From positions 160,001 to 224,000 of the forward strand of contig CAVUVW010000027.1 in NCBI GenBank assembly GCA_963745035.1: DNA of 64,000 nucleotides, given 5' to 3'. This document shows positions 1 to 64,000 of the stretch, piece by piece. Numbering within the stretch: position 1 is the first letter of the stretch; every line of letters begins with the position of its first letter. Source of the DNA: an uncultured delta proteobacterium. Lineage in GTDB: Bacteria > Desulfobacterota > Binatia > UBA9968. The notes under the pieces were generated by a model. That model was not told the origin of the DNA and ran no database searches. It worked only from the letters and a program-made list of their open reading frames with translations. The translations under genes were made by a program, and so were the position numbers.

Positions 1-14
1 TGAAAAACGATAAC

Positions 15-704
15 TTGAAACGCTTGCAGGACGAGCTGGGATATCATTTCAAAGATCCCGCCCTGCTCGTGCGCAGCCTCACCCACGTTTCCTACGAACG
101 GCAAAAGAGCGACGGCCACAACGAAGTTCTCGAGTTTCTCGGCGACGCGGTGCTCTATCTCGTCGTCAGCGATCTTCTGATCCGCGGCAATCCGGACAAG
201 CCGGAAGGCGTTCTGTCGAAGATGCGGGCGGCGCTGGTCAATGCTGCCGTGCTGGCGGACAAAGCGGCGGGCCTCCAGCTCGGCGCGCTGCTGCGCATCG
301 GCAAGGGCGAAGAGCTGAGCGGCGGACGCGCCAAGGAGTCGATACTCGCCGGCGCGTTTGAAGCGCTGCTCGGCGGCGTTTATCGCGACGGCGGCTACGA
401 GGCTGCCCATCGAGTGGTCGAGCGCTATTTCGGCACGGACGTAACGGCCAAGAAACTGGGCCAGCACGATTACAAGACGCGCCTTCAGGAAATCAGTCAG
501 ATGCTTTTTCGCGCGCCGCCGGCCTATCGGGTGGTTGCGGAGAGCGGGCCGGATCACGATAAATTCTTCGTCAGCGAAATCTCCGTCGGCGGCAAAATTC
601 TGGGCAAGGGCGAAGGCCGAAGCAAGAAGCAAGCTGAGCAACAAGCGGCCAAAAAGGCGCTGAAAGAACTGCAGAAGAGCGGCGCGCAAGACGCGCGCGA
701 CTGA
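15..704 (+). CDS. rnc: Ribonuclease III
   Basis: RNase III signature NEVLEFLGDAVL, second acidic motif FEALLGG and C-terminal dsRBD (DYKTRLQE...GEGRSKKQAEQQAA). Confidence 0.97.
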   Translation: MKRLQDELGYHFKDPALLVRSLTHVSYERQKSDGHNEVLEFLGDAVLYLVVSDLLIRGNPDKPEGVLSKMRAALVNAAVLADKAAGLQLGALLRIGKGEELSGGRAKESILAGAFEALLGGVYRDGGYEAAHRVVERYFGTDVTAKKLGQHDYKTRLQEISQMLFRAPPAYRVVAESGPDHDKFFVSEISVGGKILGKGEGRSKKQAEQQAAKKALKELQKSGAQDARD

Positions 705-737
705 CTTCGATCGATCCTCCACGGGGTAAACTTCGAC

Positions 738-2468
738 ATGCCCCATCTCACCACAGACGTGCTTGTCATCGGCGCAGGCGGCGCCGGCATGTACGCGGCG
801 ATCGCGGCGGCGCAGAACGGCGCGTCCGTTCTCTTGCTCGACAAAGGCCAGGTGGGACGCGGCGGCGCGACCATCATGGCGCAGATGACCGTGGCCGTAG
901 CGTTAGGCGAGCAGGAGCCCGATTCCGTTGCACTTCATCTGGACGACACGCTGAAAGCCGGGCGCGGGCTGTGCAACGAAGAACTGTCGGCATTACTTTG
1001 TGAGGATGGCCCGAAGCGCATTCGGGAAATGGAAGAGTGGGGGACACGCTGGGCGCGGGAAGACGGCCACATCAAGCAGGAAATGGCGCCGGGCCACAGC
1101 GTCAAGCGTTGTTGTTACGTCGACTTTCTCAACACCGGCCCCGCCGTCGCCGCGACTTTGCGACGCAAAGTCGGCGAGATCCCGAAAAAATTCGCCGCAT
1201 CAGCAATCTCGCCGTGGTCGAAATTCTCGTCCGCGAACGGACGGGCGCTCGGCGCGATCGCACTCAATCTGATCGACGGCGACTTGATTACGATTCAAGC
1301 CAAGGCGGTGATTCTTGCCGCCGGTGGGCTGACGAAACTTTACGAACGCAACAGCGCATCGGCGAACATGGGCGGTGAAGCGTATGCGTTGGCGCTGTGG
1401 GCGGGCGCCGAGCTCGTCGATATGGAGTTCGTGCAGTTTTTTCCCATCGGCCATCTGGCGCCGCGTCTCGTCGGCATGGACCCGATCATGTGGGATCCGT
1501 TTCGCTACAAGCTCGGCGGCAAGCTGCTCAACGGGAAGTTCGAAGAATTCATCGACCGCTACGGCAGCACGGACTTCGGCAAGTACAACGCCACCCGCGA
1601 CGTCGCGGCCTACGCGATCCTCAAAGAAGTCGAAGCCGGTCGCGGCACGGCGCATGGCGGCGCTTATCTCGATTTCCGCCACATTGCGGAATCGGACCTT
1701 CGCGACGCTTTCGGCCCGGTGATCGATCGCCTGCTCGCTAACGGCATCGATCTCACGCGAACGCCGGTCGAAGTCGGGCCGATGGCGCACTACCACATGG
1801 GCGGGATTCGCGTCGATGTGAACATGCGGACGCGGGTCGAAGGGCTCTACGCTGCCGGCGAGGCCGTCGGCGGCGCCAACGGCGCCAATCGTCTTGTCCG
1901 GAAACGCGATCACCGAGGCATTCGTGTTTGGCGCGCGCGCCGGGTGAGACCGCAGCAGAACGAGGCAAAGCGGACGCGAGCTGAATGGGATGAGAGCCTC
2001 GCCGAGCGAGGCGCTGGAGCGGTTGAAAGCTTTTGCGCAGCAATCTCGCAAGTAGACGGTGTCCCGCCGATCGCGCTGCAAACCGAACTGCAAAAGCTCA
2101 TGTGGGAGCAAGCGGGGCCGTTTCGCACCGGCGAGAAGCTGGCGGCCGCGCTTGTCGCGCATCGAAGAGATGCAGCGGAAAGATTTGCCGCATGCTTCGA
2201 ATCGCGTTGGCGTGCGCGGCAGTTCAATCTCGATTTGCACGACGCATTCGAGCTGCGCGCGATGCTGCTGACTGCCGAGGCGGTCGTTCGTTCCGCGTTC
2301 GCGCGCCCCGAAAGCCGTGGCGCCCATCAGCGCGAAGATTTTCCGAATACCGATAACCGCTGTCTCAAAAATCAAGTGGTGGAGCTGCGAGAAGGCGAAT
2401 TACAAACTCGCTGGATTGCGCCGGTTCGGATCGATCGGAGCACAGATAGCTCATGGCTAACCAAATGA
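738..2468 (+). CDS. SdhA/FrdA/TfrA/NadB-family FAD-dependent oxidoreductase, flavoprotein subunit (internal compensating frameshifts)
   Basis: N-terminal DVLVIGAGGAG Rossmann motif, DMEFVQF, HYHMGG, GLYAAGE, GANRL(SGNAI in shifted frame near 1895) and C-terminal ESRGAHQREDFP. Confidence 0.88.
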   Translation: MPHLTTDVLVIGAGGAGMYAAIAAAQNGASVLLLDKGQVGRGGATIMAQMTVAVALGEQEPDSVALHLDDTLKAGRGLCNEELSALLCEDGPKRIREMEEWGTRWAREDGHIKQEMAPGHSVKRCCYVDFLNTGPAVAATLRRKVGEIPKKFAASAISPWSKFSSANGRALGAIALNLIDGDLITIQAKAVILAAGGLTKLYERNSASANMGGEAYALALWAGAELVDMEFVQFFPIGHLAPRLVGMDPIMWDPFRYKLGGKLLNGKFEEFIDRYGSTDFGKYNATRDVAAYAILKEVEAGRGTAHGGAYLDFRHIAESDLRDAFGPVIDRLLANGIDLTRTPVEVGPMAHYHMGGIRVDVNMRTRVEGLYAAGEAVGGANGANRLVRKRDHRGIRVWRARRVRPQQNEAKRTRAEWDESLAERGAGAVESFCAAISQVDGVPPIALQTELQKLMWEQAGPFRTGEKLAAALVAHRRDAAERFAACFESRWRARQFNLDLHDAFELRAMLLTAEAVVRSAFARPESRGAHQREDFPNTDNRCLKNQVVELREGELQTRWIAPVRIDRSTDSSWLTK

Positions 2469-2795
2469 ACAAGACAGCCCATCTTCGTGTCAGCCGCGGC
2501 GCGCCTGGCGAAGAAAGGCATTACGATCGAATTCGAGGTGCCGTACGAAGACGGCATGTCCGTGCTCGACGCGCTGCGCTGGATTCGCACTCATCGCGAT
2601 AGCAGCCTGGCGATTCGCTACAGCTGCATCAACGCCAACGCCTGCAAGACCTGCATGGCGCTGGTCAACGGCGAAGTCGAGTATACGTGCATCGCCAAGC
2701 TGGCGCCCGGCGTCGTCACGGTTGAGCCGTTACCGAAGCGGCCGCTGATTCGAGACCTGGTGACGGATGTGATTCCTGAGGATGAGAAGTTGTAA
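2453..2795 (+). CDS. Small 2Fe-2S protein resembling the N-terminal domain of SdhB/FrdB (frameshift near 2530)
   Basis: MANQMNKTAHLRVSRG... joins FEVPYEDGMSVLDAL...RYSCINANACKTC...YTC...VEPL...IRDLV; no C-terminal 4Fe-4S/3Fe-4S domain. Confidence 0.82.
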
Positions 2796-2862
2796 GCCGT
2801 TGCTCTTTCTTTCGAGTGCGTGAAACGCACTGCTCAAATCGATGTTTCTTTCCGGAACCCGC

Positions 2863-2892
2863 ATTCCAAGACTCCAGTACTCCACCACTCCA
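2863..2892. repeat. Short 8-bp-period tandem repeat (ACTCCA core x4) between convergent genes
   Basis: attccaag actccagt actccacc actcca read directly. Confidence 0.6.
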
Positions 2893-2903
2893 GCCGCTTG
2901 AAT

Positions 2904-3794
2904 TTATGCCAATCCCATTAGCCGCGCTGGATTGATTGCGGCGACTTGATTCACCTCGCCCTGGCTCAAGCCCCCCTCGTGCAGCATGCCGAGGTACATG
3001 CGGAAGAGTTCTGCTGGGTTTGGGCTGTACGGGCGAAAGTAGTCGGTGCTGGCGATGATTTGCCGCAGGCCGACTTCGCGGAATTGTTTGACGAGCTCCG
3101 GCGAGTCCATCCGGCCCGGGGCCAGAGCGTTCCAACAGGCTTCGAGGAATGCGCCCATCTCGGCGGCGCGCTTCATCGCGTCCACGGGCATCGCGATGAT
3201 GTGGCTCTGCACGTGATTGACGACGATCCGGTGGCTGTAGCCCATGTCGCGCGCGGCTTTGATGAATTCCAAAGATTCCTGCCACGACACGTGGCCCATG
3301 CCGAGAGTGATATCGTTCGCTTTGCAGGCTTCGATGATTTCGTAGCCGCGCGGGATGAGCTTTCCTTTGTCGTCGAGGAAATAGTAATTGGGATTCTCCA
3401 GTTTGGCGTGGCTTTTATAGTACGACTTGATGCGGGCGCTGAAGCCTTTGCGCTCGACGTCGTTGCGCGCGCTCCAAGTCGGCAAAAAAACCATTTTGCC
3501 GCCGAGTTCGGCACAGGCTTCGATGATGCAGGGATTCGGCCCGCCCGCAGTGCTGTTGAGCGCGACGCTCGACCATAGCGCGACTTTGGTTTCCACCGAT
3601 GAAAGAATGTACGGCACGACGTTGACCGTCGGCCACCAGTGCGATTTCAGCACGACGCCGCGCATGCCCATCGCCTCGGCTTTGGGCAGCCAGAGAAACT
3701 CCGGCTCACGCTTGCGCTCTTTGGCGGAAAATTCGAAGTCGATATGGCAGTGGACATCGATCGCGCCTTGCATCATGTCGTCGTAAAGAGTCAT
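2904..3794 (-). CDS. Metal-dependent amidohydrolase-fold protein (DUF6282-like)
   Basis: IDVHCH HxH, VLKSH, MGHVS, NHV, STD and INPARLMGL motifs; start taken at MTLYDD. Confidence 0.78.
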   Translation of the reverse strand: MTLYDDMMQGAIDVHCHIDFEFSAKERKREPEFLWLPKAEAMGMRGVVLKSHWWPTVNVVPYILSSVETKVALWSSVALNSTAGGPNPCIIEACAELGGKMVFLPTWSARNDVERKGFSARIKSYYKSHAKLENPNYYFLDDKGKLIPRGYEIIEACKANDITLGMGHVSWQESLEFIKAARDMGYSHRIVVNHVQSHIIAMPVDAMKRAAEMGAFLEACWNALAPGRMDSPELVKQFREVGLRQIIASTDYFRPYSPNPAELFRMYLGMLHEGGLSQGEVNQVAAINPARLMGLA

Positions 3795-3895
3795 GTTGCC
3801 GCTCAAAGCAGGTGAGAAGTGAGGAGTAGAAGTTAGGAGCAAAGAGCGTCGGAGAATCACCTTACTCCTGACTCTTGTTGTTACACGTGTACTCG

Positions 3896-5188
3896 TCACG
3901 ACACGATTGTCAGACGCTCGGAGCGGGCGCCGCCGCAGCAGCGTTTATACTTCTTGCCGCTGCCGCAAGGGCAGGGATCGTTTCGTCCGGCTTGGCGGAC
4001 GGAAGCTTTTGCGTCCGCGGCGCGAACGATCTCCATCAACTTTTCGATCGGCTCGCCGGCCTCGACCAGCTCGGCGAATTTTTGAAAATACGGCTTGCTG
4101 TGGCCGAAGAATGACTTGAGGCCGGCGCAAAGATAGTTGAGCCCGTCTTCGCCGGACGGCGTCTTGATGATCCGGTCCTTGGGGCAGCCGCCGTTGCACA
4201 TGCTCAACACTTCGCACTCGCGGCAATACTTCGGCAGGCTGGTCCACTTGGCCTGGCCGAACTCGCGCTGCTTCGGATCTTCGACCATGTCCGCGAGCGG
4301 GCGATCGTGGATGTTGCCGATTTTGTACTCGGGCGTCACGTAATGATCGCAGGAATAGAAGTCGCCGTTGTGCTCGACCACCGGCACGTCGCCGCAGGTT
4401 TCGCGGTAAATGCACAGCGCGTGCTCCATGCCGAGAAACGGCCGCACCGATTCGTCGAAGAGTTGGATGAAAATCTTGCCGATATCGTGGCGCACCCATT
4501 CGTCGAAAATCGTGTTCAGAAATTTTCCATAGGCCGCGGCCGGCACCGAGCGCTTGTGGACGGGATTGGCCGGGTCGCCGGTTTTTTCGACCAGCGGCAG
4601 GAATTGCAAATACTGCCCGCCGATCTCCTTCAAGTAGCGATAGACTTGGGTCGGATATTTGACGTTGACGTCGTGGACGACGGTAAGCAGATCGACGTGC
4701 ACCTTGGCGCGCCGGAGCATGTGAAAAGCCTGGACGACTTGCTTGTGGGTCGGCTTCTGCCCCTTGGTGACGCGGTAGTGGTCGTGCAGCTCGCGCGGTC
4801 CGTCGAGGCTGAGGCCGATATAAAAATTTTCCTTGGCGAGAAACTCGCACCATTCGTCGTCGATGGTTGTGCCGTTGGTCTGAATGCCGTTGATGATTTT
4901 TTTGTCCGGCGGCAGATGCTTTTTCTGCAGCGCGACCGCCTTGCGGAAAAAATCGACGCCGAGCAAGGTCGGCTCGCCGCCGTGCCAGGAAAAGCTGACG
5001 GTTTCTCCGGGCGTCGCCTGGATATGCTGGATGATGTAGCGCTCGAGGGTTTCATCGTCGAGGCGGAAGTTGGTGCCCTTGGGATAGAGATTCTCTTTGT
5101 CGAGATAATAGCAATAGTGGCAATCGAGGTTGCAAATCGCCCCGATCGTCTTGACCATGATCTGAAACTCACGCGCCGCGGTTTCCAT
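3896..5188 (-). CDS. Anaerobic sulfatase maturase-type radical SAM/SPASM protein with C-terminal SEC-C motif
   Basis: CNLDCHYC, WHGGEP, SPASM cysteines (YSCDH, CRECEVLSMCNGGCPK) and GRNDPCPCGSGKKYKRCC. Confidence 0.92.
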   Translation of the reverse strand: METAAREFQIMVKTIGAICNLDCHYCYYLDKENLYPKGTNFRLDDETLERYIIQHIQATPGETVSFSWHGGEPTLLGVDFFRKAVALQKKHLPPDKKIINGIQTNGTTIDDEWCEFLAKENFYIGLSLDGPRELHDHYRVTKGQKPTHKQVVQAFHMLRRAKVHVDLLTVVHDVNVKYPTQVYRYLKEIGGQYLQFLPLVEKTGDPANPVHKRSVPAAAYGKFLNTIFDEWVRHDIGKIFIQLFDESVRPFLGMEHALCIYRETCGDVPVVEHNGDFYSCDHYVTPEYKIGNIHDRPLADMVEDPKQREFGQAKWTSLPKYCRECEVLSMCNGGCPKDRIIKTPSGEDGLNYLCAGLKSFFGHSKPYFQKFAELVEAGEPIEKLMEIVRAADAKASVRQAGRNDPCPCGSGKKYKRCCGGARSERLTIVS

Positions 5189-5326
5189 GCTGAGGACTCT
5201 ACTCAAAAACGCCTGCGAAGTCACCACCCGCCGGGCCGTTTCGAACCCGAGGGTTCTCCCGGATAGTTGACAGATCGGCGGATTGCCATGAGAATTGCCA
5301 ATGGGCCACTCACACGACGTCAGTCC

Positions 5327-5764
5327 ATGAATTATCTCGCGGTTCTTCCAATCTTTGTGGCGTTTAGCATCTACGGCAGCGAGGCTCTTGCCTGCACCTG
5401 CCTTGCCCCTATAGGGCCGGCCGAGGGACTCAAGCGATCGACCGCGGTATTCACAGGAAGGGTGAGCACAATCAGCCGGCCGTTTCTGGACCGTGTCGGA
5501 CTAAAAAATAGCGGAGGGTACTGGGTTGGATTCGAAGTCGCCAAGCAATGGAAGGGCGCGGCGGCGAAAAGTGCAGAAGTTTTCACGCGCCTAACCGGCG
5601 AGGCTTGCGGGTTTCCCTTCGAGCTGAACAAAGAGTATCTCGTCTATGTGGTGACGGAACCCAGCGACCTCCAGACCGGTATTTGCACCGGAACCAAGAA
5701 CATCGCCGATGCGGAACAGGAGATGAAACAACTGGACGAGATGGTTGCCCGAGGCGTGAAATGA
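5327..5764 (+). CDS. Secreted TIMP/NTR-like (OB-fold) protein
   Basis: Signal peptide ending ALA followed by CTC, then AVFTGRV, ACGFPFELNKEYLVY and TGICTGT. Confidence 0.7.
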   Translation: MNYLAVLPIFVAFSIYGSEALACTCLAPIGPAEGLKRSTAVFTGRVSTISRPFLDRVGLKNSGGYWVGFEVAKQWKGAAAKSAEVFTRLTGEACGFPFELNKEYLVYVVTEPSDLQTGICTGTKNIADAEQEMKQLDEMVARGVK

Positions 5765-5765
5765 A

Positions 5766-6320
5766 GTGAATTTCACCGTTAAACAGAAGGGTGTGGTTCG
5801 TGGTGTCGTGCCGGCGGCGATCATCACACTGGCGGGGCTGTGCGGTGTCTCGCTTTTGATTCCGATGGACGTGCTGCCGGCGGACGAGGCAGGCGCGAGG
5901 CTTGCCTGGGCTTTGCGATGGTCTCTCATTCCGGTTCTCGCGCTGGTCATCGCCATAGCGCGGGTTGGAAATTTCCGCTTCTCTTCGCCTCAGGATATCG
6001 ATGGGAGCGGTCTGACGAACGCATCGCCGCAAATCCAGATTCTTCGGGCCGTGCTGCAAAATACACTGGAGCAAACAGTATTGGCGGTTGGGACCTATCT
6101 GATTTGGGCAGCGGCGATGCCGCACCGGTGGCTGAGAGTCATTCCGGTGGCGGCGATGCTCTTCATCGGCGGGCGTGTGCTCTTTGCCCGCGGATACAGC
6201 AAAGGCGCCGGCGGAAGAGCAATGGGATTCGGACTGACCATGTATGGAACGGCAGGGATGCTTGCCACGGTCACGCTTGTTCTGTCCTATCGCCTTTTGG
6301 CATGGGCCATTATGCAATAG
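5766..6320 (+). CDS. MAPEG-family membrane protein
   Basis: Four hydrophobic segments; QNTLEQ and GRVLFARGY motifs. Confidence 0.75.
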   Translation: MNFTVKQKGVVRGVVPAAIITLAGLCGVSLLIPMDVLPADEAGARLAWALRWSLIPVLALVIAIARVGNFRFSSPQDIDGSGLTNASPQIQILRAVLQNTLEQTVLAVGTYLIWAAAMPHRWLRVIPVAAMLFIGGRVLFARGYSKGAGGRAMGFGLTMYGTAGMLATVTLVLSYRLLAWAIMQ

Positions 6321-6334
6321 CAACGTATGTCGAC

Positions 6335-7096
6335 ATGACAACAATAGCCAGAACCAGTGCCGGCGACTTCTTCGACGAATGGTCGATTTACGACCAAATC
6401 CTGACCCATAACTACATGTACCACGATGATATCTTCGAGGACGTGAGGCAATTTCTCGCCGATCGTTATGCTGACGAGCGATTCAGTATCATAGATCTCG
6501 GCTGCGGCAGCGCACGTCACTTGGCGCGCGCTCTGGAAGGCCGCTCGGTCAGCGGTTATGCTGGGATACGATCTTTCGGACGAGGCGCTCCAGCACGCTC
6601 AAAAGAATCTCAGTTTTCTCGATTGCCCGGTCGATTTGCGGCACGGGGACTTGCTGGATGGGGTTAAGAATTCGGCGAGAGTTGGGATCTCGTCTTCAGC
6701 AGCTTCGCGCTGCACCACCTTTCCGCTGCGCAAAAAGCGGATTTTCTAGCTGCCTCTTATCGGCGGCTCAATCCCGATGGAATCTGTCTGGTGATCGACA
6801 CGATGCGCGATGACGGCGAGGACCGCGCGACTTACCTCGATCGATATTGCGCCTGGCTCGGCTCACGCTGCGAATCTCTGTCAGCGGACACATTAAAGCA
6901 TGTTTTCGCTCACATCCGGGCGAACGATTTTCCGGAAAGCCAAAAGGACTTTGAAGAGATGGCGGTCCGCGCGGGCTTCGCTCGCAAGACCGAGATCAGC
7001 TCGATATCGCTGGCATCACGGCTGGTGCTTGAGCAAAGGCGAAAGAGTAACGATCTGCCCTCGGCGCTGCGGCGCGCTTTGTCATTGCAATCGTAG
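6335..7096 (+). CDS. Class I SAM-dependent methyltransferase (split by 2-3 frameshifts; 3' end uncertain)
   Basis: IDLGCGSA motif I, GYDLS, DLVFSSFALHH (shifted frame), LNPDG and HIRANDFPES spread over three ORFs. Confidence 0.72.
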
Positions 7097-7167
7097 AGTT
7101 TACCAGGCTATTAAAACACATGACTCGCGAGTGTGCTTGTTGCCCTACCGCGGGCAGGAGGGAAGCG

Positions 7168-8509
7168 ATGATTCGGATCGTTCACATCGTCAACCAGTTT
7201 TTCGCCGGTATCGGTGGTGAAGACAAGGCCGGGGTAGGGGTTGGTGTGACCGCCGGGGCCGCAGGCGCAGCGCGCGGGCTCGAAGCGCAGCTTGGCGGCC
7301 GTGGCCAAGTCATCGCGACCATCCATTTCGGTGACAATTACTTTCACGAGCAAAAGCAAGAGGCGCTGGCGGCGATACTCGCCGAAGTGGAAAAGCAAAA
7401 AGCGGACGTGGTCGTTGTCGGTCCGGCCTTCAATGCCGGACGCTACGGGCTGGCTTGCGTGGAGATTTGCCAGGGTATCAGCGAACGCCTCGGCCTAGCA
7501 TGCGTGACGGGTATGGAGCCGGAGAATCCCGCCGTTAGTCTGTATCGAGATGCCCACAACGAGAAAGTGTTCCTGTTTCCAACCGCCGAGACGACGGCGG
7601 GAATGGCCAGTGCTTTGAAAGTTGTTACGCCGTTTGCCTGCCGTGTTGCCCTCGGTGAAAAGATCGGTACAGCGGACGCCGAAGGTTATGTAGCGCGCGG
7701 CATTCGCCGCCTGACCCAAGTGGATCGACCGGCGGTCGATCGCGCCATCGACATGCTGCTCGCCAAGGTTGCGGGCGAGCCGTTCCAAACTGAAGTGCCG
7801 ATGGAAGTCTGGGACAAGGTCGCGCCCGCTGCGCCGCTGCCCGATGCGGCTGCCGCCAATCTCGCAGTCATCTGCACAGGCGGCGTGGTGCCGTGGGGCA
7901 ATCCGGACGGGTTCAAAACCTACCGCAACACCTTCTGGCGCAAATACAATTTCGCCGAGCTGAAATCGCTCGACGTCGGGCAAGTGGGAAGCGGTGCACG
8001 GCGGCTACAACGTCGCCTTCATGAATCAGAATCCGCATTACGGCATGCCGCTCGACGCGCTGCGTTCGCTGGAAAGCGAAGGCAAGATCGGCGCCGGCAA
8101 ATTGTATCCCGCCTACTACGTCATCCCGGGCAATCAAGGCTCACCCGCAGTCATGCGCCGCGTCGGCCAGGAGATCGGCGCCGACTTGAAGAAAGAGGGG
8201 ATCGACGGCGTACTGCTCGTCGCCACGTGAGGAACCTGCAGTCGCAGCGGCGCTGTGATTAGCAAGGAACTCGATCGAGCAGGACTTCCAGTAGCGATGA
8301 TCAGCGCCATGTATCCGGTGGCGGAGCAGGTCGGCGCGAGCCGCATCGTCAAAGCAGTTGCCATTCCTCATCCGTGCGGTGATCCGAGTCTACCCGCGGA
8401 CCTCGACGGCCAATTACGCCGCGAAATCGTCGCGACGGCTCTCAAAGCTCTCGAACAAAAGGTGGATACGTCCACCGTCTTCGCGCCGAAGATCGCCGCG
8501 AGCGCATAG
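7168..8509 (+). CDS. Glycine/betaine/sarcosine/D-proline reductase family selenoprotein B (GrdB-like); Sec at TGA 8228-8230; frameshift near 7977
   Basis: RIVHIVNQFFAGIGGED, GPAFNAGRYG, HGGY, DGVLLVAT-U-GTCSRSG and AIPHPCGDP; the frame continues through the TGA into ORF 8255..8509. Confidence 0.9.
8235..8267 (+). promoter_or_regulatory. Bacterial SECIS-like hairpin downstream of the GrdB Sec codon
   Basis: Stem agtcgcagc (8240-8248) / gctgtgatt (8252-8260) with ggc loop, extended by tgc/gca and cc/gg; loop about 19 nt after the UGA. Confidence 0.72.
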
Positions 8510-8595
8510 GTGCTGAACGCGATCGTAGGCGTGATTCGTGTTCCGAAACAAACGGCAAGGCTCCGCGCGCTTAAATTTTACCGCTAGGAAATACC

Positions 8596-9900
8596 ATGCG
8601 CCTTGAGTTAGCGGAGTTTCCCGTTACGAGCATCTCGATCGGCGAGCGGTTTCATTATGATTCCGCTGAGCTGACGGTGGACCGCGCCGCCATCGAGCAG
8701 GCAGTCTTGGCAGAAAAGCGCATCGAAGCGGCGTGGCTCGAAGTGGTCGCGCCCGGCGATCGAGTCAGGATCACCGGCATTCGCGACGTCGTCGAGCCGC
8801 GCGTGAAAGTGCGCGGCGGCGGACAAGTATTCCCCGGCGTGCTCGGACCAGTCGAGGCGGTTGGCGAAGGCTGCACGCACCGGCTCTCCGGCATGGCGGT
8901 GTTCGTCACGGCGGAATACGAGGGCACGGTACGCGCCGGTCTCGGCGTGCAGCGGAGCGCTATCCTCGACATGTGGGGCGAGGGCGCGGCTGCTTCACCG
9001 TTCAGCGCCTTGCGCGGCGTGGTGCTCAACTTACGATTGGCGCCGGGCCTTTCCGAATTGACCGCCCACGCGATCATCCAGCGCGCCGCTTTCGAGACGG
9101 CAAAAAAATTGGCGGAAACGACTGTCGGCCTGACTCCCGCGAAGACGGAGGTCTTCGAACTCGGCGGCGCAGCGCCGGAACTGCCCAAGGTGCTGCTGAT
9201 TCAGGGTTGCCTCACCGACAGCCCTAATCCGCACTCCGGCGTGAGCTACTTCGGCTTGCCGATCCGCGATTCACTGGCGACGGTGATTCATCCCAACGAA
9301 TTTCTCGACGGCGCTTTTGCGATGTACGCCACCCGGTGCATCGCGTATTTTCCGGTCACTTGGGATTGGCAGAATCATCCGCTTCTGCTCGGCCTGTACC
9401 GCGCCCATCGGCGCCAGGTGAATTTCCTCGGAGTCATTCTGGAGCGGATTCGCTACGACACGTTTCACGGCAAGGAAGTCATCGCGCACAACACCGCGCA
9501 GCTTGCCACGCAGCTCGGCGCGGAGGCGGCGCTGATTTCGTGGCTCGGTTCCGGAAACGCTTTCGTCGACGTGATGCTGACATTGCGCGCCTGTGAGCAG
9601 CGCGGCATCAAGACCAACTTGGTCACTTACGAGTACGGCGGCAAAGATGGAGTGGACTCGCCGCTGCTGTTTTATACCGGGGAAGCGGACGCGATCACCA
9701 GCACCGGCAGCCGCGATCGCTGGATCGACCTGCCGGAGGCCGAGAGAATCGTCGGCCCCTACGAAGAGATCAAAGTGCTCAGCTATCCCGGTGCGCCGCT
9801 GACGCCGGCGCGCGGGCGTTTTACTCTCGATGCGCGCGACATGATTCTCGGCGGGGTGGATTATTGGGGCAGAGGCAATTGGACGTGCGCCGCCTATTAA
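8596..9900 (+). CDS. Glycine/sarcosine/betaine reductase component B proprotein (GrdE/PrdA-like), copy 1
   Basis: MRLEL start, RITGIRDVVEPRVK, THRLSG, IHPNEFLDGA, QNHP, GNAFVD, CEQRGIKT and DAITSTG. Confidence 0.88.
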   Translation: MRLELAEFPVTSISIGERFHYDSAELTVDRAAIEQAVLAEKRIEAAWLEVVAPGDRVRITGIRDVVEPRVKVRGGGQVFPGVLGPVEAVGEGCTHRLSGMAVFVTAEYEGTVRAGLGVQRSAILDMWGEGAAASPFSALRGVVLNLRLAPGLSELTAHAIIQRAAFETAKKLAETTVGLTPAKTEVFELGGAAPELPKVLLIQGCLTDSPNPHSGVSYFGLPIRDSLATVIHPNEFLDGAFAMYATRCIAYFPVTWDWQNHPLLLGLYRAHRRQVNFLGVILERIRYDTFHGKEVIAHNTAQLATQLGAEAALISWLGSGNAFVDVMLTLRACEQRGIKTNLVTYEYGGKDGVDSPLLFYTGEADAITSTGSRDRWIDLPEAERIVGPYEEIKVLSYPGAPLTPARGRFTLDARDMILGGVDYWGRGNWTCAAY

Positions 9901-9995
9901 GAAGATTAGTTCAGAGCTCATTCAGGCCGCTCAAGGTGTTTCCGATTCCAGCTAGCGTAGGCGGGTAAAAATATTTGATGGAGGATTGTCATTAG

Positions 9996-10985
9996 ATGGT
10001 GCGACGATTTTTGGTATTCAATTTGTTGGCGCTGGCTTTGTCCGCGGCGAGCGCGATGGCCGCGGCGCCGGCGAACAAGGTCGTGATTGCCTATTCGGTG
10101 CTGAACGAGCGCGGCACGGGAGCGCTGCTCGTGGCGCGCGATCAAGGATTTTTTCGCAAGTACGATCTCGATGTCAATTTGATTCTCATGCGCAGCGGCG
10201 CGGTAGCGCTTTCGGCGTTGTCTTCCGGAGAAGCGCATTTTTATTCCGGCTCGGCCAACGGCTCGTCGCTCGGTGCCATGGCCGGCGGGCTCGACTTGGT
10301 TTTCGTCGCCGGCTTGGCCAATCAACTGAACGGCACGATGGTCGCCGCGCCGTCGATCCGCGCGCCCGCCGATCTCAAGCGTAAAAACATCGGCATCCAG
10401 AGTATCGGCGGCGGTATCTGGATGATCACCCAATTGGTCCTCGAGCACTGGGGCCTCGATCCCAAGCGCGACGGCATCAATCTGCGCATCGTCGGCGATG
10501 AATCGGTCATGGTCCAGGCGTTGGTCTCGGGCAACATCGATGCGACCTACGCCGGGTATTCCTATGCCACCATGCTCAAGAAGCAGGGGTTCAACATCCT
10601 CGCCGATCTGACCAAGCTCGGCGTGCCGTTCCAGAGCACGGCGATCCTCGCGCGCCGGAGCTATCTGAAAACCTCGCCCGCGACCGCGGAGAAGGTGGTG
10701 CGCGCGCTGGTGGACGCGATCACGTTCATTCAGCGGCCGGCCAACAAGCCCTCGGTGGTGGCGACGTTGACGAAGAATCTGCAGATCGTGCGGCCCGAGG
10801 ATGCCGAAGAGGGCTACGAAGTGATGAAAAACGTCTACGACCGCCGCGTGTTTCCCAACATCGAAGGCATCAACAACGCGATCCGCCTGCTCGGCCTCAG
10901 CAACGAAAAAATCCGCCAGCTCAAAGGCGCGGACCTGGTCGATGACGGCATCGTCAGGAAATTGGAGAAAGAAGGAATCTTTTAG
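9996..10985 (+). CDS. ABC transporter substrate-binding protein (SsuA/TauA/NMT1 type)
   Basis: Signal peptide, QGFFRKYDLDV, DLKRKNIGI, GLDPKRD, GNIDA and C-terminal VDDGIVRKLEKEG. Confidence 0.88.
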   Translation: MVRRFLVFNLLALALSAASAMAAAPANKVVIAYSVLNERGTGALLVARDQGFFRKYDLDVNLILMRSGAVALSALSSGEAHFYSGSANGSSLGAMAGGLDLVFVAGLANQLNGTMVAAPSIRAPADLKRKNIGIQSIGGGIWMITQLVLEHWGLDPKRDGINLRIVGDESVMVQALVSGNIDATYAGYSYATMLKKQGFNILADLTKLGVPFQSTAILARRSYLKTSPATAEKVVRALVDAITFIQRPANKPSVVATLTKNLQIVRPEDAEEGYEVMKNVYDRRVFPNIEGINNAIRLLGLSNEKIRQLKGADLVDDGIVRKLEKEGIF

Positions 10986-10995
10986 TTTAACAACG

Positions 10996-11052
10996 CGTTC
11001 AACTTACGAAGGCGTTCAAACCGTTCAAAACGTTCAAGTAGTTCAAATCGTT
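10996..11052. repeat. Degenerate CGTTCAA tandem repeat (about 9-bp period)
   Basis: cgttcaa at 10996, 11013, 11022 and 11031; gttcaa at 11041. Confidence 0.65.
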
Positions 11053-11107
11053 TTCGGACTCGGTTGTCGAGGCGGCCTGGAACTTCCGCGAAATTAACTC
11101 ACTATTC

Positions 11108-12415
11108 ATGCGACTCGAGATGGCAGAATTTCCGGTGCGCCGAATTCGACTCGGCGGCGCGTACCGTTATCAAGACGGCATTCTGGAAATTGACGGCGAC
11201 GATCTTGTCCGGCGGGTATTGGAAGATCCGCGTATCCGGATGGCCAAATTCGACGTCGTGACGCCGGGCGAGTCCGTGCGCGTTACCGGGATTCGCGATG
11301 TGGTCGAGCCGCGGGTCAAGCTCGGCGGAGCGGCGCAGGTGTTTCCCGGTGTGCTCGGTCCGGTGGCGGCGGTCGGCGGCGGGTTGACCCATCGTCTCTC
11401 CGGCATGGCGGTGCTCGCGACGGCTTCGTACGAGGGAACGGTGCGCGCCGGCACGGGCGTGCAGCGCAGTGCAATTCTCGACATGTGGGGGCGCGGCGCA
11501 GAAGCGTCGCGCTTCAGCTCGCTCATTCACCTTGTGCTGATTCTTGAGATAAACGAAGGTCTCGGTGAGCTCGAAGCGCACAGCGCGATTCAAACCGCCG
11601 AGTTCGAGGTCGCGCGAAAGCTCGCTGAAACGACGGCGGGCCTTGAACCGGCGCGAACGGTCCTCTACGACCTGAGCGACGGCGCCGAGCGGCGTCCCCG
11701 CGTGGTGCTGATTCAAGGCTGTATCACCCAGGCGCAGCAGCCCCATTCCGGCATCGGTTACTATGGCATGCCCATCCGCGAGTCGCTGCCGACGGCGATC
11801 CATCCCAACGAGTTGCTCGACGGTGCAGTCACGCCGAACACCACCCGAGGCATCGGCTATTATCCGACCAGTTGGGACTGGCAGAATCATCCGCTGGCGC
11901 TGGGGCTCTACCGCGAGCACGCCGCCGGCCGGCTGAGCTTCGGCGGCGTGATTCTGGAGCGCATCTCCTACGAAACCCATCAGGCCAAGGAAGTGGTGGC
12001 GCACAACGCGGCGCAGTTGGCGCGCAGCCTCGCCGCCGACGCGGCGCTGATCACCTGGACCGGCTCCGGCAATGCGTTCGTCGAGGTGATGCTGACGATT
12101 CGCGCCTGCGAGCGGTTGGGCATCAAAACCGTACTCGTCACCTACGAGTACGGCGGCAAGGACGGCGTCGATTCGCCGCTGCTCTTCTATGCCGAAGAAG
12201 CGAGCGCGGTGGTCAGCACCGGCAGCCGCGACCGCTGGATCGATCTCGCCGCGCCAGAAAAAGTCGTCGGGCCGTACGACGCCATCCGCGTCCTCAGCTA
12301 TCCGGGCGCGCCGTCCGCTCCGGCGCTCTCCGCTCTCACGCTTGACGCGCGCGATATGATCATCGGCGGCGTGGACAACTGGGGTGGCGGCGCCTGGACT
12401 TGCCGGGCTTTCTAA
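11108..12415 (+). CDS. Reductase component B proprotein (GrdE/PrdA-like), copy 2
   Basis: Colinear paralog of 8596..9900 with shared blocks (TGIRDVVEPRVK, YEGTVRAG, WDWQNHP, TYEYGGKDGVDSPLLFY). Confidence 0.88.
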   Translation: MRLEMAEFPVRRIRLGGAYRYQDGILEIDGDDLVRRVLEDPRIRMAKFDVVTPGESVRVTGIRDVVEPRVKLGGAAQVFPGVLGPVAAVGGGLTHRLSGMAVLATASYEGTVRAGTGVQRSAILDMWGRGAEASRFSSLIHLVLILEINEGLGELEAHSAIQTAEFEVARKLAETTAGLEPARTVLYDLSDGAERRPRVVLIQGCITQAQQPHSGIGYYGMPIRESLPTAIHPNELLDGAVTPNTTRGIGYYPTSWDWQNHPLALGLYREHAAGRLSFGGVILERISYETHQAKEVVAHNAAQLARSLAADAALITWTGSGNAFVEVMLTIRACERLGIKTVLVTYEYGGKDGVDSPLLFYAEEASAVVSTGSRDRWIDLAAPEKVVGPYDAIRVLSYPGAPSAPALSALTLDARDMIIGGVDNWGGGAWTCRAF

Positions 12416-12621
12416 GTTTCTCGACCCTTCCCGTCCGTGTGAAATCTTCGTGATCACCGCGCAGGCGGGCGATCCGAGCGGGATTTTTGTACCCGATTGT
12501 CTGCCTATGGCCTATAATAGCCGCGGCTCCGTAAGGTCGGCCAACTCTCTAAATTGTCATTTTCAACGACACCATCGGAGGATCGTTATCGATCCGCCGG
12601 GAGGCAACCGAGGAACTGATC

Positions 12622-15600
12622 ATGGCAAACAACATTCCGCTCAAGCTTCAAGGCACTCCGATTGCCGATCCCGGGTTGCCGGCCGCGCTGCGCGCGGCGA
12701 CGCGCGGCGCCGCCAAGGCGAGCGAATTCCTGCCGCCGGGCTATCTGAAGGTCGATGCGGCTTTCGATCTTAGCGCGCGCGCTCGGTCCACTCCCGGCGG
12801 CGCCGTGGAGAAAACGATCCAGGCTGGAGACAACCAGGTCGTCGTCCTTGAGATGGCCGACGGCGTCACCGTCATCACCAGCGCAAAAAAATTACAAGAG
12901 TCGCTGCGGCGCATCGATCCCGCCGCCATCGAAGCCGACGGCACGGCAAGATTAGCCGCCCTGCGCGAGCGCGGCGAGGCCAGCCGCGGCATCATCAGCG
13001 ACACCGTCGGCGATCTGGTATCGCGGGTATTCACGGTGACCGTCGGCGATAGCGCCGATCCGATTATCGATGCGGCGAAACGCAAGGCCGCCGAATGGCT
13101 GGGCGAGAAGGCCGAGGAGAAGATCCAGGCCTATTCCGAGCTCGGTGTCACCTGGCTCGGCACCAAGGCGCTCATGTGGGCGATCGAGAGCCGGCTGGAC
13201 CGCAAGCCCGGACTGTATCGCTGGCCGCGCGGCATGGGCGAGGCGGTAGACCTGTTGAACGTCGACGCCGACGCGCTGGCGGCGGACGCCAGGGAAGGGC
13301 CGCTGCTGATTTTTATTCACGGCACCGCATCGTCGAGTACGGGCAGCTTCGGCGATTTGCAGAAAGTCGGCCACGAAGACTGGCAGGCGCTCGAACGGAA
13401 GTTCGGCGACCGCATCTACGCCTTCGAGCATCTTACGTTCTCGCAAAGCCCGATCGAGAACGCCATCGAGCTCGCGGCCGCGCTGCCCGCGGGCGCGCAG
13501 GTGAACCTGGTGACCCACTCGCGCGGCGGCTTGATCGGCGATCTGCTCTGCCTGCGCAGCCCGGCCGATGAGCTGATCGAAAACTTCCGGTCCGATTTAC
13601 CGGAGCCGGGCGAGGTCTTGGAAGAGGAGCGCGAGCGCATCAAGAAAGAAACCGAGAACGCCCACGCCGAACAGCAAGGACAGCTCCGCGAGCTGCGCGC
13701 GCTGCTGCAACGAAAGCAGCTCGCCGTCCAACGCTACGTCCGCGTTGCCTGCCCGGCGCGCGGCACGCTCCTGGCTTCGGGCAATTTCGATATTTTTCTT
13801 TCCGCGCTGCTGACCGTGATCGGCCGGGTGCCTTACCTTTACGGCAATCCGATTTACTACGCGGTCAAGCGCATCGTGCTCGAGATCGTCAAAAACCGCA
13901 CCAATGCCAAGCTCGTGCCCGGCATCGAAGCGATGCTGCCCGAGTCTCCGATGGCGCGTTTTCTCGCCGAGGCTGCGCCGCAGGAATCAACCCGGATCGC
14001 GGTCATCGCCGGCGATATCGAAGGCGGCGGCCTGCTCAAGCGCTTGGGCGTGCTCTTCACCGACTACGCCTTTTTCAACGGCGTCGACAATGACCTGGTC
14101 GTCGATACCGACGCCATGTACGCCGGGATCGCACGGAAGGCCGGCGGGCGCGCGCTTTTCGACCAGGGCCCGACCACGTCGCACTTCAGTTATTTTCAAA
14201 ACGACGACACGCGCGCGGCGCTGCGCGATTGGCTGATCGCCGACGGCGTCGAGCAGTTGGCCACGTTCAAAGTTCTTCCTGGTGCGCGTCCCGAGCGCAG
14301 CTTAGCGGAAGAAAAGGCCCATGCGGCCGAGTTGCGGCGCAGCCGCGGCGGCGAAGCAGCCGAGGCGATCTTGCCCGTGGCGGTCGTCCTCCCGGGCATC
14401 ATGGGCTCCCATCTCTGGCGCAACGAAAGCGAGCGGGTGTGGTACCGCGTTGCCGGCTTGGTGGTCGGCGGCCTCAGAAATCTCGCATGGGGCGAGCGCA
14501 CGGGCAGCGAGAGCGGCGACGGGATCACGGCGGAAAAGCTTTTCGACGATTCCTACGGCGACCTGTGCGATCATCTCATGGAAACCCACCGTGTCGAACG
14601 CTTTCCTTACGATTGGCGCTTGCCGCTCGACATCCTCGCCGATCGCCTGGAGAGATTTTTGCGGCGGCTCTTCGAGGAAACCAAAAATCCGCAGCGGCCC
14701 ATTCGCATCCTCGCTCACAGCATGGGCGGCCTGGTGGCGCGCGCGCTGATTCACAAGCTCGCCCAGCGCCAAGACAATCTGTGGGACGATCTCATGGGCC
14801 GCGACGGCGCGCGCTTTATCATGCTCGGCACGCCCAACCAGGGTGCGCACTCGATGGTCGAGGCGCTGATCGGCAAGTCGGATACGCTGCGCAGTCTCGC
14901 CCGCATCGACGTGAGAAACGACCTGCAGAGCATTCTCGACATCATCGGTGAATTCCGCGGCGCGCTGCAGCTCCTGCCGAAGCCCGGATTTGCCGACGTC
15001 GGCGACGCCCAGTTCGACGATTATTTCACCGCTGGCGCGCTGGAGCGCGTTCAAAGAAGAGATGAAGGATTTCTGGTTCGGCGACAAGGTCGCGGCGGTG
15101 CCGACCGCCGCCGCGCTCAGCCAAGCCAAATGGCTGTGGGAGCGCGACGGCGTGCTGCCGCCGGCGCTGCCGGAGCGCCATAAAGACAAGACCATCTACG
15201 TCCACGGCTGCGCGCCGACGACCGCCTGCGGCATCAAGAAAATCGACGGCCGCTGGAAAATGGTCGGCACCGTTCGAAGGCGACGGCACGGTCACCTGGA
15301 AGTCGGGCGCGATAGACGGCATCGGCCGGCGCTATTACATGCCCGCGGTGCACGGCGATCTCGCCGCCGCCGAGGAGTATTTCACCGCCTTGGACGAACT
15401 GCTGCGCACCGGCGCCACCGGCGCGTTGATGGATCGACCGCCGGAAACGCGCGACGCCGAGGCGGCAGAACCGCGAGCGTATGAAGCAGGACCGCCGCGC
15501 TACCCCATGCCCGAAGAAGCGGCACACGCGCTGACCGGCGTGCCCAAGCGCAAGCGTCTCGCCGAGCGCGCGGTGCCGACCTTGAAGGTCGCGGTGAAGG

Positions 15601-18600
15601 CGATGGATCTGCGCTTCGTCAACCAGCCGATCATGGTCGGCCACTACGAACAGGACGCAATCTCGGGCGCCGAGTCGATCATCGACCGCGAGCTGGTCGA
15701 TAACGCGCTGAGCGAGCGCTACAACCTGGGACTTTACGCCGGTCCGGTCGGCACCGCGGTGGTCGTGCTGCGTCTGCCCAACGAAGCGGAGCGACTGCGC
15801 GGCAGCTCCTACGGCGCGGTGGTGACCGGCCTGGGCACCTACGACGGCACACTGGCGGCCAACCGGCTCACCGAGGCGGTGCGCACCGGCGCGCTGCGCT
15901 ACCTGCTCCAGTATTTCGATTGCAGCGGCGTGGGCTCTGGAGAGATCGGCCTCAGCACCCTGCTGCTGGGCTACAATTCCAGCGCCAATCTGACCATTCA
16001 AGCTTCCGTCGAGGCGCTGGTGCGCGGCGTGGTGGAGGCCAATCGCAAGTTTGCCGACGCCACCCGGCAGACTCTGCACATCGGCTCGCTGGAGATCATC
16101 GAGCTTTATCTCGATACCGCGATCTCGGCGATGCGCTACTTGCGCGCTTTCGCCGAGAAGTCCAACGGCGAGGCGCGCGGCCTGGGCGTTCGCTTGGAGA
16201 TTCCCGAGGAACTGGAACAAGACCGGAGCGTGCGGCCGAGATTGGACGATAGCCGCGCGGTCGGCCATTGGCCGCGCATGATCATCACCGACGCGGACCG
16301 TAATGAAGAAGAATGCCCGCCGGAGTGCTATGAGCGCCTTTTCCCGCCTGAGAGCTACGACGAGGGTGAGCGCGAGGATGAAAACGCGGGCGGCGAAACC
16401 AAAACGCCGGCGCGGCTGCGGCGGCGAACCGCGCTCGCCGAGCGCTTGAAATTCGTCCACGTCGGCCAGCGCGCGCGCGCCGAGACCATCGTGCAGCAGC
16501 GCCAACCCGGATTGGTGGAAAAGCTCATTGCCCAACAGATTCTGGAAAAAAACTATCGCCCGGATTTCAGCCGGACGTTGTTTCAATTGATGGTGCCCCA
16601 TGAATTCAAAGACGCCTCGCGCCAGCTCGATCGCATCGTGCTGGTGGTGGACGGATACACTGCGAATTTGCCTTGGGAGCTGATGCTGGCCGAGGACGAA
16701 CCGCTCGCGGTGCGCTCGCCGATGATCCGCCAGCTGGTGTCGAGCAAGTTTCGCCGGCAGGTGCGCCAATCGCTGCAGCCGCTCGCCTACGTGATCGGCA
16801 ATCCCTCGACCGCGAACTTTTATCGAAGCTTTCCTTCGCCGGACCGCAGGCCGTCCGAAGGATTGGTTTCGCTCGCCGGCGCCCAGGAGGAGGCCGAAGT
16901 GGTGGTCGAATCCTTGCGCCGCTACGGCTACGAGGTGGAGCAGTCGATCGGCGCGGAATATGATGCGCTCAAAGTCATCAACCCGCTGTATCAAAAACCT
17001 TATCGCATCGTGCACATCGCCGCGCACGGCGTCTTCGACGAGCGCGCGGCGGACGGCAAGAGCCGCAGCGGCGTGGTGCTCGCCGACGGGCTGCTGCTGA
17101 CCGCCGCGGAGATCGGCCAGATGGAGATCGTGCCCGATCTGGTGTTTCTCAACTGCTGCCACCTCGCCAAGGTGGACGCCCAGCCGGTCGCCTACAACCG
17201 CCTGGCCTACAGCATCTCGCGGGAACTGATCGAGATCGGCGTGCGCTGCGTGGTCGCTGCCGGGTGGGCGGTGGACGACGATGCCGCCTACACGTTCGCC
17301 GACGTGTTCTACCAAGGAATTCTCCACGAAAAACTCCAGTTCGGCGACGCCGTGTTCGCCGCGCGCAGGGAAACCTATCGCAAGCACGGCGGCAGCGTCA
17401 CCTGGGGAGCCTATCAAGCCTACGGCGACGCCGGTTGGCGCATCGACCCGCGCGAAGGCTCGGGGCGCCGGGGGCGCGGCAGCGCCGACTTTGTTTCGCC
17501 GGAGGAATTGATCGACGGCATGAGGGGAATTCGCACCGGCATCTTCCAACGGCGCGAGGCCCTGACCAAGCCGGCGGCGCGCAGCACCGCAGCGCAGCTC
17601 CAAGTGCTATTGCGCCGCGGTCCAAAGAACTGGCTCGACGATCCGGCGGTCAGCTTCGAACTGGCGGAAACCTACGCGTCGCTCGGCGCGGAATTTTTCG
17701 AGGAGGCCTGCAAACTGTACAACGTCGCGATCGCCGCCGAGGACAGGGCGCACCGCGTGCCCATCACCGCCATCGAGCAGCTCGCCAATATTGAATCAAA
17801 GCTCGGCGAAGAGATGGGCGCGCCGGATTTGATCGACCGTGCCATCGAGCGGCTTTATGATCTGGACAAAGTCGTCGCCGGGACCGTCGATTACGGCTCC
17901 GGCCGGCGCATCGAAGCAGCCGCATCGAAGGCCAACATCGAGCGCCAGTCGCTCGCTGGCAGCGCTTACAAGAGAAAAGCCGCCATCTTCGCGCGCCAGA
18001 TTCTCGATCCGCGTACGCCGGATCGGCAGGAGTCGATCAAAAAGTTCGAAGAGGCGATCGGACAGAGCATCGAGGCCTACAGAAATGCCTCGGGAGCCGA
18101 GAACGAGGCGCGTTTCGATCCGTATCCGGCGCTCAACTGGCTCGCGCTCCGGGCGCTCGACGGCGCCTACGACCAAGGTGTCGCCGTTTGCGTGCTGTGC
18201 GGCAAGAAGGCCACCGAAAAGTTCATGCGCGCCGCCAATGTTTGGAATGCCGTGATGGCCGCCGAAGCCTATCTGGTCCAAACGCTATGCGACGGCAGCC
18301 TGGGCCGACCGCGCGACGCGGGCGATCAAGCTCTCGAGGAAGTTTGGCGGCGCTACCGCGATGCCTTTGCCAACGTCCGCTTTGCGCCGAAGGACCTCGA
18401 CGCGGTGACTTTACAGCTCTGTCTGCTGGCGCTGTTTTTCGAAGCGAAAAGCGCGACCGGCACACAGGCCGCGCGCAGCAGAGCCCACGGCGCGGCGGCG
18501 CATCGCCTGCGCCGGCTCGCCGAACGAATCCAGCCGGGAAGCTGCGAGGATCCGACGCCGCCGGCGCGAGTGGAAACGGCGCGGGAGACCCTGCCCGAGC

Positions 18601-18641
18601 CGGCGGCTCCCCGGCGGCGGGCAAGGCGACGGCGACGGTAG
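12622..18641 (+). CDS. Giant (~2000 aa) protein with two alpha/beta-hydrolase domains, a CHAT caspase-like protease and a C-terminal TPR-like region; frameshifts near 15030 and 15272
   Basis: HGT...THSRGG and PGIMGS...AHSMGG...LGTP lipase motifs; CHAT dyad HIAAHG / FLNCCH, GWAVDD, WGAYQAYG; the bridging frame reads WSAFKEEM...GTV then EGDGTVTW...MPAVHGDL. Confidence 0.85.
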
Positions 18642-18704
18642 CCGCGACAGCGCCGCACGGTTGCGTCGGCAGCGACGCTCCTTTATGGTCGCGGATCATA
18701 GAAC

Positions 18705-19442
18705 GTGGCGATGTCAGAAAAAGCGAAACAGATCATTCCCATCGGCGGCGGCGGGTTTTATCGCGACCCGGAGAACCTCGCGCTGGAAAAATATGTGATT
18801 GCCCAGACCGGCGCGCAAAATGCGCGCGTCGCCTTCGTGCCGACGGCGAGCGGCGAGCCGGACCATTACGTCGCGAGCTTCTACGCGGCGTTTCTGAAGC
18901 TCGGCTGCCGGCCGTCGGTGCTGACGTTTTTCAAGCGTACCCCCGATCTGCGCTCATTTTTGCTGAACCAGGATGTGATCTACGTCGGCGGCGGCAACAC
19001 CAAGAGTCTTCTCGCCGTGTGGCGCGATTGGGGCGTGGATAAGATTCTGCGCGAGGCGTGGGAGTCCGGCATCGTGCTCACCGGCGTGAGCGCGGGGGCG
19101 ATCTGCTGGTTTGCGCAGGGGGTGACGGATTCGTTTGCCGACGGCCTTTGCCCGCTCGACTGCCTGGGCTTTTTACCGGGGAGCTGCTGCCCGCACTACG
19201 ACGGCGAGCCGCAGCGTCGGCCGTCCTATCACGGACTGCTCGGCTCCGGCGCAATCGCCGCGGGCGTCGCCATCGAAGACTGGACCGGCGTTCACTTCAA
19301 GGGCGCGGAAATCCATAAGGTCGTGAGCTCCAAGCGCGGCGCTCGGGCCTACAGCATGCGCGCCGCGCACGGCTCGGTGCAGGAAGTCGCGCTGCCGAGC
19401 GAGTTTCTCGATGCCGCCGCGGCGGAGAATCGAGCCGACTAA
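18705..19442 (+). CDS. Peptidase E / S51 family
   Basis: FVPTASG, DVIYVGGGNT, GVSAGA nucleophile and CPHYD. Confidence 0.9.
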   Translation: MAMSEKAKQIIPIGGGGFYRDPENLALEKYVIAQTGAQNARVAFVPTASGEPDHYVASFYAAFLKLGCRPSVLTFFKRTPDLRSFLLNQDVIYVGGGNTKSLLAVWRDWGVDKILREAWESGIVLTGVSAGAICWFAQGVTDSFADGLCPLDCLGFLPGSCCPHYDGEPQRRPSYHGLLGSGAIAAGVAIEDWTGVHFKGAEIHKVVSSKRGARAYSMRAAHGSVQEVALPSEFLDAAAAENRAD

Positions 19443-19463
19443 CGGGATCGAGGCGGGCGTGCA

Positions 19464-19922
19464 ATGGCGACGCTAAAAAAGCGCAAGAGAATGCCGATCG
19501 TCGGCGCGGTGATGACTTCTTTTCCCTATTTTGTCGACGTCGAGGAAACCGCGACGAATATGGAGCGCATGATGGATGAGCACGCCATTCGTCATCTGCC
19601 GGTGCAGGACAAGGGCGCGGTCGTGGGTATCGTCTCGGAGCGCGATCTGCACCACCATGTCAAGCGCGAAGCGCCCAAAACGGAAAAGGATAAAATTCTC
19701 GCCCGGCAGATCATGATTCCCGATCCTTACATCGTGCCATTTCGCGCGCCGCTCAACGAAGTGGTTTTCGAAATGTCGCGGCGGCGCATCGGCTCTGTGC
19801 TCGTGCAGCGCGAGGGCAAGCTGGCGGGAATTCTCTCCGCCATGGACGTCTGCCGCGTGTTCGGCGAATACCTGGAATCGATGTTTCCGGGCGGCAAGCG
19901 CGGCGGCGATTCCGCGGCATAG
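19464..19922 (+). CDS. CBS-pair domain protein
   Basis: IRHLPV, VGIVSERDL, IGSVLV and LAGILS. Confidence 0.88.
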   Translation: MATLKKRKRMPIVGAVMTSFPYFVDVEETATNMERMMDEHAIRHLPVQDKGAVVGIVSERDLHHHVKREAPKTEKDKILARQIMIPDPYIVPFRAPLNEVVFEMSRRRIGSVLVQREGKLAGILSAMDVCRVFGEYLESMFPGGKRGGDSAA

Positions 19923-20103
19923 CGCCACGGAAACTCTCGGCACGCCCCTAGACGTTCGGGATCAGTTCAGCGACGAAACGGGTTTATCGAATGGAGACTT
20001 GTGGGTTGAGTTGAACGCCGGATCTTCATGCGCGCTCACGACCACGGCAACGGAGAAACCATCGGCGTTCAACTTACTTCGTCCTGCGAAATTTGGCAGA
20101 GGG

Positions 20104-20493
20104 CTAGAGATCGTAGACCGGCGTGTGGATGGCAACGTGCTCGCCGCGGGCGATGGCGCTGACGATATCGGCGCGGCTGACGATGCCGACGACGCGCTCG
20201 CCGCGCATCACCGGAACGCGCTTGATCTTCTGCATGGTCATCAGGCGAGCGATTTCCTCGACCGCGGTGTCTTCGCCGACGCTGATGATTTTCTTGCTCA
20301 TGATCGCTTTTACGTCTTTGCCTTTCTTCGCGACGATATCGGCTTCGGAGACTACGCCTAGAATCTTGCCGTTTTTTCCCGCGACCGGCGCGCCGCTGAT
20401 CTGATTCTTGATCAGCGTGGTCGCTAAATTTCGGATGGTCATGGTGGGAGGAACGGTAATGATGTCACGGGTCATGATGTCTTTCGCCTGCAT
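20104..20493 (-). CDS. CBS-pair domain protein
   Basis: AKDIMT, ISGAPV, GVVSEADI, IKRVPV and VGIVSRADI. Confidence 0.9.
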   Translation of the reverse strand: MQAKDIMTRDIITVPPTMTIRNLATTLIKNQISGAPVAGKNGKILGVVSEADIVAKKGKDVKAIMSKKIISVGEDTAVEEIARLMTMQKIKRVPVMRGERVVGIVSRADIVSAIARGEHVAIHTPVYDL

Positions 20494-20515
20494 GGTCTCT
20501 ACCTCCGCATGTGTT

Positions 20516-21529
20516 CTAAAGTCCCTTGTCGGCCATCAATTTCGCCAGGTCGCCGACGCGACAGCTATAACCCCATTCGTTGTCGTACCAGGAAAGAACT
20601 TTGGCCATCTTGCCTTCGAGCACGACGGTCGACAAGCCGTCGACGATCGAGGACGCTGAATTACCACGAAAATCGGTGGAAACCAAGGGTTCGTCGGAGT
20701 AGCCGAGCACGCCGCGCATCTTGCCCTCGGCGCTTTCCTTGAGCGCGGCGTTGATCTCTTCGGCACTGGCGGATTGTTTGAGATCGGCCACCAGATCGAC
20801 GACCGAAACCGTCGACGTCGGCACGCGCAGGGAAATGCCGTGGAGCCTGCCTTTAAGCTCGGGCATCACCAGCCCGATGGCTTTGGCGGCGCCGGTGCTC
20901 GTCGGCACGATATTCATCGCCGCGGCGCGCGCGCGGCGCAGATCTTTGTGCATCAGGTCGAGGATTCTTTGATCGTTGGTGTAGGCGTGGGTGGTGGTCA
21001 TCAGGCCGCGCTCGATGCCGAAATGATCTTGCAGAACCTTTGCGACGGGCGCCAGGCAGTTGGTGGTGCAAGAAGCGTTGGAAACGATGTGGTGCTTGCG
21101 CGGATGGTAGTCGGCGTCATTGACGCCGAGCACCACCGTGATGTCTTCGTTGGTGGCCGGCGCGGTAATGATCGCCTTTTTGGCGCCGGCTTCGAGGTGC
21201 GCCCGTACCTGTGCGCCGTCGGTGAACACGCCGGTCGACTCGATGACGATATCGACGCCCAGATCTTTCCATGGCAAGCGGGTCGGATCTTTTTGGTTGA
21301 GAACGGCGACGTTGTTGCCGTCGATTTGCAGCACGCCTTCGCCGACGGCGACCTTGCCCGGAAAAACTCCGTAGTTCGTGTCGTAGCGAAACAGATGCGC
21401 GTTGGTGTGCAGGTCGGCCATGTCATTGACGGCGACCACCGTCAAATCGTCGCGGTGGCGCTCGTGCATGGTTCTCAAGGTCAAGCGGCCGATGCGCCCA
21501 AACCCGTTGATTGCAATTCTCGTTGCCAT
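20516..21529 (-). CDS. gap: Type I glyceraldehyde-3-phosphate dehydrogenase
   Basis: [21 protein letters not shown] active site, STGAAKA and WYDNEWGYS. Confidence 0.97.
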
Positions 21530-21580
21530 GGAAGTTCCTTTGAAGTTGGATCTGAACGTAATGAGACGACTTTATCTGAC

Positions 21581-21595
21581 GCCATATTCATGCCG
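21581..21595 (-). promoter_or_regulatory. Putative sigma-54 (-24/-12) promoter for gap-CBS
   Basis: CGGCAT-GAATA-TGGC on the minus strand; GG/GC spacing conserved. Confidence 0.45.
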
Positions 21596-21636
21596 GACAG
21601 AAGATCATTTGAAAACTCTAGCTCTCGCGCCGCGCC

Positions 21637-21652
21637 TTCTCAACCTTGAGAA
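21637..21652. promoter_or_regulatory. Perfect palindrome TTCTCA-N4-TGAGAA, candidate enhancer (UAS)
   Basis: ttctca acct tgagaa between two divergent sigma-54 promoters; variants recur in the island. Confidence 0.55.
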
Positions 21653-21720
21653 AACTTTCCAGCGCCTTCTTAGATTTAAGAAGAATGGCTGGTTTCAGTT
21701 CTGGTTTCAATGCATTTTGC

Positions 21721-21735
21721 TGGCACAAGGGTTGC
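21721..21735 (+). promoter_or_regulatory. Sigma-54 promoter for the DoxX-ferritin operon
   Basis: TGGCAC-AAGGG-TTGC, perfect consensus, 35 nt before the ATG. Confidence 0.78.
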
Positions 21736-21770
21736 GCCTTAGCACGGTGAGCGGAAAAGGAGAGACGAAG

Positions 21771-22346
21771 ATGCATGAAGCAACTGGAACGATCGAAGAA
21801 CCAAAGGTGGCAAAGCTGCTCTTCAGCGATGCGCGCTTTGGCTGGCTGTGGCTGCCCCTGAGGTTGTACCTTGGCTACATGTGGTTTGAGGCCGGCTGGC
21901 ACAAGTTCACTGACCCGAGATGGATGGGGACCGGTGAAGCCTTACTTGATTATTGGAAGCGCGGTCTCAAGATGACGCCCAAGCCGACAATCTCCTACGA
22001 TTGGTACCGCGGGTTCATCGAGTATCTCGTCAACGCCGAAGCACACACATGGTTTTCCAAGGTCATCATCTACGGCGAGTTATTGGTGGCCGCAGGTTTG
22101 ATTCTCGGCGCCTTCGTCGGCATCGCGGCCTTTTTCGGCGGCCTGATGAACTGGAGCTTCATCATGGCCGGGTCGGCATCGACCAACGGTATGTTGTTTG
22201 CCATCGCAACCTGGCTTGTGTTGGCCTGGCGCAACGCCGGCTGGATCGGTCTCGATCGTTGGCTCTTGCCGGCCCTGGGAACGCCCTGGACGCGGGGTCG
22301 ATTATCACGCACGAATCGACCAAATCGAACCGTGAGTGTCGTATGA
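21771..22346 (+). CDS. DoxX/DoxD (TQO small subunit-like) membrane protein
   Basis: LRLYLGYMWFEAGWHK, GELLVAAGLILG, AGSASTN and GWIGLD; RBS ggaga upstream of ATG 21771. Confidence 0.85.
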   Translation: MHEATGTIEEPKVAKLLFSDARFGWLWLPLRLYLGYMWFEAGWHKFTDPRWMGTGEALLDYWKRGLKMTPKPTISYDWYRGFIEYLVNAEAHTWFSKVIIYGELLVAAGLILGAFVGIAAFFGGLMNWSFIMAGSASTNGMLFAIATWLVLAWRNAGWIGLDRWLLPALGTPWTRGRLSRTNRPNRTVSVV

Positions 22347-22423
22347 CGTCGCATCAAGAGCATGGCGGAGCAAGGTGAGTGCTCCCGCGTTTTTTGGAGA
22401 ACACCTCGGAAAGGAGATAGGTT

Positions 22424-22930
22424 ATGGAAGATTTCGCTGATGTAAATGCCGTGTTGGGCTTTCCTCCGTATGAAGAGGGAATCTCCCCGGTAGAAAAACT
22501 GCTCAACGATTTTGAGGCGCATGAGGCCCAGGAAGACCGCGCTCTCGAGTTCTACAAACAGGCGCTTTCGCATCTGCCCAATTCAGCCAGCCGATTTCTG
22601 CTGCAGCTGATAATTTCCGATGAAGAAAAGCACCGGGCGGTGATCCATGCGATGGCCGCGACTCTCAAAGGCAGCCTGACTTGGACGAAGCCGGCGGGCA
22701 GCCTTGAGGGCATGGCGGATCTGGCCAGCTTGAACGGCAAGATCCGCCAGGTAACCGAAGAGTTGATCGACCTTGAAAAGGCGGGCATAAGTGAATACAA
22801 GAGCCTCGCCAAAGAGAGTAGCGGCTACTACCACGGTCTTTTCAAAATCTTGCTCGACGGGATGATTAGGGATTCCGAAAAGCACGTGCAGATGCTCGAG
22901 TTTTTGAAGGAAAACATAAAAAATACATGA
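22424..22930 (+). CDS. Ferritin-like (rubrerythrin-type) four-helix protein
   Basis: E...Y, DEEKH and DSEKH carboxylate/His motifs; strong RBS aaggag. Confidence 0.72.
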   Translation: MEDFADVNAVLGFPPYEEGISPVEKLLNDFEAHEAQEDRALEFYKQALSHLPNSASRFLLQLIISDEEKHRAVIHAMAATLKGSLTWTKPAGSLEGMADLASLNGKIRQVTEELIDLEKAGISEYKSLAKESSGYYHGLFKILLDGMIRDSEKHVQMLEFLKENIKNT

Positions 22931-23430
22931 GTACCCCAGCGCCGTTCGATCCGCTGCTGCGCTTCGCTGAGATCGAGCGGCTGGTCGCGAAAATCTACTA
23001 TCGCTTTTCGCATCTCTTTCTCTCCCGTCCCGAGCTGCGCGATTTTTGGTGGGAGATGGCGCGGGAAGAGGAGCAGCACGCCAGCATTCTGGGCGCATGC
23101 CGGGAGCTTATCGTCAATTACCAAGACGAATCTCTCGATCCCATGATCAGCAGCGAGAACGCCGACAATCTTACCGAGAGGCTTCAATCGTTTCTTAGCC
23201 GCGGTACGCCGGCGCTCGGTATCGAGGAGGCCTTCAAAATTGCGCTCGACATCGAGTGTTCCGAGATCGACGTCATATACGGCAAGTTGCTGCAGCTGGG
23301 CGGCCCGCAGATCGGCAAGACGATGGAAAACCTGGGCGTTCCCGCAGCTGTACAGAGGCAAAAACTCAAGGCCGCGCTGCGCCGCTTTTGTTCCGATCCG
23401 GAACTGCTGCGGGCCGCCGAGCTGTTCTGA
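22927..23430 (+). CDS. Ferritin-like (rubrerythrin-type) protein
   Basis: EIE...YY, MAREEEQH and ALDIE; ATGA overlap with the upstream gene. Confidence 0.7.
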   Translation: MSTPAPFDPLLRFAEIERLVAKIYYRFSHLFLSRPELRDFWWEMAREEEQHASILGACRELIVNYQDESLDPMISSENADNLTERLQSFLSRGTPALGIEEAFKIALDIECSEIDVIYGKLLQLGGPQIGKTMENLGVPAAVQRQKLKAALRRFCSDPELLRAAELF

Positions 23431-23551
23431 GCCGCAATTCTCCAGTTCGATCGTCTTGACACATTCACCACGCGCTTCTATCTTGCCGATTGCCTTGGTG
23501 AGGTACTTCAGCGAAGCGCAGTGCGATACACCCCGGTTGAGCCGGCGAAAC

Positions 23552-24497
23552 ATGGAATTTCACCTGAACAACATCATCGGTAAGAGCAAGGTGATCCGCG
23601 ACGTTTTAGATCTGGTCAAGAAGGTCGCCAATACCCAAGCGACCGTTCTGATCACCGGGGGCAGCGGCACGGGCAAGGAATTGATCGCCCTGGCGCTCCA
23701 CGCGCTCAGCGATCGCCGCGATAAGGTTTTCCTGCCGGTCAACTGCGGCGCACTTCCGGAAACCCTGCTCGAAAGCCTCCTCTTCGGGCATATGAAAGGT
23801 TCTTTCACCGGCGCCTTCGCGAATCAGGAAGGCTTGTTCGAAAGAGCCAAGGCAGGTACTATTTTTCTCGACGAGATCGGAGAAATTCCGCAGCATCTGC
23901 AGGTCAAATTGCTCAGAGCTTTGGAGGCAAAGGAGATTCTCCCGATCGGCAGCACGACGCCGCGCCGGATCGATGTCCGGGTGTTGGCGGCGACCAACCG
24001 AAATCTAAAAAACGAAGTAGAAGCCGGACGATTTCGCGAAGATCTGTACTACCGTCTCAACATCATGGAGATTCATATTCCGCCCCTAAGCGAGCGTCCG
24101 GAAGACATTCCGCTGCTGGTCGATCATTTCATCAAGCGGCACAACCCGGAACTCAAAAGAAACTTTCAGGGCATCGAGGAGGACGCCGTGCGCGTCCTGA
24201 TGTCGCTTCCGTGGAAGGGCAACGTGCGCGAACTCGATAATATCATCGAGCACACTATGATTCTCGCCGAAGGAGAGCGCATCACCTTGAAGGATCTGCC
24301 GAGCTCGATCATGTGCCAGCAGTCAGGCCCATCCCGCCTTCACCTTCAACCTCAAAGACGCGCTGCGGGAATTTGAAAAACAGCACATCTTGCGCGCTCT
24401 CGAACAGGCGAAACACGACCGAAAGGAAGCCGCCAAGCTCCTGGATATCAGTCTATCGTCGCTTTACCGGAAGATCGAAGAGCTGGATATCGACTAG
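23552..24497 (+). CDS. Sigma-54 enhancer-binding protein (AAA+ plus Fis-type HTH, no N-terminal sensor; frameshift near 24330)
   Basis: GGSGTGKE, GSFTGA, IFLDEIGE, FREDLYYRLN, WKGNVREL; HTH AAKLLDISLSSLYRKI in the shifted frame ending at TAG 24495. Confidence 0.87.
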
Positions 24498-24509
24498 TTT
24501 CGATACTGT

Positions 24510-24860
24510 TTAACTAAGGTTCAGTGCTTCTCTCGCCTCCTGGCATTGGGCGCAAAGGGCCGTTTCCGGGATCGCCGCGAGGCGCTCCGGCGCAATCGTT
24601 TCGTGGCAGGCGAGGCAGACCCCGTAGTTTCCTTCGGCTATCCGAATCAAGGCGCCATCGATACGGTCACTCTCATTCAGGTACCATTCAGCGAGATTAT
24701 TGAGCAGATGAGTTCTGCTTGCATAGGCCGCTTTATCGATCCACTCTTTGTTTTCATCGATCTCGCGCTGCTCTTGTTGCACATGTTCGAGGGTCTTGAC
24801 GATTACGCCGCGGCGTTGTCTTAGCTTTCCGTAATACGGTTCGATTCTGATTGCGATCAT
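24510..24860 (-). CDS. TraR/DksA C4 zinc-finger protein
   Basis: GNYGVCLAC...ERL...P.TALCAQC; RBS ggaggt. Confidence 0.87.
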   Translation of the reverse strand: MIAIRIEPYYGKLRQRRGVIVKTLEHVQQEQREIDENKEWIDKAAYASRTHLLNNLAEWYLNESDRIDGALIRIAEGNYGVCLACHETIAPERLAAIPETALCAQCQEAREALNLS

Positions 24861-25022
24861 AACGTACCTCCCGAGTCATGCTTCCGGCGCGACAGATGCT
24901 CGGCTCAAGGCTTGTCGCTGGGCTTTATGGGACTCTAACTCAATATTGGGTCCGTGTTTTTGTCCCTCATGATTTCCGCAGATGCGGGAGCAGCACTTAA
25001 AACTCTTTGGAAAATAGCAAAC

Positions 25023-25037
25023 GCAACGAGCGTGCCA
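25023..25037 (-). promoter_or_regulatory. Sigma-54 promoter upstream of the TraR/DksA gene
   Basis: TGGCAC-GCTCG-TTGC on the minus strand. Confidence 0.72.
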
Positions 25038-25145
25038 TGCGGCGCGATGCATTTGCCTTAGCATTTCCTGCCACACTAACCCGATTTTCTCAGGCGTAAG
25101 AAGATGATTCTTGTAATCCGAAAGCGCGGGCGGTGCGGAGTTGGG

Positions 25146-25277
25146 TTATTCAGCTCGAAAAGAGCCTGACATTTCGGGGGCGCGCCGCCGCGAATCGTTC
25201 TTGGTGAGAACAAAACTAACGATCAGCAGGAGGATAATGGAAATAACCAGATAAGCGAGTTCATATTCATTTGCCAT
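25146..25277 (-). CDS. Small single-pass membrane peptide (43 aa, MANEYELAYLVISIILLLIVSFVLTKNDSRRR...)
   Basis: Translated by hand; RBS ggaggt 4 nt upstream; one hydrophobic helix followed by basic residues. Confidence 0.55.
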   Translation of the reverse strand: MANEYELAYLVISIILLLIVSFVLTKNDSRRRAPEMSGSFRAE

Positions 25278-25310
25278 CTCAACCTCCGAAACCATTCGTT
25301 GCCAGGCTGA

Positions 25311-25424
25311 TCAAGCATGCGAATGCTCATCATGTCGCCGCTGCGACCGCACGGCTAGGACATTGAGGAGCATGATCAAAAGCGTGAGCAGCACGAGATG
25401 GAAAAATACGTTTTCCGTTACCAT
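25311..25424 (-). CDS. Small single-pass membrane peptide (37 aa, His-rich tail RRHDEHSHA)
   Basis: RBS gagggg upstream of the ATG; hydrophobic core; sigma-54 promoter 40 nt upstream. Confidence 0.55.
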   Translation of the reverse strand: MVTENVFFHLVLLTLLIMLLNVLAVRSQRRHDEHSHA

Positions 25425-25463
25425 GATTCCCCTCTCAAGAAGTTGCCCTGGGCTAATAGATGG

Positions 25464-25478
25464 GCAAGACGAATGCCA
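25464..25478 (-). promoter_or_regulatory. Sigma-54 promoter for the small peptides
   Basis: TGGCAT-TCGTC-TTGC on the minus strand. Confidence 0.65.
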
Positions 25479-25668
25479 GCATAGATTTTCGTGTTCATCG
25501 AGCCAGTCAATTCTTATGCAATCGCCGCACATTACGTTTCATAGGCAAACTTCTCTTGCCTGTAGGCGCGGTTCAAGATGTGATTGCATAAATGGGAAAC
25601 ATTGCAGTTCCTTTTTTAAAATTGCGAAAACTGCGGTGCAAAGTCCCGGAATTATGACGCCGGTTTGG

Positions 25669-25683
25669 TGGCATAGCGATTGC
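25669..25683 (+). promoter_or_regulatory. Sigma-54 promoter for the USP cluster
   Basis: TGGCAT-AGCGA-TTGC. Confidence 0.7.
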
Positions 25684-25731
25684 GGAATCACATTTTAGCC
25701 AAATCAATTCAATACAAGGAGGTATTGATCC

Positions 25732-25860
25732 ATGGCAAAAAACACCAAAGCGAAAGATATCCAGTCGGTGGTTCATGGCACCCATTCGTGGGCTTAGCGC
25801 TGGGGAGGGAGACATGGACAGGTATTTGGAGGAGTTTTTTGGCCGCAGGGCGCGTGGCCG
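25732..25860 (+). pseudogene. Decayed N-terminal remnant, possibly of a small heat-shock protein (Hsp20)
   Basis: Strong RBS aaggaggt and ATG, then fragments WHPFVGL and DMDRYLEEFFGRR in shifting frames; no alpha-crystallin domain follows. Confidence 0.4.
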
Positions 25861-25930
25861 AAACCGTGGTACGGCATTCGGGCGACCCGGTCTTGATTAT
25901 TCGGTCGGTCTGACAGCACAGGAGATCACG

Positions 25931-26861
25931 ATGTTCTCAAAAATTCTCGTGCCATTGGACGGTTCCGGAACCGCGGAAAAAGTCCTGCCCTTCGTCCGTT
26001 GTTTTGCTCGCGGTCTGCAGATTCCGGTGGAATTGCTAGGGGTCGTGGATATCGGCGAAATGGCTCGCCACATCAGTGCCGATCAAGGCGCGATGATCCG
26101 CAGCTTGGTCGATGACAGCGCCCGCAGGTTAGACGAATATTTGCAGCGAATCGCAAAGAACTTTCCAACTGGAAAAGTGGAATGCACGGTCCGACACGGG
26201 AACGCGGCAGAGGTGATCATCGAATCCGCCGCGGCGGACCGGCAAACCCTCATCGCCATGGCCACTCACGGCCGTTCCGGCGTCGATCGCTGGCTGCTCG
26301 GCAGTGTGACGGAGAAAGTCTTGCGAGCCGCCGCAAATCCGATGCTGATAGTTCGGGCCAGTGAGGAAAACAGCCCCGGTTGGCACATGGGTGCGCTCAA
26401 GCGGGTACTCGTTCCGCTGGACGGCTCGAAGTTGTCGGAATCCATCCTGCCAGTGGCGCAGGCCTTGGCGCGCGACCTGGATCTCGAGATCGTACTGCTC
26501 AGTGTCTATAGCAACCCGTTTACTCTGGGCACGGACGGTGACGGCTTTTATAACGCGGCCCAGCTGCAGACAATTCTCGCCACGCTTCGCGCAGAGAGCA
26601 TGGAATACCTTGCGCTCAAAGCGGAGGAACTGAAGAAAGCGGGTTTCAGCAAAGTATCGTCTGTGGCTGAGGAAGGACGCGCTGCCGATGCAATCATTGC
26701 TTCAGCACAGCGAAACCCCGACTGTCTGGTCGCCATGTGCACGCATGGGCGTTCCGGCGTGCAAGCGCTGGGTATTGGGAAGCGTGACGGAAACTGTGGT
26801 GCGCCATTTGGGCGCGCCGGTGCTGGTGGCGCGACCCACTGACCTTTTGCCGAGGGATTAA
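25931..26861 (+). CDS. Tandem-domain universal stress protein (frameshift near 26760)
   Basis: KILVPLDGS, MATHGRSG...LGSVTEKV, second domain VLVPLDGS...MCTHGRSG. Confidence 0.9.
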
Positions 26862-26865
26862 AGCC

Positions 26866-27783
26866 ATGTTCAGCAAAATTCTAATACCGTTGGACGGTTC
26901 AAAGACGGCCGAGAGCGCCTTGCCCTATGCGCGGCTTTTGGCGGAGACGCTCGACGCCGACGTTGAACTGCTGGCAGTGATCGATCGCGGCGAAATCGAG
27001 CGCAGTATTGCTGACCCGGATGCATTGACTGAAGTTGTGTGCTACCACACGGCTCGTTTTGAACGATACTTATCACAGGTTGCCGAGGGGTTTTCAGGTA
27101 GTCGGCCGCAATGCCGGATCGAACAGGGGCTGGCGGCGGAGAGGATTATCGGTGCAGCGGCTGAAAGTAGTGAAACCTTGATTGTGATGGCGAGCCACGG
27201 CCGTTCCGGTATCCAGCGCTGGCTCCTCGGCAGCGTAGCCGAGAAGGTCCTGCGCGGTACGAGTAATCCTTTGATTCTGGTTCGTGCATCCGCCGGCGAC
27301 GCTACGGAGAGGTCGGCCGCTCTGGGATCGGTCGTAATTGCGCTCGATGGCTCCGAGCTGAGCGAACGCGCGCTTGCGCCGGGTCTCGAAATCGCCCGGC
27401 GCCTGAACGTCGAAGCCGTTCTGGCGAGGAGTTTCGAATTTCCAACAACCGCCTATTACCGTGCTGACGATTATCCGCCCAGTGCCGCGGCATTCATTCC
27501 GAGTTACCGCGAGTTGGCGGAGGAGATGGGCCGCGAAACGCGAGAGTATCTTGATGCCAAGGTGAAAGAGATCAGCGCGAGTGTGCCTGTACAAATTCGC
27601 GCAGAGGTTCTCGAAGGACCGGCCGCCGAGGGAATCATTGACTTGGCGCGAGGCACGAAAGGCAGTTTGATCGTGATGTGCACCCACGGCTGCTCGGGGT
27701 TCAAGCGCTGGGTGCTCGGCAGCGTCGCGGAAAAGATCGCGCGCCATGCTGAGAACCCGGTATTGATTATTCGCGCGAGCTGA
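26866..27783 (+). CDS. Tandem-domain universal stress protein
   Basis: KILIPLDGS, MASHGRSG...LGSVAEKV, second domain IALDGS...MCTHG...LGSVAEKI. Confidence 0.92.
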   Translation: MFSKILIPLDGSKTAESALPYARLLAETLDADVELLAVIDRGEIERSIADPDALTEVVCYHTARFERYLSQVAEGFSGSRPQCRIEQGLAAERIIGAAAESSETLIVMASHGRSGIQRWLLGSVAEKVLRGTSNPLILVRASAGDATERSAALGSVVIALDGSELSERALAPGLEIARRLNVEAVLARSFEFPTTAYYRADDYPPSAAAFIPSYRELAEEMGRETREYLDAKVKEISASVPVQIRAEVLEGPAAEGIIDLARGTKGSLIVMCTHGCSGFKRWVLGSVAEKIARHAENPVLIIRAS

Positions 27784-27801
27784 TGACGGGGTCCGGTCCG
27801 C

Positions 27802-28186
27802 ATGGAAAGAAAAATTCTCGTTTCACCACTCAGGAGTGATCGACCCGATCTGGGCGCGGAGATCATTATCTCTTGTTGACGCGGTTGCTTTCGTCCAATA
27901 CATCGACATTGAAGCGTGAGCTCGAACAGCACAAAAAGACACTCGGGGAATTTGTCGCGGAGAAGCTCGGCGATGCGGGCGCTGGATTGAGAATGCGCCA
28001 GCTCGTCGATGCGGGCAGCCCTGTGGCGCCATTGTCGATTGCGCGGAGAAAGAAGGCGTCGACCTGATCGTCATGTCGTCCCACGGCCGGAGCGGATTGT
28101 CGCCCATGCTGGTCGGCAGCGTCACGGGTAGGCTCGTGCGTACGGCGCCCTGTCCGGTGCTGGTGGTTCCGACGGAAGCACAATAG
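27802..28186 (+). pseudogene. Disrupted single-domain universal stress protein
   Basis: MERKILV start and DLIVMSSHGRSG...GSVTGRLVRTAPCPVLVVP end lie in different frames with a damaged middle. Confidence 0.6.
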
Positions 28187-28301
28187 TAAAAATCCGGCCG
28201 GGAAGACGGTAAGGTCGAAACTGTCACCGACGTCTGGTTTCTAGCAGCAGACCCGATTGGGCCACCGCACGGCCGACTCGGAATTCTTCCACCGGTGAAC
28301 T

Positions 28302-29396
28302 ATGGATATCAACTCCGATCGGCGCAGGTTCATCCTTATTGCTTTTGCCGGAATTTCACTTCTCACGGGCATATGGGTCGGCGTTGCTCGAATGGGATGG
28401 GTGCTGCCGTTGCCGAACGAGCGATGGGTCGTGCTGCATGGCCCTTTGATGGTGGTGGGTTTTCTCGGTGTGCTGATCGGACTTGAACGGGCCGTCGCAT
28501 TAGAGCGCCGGTGGGCGTACGCCATTCCGGTCTGTGCCGGACTCAGCACCCTATTGGCGCTGGTGGGCGCGCCACTGCCGATCAGCGCATCCCTGGCGGT
28601 GTTGGCCGCCATATTTCTTGTCGCCGTGTTTATTACGCTTTATCGCCATTCTCCCACCGAGCACTTCGTCATCATGGCGCTAAGCGCTCTAACGTGGGCC
28701 GTGGGCAATGTCTTGTGGTTTGCCGAGGCCGCGATCTTTGCCTTGGTTCCCTGGTGGGTCGGATATCTCGTTCTCATGATTGCCGGCGAACGGTTAGAGC
28801 TCTCTCGACTCAGGCAACCGCCGGTGTCGGTTCGCCGCGCCTTCCACGCATGTGTTGCGGTGATTCTCGCCGGTCTTGCGTGTTCGTTATTCGACCTTCC
28901 TACAGCCGTCCGCATTTGCGGGCTCGGCTTTTTCGCCCTTGCACTGTGGCTGCTTCGCTACGACCTCGCCTGGAAGAGTACGAAGCAAGCGGGTCTGCCG
29001 CGTTTCATGGCGCTCTCTCTCATCGCGGGATATTTGTGGCTTGCGGTGGGAGGAATCCTTTGGATGGGGTTCGCCCGATATTTCTCGGCCGGACCGCGTT
29101 ACGACGCAATGTTGCACTCGATCTTTTTGGGTTTTGTTTTTTCGATGATCTTTGCCCACGCGCCAATCATATTGCCGACCATTACCGGACTCGCATTGCC
29201 GTTTCGGAAAGGTTTTTATCTCCACGCCGGCTTATTGCATCTTTCGCTGGTTGGGCGAATTGCCGGTGACATCTTGCTCTTGCTGCCGCTGCAACGCTGG
29301 GCCGGACTGCTGAACGCCGCTGCAATCGTGCTTTTCCTGGCCAACAATATACGGGCCGTGGTGTTAGAGACAAAGATGCGTTCCGTTCAGGGGTAG
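28302..29396 (+). CDS. Multi-pass membrane protein, NnrS-like / NO-response associated
   Basis: About 12 TM segments; HGPLMVVGFLG..I.LERAVA, IAGERLEL and H..FLGFVFSMIFAHAP. Confidence 0.6.
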   Translation: MDINSDRRRFILIAFAGISLLTGIWVGVARMGWVLPLPNERWVVLHGPLMVVGFLGVLIGLERAVALERRWAYAIPVCAGLSTLLALVGAPLPISASLAVLAAIFLVAVFITLYRHSPTEHFVIMALSALTWAVGNVLWFAEAAIFALVPWWVGYLVLMIAGERLELSRLRQPPVSVRRAFHACVAVILAGLACSLFDLPTAVRICGLGFFALALWLLRYDLAWKSTKQAGLPRFMALSLIAGYLWLAVGGILWMGFARYFSAGPRYDAMLHSIFLGFVFSMIFAHAPIILPTITGLALPFRKGFYLHAGLLHLSLVGRIAGDILLLLPLQRWAGLLNAAAIVLFLANNIRAVVLETKMRSVQG

Positions 29397-29484
29397 CTCG
29401 CGATCGTGAGGAGATGAGAGGCTTGAAATCAAACTCAACGTGTTGGAAAAGCAGAAAAGCTTTTTGAGCCTCTAGCCCTGGGAA

Positions 29485-29952
29485 ATGCGTCGCAAAGGAG
29501 ATGCCGTGATTAGACCAAAGAAAATTCTCGCGCCGACAGATCTCTCCAAACTGTCGCTCGCTGCGGTTCGTTACGCGCTCGAGATGGCATTGGAGCAAAA
29601 TGCGGAAGTCATTATCTATAACGTTATCGGCGAGGACGGCGAATGGTTCGGAAAGAACGATCCTTTGAATCCGGCCACCGCGATTTTGCCACGGCAAAAG
29701 GAGCGGTTGAGCGAGTTCGTCAAGGAAAACTTCGCCGATATGATCGGGAAAGTGAGGATCACTGAATCGGTTGAAGCCGGCATATCTCATTTATTGATCG
29801 TCAAGAAAGCTGAAGAGGAAAACGCCGATCTGATTGTCATGTCGACGCATGGCCGCACGGGAATCGAGCAGCTCATGCTGGGCAGCGTTACCGCCAAAGT
29901 AGTGGCGCGCGCGAGCTGTCCGGTATTGTCGATCCGTCCGGCGAAAGCATAG
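29485..29952 (+). CDS. Universal stress protein
   Basis: KILAPTDLS and DLIVMSTHGRTG...GSVTAKVV...CPVL. Confidence 0.9.
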   Translation: MRRKGDAVIRPKKILAPTDLSKLSLAAVRYALEMALEQNAEVIIYNVIGEDGEWFGKNDPLNPATAILPRQKERLSEFVKENFADMIGKVRITESVEAGISHLLIVKKAEEENADLIVMSTHGRTGIEQLMLGSVTAKVVARASCPVLSIRPAKA

Positions 29953-30136
29953 GCGCTGAGCAAGGTAGCGTTCGACGAATTGGTCGGGAGGTGCGAACGA
30001 TTTTTTGCGACTGCGGCTCCCTTAGCAGGTGCTGTTATGCTCGGCCAAAACCGGAATCCAGAGATCGTATGCTATGCCCCACTCTACAAAGACTCCTGGA
30101 CACCGATCGACGCGGCGCTAAAAGATCGGTCAAGCT

Positions 30137-30403
30137 CTAGACTATATCCGCCACTTTTCTGACTCCGTCACCCCAGTCCTCTATTTTGAAGTCCGCCAGC
30201 GGGACCACGATCGGCTCTTTTTCCTCGATCACGATCATTCGGTTCTTGTACTGGAGCAGGAATGAGATCTTTAGCAACACCGAGTCGTCCCGGGTTTCGA
30301 GAAGCGAGACCTTCTGTTCGAAATAAGAGTATTGTTTGTCCCGAAATATTTGTTTGACCCGTTCGCGAGTAAGCACGTCGCTAGCGCCGAGAAAACCTCC
30401 CAT
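30137..30403 (-). CDS. Hypothetical protein
   Basis: 88-aa ORF with RBS ggagg, co-oriented downstream of the CBS gene. Confidence 0.5.
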   Translation of the reverse strand: MGGFLGASDVLTRERVKQIFRDKQYSYFEQKVSLLETRDDSVLLKISFLLQYKNRMIVIEEKEPIVVPLADFKIEDWGDGVRKVADIV

Positions 30404-30464
30404 ATTTCCTCCCTACTTTTTACGGCGATACCGTTGCCCCACGATCGCGCACTAATTGCTCCGG

Positions 30465-30899
30465 TCACGGCGTTTCCTCGTCCAGGCGATTGAGAAAGCA
30501 ACGCAAAACATCGACGTAGGTGACAATGCCCACGAGTCCTTCCGCCTCATCGACGACGGGAATTCCGCCGATCTTATCTTCAACCAACAGCTCCACCGCG
30601 TCGCGCAGCGTGTCGTCGGGCGATAAGGTCAATGGATGAGCGGTCATGACTTCTTTGACTTCCGTCCCCAGCGCCTTTTCGCGCCTGTCGGAATCCAGCA
30701 CCGGTGAATCAGCAAAAAAAGAGCGGATGTCCCGGTCGGTGATGATCCCGAGGAGCGCGCTGCCTTCGACAACGGGCAGCTGGCGAATTCTATTCTCCGT
30801 CATCACTTGGTCCGCCTCGCCGATCGTTTCAGACGGCGTCATCACCAAAGGATGCTTGGTCATGACATCGACAACTTTCATCCCGTCGTACAGTCCCAT
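30465..30899 (-). CDS. CBS-pair domain protein (AcuB-like)
   Basis: IRQLPVV, GIITDRDI, IGGIPVV and GIVTYVDV; RBS aggag. Confidence 0.88.
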   Translation of the reverse strand: MGLYDGMKVVDVMTKHPLVMTPSETIGEADQVMTENRIRQLPVVEGSALLGIITDRDIRSFFADSPVLDSDRREKALGTEVKEVMTAHPLTLSPDDTLRDAVELLVEDKIGGIPVVDEAEGLVGIVTYVDVLRCFLNRLDEETP

Positions 30900-30957
30900 T
30901 GGCCTACTCCTCTCCTTGATCATCGTCCTAACTTGATTCACGCAGGAGATTTTAACA

Positions 30958-30972
30958 GCACGCGTTATGCCA
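30958..30972 (-). promoter_or_regulatory. Putative sigma-54 promoter
   Basis: TGGCAT-AACGC-GTGC on the minus strand. Confidence 0.5.
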
Positions 30973-31030
30973 ACCCTGTGGCGAGAATTTTTAACGAATT
31001 CGCTCGCGTATTCGCTTCCGGCAATGCTTT

Positions 31031-31076
31031 TTCGCACTCCTGCGAAACCCGGCAAATCTTTGCGCAGCAATGAGAA
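31031..31076. promoter_or_regulatory. Tandem candidate UAS palindromes TTCGCA-N4-TGCGAA and TGCGCA-N4-TGAGAA
   Basis: 31031-31046 and 31061-31076, 30 bp apart, between divergent sigma-54 promoters. Confidence 0.55.
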
Positions 31077-31115
31077 AAATGCCGGTGAATTTGCATTGCG
31101 TCATGCGGGTTTTGG

Positions 31116-31130
31116 CGGCATGTCTTTTGC
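31116..31130 (+). promoter_or_regulatory. Sigma-54 promoter
   Basis: CGGCAT-GTCTT-TTGC, 41 nt before the USP ATG. Confidence 0.6.
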
Positions 31131-31171
31131 GCTATCTGTTGGTGAGAAAAGTTCGGAGCGAGGGGGAATTT

Positions 31172-31642
31172 ATGCACAAGGTAAAAAAGATCTTGGCGCC
31201 GACGGATTTGACCGACACATCCATAGCCGGGATTGGTTACGCATTGGAGACCGCTCGAGATGCCAGCGCCGAAGTTTTGGTTTATCACGTCATCGACCTC
31301 GGCGATCCTTTTCAAGACAAACGTATGCGACCTGGACCGTATCGCGATATGTTGGAAAACGGCGGGCGGGTGCTGGACAGATTTCTCGTCCAGCATTTTG
31401 CCGATTGCATCGATCTGGTCGAAGTGCGCCAGGCAGTGGAGTTTGGGGAGCCGTACAGAAATATCGTCCGGAAAGCCGCGGAAGAGGGCGTCGATATGAT
31501 CGTCATGTCAACTCACGGCCGCACCGGCATCGATCGGTTCATGTGGGGCAGCATAGCAGAGAAGGTAGTAGCGCACGCGCCGTGCGCGGTGGTGGTTGTT
31601 CCCCGGCGCGGCCGCGAGATCGGGGCGGCGAAGGCCGCTTAA
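31172..31642 (+). CDS. Universal stress protein
   Basis: KILAPTDL and DMIVMSTHGRTG...GSIAEKVV..APC. Confidence 0.9.
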   Translation: MHKVKKILAPTDLTDTSIAGIGYALETARDASAEVLVYHVIDLGDPFQDKRMRPGPYRDMLENGGRVLDRFLVQHFADCIDLVEVRQAVEFGEPYRNIVRKAAEEGVDMIVMSTHGRTGIDRFMWGSIAEKVVAHAPCAVVVVPRRGREIGAAKAA

Positions 31643-31676
31643 AGAGCGGCCGGAACGGTTTCGGGAGGTGAAATTC

Positions 31677-32000
31677 ATGGAAAACGAAAAGGATCGATTT
31701 GGCGATACCATGCGACTTGTGGAGAGGGCTAAGGAAGACATTTACTTTGCCGAGCGCGACCGGGAAATCTTAGAAAAACTGCGCAGCCAATTGCGCAAGG
31801 TCGATACTGCCGAGCCGCGGTCTCAATGCCCGAAGTGTACCGGAAAGCTGGAGACTCATTCGTTCGAAGGTTTCAGCCTTGATCGATGCCGCGAATGCGG
31901 CGGGATCTGGTTGGACAAGGGCGAGCTCGAAGCGATCGTGCGCAAAATCAGCCGAGGTCCGCTCGGCGCTTGGTTTGACGCTGTGGCACCCAAGTCGTGA
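31677..32000 (+). CDS. zf-TFIIB-type zinc ribbon protein with helical N-terminus
   Basis: CPKC...LDRCRECGGIWLDKGEL; RBS ggaggt. Confidence 0.8.
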   Translation: MENEKDRFGDTMRLVERAKEDIYFAERDREILEKLRSQLRKVDTAEPRSQCPKCTGKLETHSFEGFSLDRCRECGGIWLDKGELEAIVRKISRGPLGAWFDAVAPKS

Positions 32001-32100
32001 AGATGAACACGGCTGGAGGCAGATTCAGTTAAGAGGGATCATTCGAACGGCGCAGCGAATGGCTGCTCGTAACCCGGAAGTCCGGGTAAAAAGATGCGAT

Positions 32101-32550
32101 ATGAATCCGAAAATTCTCGAATCTTTGAAATTGGAGCATGACGAGCTGCACGCAGATCTCGTCCGGGCGACCAAAGCCGGCGGCAAGACGGGCGAGGCGG
32201 CGAAAGATGTGGCGAAAGTTCTCCATGATCATTTCGTAAAGGAGGAAGAATTCGCGCTGCCGCCGATCAGTTTGTTGGCTGCGCTGGCGCGCGGCGAAGT
32301 CGACGAACGAATGCGCGGTGTTTTGGTGATGACCGATCGGCTCAAGGCTGAGCTGCCGGATATGTTTCGGGAACATGAAGCCGTCGTGGCGGCGCTAGAA
32401 AGACTAGCCGCGGCGGCGGAGGAAGAAAAATTGCCGGAACACGCGCGCTTTGCGGAAAAGTTGAGGCTGCACGCGAAAACAGAAGAAGACGTTCTCTATC
32501 CGGCCGCCATACTGGTCGGCGAATATCTTAAACTCAAGCTGGCGATCTAG
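32101..32550 (+). CDS. Hemerythrin-like (HHE) domain protein
   Basis: EHDELH, HFVKEE, EH and HAKTEEDVLYP. Confidence 0.85.
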   Translation: MNPKILESLKLEHDELHADLVRATKAGGKTGEAAKDVAKVLHDHFVKEEEFALPPISLLAALARGEVDERMRGVLVMTDRLKAELPDMFREHEAVVAALERLAAAAEEEKLPEHARFAEKLRLHAKTEEDVLYPAAILVGEYLKLKLAI

Positions 32551-32599
32551 ATAGCCTCAGCGCAGCTATGGGCAGAGGCCCGACGAAGGATACTTCTTT

Positions 32600-33097
32600 A
32601 TGCCCGGAGCAATTCACCGCTATCTTGCCGGCGATCACGAGCGTCTCGATACCTTACTCGAGCGCGCCATGTCGGATCCGGAAAATATCGACGCCGCGGC
32701 CTACGCCGAATTTCGCGCCGGTTTGCTCAAGCACATTGGCATCGAAGAGAAGGTGCTTTTCCCGGCGGCACGAAAGCAGCGTGGCGGCGAAGCTCTTCCA
32801 CTGGCGGCCAAGCTGCGCCTCGACCACGGTGCGTTGACGGCACTGCTCGTGCCGTTACCGACGCCGCCGATTGTTGCGGCGATTCGCGCGATTCTCAGGG
32901 CCCATAACACCATTGAAGAGGACGCCGGAGGTGCCTACGAACAGTGCGAAGAGTTGACCGGCGCCGAGATCGATCGGATTTTGCTCGAGATGCGCAATTT
33001 TCCTGATGTGAAAGTGCTGCCGCATGTCGACAGCCAGTTTGTCATGGAGGCTGCGCGCCGAGCGCTGGCAAGAGCGGGCTACAACTTGAAGGTGTGA
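32600..33097 (+). CDS. Hemerythrin-like (HHE) domain protein
   Basis: DHERLD, HIGIEEKVLFP, DH and HNTIEE. Confidence 0.85.
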   Translation: MPGAIHRYLAGDHERLDTLLERAMSDPENIDAAAYAEFRAGLLKHIGIEEKVLFPAARKQRGGEALPLAAKLRLDHGALTALLVPLPTPPIVAAIRAILRAHNTIEEDAGGAYEQCEELTGAEIDRILLEMRNFPDVKVLPHVDSQFVMEAARRALARAGYNLKV

Positions 33098-33249
33098 GTT
33101 CCGCGCTATTGACCAGTGCGCGCTGCCGCGAGTAACCCTACCAGAACACACTGCAATTGAGGCTTTGGCGAAGTAATCGTTCGCGTCACGCTGCGCCGGG
33201 AATAAGATCGCAACAAGGAGCGTGGCCGCTGACTGCGCGACTTGCTGTC

Positions 33250-35539
33250 TCAAACTCGCTCGCGTTTCGGCTCGAATGTGTAGAGCGTGCTTGGTAGCTC
33301 AGTCTCGGCTTCGATCCGGCGCGGGTTCGGATAGCGCAAGGCCTGCCAGCAGAGCCAGACCAGAGGGAAAGCTCCGCCGATGATGAATAGAGCGTCGCCC
33401 GGCAGGCGCAACCATTCGAGAACATTGACCCAGGGCAAATCGATAAACGCCAAACTCCGCGCGTACCAGTAGCCAATGTCCACGGCGTAATAGAGCTGGA
33501 CGATGCCGAGCGGGAAAAGATTGACGAACGCCATCCACGCCAAGCCGATATTCAGAGACCAGAAAGAAATCTTGGCCGCGCGATCGCTCCACCGTTCGGC
33601 ACGCAGTCAAGTAACGCAAACAGAACAGCAGAAGCCCGGCGGCCAGCATGCCGTATACTCCCATCATCGCGGTGTGGGCGTGATTGGCGGTGAGCGCGGT
33701 GCCGATTTCATAATAGCTTACGACCGGCAGATTGATTAAGAATCCAAATACTCCGGCGCCGAGAAAATTCCACACCCCTACCGAGACCAGAAACCAGACG
33801 GCCCAGCGGTGCAAATGATAGCGTTCGGCAGTCTTCTGTTCCCCCGATTTGATAAACGACCAGGCCTCGAGGGACAGCAGCAACAATGGGATCACCTCCA
33901 TAGCGGAGAAAGTCGCGCCGAGAGCGAGATGCGCCACCGGCGTGCCGCTAAAATAGAGGTGGTGCATCGTGCCGATGACGCCGCCGAGGGAGTAGAGGAT
34001 GATATCTAAATAGATAACGCGCAGGGCGGTGCTCTGGCGCACGACTCCCAACAAGACGAACATGTAGGCAACGACCACGGTGGTAAACAGTTCGAGAAAA
34101 TCTTCCACCCAGAGATGCACCACCCAAAAGCGCCAGAAGTCATTGACCACAAAGCTTTCACGAGGGCTCGCAAGCAAACCGACGGCGTAGAAGGCGGGAA
34201 TGGCGAGGGCGGCGTAGAAGAGCAACCACGGCATGTTGCCGAAGTGTTGCTCGCGCAGGGTTCCGCGCAGGCCGCGAAACAATATGAAGACCCAAAGAAA
34301 AAGACCGACGACGAGCAGGATCTGCCAGAGCCTGCCGAGATCGAGATATTCCCAGCCCTGATGACCCAGCCAAAACCAGAGCCCCTCGCCCAACCAGCCG
34401 CGCGCGCCGGCGTACTCGCCCGCGAGACTGCCGAAGACGACGATGGCAACGGCGATGAGAAGCACAATGGTAAGCGCGCCCTGGCCGCGGCGCTCCCGCC
34501 CAGCGATCAGCGGCACAATGAAAATACCGGTTGCGAGGTAAGAGGCCGATACCCAGAATATCGCCAGCTGAACGTGCCAGGTGCGCATGATGTTAAAAGG
34601 TAGGATCGCCGAGAAGTCGATGCCGAAAAATCCTTCCGGTTCGGCGCGATAGTGCGCGATCAGGCCGCCGGTCAAAGTTTGCAAGACAAAGAGCAACGAA
34701 GACACGAAGAGAAACCATACGATGGCTCTCTGCGCCGGGCGTAACCGCCACTTGCTCGATGGAACGGAATTGAACCGGTTTGGTTTCCGCGTCGCTCCAG
34801 CCCAGCCAGTCGTAGCGGCCAAAAAAATACAGGATGAGACCGGTTCCGCCTAACAGGCCGATGATGGAAATCACGCTCCAGATAATGGCATCGGCGGTAA
34901 TGAAATTACCCGCCAGCGGCTCCGGCGGCCAGTTATTGGTGTACGAGTAGGATTGTCCGGGACGATTCGCCGTCGCGGTCCAGGCCGTCCACGCAAAGAA
35001 AGCGGTGAGTTTGCGAATATCTTCGGGATTGGTAATCCACTCGGCCTGTGCTCCGCCGCGCGTTTGTTTTGCAAAAAACATCGAGCGGTAGTGCTCCTCC
35101 ATCATTTTGTGCGCCGCCGCTCTCGGCGCGCTCCAGCCAAGCGAATCCTCCGCCGGGTTGTAAGTGTTTTCGTGCAGCTCGGCGGCAACCCGCTCGCGCG
35201 CTGAGAGATCCGCCGGCGGGCACGCCCGCATAAGCCTCGATGAGAAACTCGGCGCTTTTGTGCAGGTACTCGGCGGTAAAATCGGGGCCGAGATAAGCGC
35301 CATGGCCATAAACCGAGCCATACTCCATCAACCCATAGCGCTGGAAAACATTCATGCCGCTGACAATATCGTCGCGGCTAAACAGGATCTTCGTCTCCTG
35401 CAACGACTTTGGCGGGGATCGGCGGTTGGTCACGGTAGACCAGATAGGCGAGGATGCCGAGCACGGTAAAACCGAAGAGGTAAGTCAGCATCGCTCCTTG
35501 AAACCAAAGAGACGAAATCGGCATGGGTTCCCTTGCCAT
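33250..35539 (-). CDS. norB: Quinol-dependent nitric oxide reductase (qNor), four frameshifts
   Basis: GSVYGHGAYLGPDFTAEYLH, SYTNNWP, RTWHVQ, EYLDLGR, VVHLWVEDFLE, GTMHHLY, FLINLP..SYY and HAHTA spread over successive frames; RBS ggaggt. Confidence 0.9.
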
Positions 35540-35745
35540 AAGATCGTACCTCCGCCTTTCCTCATTCATAGTCCGCGATTTCCATGCAAATCAATGGGGA
35601 ACAATAGCGGAACGCCTATCAAGGTCCTATGGCTGCGGTGCCAGATTGGCTGCGACGCAGTTCTTACTGGTGGCAATGAAACGCGCGGATTCTCCGAAAT
35701 ATGAGAAATATCTTCGTTAAAGACTCGAAAAACTGCGGCTTCGTT

Positions 35746-35760
35746 TGGCATTTCTGTTGC
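35746..35760 (+). promoter_or_regulatory. Sigma-54 promoter
   Basis: TGGCAT-TTCTG-TTGC. Confidence 0.7.
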
Positions 35761-35813
35761 TCCTACGAAAGTCATTGTTTCAACGGAGTTCATTTAGTTT
35801 GCAAGGGGGAATC

Positions 35814-36530
35814 ATGTTTACTGACAAGATCGAGCTCAAAGATCTGGACAAAATGGACGCGGAGTATCGAGATCTGCTGGGGCGTGTGCTGACAATACAG
35901 GCGGATTGTGAAATCGGCGGGCCGCATCTTTACGTGGAACAAATGCTCCCTGCGGCGCCCACCAAGCTCGATCAGCTGATTGTAGCGCGCACCGCCGCCG
36001 AGGAGATCGATCACTTTCGCAAAGTGGCACGGGTCGCCGGAGACATGGGAGTTGACGTTTCTTTTGTGCTCAGCCAGCCCAACGAAAAACGCTTCGTTGA
36101 CTCCTTCCGCGGCTTGATCACGACCTGGGAAGACAACGCCGTGTTCGGGTTTCTGATCGACCGGGTTGGGCGCTACCAGCTTGAGGAGTTTTACGATTGC
36201 AGCTACCTGCCGCTGCAGCGCATCCTTCCAGACATCGTGACCGAGGAATTGGGCCACATCGACTACGGCTACAACAAAACTCGCGAGCTGCTCATGAAGG
36301 GTGACGAGCAGAAAGAGCGGGTGCAGAAAGCGGTCGATTACTGGTACGTGCGCGGATTGGATATGTTCGGCCGCAGCGGATCGAAGCGTGCCGAGCGTTA
36401 TCGTCATTGGGGACTCAAGCGGCGTAGCAATGAGCAAGCACGCGAGGACTACATCAACGAAGTCAATCCGATTCTGTTGAGTATGGGCCTTAGAATTCCT
36501 GATCCTCTCAAGGGGCGACGCTATCTCTAA
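35814..36530 (+). CDS. PaaA/PaaC/BoxB-like ferritin-fold diiron protein
   Basis: QADCE, AAPT, EEIDH, D...YQL, EELGH, AVDYW and LDMFGRS..WGLK. Confidence 0.78.
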   Translation: MFTDKIELKDLDKMDAEYRDLLGRVLTIQADCEIGGPHLYVEQMLPAAPTKLDQLIVARTAAEEIDHFRKVARVAGDMGVDVSFVLSQPNEKRFVDSFRGLITTWEDNAVFGFLIDRVGRYQLEEFYDCSYLPLQRILPDIVTEELGHIDYGYNKTRELLMKGDEQKERVQKAVDYWYVRGLDMFGRSGSKRAERYRHWGLKRRSNEQAREDYINEVNPILLSMGLRIPDPLKGRRYL

Positions 36531-36556
36531 ACAGCAGGTACCGAAAGGAGTGTCCA

Positions 36557-36748
36557 ATGACGGAACCAGCAATGAATACCGAACAGCTCGATACGCATCT
36601 CCTTGAAGTGGTGCGCGCGCTACACGGCGCCGTGAAGCAGGGCGTATCGCATGCGAAGGATCCCGCGTTAGTCGATGCAGCTATCACGGACTGTAAAGAG
36701 ATTCTCGACGTCATCATGGCAGGTAAGGTGGAGGAGTGGTTGAACTAG
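36557..36748 (+). CDS. Small hypothetical protein
   Basis: 63-aa helical ORF with RBS aaggag. Confidence 0.55.
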   Translation: MTEPAMNTEQLDTHLLEVVRALHGAVKQGVSHAKDPALVDAAITDCKEILDVIMAGKVEEWLN

Positions 36749-36801
36749 AAGTTTGCGGGTCACCAGGAGCCACTCGGGTAACTGTTTTCGGGAGGTGGAG
36801 T

Positions 36802-37047
36802 ATGAAAAGAAGAACGAAGGTCGGCATCGTCGTCGGCGCGATCTACGGAATGTCGATTCTGTGGGGCGCGTTTTATCAGTCGTTATCCGAAGGCGCCCTG
36901 ACGATTCTCGCCACGGTCGTGCTCGGGATCGGCGCTGGACTGATCTCCGGTGGCTTGCTTTTCGCCCTGATCGCGATGTGTCCGGCTGAAGAAGAGAAAA
37001 AGGCAGTGTCGTCCGCACATCCCGGAGATTACCGCGCAGCCGCTTGA
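36802..37047 (+). CDS. Small two-TM membrane protein
   Basis: RBS ggaggt; MKRRTK followed by two hydrophobic helices. Confidence 0.6.
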   Translation: MKRRTKVGIVVGAIYGMSILWGAFYQSLSEGALTILATVVLGIGAGLISGGLLFALIAMCPAEEEKKAVSSAHPGDYRAAA

Positions 37048-37155
37048 TACTTATGCAAACGGCCGATCGGAGGAATTCTCTGTTCGTAGCCCATGACAAG
37101 CTTGTTTCTATGACCAAGCTTGTCACAACACCGCATACTTAACAGCCGCCCCTGG

Positions 37156-37320
37156 ATGGCTACGGCCGAGAGCGTTTTGTACGAATTGATCGGTGACGAT
37201 GACGGCGTATTCGGCTGCATGTCGCTGCTCGCCTGCCGCGACCTCTGTCCCAAGAACCTCCCGCTCTCCACGGAGATCGCTTTCCTCAGACGGAAAATGG
37301 CCGCGCAGGACTTTAAGTAA
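37156..37320 (+). pseudogene. C-terminal remnant of a fumarate reductase/SDH iron-sulfur subunit (FrdB-like)
   Basis: [38 protein letters not shown] matches the last Cys cluster of FrdB; the N-terminal part is absent. Confidence 0.7.
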
Positions 37321-37505
37321 TTCAGCTGACCTACCGGTGTTTTTGCTCCGACCCCGATCTGTTACAGCGTCATTCTTTTTGCTCGCTGAGCAGTTACTCG
37401 CGCGGCAGCATTCCTAAACGCGATAGCCGGCTCGATGCGTTTTGCAAAGATGCGAAATTCAATTTCTGCGCGTGGAAAAACATCTGCAGATTCGGCTATT
37501 GACCG

Positions 37506-37520
37506 CGGCATATCGGTTGC
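37506..37520 (+). promoter_or_regulatory. Sigma-54 promoter for the DASS transporter
   Basis: CGGCAT-ATCGG-TTGC; TTTGCA-N4-TGCGAA palindrome at 37441-37456. Confidence 0.6.
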
Positions 37521-37550
37521 GTTGTCAGTCGGATGGGAAGGGAGGTTGTT

Positions 37551-39045
37551 ATGAGCAAGATAATGACAACAGGCGAGATGGGTTCCGGCGCGTTGAGCCG
37601 CTCAGAAAAAGCGGCGCACCCGCTGGAGCAATTATTGGAAGGCTTTAGTGCCGATTGTCGTAGGGAGTGGCGTTGTTGTTCTTGCCGATTCCCGAAGGGC
37701 TCACGCCCAACGCCTGGTATTACTTCGCGCTGTTCGTGGCGGTGATCATCGCCTTGATTCTTGAGCCGATTCCCGCCGCGGCAGTGGGATTGATCGGTGT
37801 GACGGCCGCTACAGTGGGACTCCTGGTGACACCCAAGCCGGCCGACGCCATCAAGTGGGCCCTCTCAGGATTTCAGGACGGCACTGTTTGGTTGATCTTC
37901 GTCGCTTTCATGTTTGCGCTGGGCTACGAGAAGACCGGTCTGGGTCGGCGCGTGGCGCTGAATCTGGTGAAATGGCTCGGCAAGAAGACACTTGGCCTCG
38001 GCTATGCCGTGGCGTTGGCGGATCTCGCCCTCGCGCCGTTTACGCCGTCGAACACCGCGCGCAGCGGTGGCACGATCTTTCCGGTGATCAAGAATATTCC
38101 ACCGCTCTATGGCTCGGAGCCTAATACTCCGACAGCGCGCAAGATCGGTGCGTACATCATGTGGACCGCGTTCGCCACGACCTGTCTGACCAGCGCGATG
38201 TTTCTCACTGGTCTGGCGCCGAATCTTTTGGCGTTGTCGTTGGTGAAGAGCACCGCAAAGGTCGACATCACCTGGACGGAATGGTTCATGGGGATGGCGC
38301 CAGTGGGAATCGGGCTGTTTCTCGATACTGCCGCTGCTCGTCTACAAGATCTATCCGCCGGAGCTCAAGAGCAGCCCCGACGTGCCGGTGTGGGCGGCAG
38401 CCGAGCTCGGCAAGATGGGCCGCATCAAGCTCAAAGAGATCGGCATGGCGCTACTCGCAATGCTCGCTCTTGGGCTTTGGATCTTCGGCGGCGACTTCAT
38501 CAATGCGACCACAGTGGCGCTGCTGGTGTTGTCGTTGATGGTGGTAACCCGCATCGTCGAATGGGACGACGTGCTCGCGCACAAACAGGCGTGGAACGTG
38601 CTCGTGTGGTTTGCCACTCTGGTGACGATGGCAGACGGTTTGAACAAGGTCGGTTTTCTCAAATGGTTTGCCGGCGGCGCGGCCAGCGCCCTGGGCGGCT
38701 ACTCGGTAATGACCATCCTCGTGGCGCTGACGGTGGTGTACTTCGTCGTGCACTACATGTTTGCGAGCCTGACCGCGCATACCACCGCGTTGCTGCCGGT
38801 GCTACTCACCGCGGCGATTGCGGTCCCCGAGATGCCCGTGAAGCTGATTTCCTTGCTGTTCTGCTACACGCTCGGCTTGATGGGGATCATCTCTCCGTAC
38901 GCGACCGGCCCCGGCCCGATCTATTACGGCAGCGGGTACGTGACCCGGAAAGAGTTCTGGACCTTGGGTCTGATCTTCGGAGCGATTTACCTCGCGGCGA
39001 TCCCTGGCGATCGGTATCCCGTACTTGCGGTTCTATCTGGGCTGA
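37551..39045 (+). CDS. DASS-family di/tricarboxylate transporter (CitT/TtdT-like), three frameshifts
   Basis: P.PEGL...AW, GYEKTGLGRR, PFTPSNTARSGG, HYMFASLTAH and SPYATGP.PIYYGSGY. Confidence 0.9.
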
Positions 39046-39072
39046 GATCAGCGCATTCTCCCGAGTGGGATC

Positions 39073-39095
39073 AGGGCTCGCGAAAAGCGAGCCCT
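39073..39095 (+). terminator. GC-rich hairpin after the DASS gene
   Basis: agggctcgc-gaaaa-gcgagccct 9-bp inverted repeat; weak U-tract. Confidence 0.45.
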
Positions 39096-39160
39096 GCGTG
39101 TTTGTGGTCAATGAAATTTCAAGCACGCGTCAAATACCAAATATTTTTGTGATGTGAAGC

Positions 39161-39175
39161 TGGCATCCATATTGC
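39161..39175 (+). promoter_or_regulatory. Sigma-54 promoter
   Basis: TGGCAT-CCATA-TTGC. Confidence 0.6.
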
Positions 39176-39189
39176 GGCAAATTGCAGAT

Positions 39190-40769
39190 ATGAAGCGAGA
39201 TCAGGCTACACACTCACAAACCCGCGGTGCTGCTCAGGAAACCTTAGTTTCCGCTATGCTCGATCCGGCATTTTACCCGAATCATCCGGAGGAAATTCTC
39301 CACAAGGAAACTCACATCTCACATATTTTTCTGGTGGGCGCTCTCGTTTACAAAATCAAAAAGCCGGTGCGCTTTCCGTTCTTAGATTTTTCGACGGCGG
39401 CGAAGCGACGTCACTTTCTCGATGCAGAACTGCGACTCAACCGCCGGCTGGCGCCGGCGGTCTATCTTGGCGTGGTGCCGATTTTTCAAGATCATGGAGG
39501 CTGGCGCCTCGATGGGGGCGACGAGCCGATCGAATATGCGCTGCTCATGCGCCGCTTGCCGGAAAAGCGCATGCTCGACTATTTGCTGGAAACCAAGCAA
39601 ACGAGCGCCGCGATGATGGAGCAGTTGGCGGACCGCTTGGCGGCGTTCCACCTTGGCGCGGAACGGGTGAAGAGAGGGGTCTCGGTCGATCACCTGCCGG
39701 CGATTGCGCACGAGTGGCACAAGAATGTTGCGGAGTTGCGGCCGCTTCTGGCAAATGGCAATGAAGGCGATCTCGATGGCATCGCGACAGCGGGGGATCA
39801 TTTTCTTCGGAGCCATGCGGCGCTCATCGCGCGACGGGCGGCGGATGGCTGGGTGCGAGATGTGCACGGCGATCTTCACGCTGAGCATATCTGTTTTGCG
39901 CCGGAGGGCATCCAGATTTTCGATTGCATCGAGTTCAGCGACGAGCTGCGCCGTTGCGATCTAGCTTCCGAGATCGCATTTCTATCGATGGATGTTTCCG
40001 TTCGGGGCGGCGAGCCGCTCATTCGGCCGTTTGTCGAGCGCTATCTCGGAAAGATCGACGATCCGGATATCCAGTCTTGCTGCCTTTTTACGAATGCTAC
40101 CGCGCTTTGGTGCGGGCCAAGGTCCATGCGCTCCGGCTGGGCACCTGGGGAAAGGAATCAACGCGCTACTTCGATTTCGCCAAGCGCTTCAAATGGAACC
40201 GATTTCAACCTTTTCTCGTGCTCGTAAGCGGATTCACCGGTAGCGGTAAGTCGACTCTCGCGCGCGCGCTGGGCGCGCGGCTCGGCATGGTGGTGATCAA
40301 TTCCGATGAAACGCGCAAGCGTATTGCTGGGAAGCAGGGAAGCGAAATTGTGCCGGTGAACACGGGCATCTATAGCCCGGCGATGACCGAGAAAACTTAC
40401 GAAACGATGGCGCTGGAAGCGGAAAGAGAAGTTCGCGCCGGGCGGGGCATGATTTTGGACGGAACTTTCGTGGCGCGCACGCAACGGGAAAAATTTATCC
40501 TGCTGGCACAGCAGTGCAAGATTCCCTTGCTGGTGATTCATTGCCGAGCATCGGAGGATGCGAGCGCGGAGCGGCTTCAACGCAGGGCCGCGGCCGGAGA
40601 GCACACTTCGGACGGACGCTGGGAAATTTATCTGGCTCAGAAAGCAGCGTACGAGGAGATGGATGAAATTCCCGCGGACTCTCGGCTCGAACTCTGCACC
40701 GAAGCGTCTTTGGAGAAACTTGCTGCGCAGGTGGAAGATTTTCTGGCGGCGCGGCTCGATTCCAAGTAG
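39190..40769 (+). CDS. Bifunctional aminoglycoside-phosphotransferase-like kinase plus P-loop kinase (Rv2004c-like), frameshift near 40075
   Basis: ETHIS, YKIKKPV, ELRLNRRLAP, HGDLH, FDCIEF; C-terminal GFTGSGKST, ILDGTF and SD. Confidence 0.88.
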
Positions 40770-40854
40770 CGCCTCACCTTAACAGAGCTTCGTCGCCTAG
40801 CCCTTCAGACCCTGATGGGACGGCGCTGATTCTCCGTGGTGAAGACCGAGGCCG

Positions 40855-41277
40855 TCAAGTGTCTTCGCTGCCGCGTACCGGACCGCGCATGGATTTTTTA
40901 TCGCTTTGATGGCGTTTGTCGGCAAGCAGGCGGAGCTTGGCGCGGCGTGAGCGCTGCCTCTTTTGCCGGCGAATTTTGGCGATGCGCCGGGCTTCTTCAC
41001 TGGCGACGCCTTTGATCGACGCCTCGATTTTGTCCAGCAAGAGCCGGCGGGCGATGAAACGATTGAGGCCCTGGGAGCGTTCTTTCTGGCAGCGTACGCG
41101 CAGCCCCGTGGGTCGATGGTGCAGCACGACGCAGCTCGACACTTTGTTGACGTTCTGACCGCCAGCTCCCGACGAGCGGATGAATTGCTCGTCGATGTCC
41201 TGCTCGCGAATGCCCATTGCGCGCATGCGCTCCAGCAGCAGGCTCTCTTTGTGCGATGAGACCGGAAAAAGAGCCAT
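40855..41277 (-). CDS. Peptidyl-tRNA hydrolase domain release-factor homolog (ArfB-like)
   Basis: RSSGAGGQNVNK, CQKERSQ..N and a basic C-terminal tail. Confidence 0.85.
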   Translation of the reverse strand: MALFPVSSHKESLLLERMRAMGIREQDIDEQFIRSSGAGGQNVNKVSSCVVLHHRPTGLRVRCQKERSQGLNRFIARRLLLDKIEASIKGVASEEARRIAKIRRQKRQRSRRAKLRLLADKRHQSDKKSMRGPVRGSEDT

Positions 41278-41706
41278 CGCGCTAGCTCAGCGATGGGCCG
41301 AGGGGCTCAGGGTCCTGGCCGCGTTGCCAAAGCAAACAAGCGAACAGCACAGCAGAAATTTGTTTCAACTTTTGCCTCCCAAAAACCATCGATCGCAAGA
41401 GCCAAACCTTTCGTCAGGGACTCTATACCGTTTCTATTCGCTCATGCTACCTGCCATAGACCGCAGTGTGAAGTAACGTTGTTACGATTTCTAAAAACTA
41501 TAATGGCCCGCGGCCGAACATCCGCTCATGACCTTGGTCTTGCGGTGCTCAGCGTATGCGTCAGCAATTTTGAACGCAAAACGAGGCATAATGAGGTGCC
41601 TCCCGGACTACGCTTGTTGCCTTGGACTCCGAACTGCTATGTTTGGAGTTCACCGTCTCGCTTCAACAGCTCGCTGTTTCAGCAGTTGGACGCGAGTAGA
41701 TTCCGT

Positions 41707-43344
41707 ATGGAAATTTTTGACGCTGAATTCTTTGTGCTGACCCTCGCCCTGGTGGGCGTTGTAATCATCATCGCGGCGCTACTCTCCGGCCTCATCGATA
41801 GCAGCGACCTCCCGCAAGTCGGCGTTTTTTTAGCGCTCGGCGCGATGCTCGGCCCGGCCGGCTTGGGACTGCTCGACGTGACTCTGGATTCGCCGATCCT
41901 TCGCGTCGTGGCTACCTTGAGTCTGGTTCTGGTCTTGTTCACGGATGCCGTCAGCCTGACCATCGCGGAAATGAGCCGCCATGGCGCGCTCGCCTTTCGT
42001 GTCTTGGGTCCCGGGACACTTCTTTCCGCAGCACTGGTGTCCCTGGCGGGATGGAAGCTGCTCGAGCTTCCTCTTCCGGCAGCGGCGATCCTGGGCGCAG
42101 CGCTCGCTTCGACCGACCCGGTGATGCTGCGCGGTTTGCTTCGACGACCGGGTCTTCCGGAACCAGTGCGCCTGGCGCTGCGGCTCGAAAGCGGCCTTAA
42201 CGACGTGGTTCTTCTGCCCGTCATTCTGGTAGCGATGTCATTTCTCGGTCGGGAAGCGTTTCCCACACCCACCGAGTGGGCGCGCGTCGGTCTCGACCTG
42301 TTTCTTTTGGGACCCGGCGCCGGAATCGCAGTGGGGCTGCTCGGAACCTCCGCGCTGGAAATGATCAGGCGTAAGACTGGAGTCCTGCGCGATTATGAAT
42401 CGATTTATTCACTGGGCATAGCCTTCACGGCTTACGCCGCCGCGGAAGCGGTTCACGGCAGCGGCTTTCTCGCCGCGTTCGCGGCCGGGTTGACCATCGC
42501 GGCCCTCGACGTCGAGCTTTGTGATTGTTTTCTCGAATACGGCCAAACCACTGCCGAGATGGCGCTGCTTTTTACCTTCGTGCTCTTCGGCGCCTCACTG
42601 ATCTGGGGTGGATTTACCGTGTTGAGCTGGCCGGTTGCTCTCTTCGCCCTGGTCGCGCTGCTGATCCGTCCGGTGGCATTTTTCATCTCCCTCGCCGGCA
42701 CCCGGTTGGACTTCCGCAGTCGCATGTTGATCGCCTGGTTTGGACCCCGCGGTCTCAGCTCGCTGCTCTTGATCCTCGTGCCCGTGTTCGCCGCCGTTCC
42801 CGGCACCGAGCCTTTGTTTTTCATCTGCTGCTTTTTCGTCCTGCTTTCCATCGCCCTGCACGGCGGTTCGCTGATGTTCCTTAAACGCAATGGATCTCGA
42901 GCCAGAGTGCCGGCGACCGCCGCGACCAATCTTGCCGGCAACGCCACGCCAGATCTGCCGGCGGATTCAACTTCAACAACGGGCACCAACCAAGGCGTCG
43001 ATCTCATCACGATCCCGGAGATGCGCGCTATCCAGCAATCCGGCGCGCCGAATCTCGTTCTCGATGTGCGCGCCGAACGCAGTCTCGCCGCCAGCGACCT
43101 GCTCGCGCAGGGGGCGGTCAGAGTTCCGCCAGATCGCCCGGTCGAGCGTCTCAAAGAGCTCGACGTACCGCGCCAGACCTGGCTCTTCGCCTTTTGTGCT
43201 TGACCCGACGAAGCGACAAGCGCCCGTGTGGCGCGAGAGCTTAAAAAAGCCGGATGGAGCAAAGCGCGCGCGCTGGTCGGCGGCTGGGAAGCCTGGCAAG
43301 CAGCCGGATTGCCGGTCGAGGCGAAGCCGATGCAGGCAATTTGA
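41707..43344 (+). CDS. CPA1-type cation/H+ antiporter fused to a C-terminal rhodanese domain with predicted selenocysteine (TGA 43201-43203); 545 aa with readthrough
   Basis: ASTDPV, LESGLND, SGFLAAF and WFGPRG antiporter motifs; rhodanese LDVR...FAFCA-U-PDEATSARVA...LVGGWEAWQAAGLPVE continues in frame past the TGA to stop 43342-43344. Confidence 0.85.
43211..43242 (+). promoter_or_regulatory. SECIS-like hairpin after UGA 43201
   Basis: Upper stem gcgcc (43220-24) / ggcgc (43230-34), G-containing loop cgtgt, lower stem aagc/gctt. Confidence 0.62.
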
Positions 43345-43416
43345 TGATTGCGACGTGGTCGTCATGGTGTCTACCAAATCTGGACAGAAGTATAGTTTTC
43401 AAAGCGCTTTGATTTT

Positions 43417-43468
43417 TTGAACGTCTCGAACGGGGCGAAGCTGTGAACGGCTTGAATGCAACCGTTCA
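43417..43468. repeat. Degenerate TTGAACG (reverse complement of CGTTCAA) repeat
   Basis: ttgaacg 43417, tcgaacg 43426, gtgaacg 43443, ttgaatg 43452. Confidence 0.5.
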
Positions 43469-43516
43469 GCAAATGTTTGCTCCTCGCTCCTTTCCTCCAC
43501 TCCTCCTGCGGCCGCG

Positions 43517-44545
43517 CTACTTCTCCAAGAGCGGTTTCATCCGCTCGAGCAGTTCTGCCGGCACAGTGCCGATCTCCCGTCCCAGAGCCTCGACCTCCTC
43601 GCCAGTCATTAAACTGGGCTCGAGCCCTTTGCTCTTGGCATCGGCGATGACATCAGGATCCTTGATCATTTTATTAAATCCGTCGCGCAGCGCTTTGAGG
43701 CGATCGGCGGGCATTCCCGGAGGGCCGAAAAACGGCCGGCCCATTTCGTCGGGGAGCACGAAAATTTTCGCGATCCGCCGGTGCAGGTCGCTGACTTTTT
43801 GCTTGTCCATCCACTCCCACACGGTGGGCACATTGGGCAGATTGGCATGACGCTTCTGTCCGCCCTGAGTGAGCACGCGGACAAAACCTGTCTTGGCCCA
43901 AGTGCGGCCCGGCTCGCTGCCGAAATAGGCCTGCACCGAGCCGCACCAACACTGCATCTCGCCACGCTCGATCGCCAGATTGGCATCGGCTGCGCCTTGA
44001 TAGCCCGGCACCATGGTCAATTTAAGGCCAAAGGCTTCCTGGAGAAGCCTGGGGAAATAGTAGGCCGCCGTGCCCAGCCCCGTTGCGGCGCACTTGGGGG
44101 GCTCAACGGCATTGCGCAGGTCCAGCAAAGTTTTGTAAGGAGTGTCGGCCCGGATATAGAAAATTCGATCGGTCTTCTCCGGGGAGCCGATCCAACTGTA
44201 CTTGAACCACTCGAACTTGATTTCGGGTTGGCCAGAGAGCTGCTGGATGTAGAGCCCGGGGCTCACCACGCCAAGGGTCAAGCCGTCCGGCTTGGCGACG
44301 CTGTAGATATAGTTTGCCGCGATCATCGAACCGCCGCCTGTCATGTTTTGCACCACGAAGGTCGGATTGCCCGCAACGTATTTACCCAGATACTGAGCGA
44401 TGATCCGCGCCCACACGTCGAACGCCCCGCCCGCGGTGAACCCGACGCGGATTGTTACAGTCTGGCCCTGGTAGAAAGGTGTCTGGGCCGCAAGATCGGA
44501 TTGCCAAAGCAAACAAGCGACCAGCGCCAACAGTAATTTTTTCAT
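43517..44545 (-). CDS. Tripartite tricarboxylate transporter substrate-binding protein (TctC/Bug)
   Basis: Signal peptide, GFTAGG.FD..AR, VQNM.GGG, KPDGLT, PNVPT and PPGMP. Confidence 0.9.
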   Translation of the reverse strand: MKKLLLALVACLLWQSDLAAQTPFYQGQTVTIRVGFTAGGAFDVWARIIAQYLGKYVAGNPTFVVQNMTGGGSMIAANYIYSVAKPDGLTLGVVSPGLYIQQLSGQPEIKFEWFKYSWIGSPEKTDRIFYIRADTPYKTLLDLRNAVEPPKCAATGLGTAAYYFPRLLQEAFGLKLTMVPGYQGAADANLAIERGEMQCWCGSVQAYFGSEPGRTWAKTGFVRVLTQGGQKRHANLPNVPTVWEWMDKQKVSDLHRRIAKIFVLPDEMGRPFFGPPGMPADRLKALRDGFNKMIKDPDVIADAKSKGLEPSLMTGEEVEALGREIGTVPAELLERMKPLLEK

Positions 44546-44716
44546 CCTGCCCTCCAAAGGCCACCGATTCGAAGAATCATACCCGGGTCGGGAACTCTAT
44601 AGCCGTTTCTCTCAGCTCCCGCTACTGTTACATTGAAAGATGGACTCAGCAGCATGCGGATCCGTCAGGCGCATGCGCAGGTGTATAGAAGCAACTGAAA
44701 ACCATAGGCAAGACCC

Positions 44717-46708
44717 ATGCAAGACGAATCAGCTTCGACCGACACTTCTCCCCACGGCGTGGGCGGTGCCCGGTACTTCGATCTGTGGCGTGCGCAGGCG
44801 AAGCCGCTGAGTATCCTCGCGGCGTGCTGCACGCTCGCGGCGTCGAGCTACAGCGAATCCATGCTCATGTTTCTCAGTCAGTTCGCTTCGATATACTCAT
44901 TTTCCTTTCTCGTCATGCTGTTTGCGCTGGTATTGCCCGGAAGACTTTTTGTTCTGAGCATCCCGCTCGCGCTGGGGGCTTTAGACGCACTTGACCGCAT
45001 CAACCAACTCAAGATTTCCGCACTTTCCTTACCGATAACTTTCGTCGACGTGAGAACGGCCGTCGCCGACCCGGCGGTTCTTGTGAACGCTCTCGGCATA
45101 CGCGCTGAGCTCGACAGATTCGTATCCATCGCTTTCGGCGTGCTCGCTTTTGCGCTCCTTGCCGCCGCTTTCTACAAGCTTCGGGGTTATTCGTCTCTTG
45201 ATCACCTCAAGCTTTCGCGAGCACGCGGCCAAACCGGAACGCGATCTTTTTCCTTGATTGTGCATGTTGTTACGTTTGTCGTCGTCTTAACCGTCGCCCA
45301 GGATTGCCTAGTCAGGTACGGCAGATTCGTGCATGCCCGCGTTACCACAAACGCAACGAATCTAGGGCTGGAGCTTTGGCTGCCGTCGAGCCAGGTTACG
45401 CTGTCGCGGGAGCTGGGCGTTATGGAATATATGGCATTCTCATTCGCGACCAACGACGCGGCCGATGTCTCTCTCGAGCATGGGCTCGGCCCGACCGTCA
45501 AGGAATTGCGGCTTGCCGCTGCCCAGTTCGTCAACAGGTCAGTGCATCAGCCGAAGACGCTCTTGCCCAATATCGTATTTTTTCATGCGGAATCGACCTT
45601 CGATCCCGCCATCGCTTTCAGGCTTTCCGCGCCTGTCGAATTGCCTTTATGGTCCAAACAACGCGAGACAAGGGCGCTCGGTCCGCTGCGCGTGAACGTC
45701 ATTGGCGGGGGAAGCTGGGTTACGGAATTCGAGGTAGTCACCGGAGTCGACTCTAGAATTTTCGGGTATCAGGGTTTTTACACTCATTTCGATATCGCGC
45801 CGAAGGTGAAGAACTCTTTCGTAGAGTATCTGGTCAGGAAGGGATACAAGACGGCGGCGTTCTATCCTGTCGAAGGCAGTTTCTACAATACGGAGAAAGC
45901 ATTCAGGTCCTATGGCTTCAGGAAATTTGTCGATGGTCGGGTCCTACGTTTGCCGACGGACTGGGGAAGTCTCGTCGATCGCGACATCATCCGGGCAGTC
46001 ATCGAGCATGGCGCTTTCGAGAGCTCCGGTCCATTCTTTTACTTTGTCAGTACCTCTGAGAATCACGGCCCCCACCATTGCCGCTCTTTTGCGAGTGAAC
46101 AGCAATTTCTGACGACGTTTGCAGGAAAGGTGCCCTTTGAACAAAACTGCGAGCTTAATGAATACCTGAAACGAGCCGCATCCACATCCGACGCGTTCGA
46201 GCTCGTGCTCAATCAGTTAAGGCAGATCGAGATCCGGACGGGGAGACCTTTTGTCCTACTGGTCTATGGCGACCATCAACCGTGGTCCTTCACCAAGGGG
46301 GTCTATTCCGTACCGGGAGGGACTGCCGCGGAGGCGGGTTTCAAGGATTACTCCGGCGTTCGAACCGGTGCCGACGGCTATCAGACAGTCTTCCACTTGT
46401 TGGCATCGGACCGGACGGTTATACGGAGCCGCTTTACACAGCCGCCACCGGCAGCGCTTCTTCCCACTCTCGTGAGCGCGTTCGTCGCCACTTCTTATGA
46501 CGACCTTTATCTACCGGTAAACTTTCTTGCCTTCGCGAGCTGTGGCTCGGATATACGTGCCGCAGCTTGTGAGCGTTATGCGGAGCTTGCGCGCTCCGCG
46601 AAAGAGGCTTTGCTCAAAGAATCATCTTCGCAGGTCTTCGACATCGGAGCTCGACCAGCCCGCGGTCCTCGCCCGGTGGCGCAAACCGGGACCGTTTTGC
46701 CTCATTAA
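44717..46708 (+). CDS. Membrane-anchored LTA-synthase/alkaline-phosphatase-superfamily transferase
   Basis: N-terminal TM helices; PNIVFFHAES, GGGSWVTEF, NHGP and YGDHQP. Confidence 0.8.
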   Translation: MQDESASTDTSPHGVGGARYFDLWRAQAKPLSILAACCTLAASSYSESMLMFLSQFASIYSFSFLVMLFALVLPGRLFVLSIPLALGALDALDRINQLKISALSLPITFVDVRTAVADPAVLVNALGIRAELDRFVSIAFGVLAFALLAAAFYKLRGYSSLDHLKLSRARGQTGTRSFSLIVHVVTFVVVLTVAQDCLVRYGRFVHARVTTNATNLGLELWLPSSQVTLSRELGVMEYMAFSFATNDAADVSLEHGLGPTVKELRLAAAQFVNRSVHQPKTLLPNIVFFHAESTFDPAIAFRLSAPVELPLWSKQRETRALGPLRVNVIGGGSWVTEFEVVTGVDSRIFGYQGFYTHFDIAPKVKNSFVEYLVRKGYKTAAFYPVEGSFYNTEKAFRSYGFRKFVDGRVLRLPTDWGSLVDRDIIRAVIEHGAFESSGPFFYFVSTSENHGPHHCRSFASEQQFLTTFAGKVPFEQNCELNEYLKRAASTSDAFELVLNQLRQIEIRTGRPFVLLVYGDHQPWSFTKGVYSVPGGTAAEAGFKDYSGVRTGADGYQTVFHLLASDRTVIRSRFTQPPPAALLPTLVSAFVATSYDDLYLPVNFLAFASCGSDIRAAACERYAELARSAKEALLKESSSQVFDIGARPARGPRPVAQTGTVLPH

Positions 46709-46896
46709 ACAGCGGTCCGTCGTTGTCCGACCATCGGTTCCCCTACGGCGGTCGGCGCAGAAACAATTCAGATGGACATTGCTCTGCCCGCAACGCGGGA
46801 GCACACAATGCAACCAATTCACTAATTCACTTATCCACTTGCGCTCAGCGTTTAGGGAATGTCATGAGGAGGTTCGATTAAATTCTCTAGTTGGTT

Positions 46897-47055
46897 TTAA
46901 TCTTCCCGAACTGACATCCCGCATTCGTCCTCGTGATCAAGCAGGCAACTCTCGCACAAACTGGCGCCGCAAGTAGTACAGTTGAATTCGTCGCCGTGGC
47001 GAATGTCGTGCCGGCATTGACCGCACTCTATGGTTCCATTGATGAGCTGAAACAT
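46897..47055 (-). CDS. Small Cys-rich putative zinc-finger protein (52 aa)
   Basis: CGQC...CTTC...CESC...H...C pattern; no strong RBS. Confidence 0.45.
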   Translation of the reverse strand: MFQLINGTIECGQCRHDIRHGDEFNCTTCGASLCESCLLDHEDECGMSVRED

Positions 47056-47262
47056 CGTGACGCGTCGCTCTCGATCTCGCGTGCGAAGCGATCCACAAAA
47101 CGATTGATGCAATTCGTATATACGCGGCTTAGCACGATCGCATTGACACCGGCAATGAAAAAATCCGCAGCGCGAAAGTTTTTCCTTGGTTGTCGCCATT
47201 TCCGGACAAAACAATTTCCCGGCGTCGCAAAGCGGCCCCGATTATGAAACAATCCGCAGCCC

Positions 47263-48348
47263 ATGCGCATCATCGTGCACGTCGATATGGACGCGTTCTA
47301 TGCGGCGGTCGAGGAGCGCCTCAATCCCGCGCTGCGAAATCTTCCCGTTGTCGTCGGCGCCGACCCGAAGGAAGGTAAAGGCAGAGGCGTCGTCACCACG
47401 GCCAACTATAGGGCGCGAAAGTTCGGCATCCGCTCGGCTCTGCCGATCTCGCGCGCGTGGCGCTTTGCTGAAACGGCGCGCCGACGCGGCGAACCCGCAA
47501 CCGTTTTTATTCAGCCGAATATGCCTCTCTATCGCGAGGTCTCCGGCCGCATTATGCAAATCGTGCAGCGCTACGCCGACGCCTTCGAGGAGGCAAGCAT
47601 CGACGAAGCTTATCTCGATGTCTCGTCATCGGAGAATTTCGCCGCCGCGCGGAGCCGGGTGACGAGGCTCAAGGGCGAGATCCGCGACCGCGAGGGGCTC
47701 GGCTGCTCAGTCGGCATCGCTCCGAACAAGCTGATCGCGAAGATCGCCTCGGACCGGCAAAAACCGGATGGTCTGACCCTCGTCGAGCCCGAGCAGGTCG
47801 CCGATTTTCTCAATCCGCTTCCTATTCGAGTGATTCCAGGAATCGGGCCCAAGAGCGAACAGTTGCTTCACGAGAACCATCTTCGCACCGTCGAGGATCT
47901 GCGCCGGGTTCCGGAGTCCGCTCTGGTGGAGTGGTTTGGCAAATGGGGAAAGCGCCTATTCGAAAAAGTCCGCGGCGTCGATGACTCTGAAGTGTCCAAC
48001 GAATGGACGCGAAAATCCCTCGGCGAGCAGGAAACTTTTGAGGAGGATACGCGCGATCAGTCCATCGTCAGCGAGCGTCTCGATGGTATGGCGGAACGGA
48101 TCATCAGCAAGCTGACGGCCAAGGAGTTCAAAGGCTTTCGCGCGGTGACCTTAACCGTTCGCTTCGGTGACTTTCAGACGAGCAATCGCTCCCGTAGTCT
48201 GAAGGAGGGCATCCGCATCGATGACGATGCCTTGCGCCGGCTCAAAGAAGCGGCGTTGTCGCTTATCCTGCCTTTCTTTGACGCCCGCGAGAATCCGCGC
48301 GGAAAAGCATTCCGTCTGATCGGCCTACGCGTCGAGAAACTTTTTTGA
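47263..48348 (+). CDS. dinB: DNA polymerase IV
   Basis: HVDMDAFYA, ANY.AR.FG, SIDEAYLD, KIASDRQKPDG, IPGIG and RLIGL. Confidence 0.95.
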   Translation: MRIIVHVDMDAFYAAVEERLNPALRNLPVVVGADPKEGKGRGVVTTANYRARKFGIRSALPISRAWRFAETARRRGEPATVFIQPNMPLYREVSGRIMQIVQRYADAFEEASIDEAYLDVSSSENFAAARSRVTRLKGEIRDREGLGCSVGIAPNKLIAKIASDRQKPDGLTLVEPEQVADFLNPLPIRVIPGIGPKSEQLLHENHLRTVEDLRRVPESALVEWFGKWGKRLFEKVRGVDDSEVSNEWTRKSLGEQETFEEDTRDQSIVSERLDGMAERIISKLTAKEFKGFRAVTLTVRFGDFQTSNRSRSLKEGIRIDDDALRRLKEAALSLILPFFDARENPRGKAFRLIGLRVEKLF

Positions 48349-48499
48349 CGAATGGGCGGCAGCCTGAGAGGACCCCCGCAGGCTGAGGCTAAAATCGTGG
48401 AAGTTCGCGTCCGAATCAGGAAAAGGTTTAGCCAGGGACTTATTCCGGTACTCAAAGTAGTCGCAAGACGTGTGGAGACAAAGGTTGGCGCGTTGCCGA

Positions 48500-49669
48500 T
48501 CACTGCTTTGGCGGCAGGTGATAGGCAACCGAGCCCGCTTTTCCCACGCGCAGGGATTCATCCAATTTGGTATCGATGATCGCGTGGTTTGGATCGCGAA
48601 AAACATTCATCGGGTCCAAGCCCTGCTCCACTTTCTTAATCTCGCGCCGCAGCAAATCCCGATACAACACAACCCCGCGGTCCGAAGCCGCAAGCCGTTC
48701 ACGAGTACGGTCGAGTATCGGCCCCTGGGTTTCCCACGCCATGAAATCTTGGGCGTCGACGTCATCGAGACGAAACTTGGTGAACGGATGGCGAACGTTG
48801 AGCGGATTCTTGAAAGGCTTGCGGTAGCTCACCGGCACATCGTCTTTGTTCGCCCGCGGCTCCGTCGAGTCCGGCACGAAATGGACGTAAACGATCCAAG
48901 TGTGGGTGTCGTCGATGGGCACGCGAATCTGTGTGCGATTGGCTTGTCGCAAAACGGTTGGAAACAGCAGCGGATGCTCTTCCACTTTGCCATCCTTGAA
49001 AAACCGTCGCTTGACTATGCCGCGATCGAATTCCTCGACCTCAAACTTTGTCAGGTTGTCGATGGTGCCGCGGGTCGTGCTCTCAACTTTAAAGCCGTCG
49101 GTGACAAGCTCTTGATGCAGTATATGCAAGTGGGCCGTGTCGACGGAGTTTTCCATCGCCTGAAGCCAGTTGCAGTCCAGTTGCGGCAACGCGCGCAACC
49201 AGTGCCAGCCATCGGTGCGCGCCCAGACATCGTACTTTGGAATCTCCGGCGCCGGCGGAGGCCCGAGGTAGGCCCAATAAAGGCCCGCCAACTTTTGGAC
49301 CGGATAAGCTTTGTGCTTCACAGTGCGGCAAAAATTGCTATCTGCCGGCTCGGCGGGGGTTTCAACGCAATTACCCTGAATATCGTAGAGCCAGCCATGA
49401 TAGGCGCAGGCAATGCCGCGTTCCTCGACTCTGCCATAAGATAGCGACGCGCCGCGATGCGAACAGCGATCGTGCAGGAGACCGGCTTCTCCCTTTTTGG
49501 TTTGAAATAACACCAGATCTTCGCAGAGGATCCTGACAAACTTCACCGGGTTGTCTTCCGGTAACTCCGCCGCAATGGCGATCGGATGCCAGTAGCGGCG
49601 CAGCAATTCTCCCGCCGGCGTTCCAGGACCAACGCGCGTCAATATTTCATTGTCTTCCGCTGTCAGCAT
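48500..49669 (-). CDS. Rieske non-heme iron oxygenase alpha subunit (phthalate 4,5-dioxygenase/VanA-like)
   Basis: CSHRG...CAYHGW Rieske motif, ENSVDTAHLHILH iron site and QD...ETQG. Confidence 0.92.
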   Translation of the reverse strand: MLTAEDNEILTRVGPGTPAGELLRRYWHPIAIAAELPEDNPVKFVRILCEDLVLFQTKKGEAGLLHDRCSHRGASLSYGRVEERGIACAYHGWLYDIQGNCVETPAEPADSNFCRTVKHKAYPVQKLAGLYWAYLGPPPAPEIPKYDVWARTDGWHWLRALPQLDCNWLQAMENSVDTAHLHILHQELVTDGFKVESTTRGTIDNLTKFEVEEFDRGIVKRRFFKDGKVEEHPLLFPTVLRQANRTQIRVPIDDTHTWIVYVHFVPDSTEPRANKDDVPVSYRKPFKNPLNVRHPFTKFRLDDVDAQDFMAWETQGPILDRTRERLAASDRGVVLYRDLLRREIKKVEQGLDPMNVFRDPNHAIIDTKLDESLRVGKAGSVAYHLPPKQ

Positions 49670-49726
49670 ACCTGCTCCTTCTCGAAAGGTTATCTTCCGT
49701 GAATTGGTTCTTGGTTTCAACCAGAG

Positions 49727-50296
49727 TCAAATCTTCCGGCAGATCAGATCGCCCTTTGGAAATGGCAACAGCACGCAGTCTACCCGCGGATCATTTTCGG
49801 CACGGTTCAGAAGCTCCGTCTGGAGGCGGGGGGAAGTTACGTTATCGATGACGAGCAATCCACCGGACACGAGGCGCGGGACCGCTTTCTCGTAGACCAT
49901 GGCATTGAGCTCCGGAGGTTGAAGATCGGAGAAGCAAAACGCGATCTCGTCAAAACGGGTGGCGTAGTCGAGGGCGTCGCCATGAACGGCTTGGACCGAA
50001 CCTCCCGCTCCGGCGCGGGAGATATTCTCGCGGGCCAAGGCGACTTTCTTTTCATCGAGCTCGACTGTAGTGAGCGTAACGCCTCGCGCACGAGCGGCGA
50101 GCGACAGCCACAGAGTGGAATAGCCGGCGCTGCTCCCCAGCTCCAGAAATGCGCCCTGCGGCGCCGACACCGCAAGAAGCGAAAGGCAGCGCCCGACGTC
50201 CACGGCAACACTGCGCAGCGACCGCTGATCGCGTTCCGTCTGTTCCTCCAGCTCGCGCATCACTTGCCGCATGGCTGGGGAAATATCATGAAACAC
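49727..50296 (-). CDS. SAM-dependent O-methyltransferase (CCoAOMT/TrmR-like)
   Basis: LELGSSAGYSTLWL, GDA and GGLLVIDN. Confidence 0.85.
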   Translation of the reverse strand: MFHDISPAMRQVMRELEEQTERDQRSLRSVAVDVGRCLSLLAVSAPQGAFLELGSSAGYSTLWLSLAARARGVTLTTVELDEKKVALARENISRAGAGGSVQAVHGDALDYATRFDEIAFCFSDLQPPELNAMVYEKAVPRLVSGGLLVIDNVTSPRLQTELLNRAENDPRVDCVLLPFPKGDLICRKI

Positions 50297-51698
50297 GTGC
50301 GCCTCCCTCGAGGTTCTCGAACGGCACGCTGCGCCGGTTGATCTGCTCCTCGATGTCCTGTGGAAATAAATTTTCCTTTATCATCGCGAAGTCGCCGTAG
50401 GCGCCATGCACCGGGCCGAGCAAGTTGCGCTCGGCCAGGAGCCCCGGCTTGCGCGTGCCGAACTTCGGCAACTTGTCGCGATATTTTTGGTAGAGCTCAT
50501 ACCACGTGCGGGTCATTAGAATGTAATAGTCCAAAGGCACCGGCGGCTGCTCGGCCTCTTTGCACAGCGCGGTCGACGGCTCGCGCCGCCACTGTTGCGG
50601 CCGCGGGAAGATGCCGCGCGACATCAAGTATTCGAATCCGGAAGTCATGGACTTGACCGCTTCCTCAACAGTCTTGAACCCATGCGGCCGCGCCATTTCG
50701 ACGCCGGAGACAAAGCTCGGCTGCACCATGCCGTTGCCGAACACTTCGACCGCGTCTTCCATCCAGCGTACCCAGTTGTCCCAGCCGACGCGCTCAGCCT
50801 TGCCGGGATTGATCCACGGAAAGAGCTTCTTGTCCCACACCTCCATGTTGAAGTGGATGTGATCGGCGCCGGCATCCTTGTAGCGCTGCACTTCTTCGCG
50901 CGGCCGCGCGTTGACCTCGAAAGTGATGCGCGGCTTCGATGCGATGTTCTTGATGGCGCGAATGTACTCTTCGTAGAAATCCACTTCGCTCTTGCTATGC
51001 AGTGTCTTGGTGATGGTACCGCCGCTGAGCACGAAGTTTTGCCCGGCGCCGATCTTTTGCGCGTCCCCGGCGACGTGCTCGCATACCTTGACCACATCGG
51101 CCACCGACTTTACCGGCGCGTTCAAGGTGAAGTCGCGCGACAGCTTCATCTGGCGCGCGTTCTCGTTGATATCGCAGAATTTACACTCTTCCTTGGCGCC
51201 CCAGTATTGGCAGTTGCGAAAGATCGTAATGAATGAGCCGAAGGCGACAATCTCATGATAAGGCGTGCCGTCCGGCAAGTTCTTGAAATAGTAGTCCGGC
51301 GTTTTAGGGATACGCACGTGCGCTACTACATGCCCGTCCACGGTCAAGACGAGCCTGCCATCAACGACGTCGATGAGATAAGGTGAGTAGGGCGACAACG
51401 AAGTTTGAATAGCCACCGGGCGCATGTCGTAGGGCCCGTTCAAAAGAACAAAGTGCTCGGGGACGCGCCGGTGCTCGTTCCTCTTGAACTCCGACATCGG
51501 CACGAGGTCATAGGAAAACAATCTATACGACTTGACCAGCGCGCCTGCCGAAGCGTCGAGGGCGGCGTCGCTGAACCAGTGGCCGAGGCTCAGCATATGT
51601 TGCTTGAGGATCGTCTCCTTGGGCACGTCCGGGTATTTTTTGAAATACGATTCCAACGCATCAAGGTTGGAGTCCGTCGCGGCCGACGTTTTTGCCAT
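50286..51698 (-). CDS. Radical SAM protein with atypical Cx8CxxC motif
   Basis: NCQYWGAKEECKFC, LSGG, FNMEVWD...PGK and SFVSGVE. Confidence 0.8.
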   Translation of the reverse strand: MAKTSAATDSNLDALESYFKKYPDVPKETILKQHMLSLGHWFSDAALDASAGALVKSYRLFSYDLVPMSEFKRNEHRRVPEHFVLLNGPYDMRPVAIQTSLSPYSPYLIDVVDGRLVLTVDGHVVAHVRIPKTPDYYFKNLPDGTPYHEIVAFGSFITIFRNCQYWGAKEECKFCDINENARQMKLSRDFTLNAPVKSVADVVKVCEHVAGDAQKIGAGQNFVLSGGTITKTLHSKSEVDFYEEYIRAIKNIASKPRITFEVNARPREEVQRYKDAGADHIHFNMEVWDKKLFPWINPGKAERVGWDNWVRWMEDAVEVFGNGMVQPSFVSGVEMARPHGFKTVEEAVKSMTSGFEYLMSRGIFPRPQQWRREPSTALCKEAEQPPVPLDYYILMTRTWYELYQKYRDKLPKFGTRKPGLLAERNLLGPVHGAYGDFAMIKENLFPQDIEEQINRRSVPFENLEGGARVS

Positions 51699-51759
51699 CT
51701 CACGCTTCCTTTCGCCGGTAATCTATCCCTTGCTTTGCCCTGCGCGCTCGCCCGAGCTG

Positions 51760-52872
51760 CTATTTCAAAATAGCCTGTGCCGCTTTGAAAGCGGGCTCGC
51801 GCACCTTCTCAAGTTTTTCTTCCGACTGATTCTCCACTTGCAAGAAATCAGTAACCGAGATCGCATCTTTCGCCGGGATCGTGCCCATTTCTCGCAGCCA
51901 GCGGGTATCGACATCGAGGCGGCGCGTCGCCTGACCAAGCGCCTTGGAAACTATCTCCTGCCCTTCGCGCCCCAGCAGCCAATTGACGAAAACTTTGGTG
52001 CTGTTTGGGTGCGCCGGCGCCTTGATGATCGCCAGATTGCCGCTGCCGCTGGTACCGTACGTTCCCTCTTTAAGCGTTGGCAGCGCCCTGATCGGCAACC
52101 CGGCCTTCAAAAACGGCGCAAACGTATAATAACTGAGGCCGATCATGACGGCGACACGCCCCTTGGCCAAACTCTCCGCGAGAACGCGCTGATCGCGCCC
52201 GAGATATAAATCCTGGGCGGCCAGATTCTTGAGATACTCTTCGCCTTTCGCATGCCACATGTACGACCAGTTAGCGTCGCCGCCGCCCAGACTGCGCGGA
52301 TCGAGTAGTCCGATTTTCCCTTTCCACTTCGGATTGAGAAAATCATCCATCGAGCGAAAGTCCTCAGGCTTCGCCAGGTCGGCGTTGTAGTAAATGGTCT
52401 GCGGCAAGAAAGCTTGAAAACTGTAGATAAACCTTTTTGCCTTATCGACCCACAGATGGCCGCCCCACCATTGCTTTTGCTCTTTGACTTCCGGCAGCGT
52501 CATCCACGGTTCGATCGGGTCGATGATCCCTTCGTCCAACATCCCTGAGATGATCGAAGAAGAACCGCCGATGTGCAGATCGAAGTGGCGCACGCCCGCT
52601 TTGAATTCATCCGCCATCCGGCGCACCCCCGCGCTGCCGCGGGCGGTAAACGTTTCGACTTCGATGCCGTAGCGTTTTTTGAATTGATCCTCGACCTGTT
52701 TTTTCAACTCGGCGCTGGCGGGCAGTGATACCGTTACCTTGCCTTCTTTCTTGGCGGCATCAATCACCTTGTCCCATTCCAACGGCCCGGCTTTGCTTTG
52801 TTGGCCGTAGACCGCAGGCGCGAAGATCAGGAGCCAAAACAGGCCAAAAGACAAAACATTTCTCGCGACCAT
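51760..52872 (-). CDS. ABC transporter extracellular solute-binding protein (Fe3+/AfuA-like)
   Basis: Signal peptide, AAKKEGKV, PKWKGKI and APAHPN..KVFVNWLL..EGQ. Confidence 0.87.
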   Translation of the reverse strand: MVARNVLSFGLFWLLIFAPAVYGQQSKAGPLEWDKVIDAAKKEGKVTVSLPASAELKKQVEDQFKKRYGIEVETFTARGSAGVRRMADEFKAGVRHFDLHIGGSSSIISGMLDEGIIDPIEPWMTLPEVKEQKQWWGGHLWVDKAKRFIYSFQAFLPQTIYYNADLAKPEDFRSMDDFLNPKWKGKIGLLDPRSLGGGDANWSYMWHAKGEEYLKNLAAQDLYLGRDQRVLAESLAKGRVAVMIGLSYYTFAPFLKAGLPIRALPTLKEGTYGTSGSGNLAIIKAPAHPNSTKVFVNWLLGREGQEIVSKALGQATRRLDVDTRWLREMGTIPAKDAISVTDFLQVENQSEEKLEKVREPAFKAAQAILK

Positions 52873-53198
52873 GATCTGGATTGGCAAGCTTATGTCTCCA
52901 TTAAGGGATCTTCTCGCGAATGGATTAACAATCCTTTTCGTCGAAACACTTGTCAAGTAAACTCTTTTACCAGCCTGCGAGCAATACTCCCCCCTTCAAC
53001 TCGGACATCGGCCACGAGAACAGGCAGTAAGACAGGACGGTCAATGACCCTCAATTTTCTTGACTTCTTATCCATGGCGGATTTACATGTCAAACAATTC
53101 GATTTTAGGTGGAGACTCAGTTTGAAAGCGATTGGCAGCCGGATTCGCGCGTAAGCTTCTCGACTGAAGGCGACGCCAGTCGCCGGTGAAAAATCATC

Positions 53199-54258
53199 AT
53201 GGATGCGCAAGCTCGTCGAACGTCCGTAAAGCGATACAACGCGGGTATTCAGCGCGCCAGGGGGCTATTGGAATTGGCCTCCGGTTTGTACGACAGTTCC
53301 CTGTCGTCAGAGTCGTGGAAGGCCGCCGAGGGGGTGCTGCAAACCGATACCCCCATCGGCAACGCGCTCAGACTATCGCTTACGCCCAAACCGAACGATA
53401 GCAAGGGCGTCGCGCTCTCCTTCACTACCGGCGGTTTTGACGCGATCAGAGCGGTGGCCGAAGGTGAGTTTTCGCTCGCTTGGGTGAACCCTTCGGTGCA
53501 ATTGACAATGGCCTACCGGGGCAAAGGCCCGTTTCCCAAACGCCTTCCCGTGCGAACGATCGCCGTGTTTCCGTCTTACGACGTCATGGGCTTCGCGGTC
53601 CACGAATCGACCGGAATCACTTCCATCTCTCAGATCAAAAAGGAACGCTTCCCGCTCAAAGTTTCCATACGGACGGATGGATAAAGCCGCTCGAAAGACA
53701 GACTCGACGATGTTCACGGTGGCGGAGGTCTTGCGGGCCGCCGGATTTACGCTGGAGGATATCCGCCGGTGGGGCGGAGAAATTCATCTGGCAAGCAGGC
53801 CCAGCGCTCCTACGCGCCGGGCGGACATCGAAAGCGTACGGGTCAACGCGGTTTTCGATGAGGGAATCAAGAGCTGGGCGCGAACCGCGCTGGAAAACGG
53901 GTTTCGCTTCCTGCCCATCGAAGGATCGATCCTGAAGCACATGACGGCGCTGGGGTACCGGCCGACCCGCATGCCGAAATCGCGATTCGAGGGAATGGAG
54001 GCAGATATTCAGACACTTGATTTCAGCGGCTGGCCGATGATCGTGCGCGCGGACATGCGTGACGACGTGGCCTATGCCTTGTGTGAGACGATCGAGAAGC
54101 GAAAGGACACGATTCCGACGGATAATTACAAGCCGCTCGATATCGCGCAACTCTGCGCCAATGACGAAGAGTCGCCTTACGATGTCCCATTGCATCGAGG
54201 CGCAGCGCGTTTTTATCGCGAGAGAGGATATCTGAAGCAGAATTTTCGCGGAAAGTGA
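53199..54258 (+). CDS. TAXI-family TRAP solute receptor-like protein (frameshift near 53678)
   Basis: VRTIAVFP, GITSI, LRAAG, IVRADM.DDVAY and VPLHRGAARFYRERG. Confidence 0.75.
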
Positions 54259-54327
54259 GATAACGATACTCGTTTAGTATCGTAAGAACCGGTTTCGACT
54301 GGAATTCGCAGGTGGAGGTGACCAAGT

Positions 54328-54672
54328 ATGGCTTTAGTACGATGCGTTACAGAAATGGGCATGGGAGTGGATGTTCACGGATTGGACTACACTGCTGCCG
54401 CCAAGCGGGCGGTGTTCGATGCGATTCATCACAGCAGCTTGGGATTTCCGCGGCTGGTAGGCAAGACCGCGGACGATATGCGGGTGGATGTCACCATCGG
54501 CGTGCCCAAGCCCGAGGCCGTAGACAAGAAGGCCGTGCTGGAGACGCTGCCGCACGGCGGCGGCCACATCAACGTGGTCCAAGGTGGATTGCAGGTGCTC
54601 AATGAAAAGGGCGACGACGGTTGGCTGATCGCCAACGCCATCATCGTCGTCAGCATCGACGACGGAAAATAA
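54328..54672 (+). CDS. Lin0512-family protein
   Basis: EMGMGVDVHG.DYT.AA.RAV.DAI...IGVP.P...LPHG...GGL. Confidence 0.85.
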   Translation: MALVRCVTEMGMGVDVHGLDYTAAAKRAVFDAIHHSSLGFPRLVGKTADDMRVDVTIGVPKPEAVDKKAVLETLPHGGGHINVVQGGLQVLNEKGDDGWLIANAIIVVSIDDGK

Positions 54673-54709
54673 CTACTAGTCGATCAGCCGTAAGCCGCAG
54701 CGACATGTG

Positions 54710-55235
54710 CTACTTCTTCTCGGAATTTTTTTCCGGCGGAGGCACCTTCGCCTCGATTTTCACGGGCGCGACACCGTCCTTGGTCATGCCCAATTCTTTC
54801 GCTGCGCCTTTTGACAGATCGATATCACGCCCTTTGACGTAGGGGCCCGCGATCGTTGATTTTGACATCAACCGAGGCTCCGGTTTCCAGATTTGTAACA
54901 GTAGCCTCCGTTCCCAGCGGCAGCGTCGGATGTGCGGCAGTTTTATCGTTTTGATCGAACTTTTCTCCAGTCGCTGTTTTCTTGCCATGGAAACCGGGAC
55001 CGTAGAATGAAGCTTCCCCCATCTGTTCGACGATCGGCTTGCCGTCATTGCCCTGTTGGACAGTAACTTTGTCTTTCACCAAGTCCTGACGCCCTTCGGC
55101 TTTTTCGGTAATTTCCGCCTTTCGCTTTACCTTTTCTGCGATCTTCTTGGCCTCTTTGGTGTCCTTGTCTGCGCTTGAAACATATCCGCTCAAGGCAAGG
55201 GAGATTAGAAGGGTAATCAGAATGCGTGTAGCCAT
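54710..55235 (-). CDS. RlpA-like double-psi beta-barrel protein (frameshift near 54845)
   Basis: Signal peptide, GEASFYG, TATGE, TAAHPTLP, INDRGP then YVKGRDIDLS. Confidence 0.85.
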
Positions 55236-55340
55236 AATATTCTCCATTTTGCTCCGCGTCCGACGCAAAAATAGATCGGCGCTGCAATGAGGGACCGGTC
55301 ACGATTCATATACCCGGCGCAGACTTGGCACGTGTACTTG

Positions 55341-55355
55341 GCAAGCCTCGTACCA
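55341..55355 (-). promoter_or_regulatory. Putative sigma-54 promoter for the RlpA-like gene
   Basis: TGGTAC-GAGGC-TTGC on the minus strand. Confidence 0.5.
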
Positions 55356-55614
55356 ACAACGGAATCGCTTGGAAATCGATTAGAAATCGCAGGGCGATGA
55401 GCGTGTCTCTAAAAAGGGACTAATCCTTTGGAGGAATTGACCTTAATAAATCGAGAAGCTTGTCGGCAATTCCCCCATCGACGTCATCCGGGCGAGGTTC
55501 CACGTTTTCCGGATTCCGAAAACGTGGGAATAAGCTATCTTTCGCTCGCGGGTACGTTGGAGGTGACCCTGACAAAACCGGAAAGCGGGGCGATCTTACC
55601 AGCGCAGGAGGAAA

Positions 55615-56601
55615 TCAGAGGTTCGGCGATTTCAGCACCTGCGGATTTACGACATTGATCGGCGCGCCGGCGGCGTACGCGACGATCTGATCGAAAATGT
55701 CGGAAAATTGGACCTCGTACTCGTCTCGTGTGACATAACCGATGTGCGGCGTGCACACGACGTTTTCCATGGCGAATAACGGATCATTAACGTCGAGAAC
55801 CGGCTCCTCTTCATAAACATCGACGGCCGCCAGACCGGGCCGACCGGCTTTTAGAGCCGCAAGCAATGCGCCGGGCTCGATCAGACCAGCGCGACTGGTA
55901 TTGACCAACAAAGCCGTCGACTTCATGCGGGCAAGGTCCTGGCTCGTCACGATGCCGCGGGTCGCTTCAACCAGGCGCATGTGAAGCGAGAGCACGTCAC
56001 ACTCGGAAAAAAATTGCTCCTTGTTGCGCGCCGCCGCAAATCCGTCGCTGCGCGCTTGGTTGAGCGAGCCCTCGCGCGCCCAAACCAGGATGTTCATCCC
56101 GAAAGCTTTGCCGTAACCGGCAACAACGCTGCCGATCCTACCGTAGCCGTAAATTCCGAGCGTTTTGCCGCGCAGATCATTGCCGACGCCGATCTGCCAC
56201 TTTCCCGCCTTGAGCGCCGACATCTGTTGGGGCACCTGGCGCATCGCCGCAAGTACCAGCGCCCAGGTAAGTTCCGCGGCTGCATAAGACGGCGTGCCGG
56301 CGTGCTGGCTCGACGATACAATGATTCCCAACTCAGTGCAGGCATCGACATCGATGTGCGGGTAGACGCTGCGTTGGCTTATCAGCTTGAGTCGGTTCAG
56401 CCGCTGCAGCAGTGGCCTGCGGATCTCGGTCCGCTCGCGTATCAGCACCAGCACCTCGGTGTCCTGCAATCGCTCGGCGAGCGCATCGACTTCCTGAATG
56501 TGGTCGTTCCAGATTCTGACCTCGTGACCCGCCAGCTTTTTGTAGCATTCGAGCGTGCGCAGGGTATCGTGATAATCGTCAAGAATGGAGATCTTCATCA
56601 T
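55615..56601 (-). CDS. D-2-hydroxyacid dehydrogenase family protein
   Basis: [22 protein letters not shown] and TPHIG. Confidence 0.93.
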
Positions 56602-56759
56602 CGGAAATTCAATGTCACAGCGGGCTTTATGCTTGGAGCTGTCCTCATCCGAGCGCGGTGAACTTTTGCTAATTGCAAACCTAGACGATCATGCTTCCAA
56701 CCTTAGAGCCCGTAAAAGCGCGCGTGTTCTTGTACGAGCAAGTCCAATGCTGCACGGTT

Positions 56760-57741
56760 TCATGATCCGAGCTTGAACAACGTCCGCACGAAATCCTTTA
56801 CCGCTATACGCGTCGCATTCGCCGCCGCCTCGCTGTAGCCCGTGTGAGCATCTCTCTGCGTGCACGGGTCTTTCCAGGTGAACCGCTCACCGGAGTCGGC
56901 ATTGATGATCGTGCCAAGCGGCTCTTCCTTGAGCTTGCATGCGCGTAAGGTTTGCACCCCCTCTGATAACGATGGCGTCTTGTTGCCGAGCGGATTGTCG
57001 AAACTATGATGCGCGCCGGCGTACTCCGTCAACACAGCATCGCGTCCGGCAGCGCGCAGGCGTTCGAAATACGCGCGGCACGGCGCCGCCGGAGTGTAAT
57101 CGTCGGCCGTCCCATGGAACTGTCGTATAGGCGTGCCTACGTCGGTGTCGCCGATAAACGTTGTGGCGCACCCAGGATAAAATGGCATGTGGGCCGCGAA
57201 CGCAGCGCGCGGATTCCACATCCGCTGGAACCGCTTTAGGCTCGAATAGAGCGACGAAACACCGCCGAGTGAAAATCCCATGATCGCGATCCGAGTGGGA
57301 TCGATGCGCGGGTGGTTGGCGAGCACGTCGAAGGCGCGGTAGGCATCGAGAATCAAGTTATACGGGGTGAGCTGCCCGAGGTTCTAGAAGTACGGCTCAG
57401 CCCTCGCCCCGAGAAGCTGTCGACGAGGAATGACGCGATCCCCATTTCATTGAGAGTTTTTGCCCAAAGCTCGTCGCGGGCATTGGAGCCGGCTGAGCCA
57501 TGTTGGGGAATAACGGCGGGCAACCGACCACCGGCACCTTGGGGAAATCGTAACTGGCCGGCGATCGTGAACGGTTTGCCGTTTTGGTCGCCGGTCAAGA
57601 ACTGGCGGACGGACAGAGTGAGCGTTGCAATGGGGTAATTTCCGTTCGCGCCGCCAGATCCTTAACGCTCGGGTCGGCTAGCGCCGACTGAGCCCATGCA
57701 AAGCCGACAACCGCACAAACTACTCGCAAAGCGCGTGTCAT
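56760..57741 (-). CDS. Secreted dienelactone hydrolase-family protein (two frameshifts)
   Basis: Signal peptide MTRALRVV..., PAVI..HGS, GFSLGG, GTADD and GAHHSFD. Confidence 0.8.
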
Positions 57742-57962
57742 GGTCCTTCCTTGTCGCTCGGTCCAGAAAAGGGAACTTGCCCTTGGCTGGTTTTTTGCCG
57801 CAGAGAGTAGCCCCTATTGAAATATGGTGTCAACCTAATCTCCCGTGAGATAACAATTAGGCAGAGCGCGGTCCGACTCGAACGCGCCGCAGATTGATTG
57901 TTCCACGGAGCCGCGATGACCAACATGAACATGCCCCGCCGTGCCCGGGCAGGACGTCCGGA

Positions 57963-59294
57963 ATGATCGATACCCATGTCGCCGACAAATCAGGAAAGCG
58001 TCGGATCTTTTTCGGCTGGTACATGGTTGCCGCGAGCGTCGTCACCAACACGATCTTCTCCGCCGCCTATTTCCAGGGCTTCGGCGTTCTCATCATTCCG
58101 ATGGAACGCGCCTTCGGCTGGGACCGCTGGGTTATTTCGGCCGCCATGTCGCTGCGCCAGTTGGAGTCCGGCATCGTCAGTCCAGCCGTCGGCTTCCTGC
58201 TCGACCGCTTCAGCGCGCGCAGATTGATTTTCTGGAGCGCGGTGATTTCGGGCGTCGGGTTCATCGGCCTCGGCTTCACCGCCGGCATAGCCACCTTTTT
58301 TCTCTTCTTCGTGATCATTTCCCTAGGAGCATCCGGCGTGAGTCACGCGGTGACCTGGCCCGTGATCATCTCGCGGTGGTTTCGCCGCAACCGCGGTCTG
58401 GCCACCGGGCTTGCGGTAACGGGTCCCATCTTCGGCTCGCCGCTGGTCATACTGAACACGCAGATCGAGGAGGCGTACGGCTGGCGCGCCGTCTTGTTCG
58501 GCTACGGCGCCATCATCTTGATCGGTATCACATTGCTGAGCATGCTGGTGCGCGACCGGCCGGAGCCCTACGGTTTGCGGCCCGATGGCGACGCGCCGGA
58601 GGATAGCTCGTCGATGGAACAGTCTACCGGCCCATCACAGCGGCGCACGGATACCGGGCTCACGCTCCACGAAGTGTTCCGCACTAAGGAGTTCTGGCTA
58701 TTCACGAGCTACTTGTCGGGTACCTTCGCCGTAAACTCTGCAGTCCAAGGCCACATGATCCCTTACTTTCAGCAAGACATCGGACTTAGCGCGTCTTGGG
58801 CGGCCGTGGTCATGTCTTTTGTCTTCATCCTCAGCGGTATCGGGCGCATCGGTGGTGGCTTTCTACTCGACCGGATGGACTATCGCCTCGTCCTGGCGGT
58901 CGTGGCCGCGATGATGGCCCTAGCGCTGCTCTATCTTCAGGTGATGGAAGTCAAAACGGTTTTGGCCACATTGCCCTTCGCGTTCGGTTTTGGCGTTGGC
59001 TTTGGCTGTCTCGTTCCGATGCGCGGCACGGTGGGCAGCATCATGTTCGGCACCCGGACGCTCGGAGGAATCTTGGGCCTGCTGCAAGGAGGCCCCATCG
59101 CGGCAGGTGTTGTCGGCCCATTGGTCATGGGCTTGGTCTTCGACGTGAACGGCAACTACTCCGCCGCCATCTGGGGACTCATCGTCATCAGCGCGCTCAT
59201 GGTGCCGCTGTCGCTTGCTATGGCTTCGCCCGCTGAGTTGGCTAGGCGCATGAGCAGCAGCGGATCTAGCCTCGTGAATTCGTGTTCGTGTTAG
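57963..59294 (+). CDS. MFS transporter (OFA/MCT-like)
   Basis: About 12 TM segments; FFGWYMV, GFLLDRFSAR, WFRRNRGLATG and VRDRPE.YGL.PDG. Confidence 0.9.
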   Translation: MIDTHVADKSGKRRIFFGWYMVAASVVTNTIFSAAYFQGFGVLIIPMERAFGWDRWVISAAMSLRQLESGIVSPAVGFLLDRFSARRLIFWSAVISGVGFIGLGFTAGIATFFLFFVIISLGASGVSHAVTWPVIISRWFRRNRGLATGLAVTGPIFGSPLVILNTQIEEAYGWRAVLFGYGAIILIGITLLSMLVRDRPEPYGLRPDGDAPEDSSSMEQSTGPSQRRTDTGLTLHEVFRTKEFWLFTSYLSGTFAVNSAVQGHMIPYFQQDIGLSASWAAVVMSFVFILSGIGRIGGGFLLDRMDYRLVLAVVAAMMALALLYLQVMEVKTVLATLPFAFGFGVGFGCLVPMRGTVGSIMFGTRTLGGILGLLQGGPIAAGVVGPLVMGLVFDVNGNYSAAIWGLIVISALMVPLSLAMASPAELARRMSSSGSSLVNSCSC

Positions 59295-59439
59295 CATGTT
59301 CGTGCTGGTAAAATTCACGGCCACGATCTACGATCAGGGCTCTTTTTGCAGCCTTGTGTGATCGGAAAATAAAAGACGCGAAACGCGGCCGGACATTCGG
59401 CATCAGAGTATAACGGATCGAACACTTTAGGAGCTGCCC

Positions 59440-60522
59440 ATGTTCGACAACATTGTTTTCCGCCAACTGTTCGACGCTACTTCGTCGACCTATACCTACC
59501 TCGCCAGCGACCCGCAAAGCCGCGAGGCCGTGATCATCGATACAGTCTTCGAGCAGCACTTCCGCGATCGCGCGCTGGTGGAAGAACTCGGCTTGAAGCT
59601 GCTCGCTGTGCTCGACACGCACTGCCACGCCGATCACGTGACGGGCGCATGGTTGATGCAACAGGCGACCGGCTGCCGGATCGGCATTTCGCGGCGCTGC
59701 GCCTTATCGCAGGGCGCGGACCTTCGCTTTGATCACGGCGACCGGGTCGCTTTCGGGAAACGCTATCTGGAAGTGCGCGCGACGCCCGGACATACCGATG
59801 GCTGCGTCACCTACGTCACCGACGACTACCGCATGGCGTTCACCGGCGACTGTCTGCTGATCCGCGGCGCCGGCCGTTGCGATTTTCAGCAAGGCAACGC
59901 GGCCACGCTCTATCGCTCCATCACGGAGCAGATCTTCAGCCTGCCGAACGACTGCCTGATATTTCCCGGCCACGACTACAGCGGCCGCACGGTGTCTTCG
60001 GTCGCCGAGGAGCGCGCGCACAATCCACGCATCGGGGGTCAAGCCGATGAGCGCGACTTTGTCGGCTTCATGGAAAACATGAACCTTCCGCACCCCAAGC
60101 AAATTGACGTCGCCGTGCCGGCGAATCTGCGTTGCGGCAAGCCGCAAGATGAAAAGGTGCCGCGGCCCGCGGATTGGGGACCGGTGCGCCGGAGCTACGC
60201 CGGGCTGCTCGAGATCGATCCAGAGTGGGTCGCCGAGCACCTGTCCGAACTCCACGTGCTCGACGTGCGCCAGCCGGAAGAAGTGGCGGACAAGCTCGGC
60301 CACATCGCCACGGCGCAATGTGTCCCGTTAAACGAATTGAAAGACCGCCTGACGGAGGTACCGAAGGACAAGCCCGTCGTCCCCGTCTGTCATGCGGGCA
60401 TGCGCTCGGGTCAAGCCACGATCATCCTGCGCGATGCCGGCTTTTCTCGGGTAGCCAATTTACATGGCGGTATGCTTTTGTGGCACCAGATGGGGTTGCC
60501 GGTAAGGCGCGGCACGATCTAA
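59440..60522 (+). CDS. Persulfide dioxygenase (ETHE1-like MBL) fused to rhodanese
   Basis: FRQLFD..SSTYTY, THCHADHVTG, TPGHT, GRCDFQ, PGHDY; C-terminal LDVR...VCHAGMRS. Confidence 0.92.
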   Translation: MFDNIVFRQLFDATSSTYTYLASDPQSREAVIIDTVFEQHFRDRALVEELGLKLLAVLDTHCHADHVTGAWLMQQATGCRIGISRRCALSQGADLRFDHGDRVAFGKRYLEVRATPGHTDGCVTYVTDDYRMAFTGDCLLIRGAGRCDFQQGNAATLYRSITEQIFSLPNDCLIFPGHDYSGRTVSSVAEERAHNPRIGGQADERDFVGFMENMNLPHPKQIDVAVPANLRCGKPQDEKVPRPADWGPVRRSYAGLLEIDPEWVAEHLSELHVLDVRQPEEVADKLGHIATAQCVPLNELKDRLTEVPKDKPVVPVCHAGMRSGQATIILRDAGFSRVANLHGGMLLWHQMGLPVRRGTI

Positions 60523-60696
60523 ACAAGCTCATCAGGCGAGTTCGTAATCGCCGGGACAAACGCGTTAACCCGAGTTTCAGCGAAGCAATATTTCGGTTGA
60601 CATCTTTTTCCTCCTATTCGATAAATCGGGTGCATCTACGAGCTTTCTGCACGCGGCCACTCTTGAGGGGCGCGAAGCGCCGAAAACGGAGGAGTC

Positions 60697-61299
60697 ATGG
60701 CATATAAACTCGAAGGCAGCCTTCTCGAAGTCTGCAATTGCGACGTGCTCTGTCCCTGCTGGGTCGGCATGGACCCGGATAATGGAACTTGCGATACGGC
60801 GCTGGCGCACCATTTCGAAAAAGGCGACATCGACGGCGTGGATGTGTCAGGCCTCACGATGGGCTTCACCGCGCATGTTCCTGGAAACATCTTGCAAGGC
60901 AACTGGCGCGTCGTTGTGCACATCGATGATCACGCCACGAAAACCCAGGAAGAGGCGCTGCTCACGGTTTATACCGGCAAACAGGGCGGTCCCGTCGCCG
61001 ACCTAGTGAAGCTAATCGGCGAGGTGGTTTCCGTAGAGCGCTCCCCGATAACGTTTCAAGTCTCGGAAGGCAAAGGAACCTTGCGTATCGGCAACGTGGC
61101 TGACTGTGAGATGGAGCCCTTTCGCGGCCCCAACGGCGAGGTGACAACGCTCCGCGATTCCATATTTACCACCATTCCCGGTTCGCCGGCGTACGTGGCC
61201 AAGGCGACCAAATACAAGATGAATAACCCTGCGCTGGGGCAAAAGATCGACCTCAAAGATCATAACGCGATCCAGGGAAAGTTTATTTTTCAGAGCTAG
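60697..61299 (+). CDS. DUF1326-family Cys-rich protein
   Basis: EVCNCDVLCPC...GTC, G.DVSGL and PGN...GNW. Confidence 0.85.
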   Translation: MAYKLEGSLLEVCNCDVLCPCWVGMDPDNGTCDTALAHHFEKGDIDGVDVSGLTMGFTAHVPGNILQGNWRVVVHIDDHATKTQEEALLTVYTGKQGGPVADLVKLIGEVVSVERSPITFQVSEGKGTLRIGNVADCEMEPFRGPNGEVTTLRDSIFTTIPGSPAYVAKATKYKMNNPALGQKIDLKDHNAIQGKFIFQS

Positions 61300-61335
61300 G
61301 TTCCCGTCCAGCAAGCCAAACGATTCGACGAATCC

Positions 61336-62088
61336 ATGGCCGACCGCAGCAGAGCTTTCTTTGGCTTGATGGTTTCGTTGGTCGCGCTGGCTTGGTGTGC
61401 TCTATGGATCTGGGATCGCTCGCCTTATGGCCGCTACCTGGGGCACGGGCAAATCGGCGAGATTGGCGCCGGCTCTCTCCTGCTCCCTATCACTTTGTAC
61501 CTGATCGGTTGGACACTGATGACGGTGGCCATGATGTTGCCGACGACTTTGCCGCTGCTCGAAATTTTCCGTCGCTTGACCGCGCAGCGTCGGGATCAGG
61601 TTCATCTCCTGGCCCTGGTGATCGCGGGCTATCTGGGCGTATGGCTGGCATTCGGCATGGCAGCTCACGGAGCTGACTGGTTGCTGCACGAAATCATCGA
61701 GCGCAGTTCCAGGCTCGAAGCAAATGCGTGGCTGATCGGCGCGGGCACACTGATCTTAGCCGGCGGTTTTCAGTTCAGTCGCTTAAAATACCGCTGTCTC
61801 GACAAGTGCCGCGCGCCCCTGAGTTTCGTCACCGAGTACTGGCGCGGCCGCCGCGAGCGGCGCAACGCATTCTTGCTGGGAATTCATCATGGCCTGTTTT
61901 GCGTCGGTTGCTGCTGGGCGTTGATGCTTTTGATGTTCGCCGTCGGAGTCGGGAATGTCGCCTGGATGTTAGCGCTCGGGGCGGTGATGGCCGCGGAGAA
62001 GAACTTGCCGTGGGGGCGCAAACTGAGCGCGCCTTTAGGCGTCGTTCTGATCGGGTGGGGCGGGATGATCTTCCTCAATCACCTCTGA
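61336..62088 (+). CDS. DUF2182-family predicted metal-binding membrane protein
   Basis: W.LMTVAMMLP, QFS.LK..CL.KCR.P, G.FCVGCCWALM and EK. Confidence 0.87.
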   Translation: MADRSRAFFGLMVSLVALAWCALWIWDRSPYGRYLGHGQIGEIGAGSLLLPITLYLIGWTLMTVAMMLPTTLPLLEIFRRLTAQRRDQVHLLALVIAGYLGVWLAFGMAAHGADWLLHEIIERSSRLEANAWLIGAGTLILAGGFQFSRLKYRCLDKCRAPLSFVTEYWRGRRERRNAFLLGIHHGLFCVGCCWALMLLMFAVGVGNVAWMLALGAVMAAEKNLPWGRKLSAPLGVVLIGWGGMIFLNHL

Positions 62089-62092
62089 GAGA

Positions 62093-63211
62093 TTGGCCAT
62101 GGAACAGAAAAGCACCGACAAATACTTTCCGACTGTCGGCGATGGCAGCGGGCTCGCTCAAAGCGATGGACTTTATAAGGAAGAGCTGCAGCTTGCGCTG
62201 CGTAATCGCGGCATGCCGCTGGAGGCGCTGCGCTATCCGATCACACCGACCGGCCTGCACTACCTGCTGATCCATTACGATATACCGACGGTGGACGCCG
62301 ACGGCTGGCGCCTCAAAATCGGCGGACGAGTCGCCAAGCCGCTCGAGCTCTCTCTGGAGGAAATCAAAAAACGGCCGCGCCGAACGATCCCCGTCACCAT
62401 GGAATGCGCCGGCAACGGCCGGGCGCTATTCGCGCCGCGGCGCATAAGCCAGCCGTGGCTTCTCGAAGCCATCGGCACCGCCGAGTGGACCGGCACGCCG
62501 CTGCGAACCATCCTGCAGGAAGCCGGCGCCAGTGCGGACACCGCGGAGATTGTTTTTACCGGTTTGGATCGAGGCGTCGAAGGCGATCAGGTGCAATACT
62601 ATCAGCGCAGTCTGACTCTCGATGAAGCGACGAAGGAAGAGGTCTTGCTCGTCTATGAGATGAACGGCGAGCCGCTGCCGCCGCAGCACGGCTATCCGCT
62701 GCGGCTCGTGAAACCCGGTTGGTACGGCATGGCGAGCGTAAAGTGGCTCGACCGAATCGAGGCTATTGCCGAGCCGTTTGAAGGCTATCAAATGGTGCGC
62801 GCCTATCGTTACGCGCAGTCCGCCGACGGGCCGGGAGAAGCGGTCGACGTGATCAGGGCGCGCGCCTTGATGATTCCTCCAGGCATCCCAGACTTCATGA
62901 CCCGCGATAGGCTGGTCGACGCCGGCCCGGTGATTCTTACCGGCAAAGCGTGGGCCGGGCTTGGCGTCGTGTCGCGCGTCGAGGTGAGCGTCGACGCCGG
63001 CGCGACATGGTCCGAGGCGCGCCTCGACGAATCGCCATCACCCTTCGCCTGGAGATCATGGACGTTCGCCTGGAATGCTACACCGGGAACTTACCTGCTG
63101 CAGGTGCGCGCGAGCGATGCGGAAGGCAATGTGCAGCCGGCCGTTCAAGAGTGGAACTTCGGCGGCTACGGCAACAACGGTGTACAGCGCGTGAGCGTCG
63201 TCGTGCGGTGA
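62093..63211 (+). CDS. Sulfite oxidase-family molybdopterin oxidoreductase (no signal peptide)
   Basis: MECAGNGR Mo-ligand Cys, AEWTG.PL, MNGEPLP..HGYPLR, SVKWL and Ig-like RVEVS.D...RA.D..GN.QP. Confidence 0.9.
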   Translation: MAMEQKSTDKYFPTVGDGSGLAQSDGLYKEELQLALRNRGMPLEALRYPITPTGLHYLLIHYDIPTVDADGWRLKIGGRVAKPLELSLEEIKKRPRRTIPVTMECAGNGRALFAPRRISQPWLLEAIGTAEWTGTPLRTILQEAGASADTAEIVFTGLDRGVEGDQVQYYQRSLTLDEATKEEVLLVYEMNGEPLPPQHGYPLRLVKPGWYGMASVKWLDRIEAIAEPFEGYQMVRAYRYAQSADGPGEAVDVIRARALMIPPGIPDFMTRDRLVDAGPVILTGKAWAGLGVVSRVEVSVDAGATWSEARLDESPSPFAWRSWTFAWNATPGTYLLQVRASDAEGNVQPAVQEWNFGGYGNNGVQRVSVVVR

Positions 63212-63336
63212 AATCTTTCGCGCGGTATCTGAGAAAAATCATACATCAAATTTTGCGGCGACATAATTCTCTTCAGTTCACTAATCCGCCGGCGGTTACG
63301 ATGGCAACACAGGCCCGTTGTTGGGTCGCGTATGTT

Positions 63337-63785
63337 CTAGTCCGCCTCGACGAGCGCCGCGAGTTTCGCTAGCGCGTCGCGCCAGCCGGCCTCGTTATCG
63401 GCGAGCGGCACACCGGGCGGCAGCCCGTCGTGCACGGCGAGGACATCAGTGCCGCCGGCGTCTGCATCGGCAAGCGAGATCGTGATCGTCATCTCGCCAC
63501 GCATTTCGGAATTTGTCGTCTCGAACTCGACCACTTCAACGACCTGCACATTCGTCACGAGCTTCACAAAACGGCCGTGGCGCGGTCGTCTTACCGGTCC
63601 CGGTCGGCTCGTCGTACGTTAGTGAGATCCGGAACGAGCCGCCTTCGCGGGGCTCAAACGCATGCACGTGCCTGGTCATACCGGTCGGCACCTTCCACGT
63701 TGCGATCGCGCGCGCATCGAGAAGCGCGCGATAAACGTTCTGCGCGAGGCGCGTTGATGCGGCGACTTACGCGGGTCGAGCTCAC
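63337..63785 (-). CDS. SRPBCC/AHSA1-like domain protein (frameshifted)
   Basis: STRVSRRINAP, RALLD, W.VP, EPREGG.FRISL, EVVEFET and NEAGW..AL.KLA. Confidence 0.75.
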
Positions 63786-64000
63786 GCCCCGAACATTAGC
63801 ACGCGAAGCGAGACGAGCAACACGCGACCGGTGACCACATTCCGGTCAGTCACAGCAGTTGATTGGAATGTGTGGAACCTAAGTTCGTGTAACGTTTTCC
63901 GTTTCTGTTTACTCACGCCTCACGGCTCGCGCCTCGTGCCTCTTCTATCTCATTTATTCTTGCGCGTCTCTTCAAGCAGGTTCTGGATCGGCGTGAAATC

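Follow-up and report, generated by a model that had tools for sequence, protein, structure and literature searches.

The locus lies at 41707-43344 on the plus strand of the window (the whole stretch of 64,000 nucleotides of DNA that was analysed), where a sequence-only reading had proposed a hidden selenoprotein consisting of a cation/H+ antiporter fused to a selenocysteine (Sec)-containing rhodanese domain. This core reading held in every test run. The features of the locus are as follows.

41707-43344, plus strand: predicted complete selenoprotein gene of 545 codons and a stop (CPA1 antiporter, linker, Sec-rhodanese)
41773-42879, plus strand: Na+/H+ exchanger membrane domain (CPA1, NhaP-like), aa 23-391
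42520-42528, plus strand: CDC motif C272-D273-C274 (TGT GAT TGT), at the N-terminus of helix 269-305
42910-42990, plus strand: flexible linker, aa 402-428, ~27 residues, pLDDT <50 in the AF2 model
42991-43326, plus strand: rhodanese homology domain of the LYCAU/CxU (seleno)protein type, aa 429-540
43195-43203, plus strand: C497-A498-U499 (TGT GCT TGA), predicted Sec codon at the catalytic-Cys position
43220-43234, plus strand: putative SECIS core hairpin, 5-bp stem GCGCC/GGCGC and loop CGUGU, starting 16 nt after the UGA
43342-43344, plus strand: true stop TGA with a second TGA immediately after; the ends of orthologues lie no more than a few codons from here
43396-43422, plus strand: small palindrome TCAAAGCGCTTTGA with a T-run after it

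The ORF as called (41707-43203) begins with ATG at 41707 and ends, as had been noted, halfway through the rhodanese domain at TGA 43201-43203. This codon (499) follows TGT at 43195-43197 (C497) and GCT (A498), and beyond it 46 further codons are open until TGA 43342-43344; translation with TGA read as U reproduces the tail given by the sequence-only reading, ...WLFAFCAUPDEATSARVARELKKAGWSKARALVGGWEAWQAAGLPVEAKPMQAI. The start at 41707 is backed by orthologues that begin with MEIFNAEFF or MESFSPQFF, and the sequence upstream of it is unconserved. The tail after the TGA contains no start codon and no separate ORF of its own. In the read-through protein, Pfam identified Na_H_Exchanger (PF00999) at aa 23-391 (5.6e-37; 127.9 bits against a cut-off of 26.2) and Rhodanese (PF00581) at aa 441-533. 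The latter match spans the TGA and scores 23.6 bits, a small margin over the gathering cut-off of 22.2, and its profile is covered end to end (positions 7-102 of 102) only if the TGA is read through. The stretch 41707-43344 is thus read as one gene, the predicted product of which is a 545-aa selenoprotein with UGA 43201-43203 decoded as Sec at the catalytic position. Overall, a Sec antiporter-rhodanese is very probably the best explanation of the locus; its functional role is graded separately below.

In the AF2 model, the rhodanese domain has pLDDT >90 and alternating strands and helices. In a phmmer alignment to PDB 6mxv, U499 falls on the Cys with which the active-site loop CGGGFRS begins, and both C497 and U499 are invariant in an alignment of 49 fusion proteins (alignment A4). 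The best NCBIfam match of the C-terminal domain is NF041203, rhodanese_LYCAU (3e-24 to 3.8e-23), which scores 81.5 bits with the whole protein and 85.1 bits with the domain alone and does not reach its curated cut-off of 115 bits; it is the closest relative of the rhodanese tail, and the protein is not filed as a member. The [LF][YF]C[AT]U motif, in which Sec stands two residues after Cys, is common to the two, and both have Cys/Sec alternatives, whereas the NF041203 model describes a stand-alone protein of 126 positions and the domain here forms the C-terminal end of an antiporter with 13 helices. ChrE, a chromate-resistance rhodanese (24.6-29.4 bits), and the rhodanese domains of MoeB/MoeZ sulfur carriers also show a weak likeness, all far below the cut-offs. 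The loop after the Sec, U-P-D-E-A-T, is acidic and unlike the loops of thiosulfate sulfurtransferases; anion-binding rhodaneses have cationic residues. Because the active-site loop is acidic, classical sulfur transfer by the rhodanese tail is doubtful.

The arrangement recurs widely among homologues. We examined 89 loci and found the antiporter-rhodanese fusion in 57 of them, from at least nine phyla, with TGA at the same codon in 52 and Cys in 5. Within the genus (31 genomes), all eight orthologues carry TGA at this codon followed by conserved downstream protein, and the only other fusion in 400 further genomes of the phylum (G287, 41% identical) has TGA too. The downstream motif xDEATSARVAxELxxAGWxxARALxGGWxAW is kept from 86% down to ~37% overall identity. 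Since the TGA is kept in 8/8 genus orthologues and 52/57 fusion loci, a conserved TGA with conserved protein downstream is, by this comparison of sequences, far beyond chance. Among the best 150 cluster representatives, 30 stop exactly before the Sec codon, 10 have Cys and one has Thr; with the five genome loci, these ten bear out the proposal that the UGA aligns with a Cys. In species genomes, Sec forms are roughly ten times as frequent as Cys forms (52 vs 5), a hint that selenium is functionally preferred here. The truncation by gene callers that had been predicted is general: all 120 of the database homologues listed end at the Sec codon (~498 aa), bear only the name "cation:proton antiporter", and so lack half of their last domain. 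Mis-annotation of this kind runs systematically through a widespread gene family, many soil bacteria share the gene under the same mislabel, and the antiporter-rhodanese fusion stays below the cut-off of every NCBIfam model.

The SECIS-like hairpin that had been noted about 16 nt downstream of the UGA is present at 43220-43234, and its support is comparative. Across 50 distinct Sec sequences, 99.2% of the hairpin cells are paired, with compensatory double changes in three of the five stem pairs, and the hairpin appears in the MFE fold of 48/52 Sec forms vs 0/6 Cys forms. Alignment columns 24 and 30 are four-fold degenerate sites, yet invariant, and the covariation that keeps the stem reaches the protein level as Ala-to-Val and Ala-to-Thr replacements, which shows cleanly how a SECIS can shape the protein that it lies in. 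The spacing and the G-containing loop fit what we take to be the bacterial SECIS rules. From these comparisons, the hairpin within the coding sequence is the predicted element directing Sec decoding. Its support is not thermodynamic, because the 96-nt region folded alone was no more stable than shuffles (z = +1.1). A scan of 43100-43450 against Rfam (E up to 10) returned no family for the hairpin, only chance matches to mir-218 and CRISPR-DR21. Two further structures were rejected: a lower helix (alignment columns 10-14/39-43), which is only 64.8% paired, and a long-range fold from RNAalifold on five close orthologues, which the wider set did not support.

The source genome encodes the Sec machinery that such decoding would need, as a check proposed by the sequence-only reading confirmed: selA (592 bits), selB (347), selD (385) and tRNA-Sec (76.7) all score above their curated cut-offs on one contig (C17), and selD itself carries an in-frame TGA. 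Among the other genomes with the Sec form, selA was found in 5/5 tested. UGA-Sec use in GrdB of the same genome was likewise borne out, with VATUGTC read in frame at 7769-8509 of the window; this GrdB copy is split over two frames.

The N-terminal antiporter part comprises 13 helices, and the membrane domain has pLDDT 89 in the AF2 model. Its best Foldseek matches are PaNhaP (4cz8) and MjNhaP1 (4czb), with E 8e-12 and TM-scores of 0.73-0.75 on the target. D137, N165, D166, R321 and R348 are invariant and T136 is at least 90% conserved among the 49 fusion proteins; we take the TD on an unwound helix, the ND and the conserved Arg to be the ion site, as in NhaP proteins, and the residues of this predicted site are intact. 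The CDC motif pointed out in the sequence-only reading is indeed present; in the same alignment C272 never varies and C274 reaches at least 90% conservation. Helices counted back from the C-terminus would place it on the cytoplasmic side. As LCDCF, the motif occurs in most representatives of the fusion clade and is missing from most non-fusion relatives, an association that is the trait of one clade and no independent correlation. The linker varies in length and sequence among homologues. A complex prediction between the membrane and rhodanese domains of a natural Cys-form orthologue (L063) gave a score of 0.00, which we count neither for nor against contact.

The Sec-rhodanese module is not confined to the antiporter. 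The source genome contains a second copy with the same hairpin, fused to a DedA/VTT membrane protein (rhodanese PF00581, 48.7 bits). DedA-rhodanese fusions had been invoked as the Cys comparator for the UGA position; this did not hold, because the paralogue in the source genome is itself a Sec form, with the loop CSUPNEATSARVA. A portable unit of Sec-rhodanese and embedded SECIS is attached to two or more membrane proteins of this single genome. In addition, two proteins of the same CDC clade, P0023 and P0026, have an AhpC/TSA domain in place of the rhodanese; this domain breaks off after profile position 37, at ...GHW, just short of the expected redox Cys/Sec. A metagenome scan with P0023 for the antiporter-AhpC/TSA form returned only the non-fusion WFGPKGVA clade. 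Since the tail of P0023, used as a protein query, brought up nothing but P0023, a second Sec-redox fusion rests on the two truncated proteins and the Pfam match.

The protein differs from the known systems to which it can be compared. With the NhaP-type CPA1 antiporters PaNhaP and MjNhaP1 it shares PF00999, the fold, the TD and ND motifs and the conserved arginines, whereas it has a rhodanese where these have TrkA_C/RCK or no domain, and a clade-specific CDC motif. The cut-offs of the K+/H+ antiporter equivalogs NF003714-6 (NhaP2/CvrA) are unmet (133.7 vs 355, 112.9 vs 309 and 84.9 vs 471 bits). The glutathione-gated K+/H+ exchangers KefC/KefB (8bxg, Foldseek rank 9) similarly pair an antiporter with a cytoplasmic domain, at the C-terminus, that responds to thiol chemistry. 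KefC, a CPA2 protein, has a KTN/RCK domain, and its glutathione-adduct ligands are non-covalent; the KTN/RCK domain is absent here, where Pfam found only PF00999 and PF00581, and the likeness is one of functional analogy, not membership. TsoB (NF045694), a rhodanese/DsbD fusion, also joins a rhodanese to a membrane redox protein, with a negligible match (13 bits vs an 805-bit cut-off). Sec in or beside a transporter is found in MerT-like proteins, E1-E2 ATPases (UxxC), the SO_0444 family (UxC) and YeeE/YedE; neither these nor TsoB are secondary-active cation/proton antiporters, and the short list of Sec-bearing transport proteins would gain an entry of that kind with the present one. In a 2026 review (PMC13188914), the CxU Sec-rhodanese module appears as a known selenoprotein type ("rhodanese-like form 3, CxU"), and Sec is recorded for the SO_0444 Cu/Zn efflux family (UxC), MerT-like proteins and P-type ATPases. 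The review implicates most Sec-bearing transporter proteins in metal/metalloid resistance, with Sec proposed as a metal ligand in some families. The Sec-rhodanese module is therefore known, also as NF041203, and only the antiporter fusion is new; such a fusion was not found in the literature searched.

As to function, we tentatively favour, at somewhat less than an even chance, a rhodanese tail that acts as a cytoplasmic selenol/thiol redox or sulfane-sulfur sensor regulating antiport and not as a free enzyme. The intact ion site, the NhaP fold, the disordered tether and the conserved C272, C274, C497 and U499 are offered as indirect signs in its favour, as are the AhpC/TSA swap in P0023 and P0026 and the DedA/VTT fusion of the same Sec module. 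In such a mechanism, oxidants or sulfane sulfur/selenium would act on the Sec499 selenolate, which would form a selenenylsulfide with Cys497, or a perselenide/persulfide. Thiol exchange might then relay the signal to C272-D-C274 at the cytoplasmic end of helix 269-305, and K+(Na+)/H+ exchange would be switched. The C-terminal domain of KefC gates K+/H+ exchange on glutathione adducts, and the proposed switch would be functionally alike. In its most specific form, a Sec499/Cys497 plus CDC switch would couple oxidative or reactive S/Se stress to K+(Na+)/H+ exchange and thus to cytoplasmic pH, as a covalent counterpart to KefC gating that horizontal transfer would have carried through soil bacteria of at least nine phyla; this fuller version is conceivable and somewhat unlikely. 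If the domain gates transport, redox/sulfur stress would be coupled to ion and pH homeostasis in a new way. Gating is testable because two cultured Ktedonobacteria, Dictyobacter aurantiacus S27 and Ktedonospora formicarum SOSP1-1, carry the Sec form together with selA.

An unlikely but still substantial alternative is that the rhodanese is a membrane-anchored enzyme that either transfers S/Se or reduces chalcogen or metalloid oxyanions (selenite, tellurite, arsenate, chromate), and for which the antiporter supplies protons or ions as a coupled partner and not as the regulated target. This would agree with the resistance roles given for most Sec-bearing transporters in the review (PMC13188914) and with the position of the Sec, exactly catalytic in the 6mxv alignment. 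Attachment of the module to the unrelated DedA/VTT protein likewise suggests a portable unit that does not need antiporter specificity. The likeness to ChrE and MoeB/MoeZ points the same way, but these matches lie far below the curated cut-offs, and the acidic loop lacks the cationic residues expected of an anion-binding rhodanese. That P0023 and P0026 have an AhpC/TSA-type domain where the rhodanese would be points to a generic redox role and not to one substrate. The neighbouring genes (ArfB-like RF-1, AAA_33 kinase, APH, Na/sulfate symporter, TctC and sulfatase) give no functional clue; there are no informative operon partners among them and no sulfur, selenium or metal-resistance genes next door.

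That last observation also bears on a further and quite improbable reading, in which C-A-U and CDC form a soft-metal site (Cu+, Hg2+, Ag+, Cd2+) and the protein is a transporter that senses or handles metals. In the fusion proteins, CxC/CxU and CDC are invariant (C274 at the level given above), and the review (PMC13188914) both names Sec in MerT-like, P-type ATPase and SO_0444 proteins and suggests a metal-ligand role for Sec in some families; however, metal-resistance neighbours are absent, the alkali-cation/proton site of CPA1 is complete in the membrane domain, which has the NhaP fold, and neither Pfam nor NCBIfam matched a metal-binding family.

A sequencing error (TGC or TGT in place of TGA) had been raised as a possibility, but DNA contigs bridging 43201-43203 from three independent runs, in three studies, keep the TGA with no variant listed there, despite differences at other sites; a contig from an RNA library covers 43159-43374. 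The assembly does have errors, as two genes in the window are split over two frames, and these look like indels and not substitutions. That the TGA is a true stop, through a truncated or decaying gene, an error or non-Sec read-through, would fit the gene callers' common endpoint and the apparent frameshifts elsewhere, but is exceedingly improbable and already contradicted by the comparative data: a decaying tail would be expected neither to conserve 46 codons across phyla with the TGA fixed in 52 genomes nor to hold a hairpin with compensatory changes that Cys-form relatives lack.

Downstream of the second TGA, the palindrome at 43396-43422 was unflagged by the terminator scan and lies near the chance Rfam match to CRISPR-DR21 (E 0.77); as read from its letters and the T-run, it is a possible, weak terminator.

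The protein is a selenocysteine (Sec)-containing antiporter-rhodanese fusion with an embedded SECIS element. The ORF listings begin further upstream, at 41293, and the starts of the orthologues match the ATG at 41707 (MEIFDAEFF). Reading the first in-frame TGA as selenocysteine (U) yields 545 residues, until a second TGA at 43342–43344. From its extent, the rhodanese profile match straddles codon 499. Re-reading the sequence reproduced the coordinates, read-through peptide, CDC motif and hairpin position of an earlier sequence-only reading, confirming its observation and supporting its identification of the fusion. The features of the gene are as follows.

43201–43203, plus strand: TGA at which the antiporter-rhodanese ORF stops (ORF listing, table 11)
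Residues 23–391: Na_H_Exchanger domain (Pfam, 127.9 bits)
Residues 272–274, nucleotides 42520–42528: CDC motif
Residues 441–533: rhodanese domain (Pfam, profile positions 7–102 of 102)
43220–43234: SECIS hairpin, 5-bp stem (alignment columns 20–24 with 30–34), loop C-G-K-G-Y

Five independent lines of evidence agree that the UGA at codon 499 is a selenocysteine codon. Aligned by phmmer to 6mxv, a rhodanese of solved structure, the TGA residue falls on the Cys of its active-site loop CGGGFRS, with Cys497 two residues N-terminal of it; homologues with Cys at this position also exist. Whole-genome stop-read-through searches found an orthologue in 8 of the 31 genomes of the genus, its own included, all eight with one TGA, and antiporter matches in 15 of 400 further genomes of the phylum; among these 15, only one (G287) has a match spanning the rhodanese (41% identical), and it has a TGA (LYCAUTHEATSARVA). 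Scanning species-representative genomes yielded 80 loci. Antiporter and rhodanese share one frame in 57 of the 89 loci examined with one script (TGA in 52, Cys in 5); the script filter left out L042, L088, L114 and L120, which are also C-x-U, and L104, whose upstream frame is broken, and the remaining loci are plain antiporters or contig ends. Among the best 150 cluster representatives of 7118 matches (E up to 1e-3), 30 stop exactly at ...C-x, 10 have C-x-C and one has C-A-T. The expectation that gene callers cut the protein short held in the 90%-identity collection, where all 120 homologues among the matches listed end at the TGA codon; these have PF00999 only and go under "cation:proton antiporter" or "NhaP-type antiporter", and the NCBI entries with names are MAGs of Candidatus Binatia and Deltaproteobacteria. 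This widespread family is mis-annotated throughout.

The Sec machinery on which the sequence-only reading depends is encoded on contig C17 of the same genome, every component scoring over curated cut-offs.

C17:315264–319742: selA, selB and selD in a row, selD with its own in-frame TGA
C17:371273–371363: tRNA-Sec, ~52 kb beyond the sel genes

selA is present in 5/5 other Sec-form genomes tested and in 3/5 Cys-form genomes; selA, which Sec decoding requires, is thus present in every Sec-form genome looked at. The TGA is not a sequencing error: three DNA runs, drawn from three studies, give contigs that bridge 43201 with 9–17 differences elsewhere and list no variant at the TGA. An RNA-library contig covers 43159–43374, which alone is no proof of transcription.

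An alignment of the 52 Sec genes starting at the UGA shows AGC GCC CGK GTG GCG C as their shared sequence. Within the stem, 99.2% of the alignment cells are paired, and both sides change in three of the five pairs, from C-G to U-A (L043, L085, L118) and from G-C to A-U (L080, L093, L109); the SECIS-like hairpin noticed after the UGA is thus retained with compensatory pairs. In the protein, an Ala-to-Val replacement goes with an Ala-to-Thr one or vice versa, so that RNA constraint shapes the peptide. Inside the stem, the four-fold degenerate third positions (columns 24 and 30) never vary, whereas those just upstream (columns 15 and 18) do so freely. The minimum-energy fold contains the hairpin in 48 of 52 Sec forms and in none of six Cys-form domains. 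The window's 96 nt folded alone showed nothing unusual, and no Rfam family matches the element. A lower helix proposed below the stem was unsupported (64.8% paired). In run X1, metagenome contig depth rises from ~5–13 to 169–184 across 43206–43239, and many other contigs match only ~43195–43243 and diverge beyond; the UGA-plus-hairpin core is therefore common to other genes at the nucleotide level. In public metagenome contigs from soil and rhizosphere (43189–43256), the core is covered 10–40 times as deeply as its flanks, since numerous unrelated contigs have these ~40 nt in common and differ beyond them. Such a nucleotide signature could serve to mine Sec-rhodanese genes.

The tail's best NCBIfam match is NF041203, "rhodanese_LYCAU, rhodanese-related (seleno)protein", at 81.5–85.1 bits, below the cut-off of 115. 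A 2026 review distinguishes five forms of rhodanese-like selenoprotein, among them "form 3, NF041203, CxU", and names MerT-like, E1-E2 ATPase, YeeE/YedE, Sao proteins and SO_0444 as Sec-bearing transport proteins; the terms antiporter, exchanger, NhaP, sodium and DedA are absent from its main text (PMC13188914). "COG0607 form 2, CxU" appears in a 2022 review (PMC9312934), and sulfurtransferase selenoproteins related to rhodanese, with a UxU variant, were already counted in a 2007 paper (PMC1976440). Full-text searches of openly accessible papers listed no description of the antiporter fusion, and supplementary tables may list such genes. The Sec-rhodanese module is known and its antiporter fusion apparently undescribed; the new part is the architecture, a known selenoprotein module joined to an antiporter.

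An AlphaFold2 model built on a 49-sequence alignment (mean pLDDT 89.1, pTM 0.84) has 13 membrane helices, two of them interrupted (around ASTDPV 134–139 and WFGPRGLS 344–351), a disordered linker (402–428) and a compact alpha/beta domain (429–540). The best Foldseek matches are PaNhaP and MjNhaP1, then KefC, SOS1 and SLC9C1. Across the 49-protein alignment T136-D137, N165-D166, R321 and R348 show little or no variation, and with these ion-site residues kept the predicted exchanger looks competent. Matches to the NCBIfam NhaP2-type K+/H+ equivalogs lie far under cut-offs and so indicate no cation preference. In the CDC motif of the fusion proteins, C272 never varies and C274 is at least 90% conserved; plain antiporters that are more distant show CPC, CSC, CGC or nothing there. 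Counting helices back from the C-terminus of the model, the motif would lie at the cytoplasmic end of helix 269–305, the side where the tethered domain would also sit.

Carriers are labelled Chloroflexota (including the isolates Dictyobacter aurantiacus S27 and Ktedonospora formicarum SOSP1-1), Thermomicrobiota, Acidobacteriota, Gemmatimonadota, Myxococcota, Planctomycetota, Actinomycetota, Armatimonadota and Vulcanimicrobiota. The tree of 49 proteins mixes phyla and needs at least three Sec/Cys switches, which indicates horizontal transfer. In a Capsulimonadaceae MAG, a Cys form (L061, 3733–4173) has two tandem rhodanese domains after the antiporter (CTCPNDETS and CSCPDDKTS).

The genome to which the window belongs also encodes a DedA/VTT-domain (PF09335) membrane protein that ends in the same Sec-rhodanese module (CSUPNEATSARVA, with the same hairpin, AGCGCCCGGGTGGCGC).

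C10 (contig of the same genome) about 50797–52057, module at C10:50989; L140:138–1091; strand -: DedA/VTT Sec-rhodanese fusion

Similar TGA-containing rhodanese matches, in frames of ~383 aa, occur in several relatives within the genus. Two representative proteins of the CDC antiporter clade, P0023 (472 aa) and P0026 (457 aa), have as tail the first 37 positions of AhpC/TSA and end at ...GHW, directly ahead of the expected redox Cys/Sec. Their truncation probably falls at a U/CxxC redox codon, and they are possibly a second type of Sec-redox-domain fusion.

We tentatively suggest that the rhodanese tail may be a cytoplasmic selenol/thiol sensor that would regulate the antiporter's exchange; a redox role is favoured because the rhodanese is interchangeable with a peroxiredoxin-type domain. 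That the tail is instead a membrane-anchored catalytic sulfur/selenium or oxyanion enzyme seems unlikely, and the acidic active-site loop U-P-D/N-E-A-T-S, atypical of classical thiosulfate sulfurtransferases, speaks against an enzyme of that class. A soft-metal site is less likely again, and it is very improbable that the TGA is a true stop or an error, or is read through by something other than Sec.

The gene stands alone, with a divergent ArfB-like gene upstream and a convergent TctC-type binding-protein gene downstream. Elsewhere in the window, a GrdB-like gene (7120–8509, plus strand) matches Pfam GRDB positions 2–267 in the frame 7171–7980 and 263–347 in the frame 7967–8227, the latter running on through a TGA in the motif VATUGTC; the pattern suggests a Sec codon, together with a frameshift or an assembly indel near 7970. 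Next comes a Gly_reductase component B gene (8596–9900). A Na+/sulfate symporter gene (PF00939; 37667–39157, plus strand) is likewise split over two frames, with profile positions 17–229 in the 37667 frame and 253–456 in the ORF 38382–39152, and this second apparent frameshift suggests indel errors in the assembly, or two pseudogenes.
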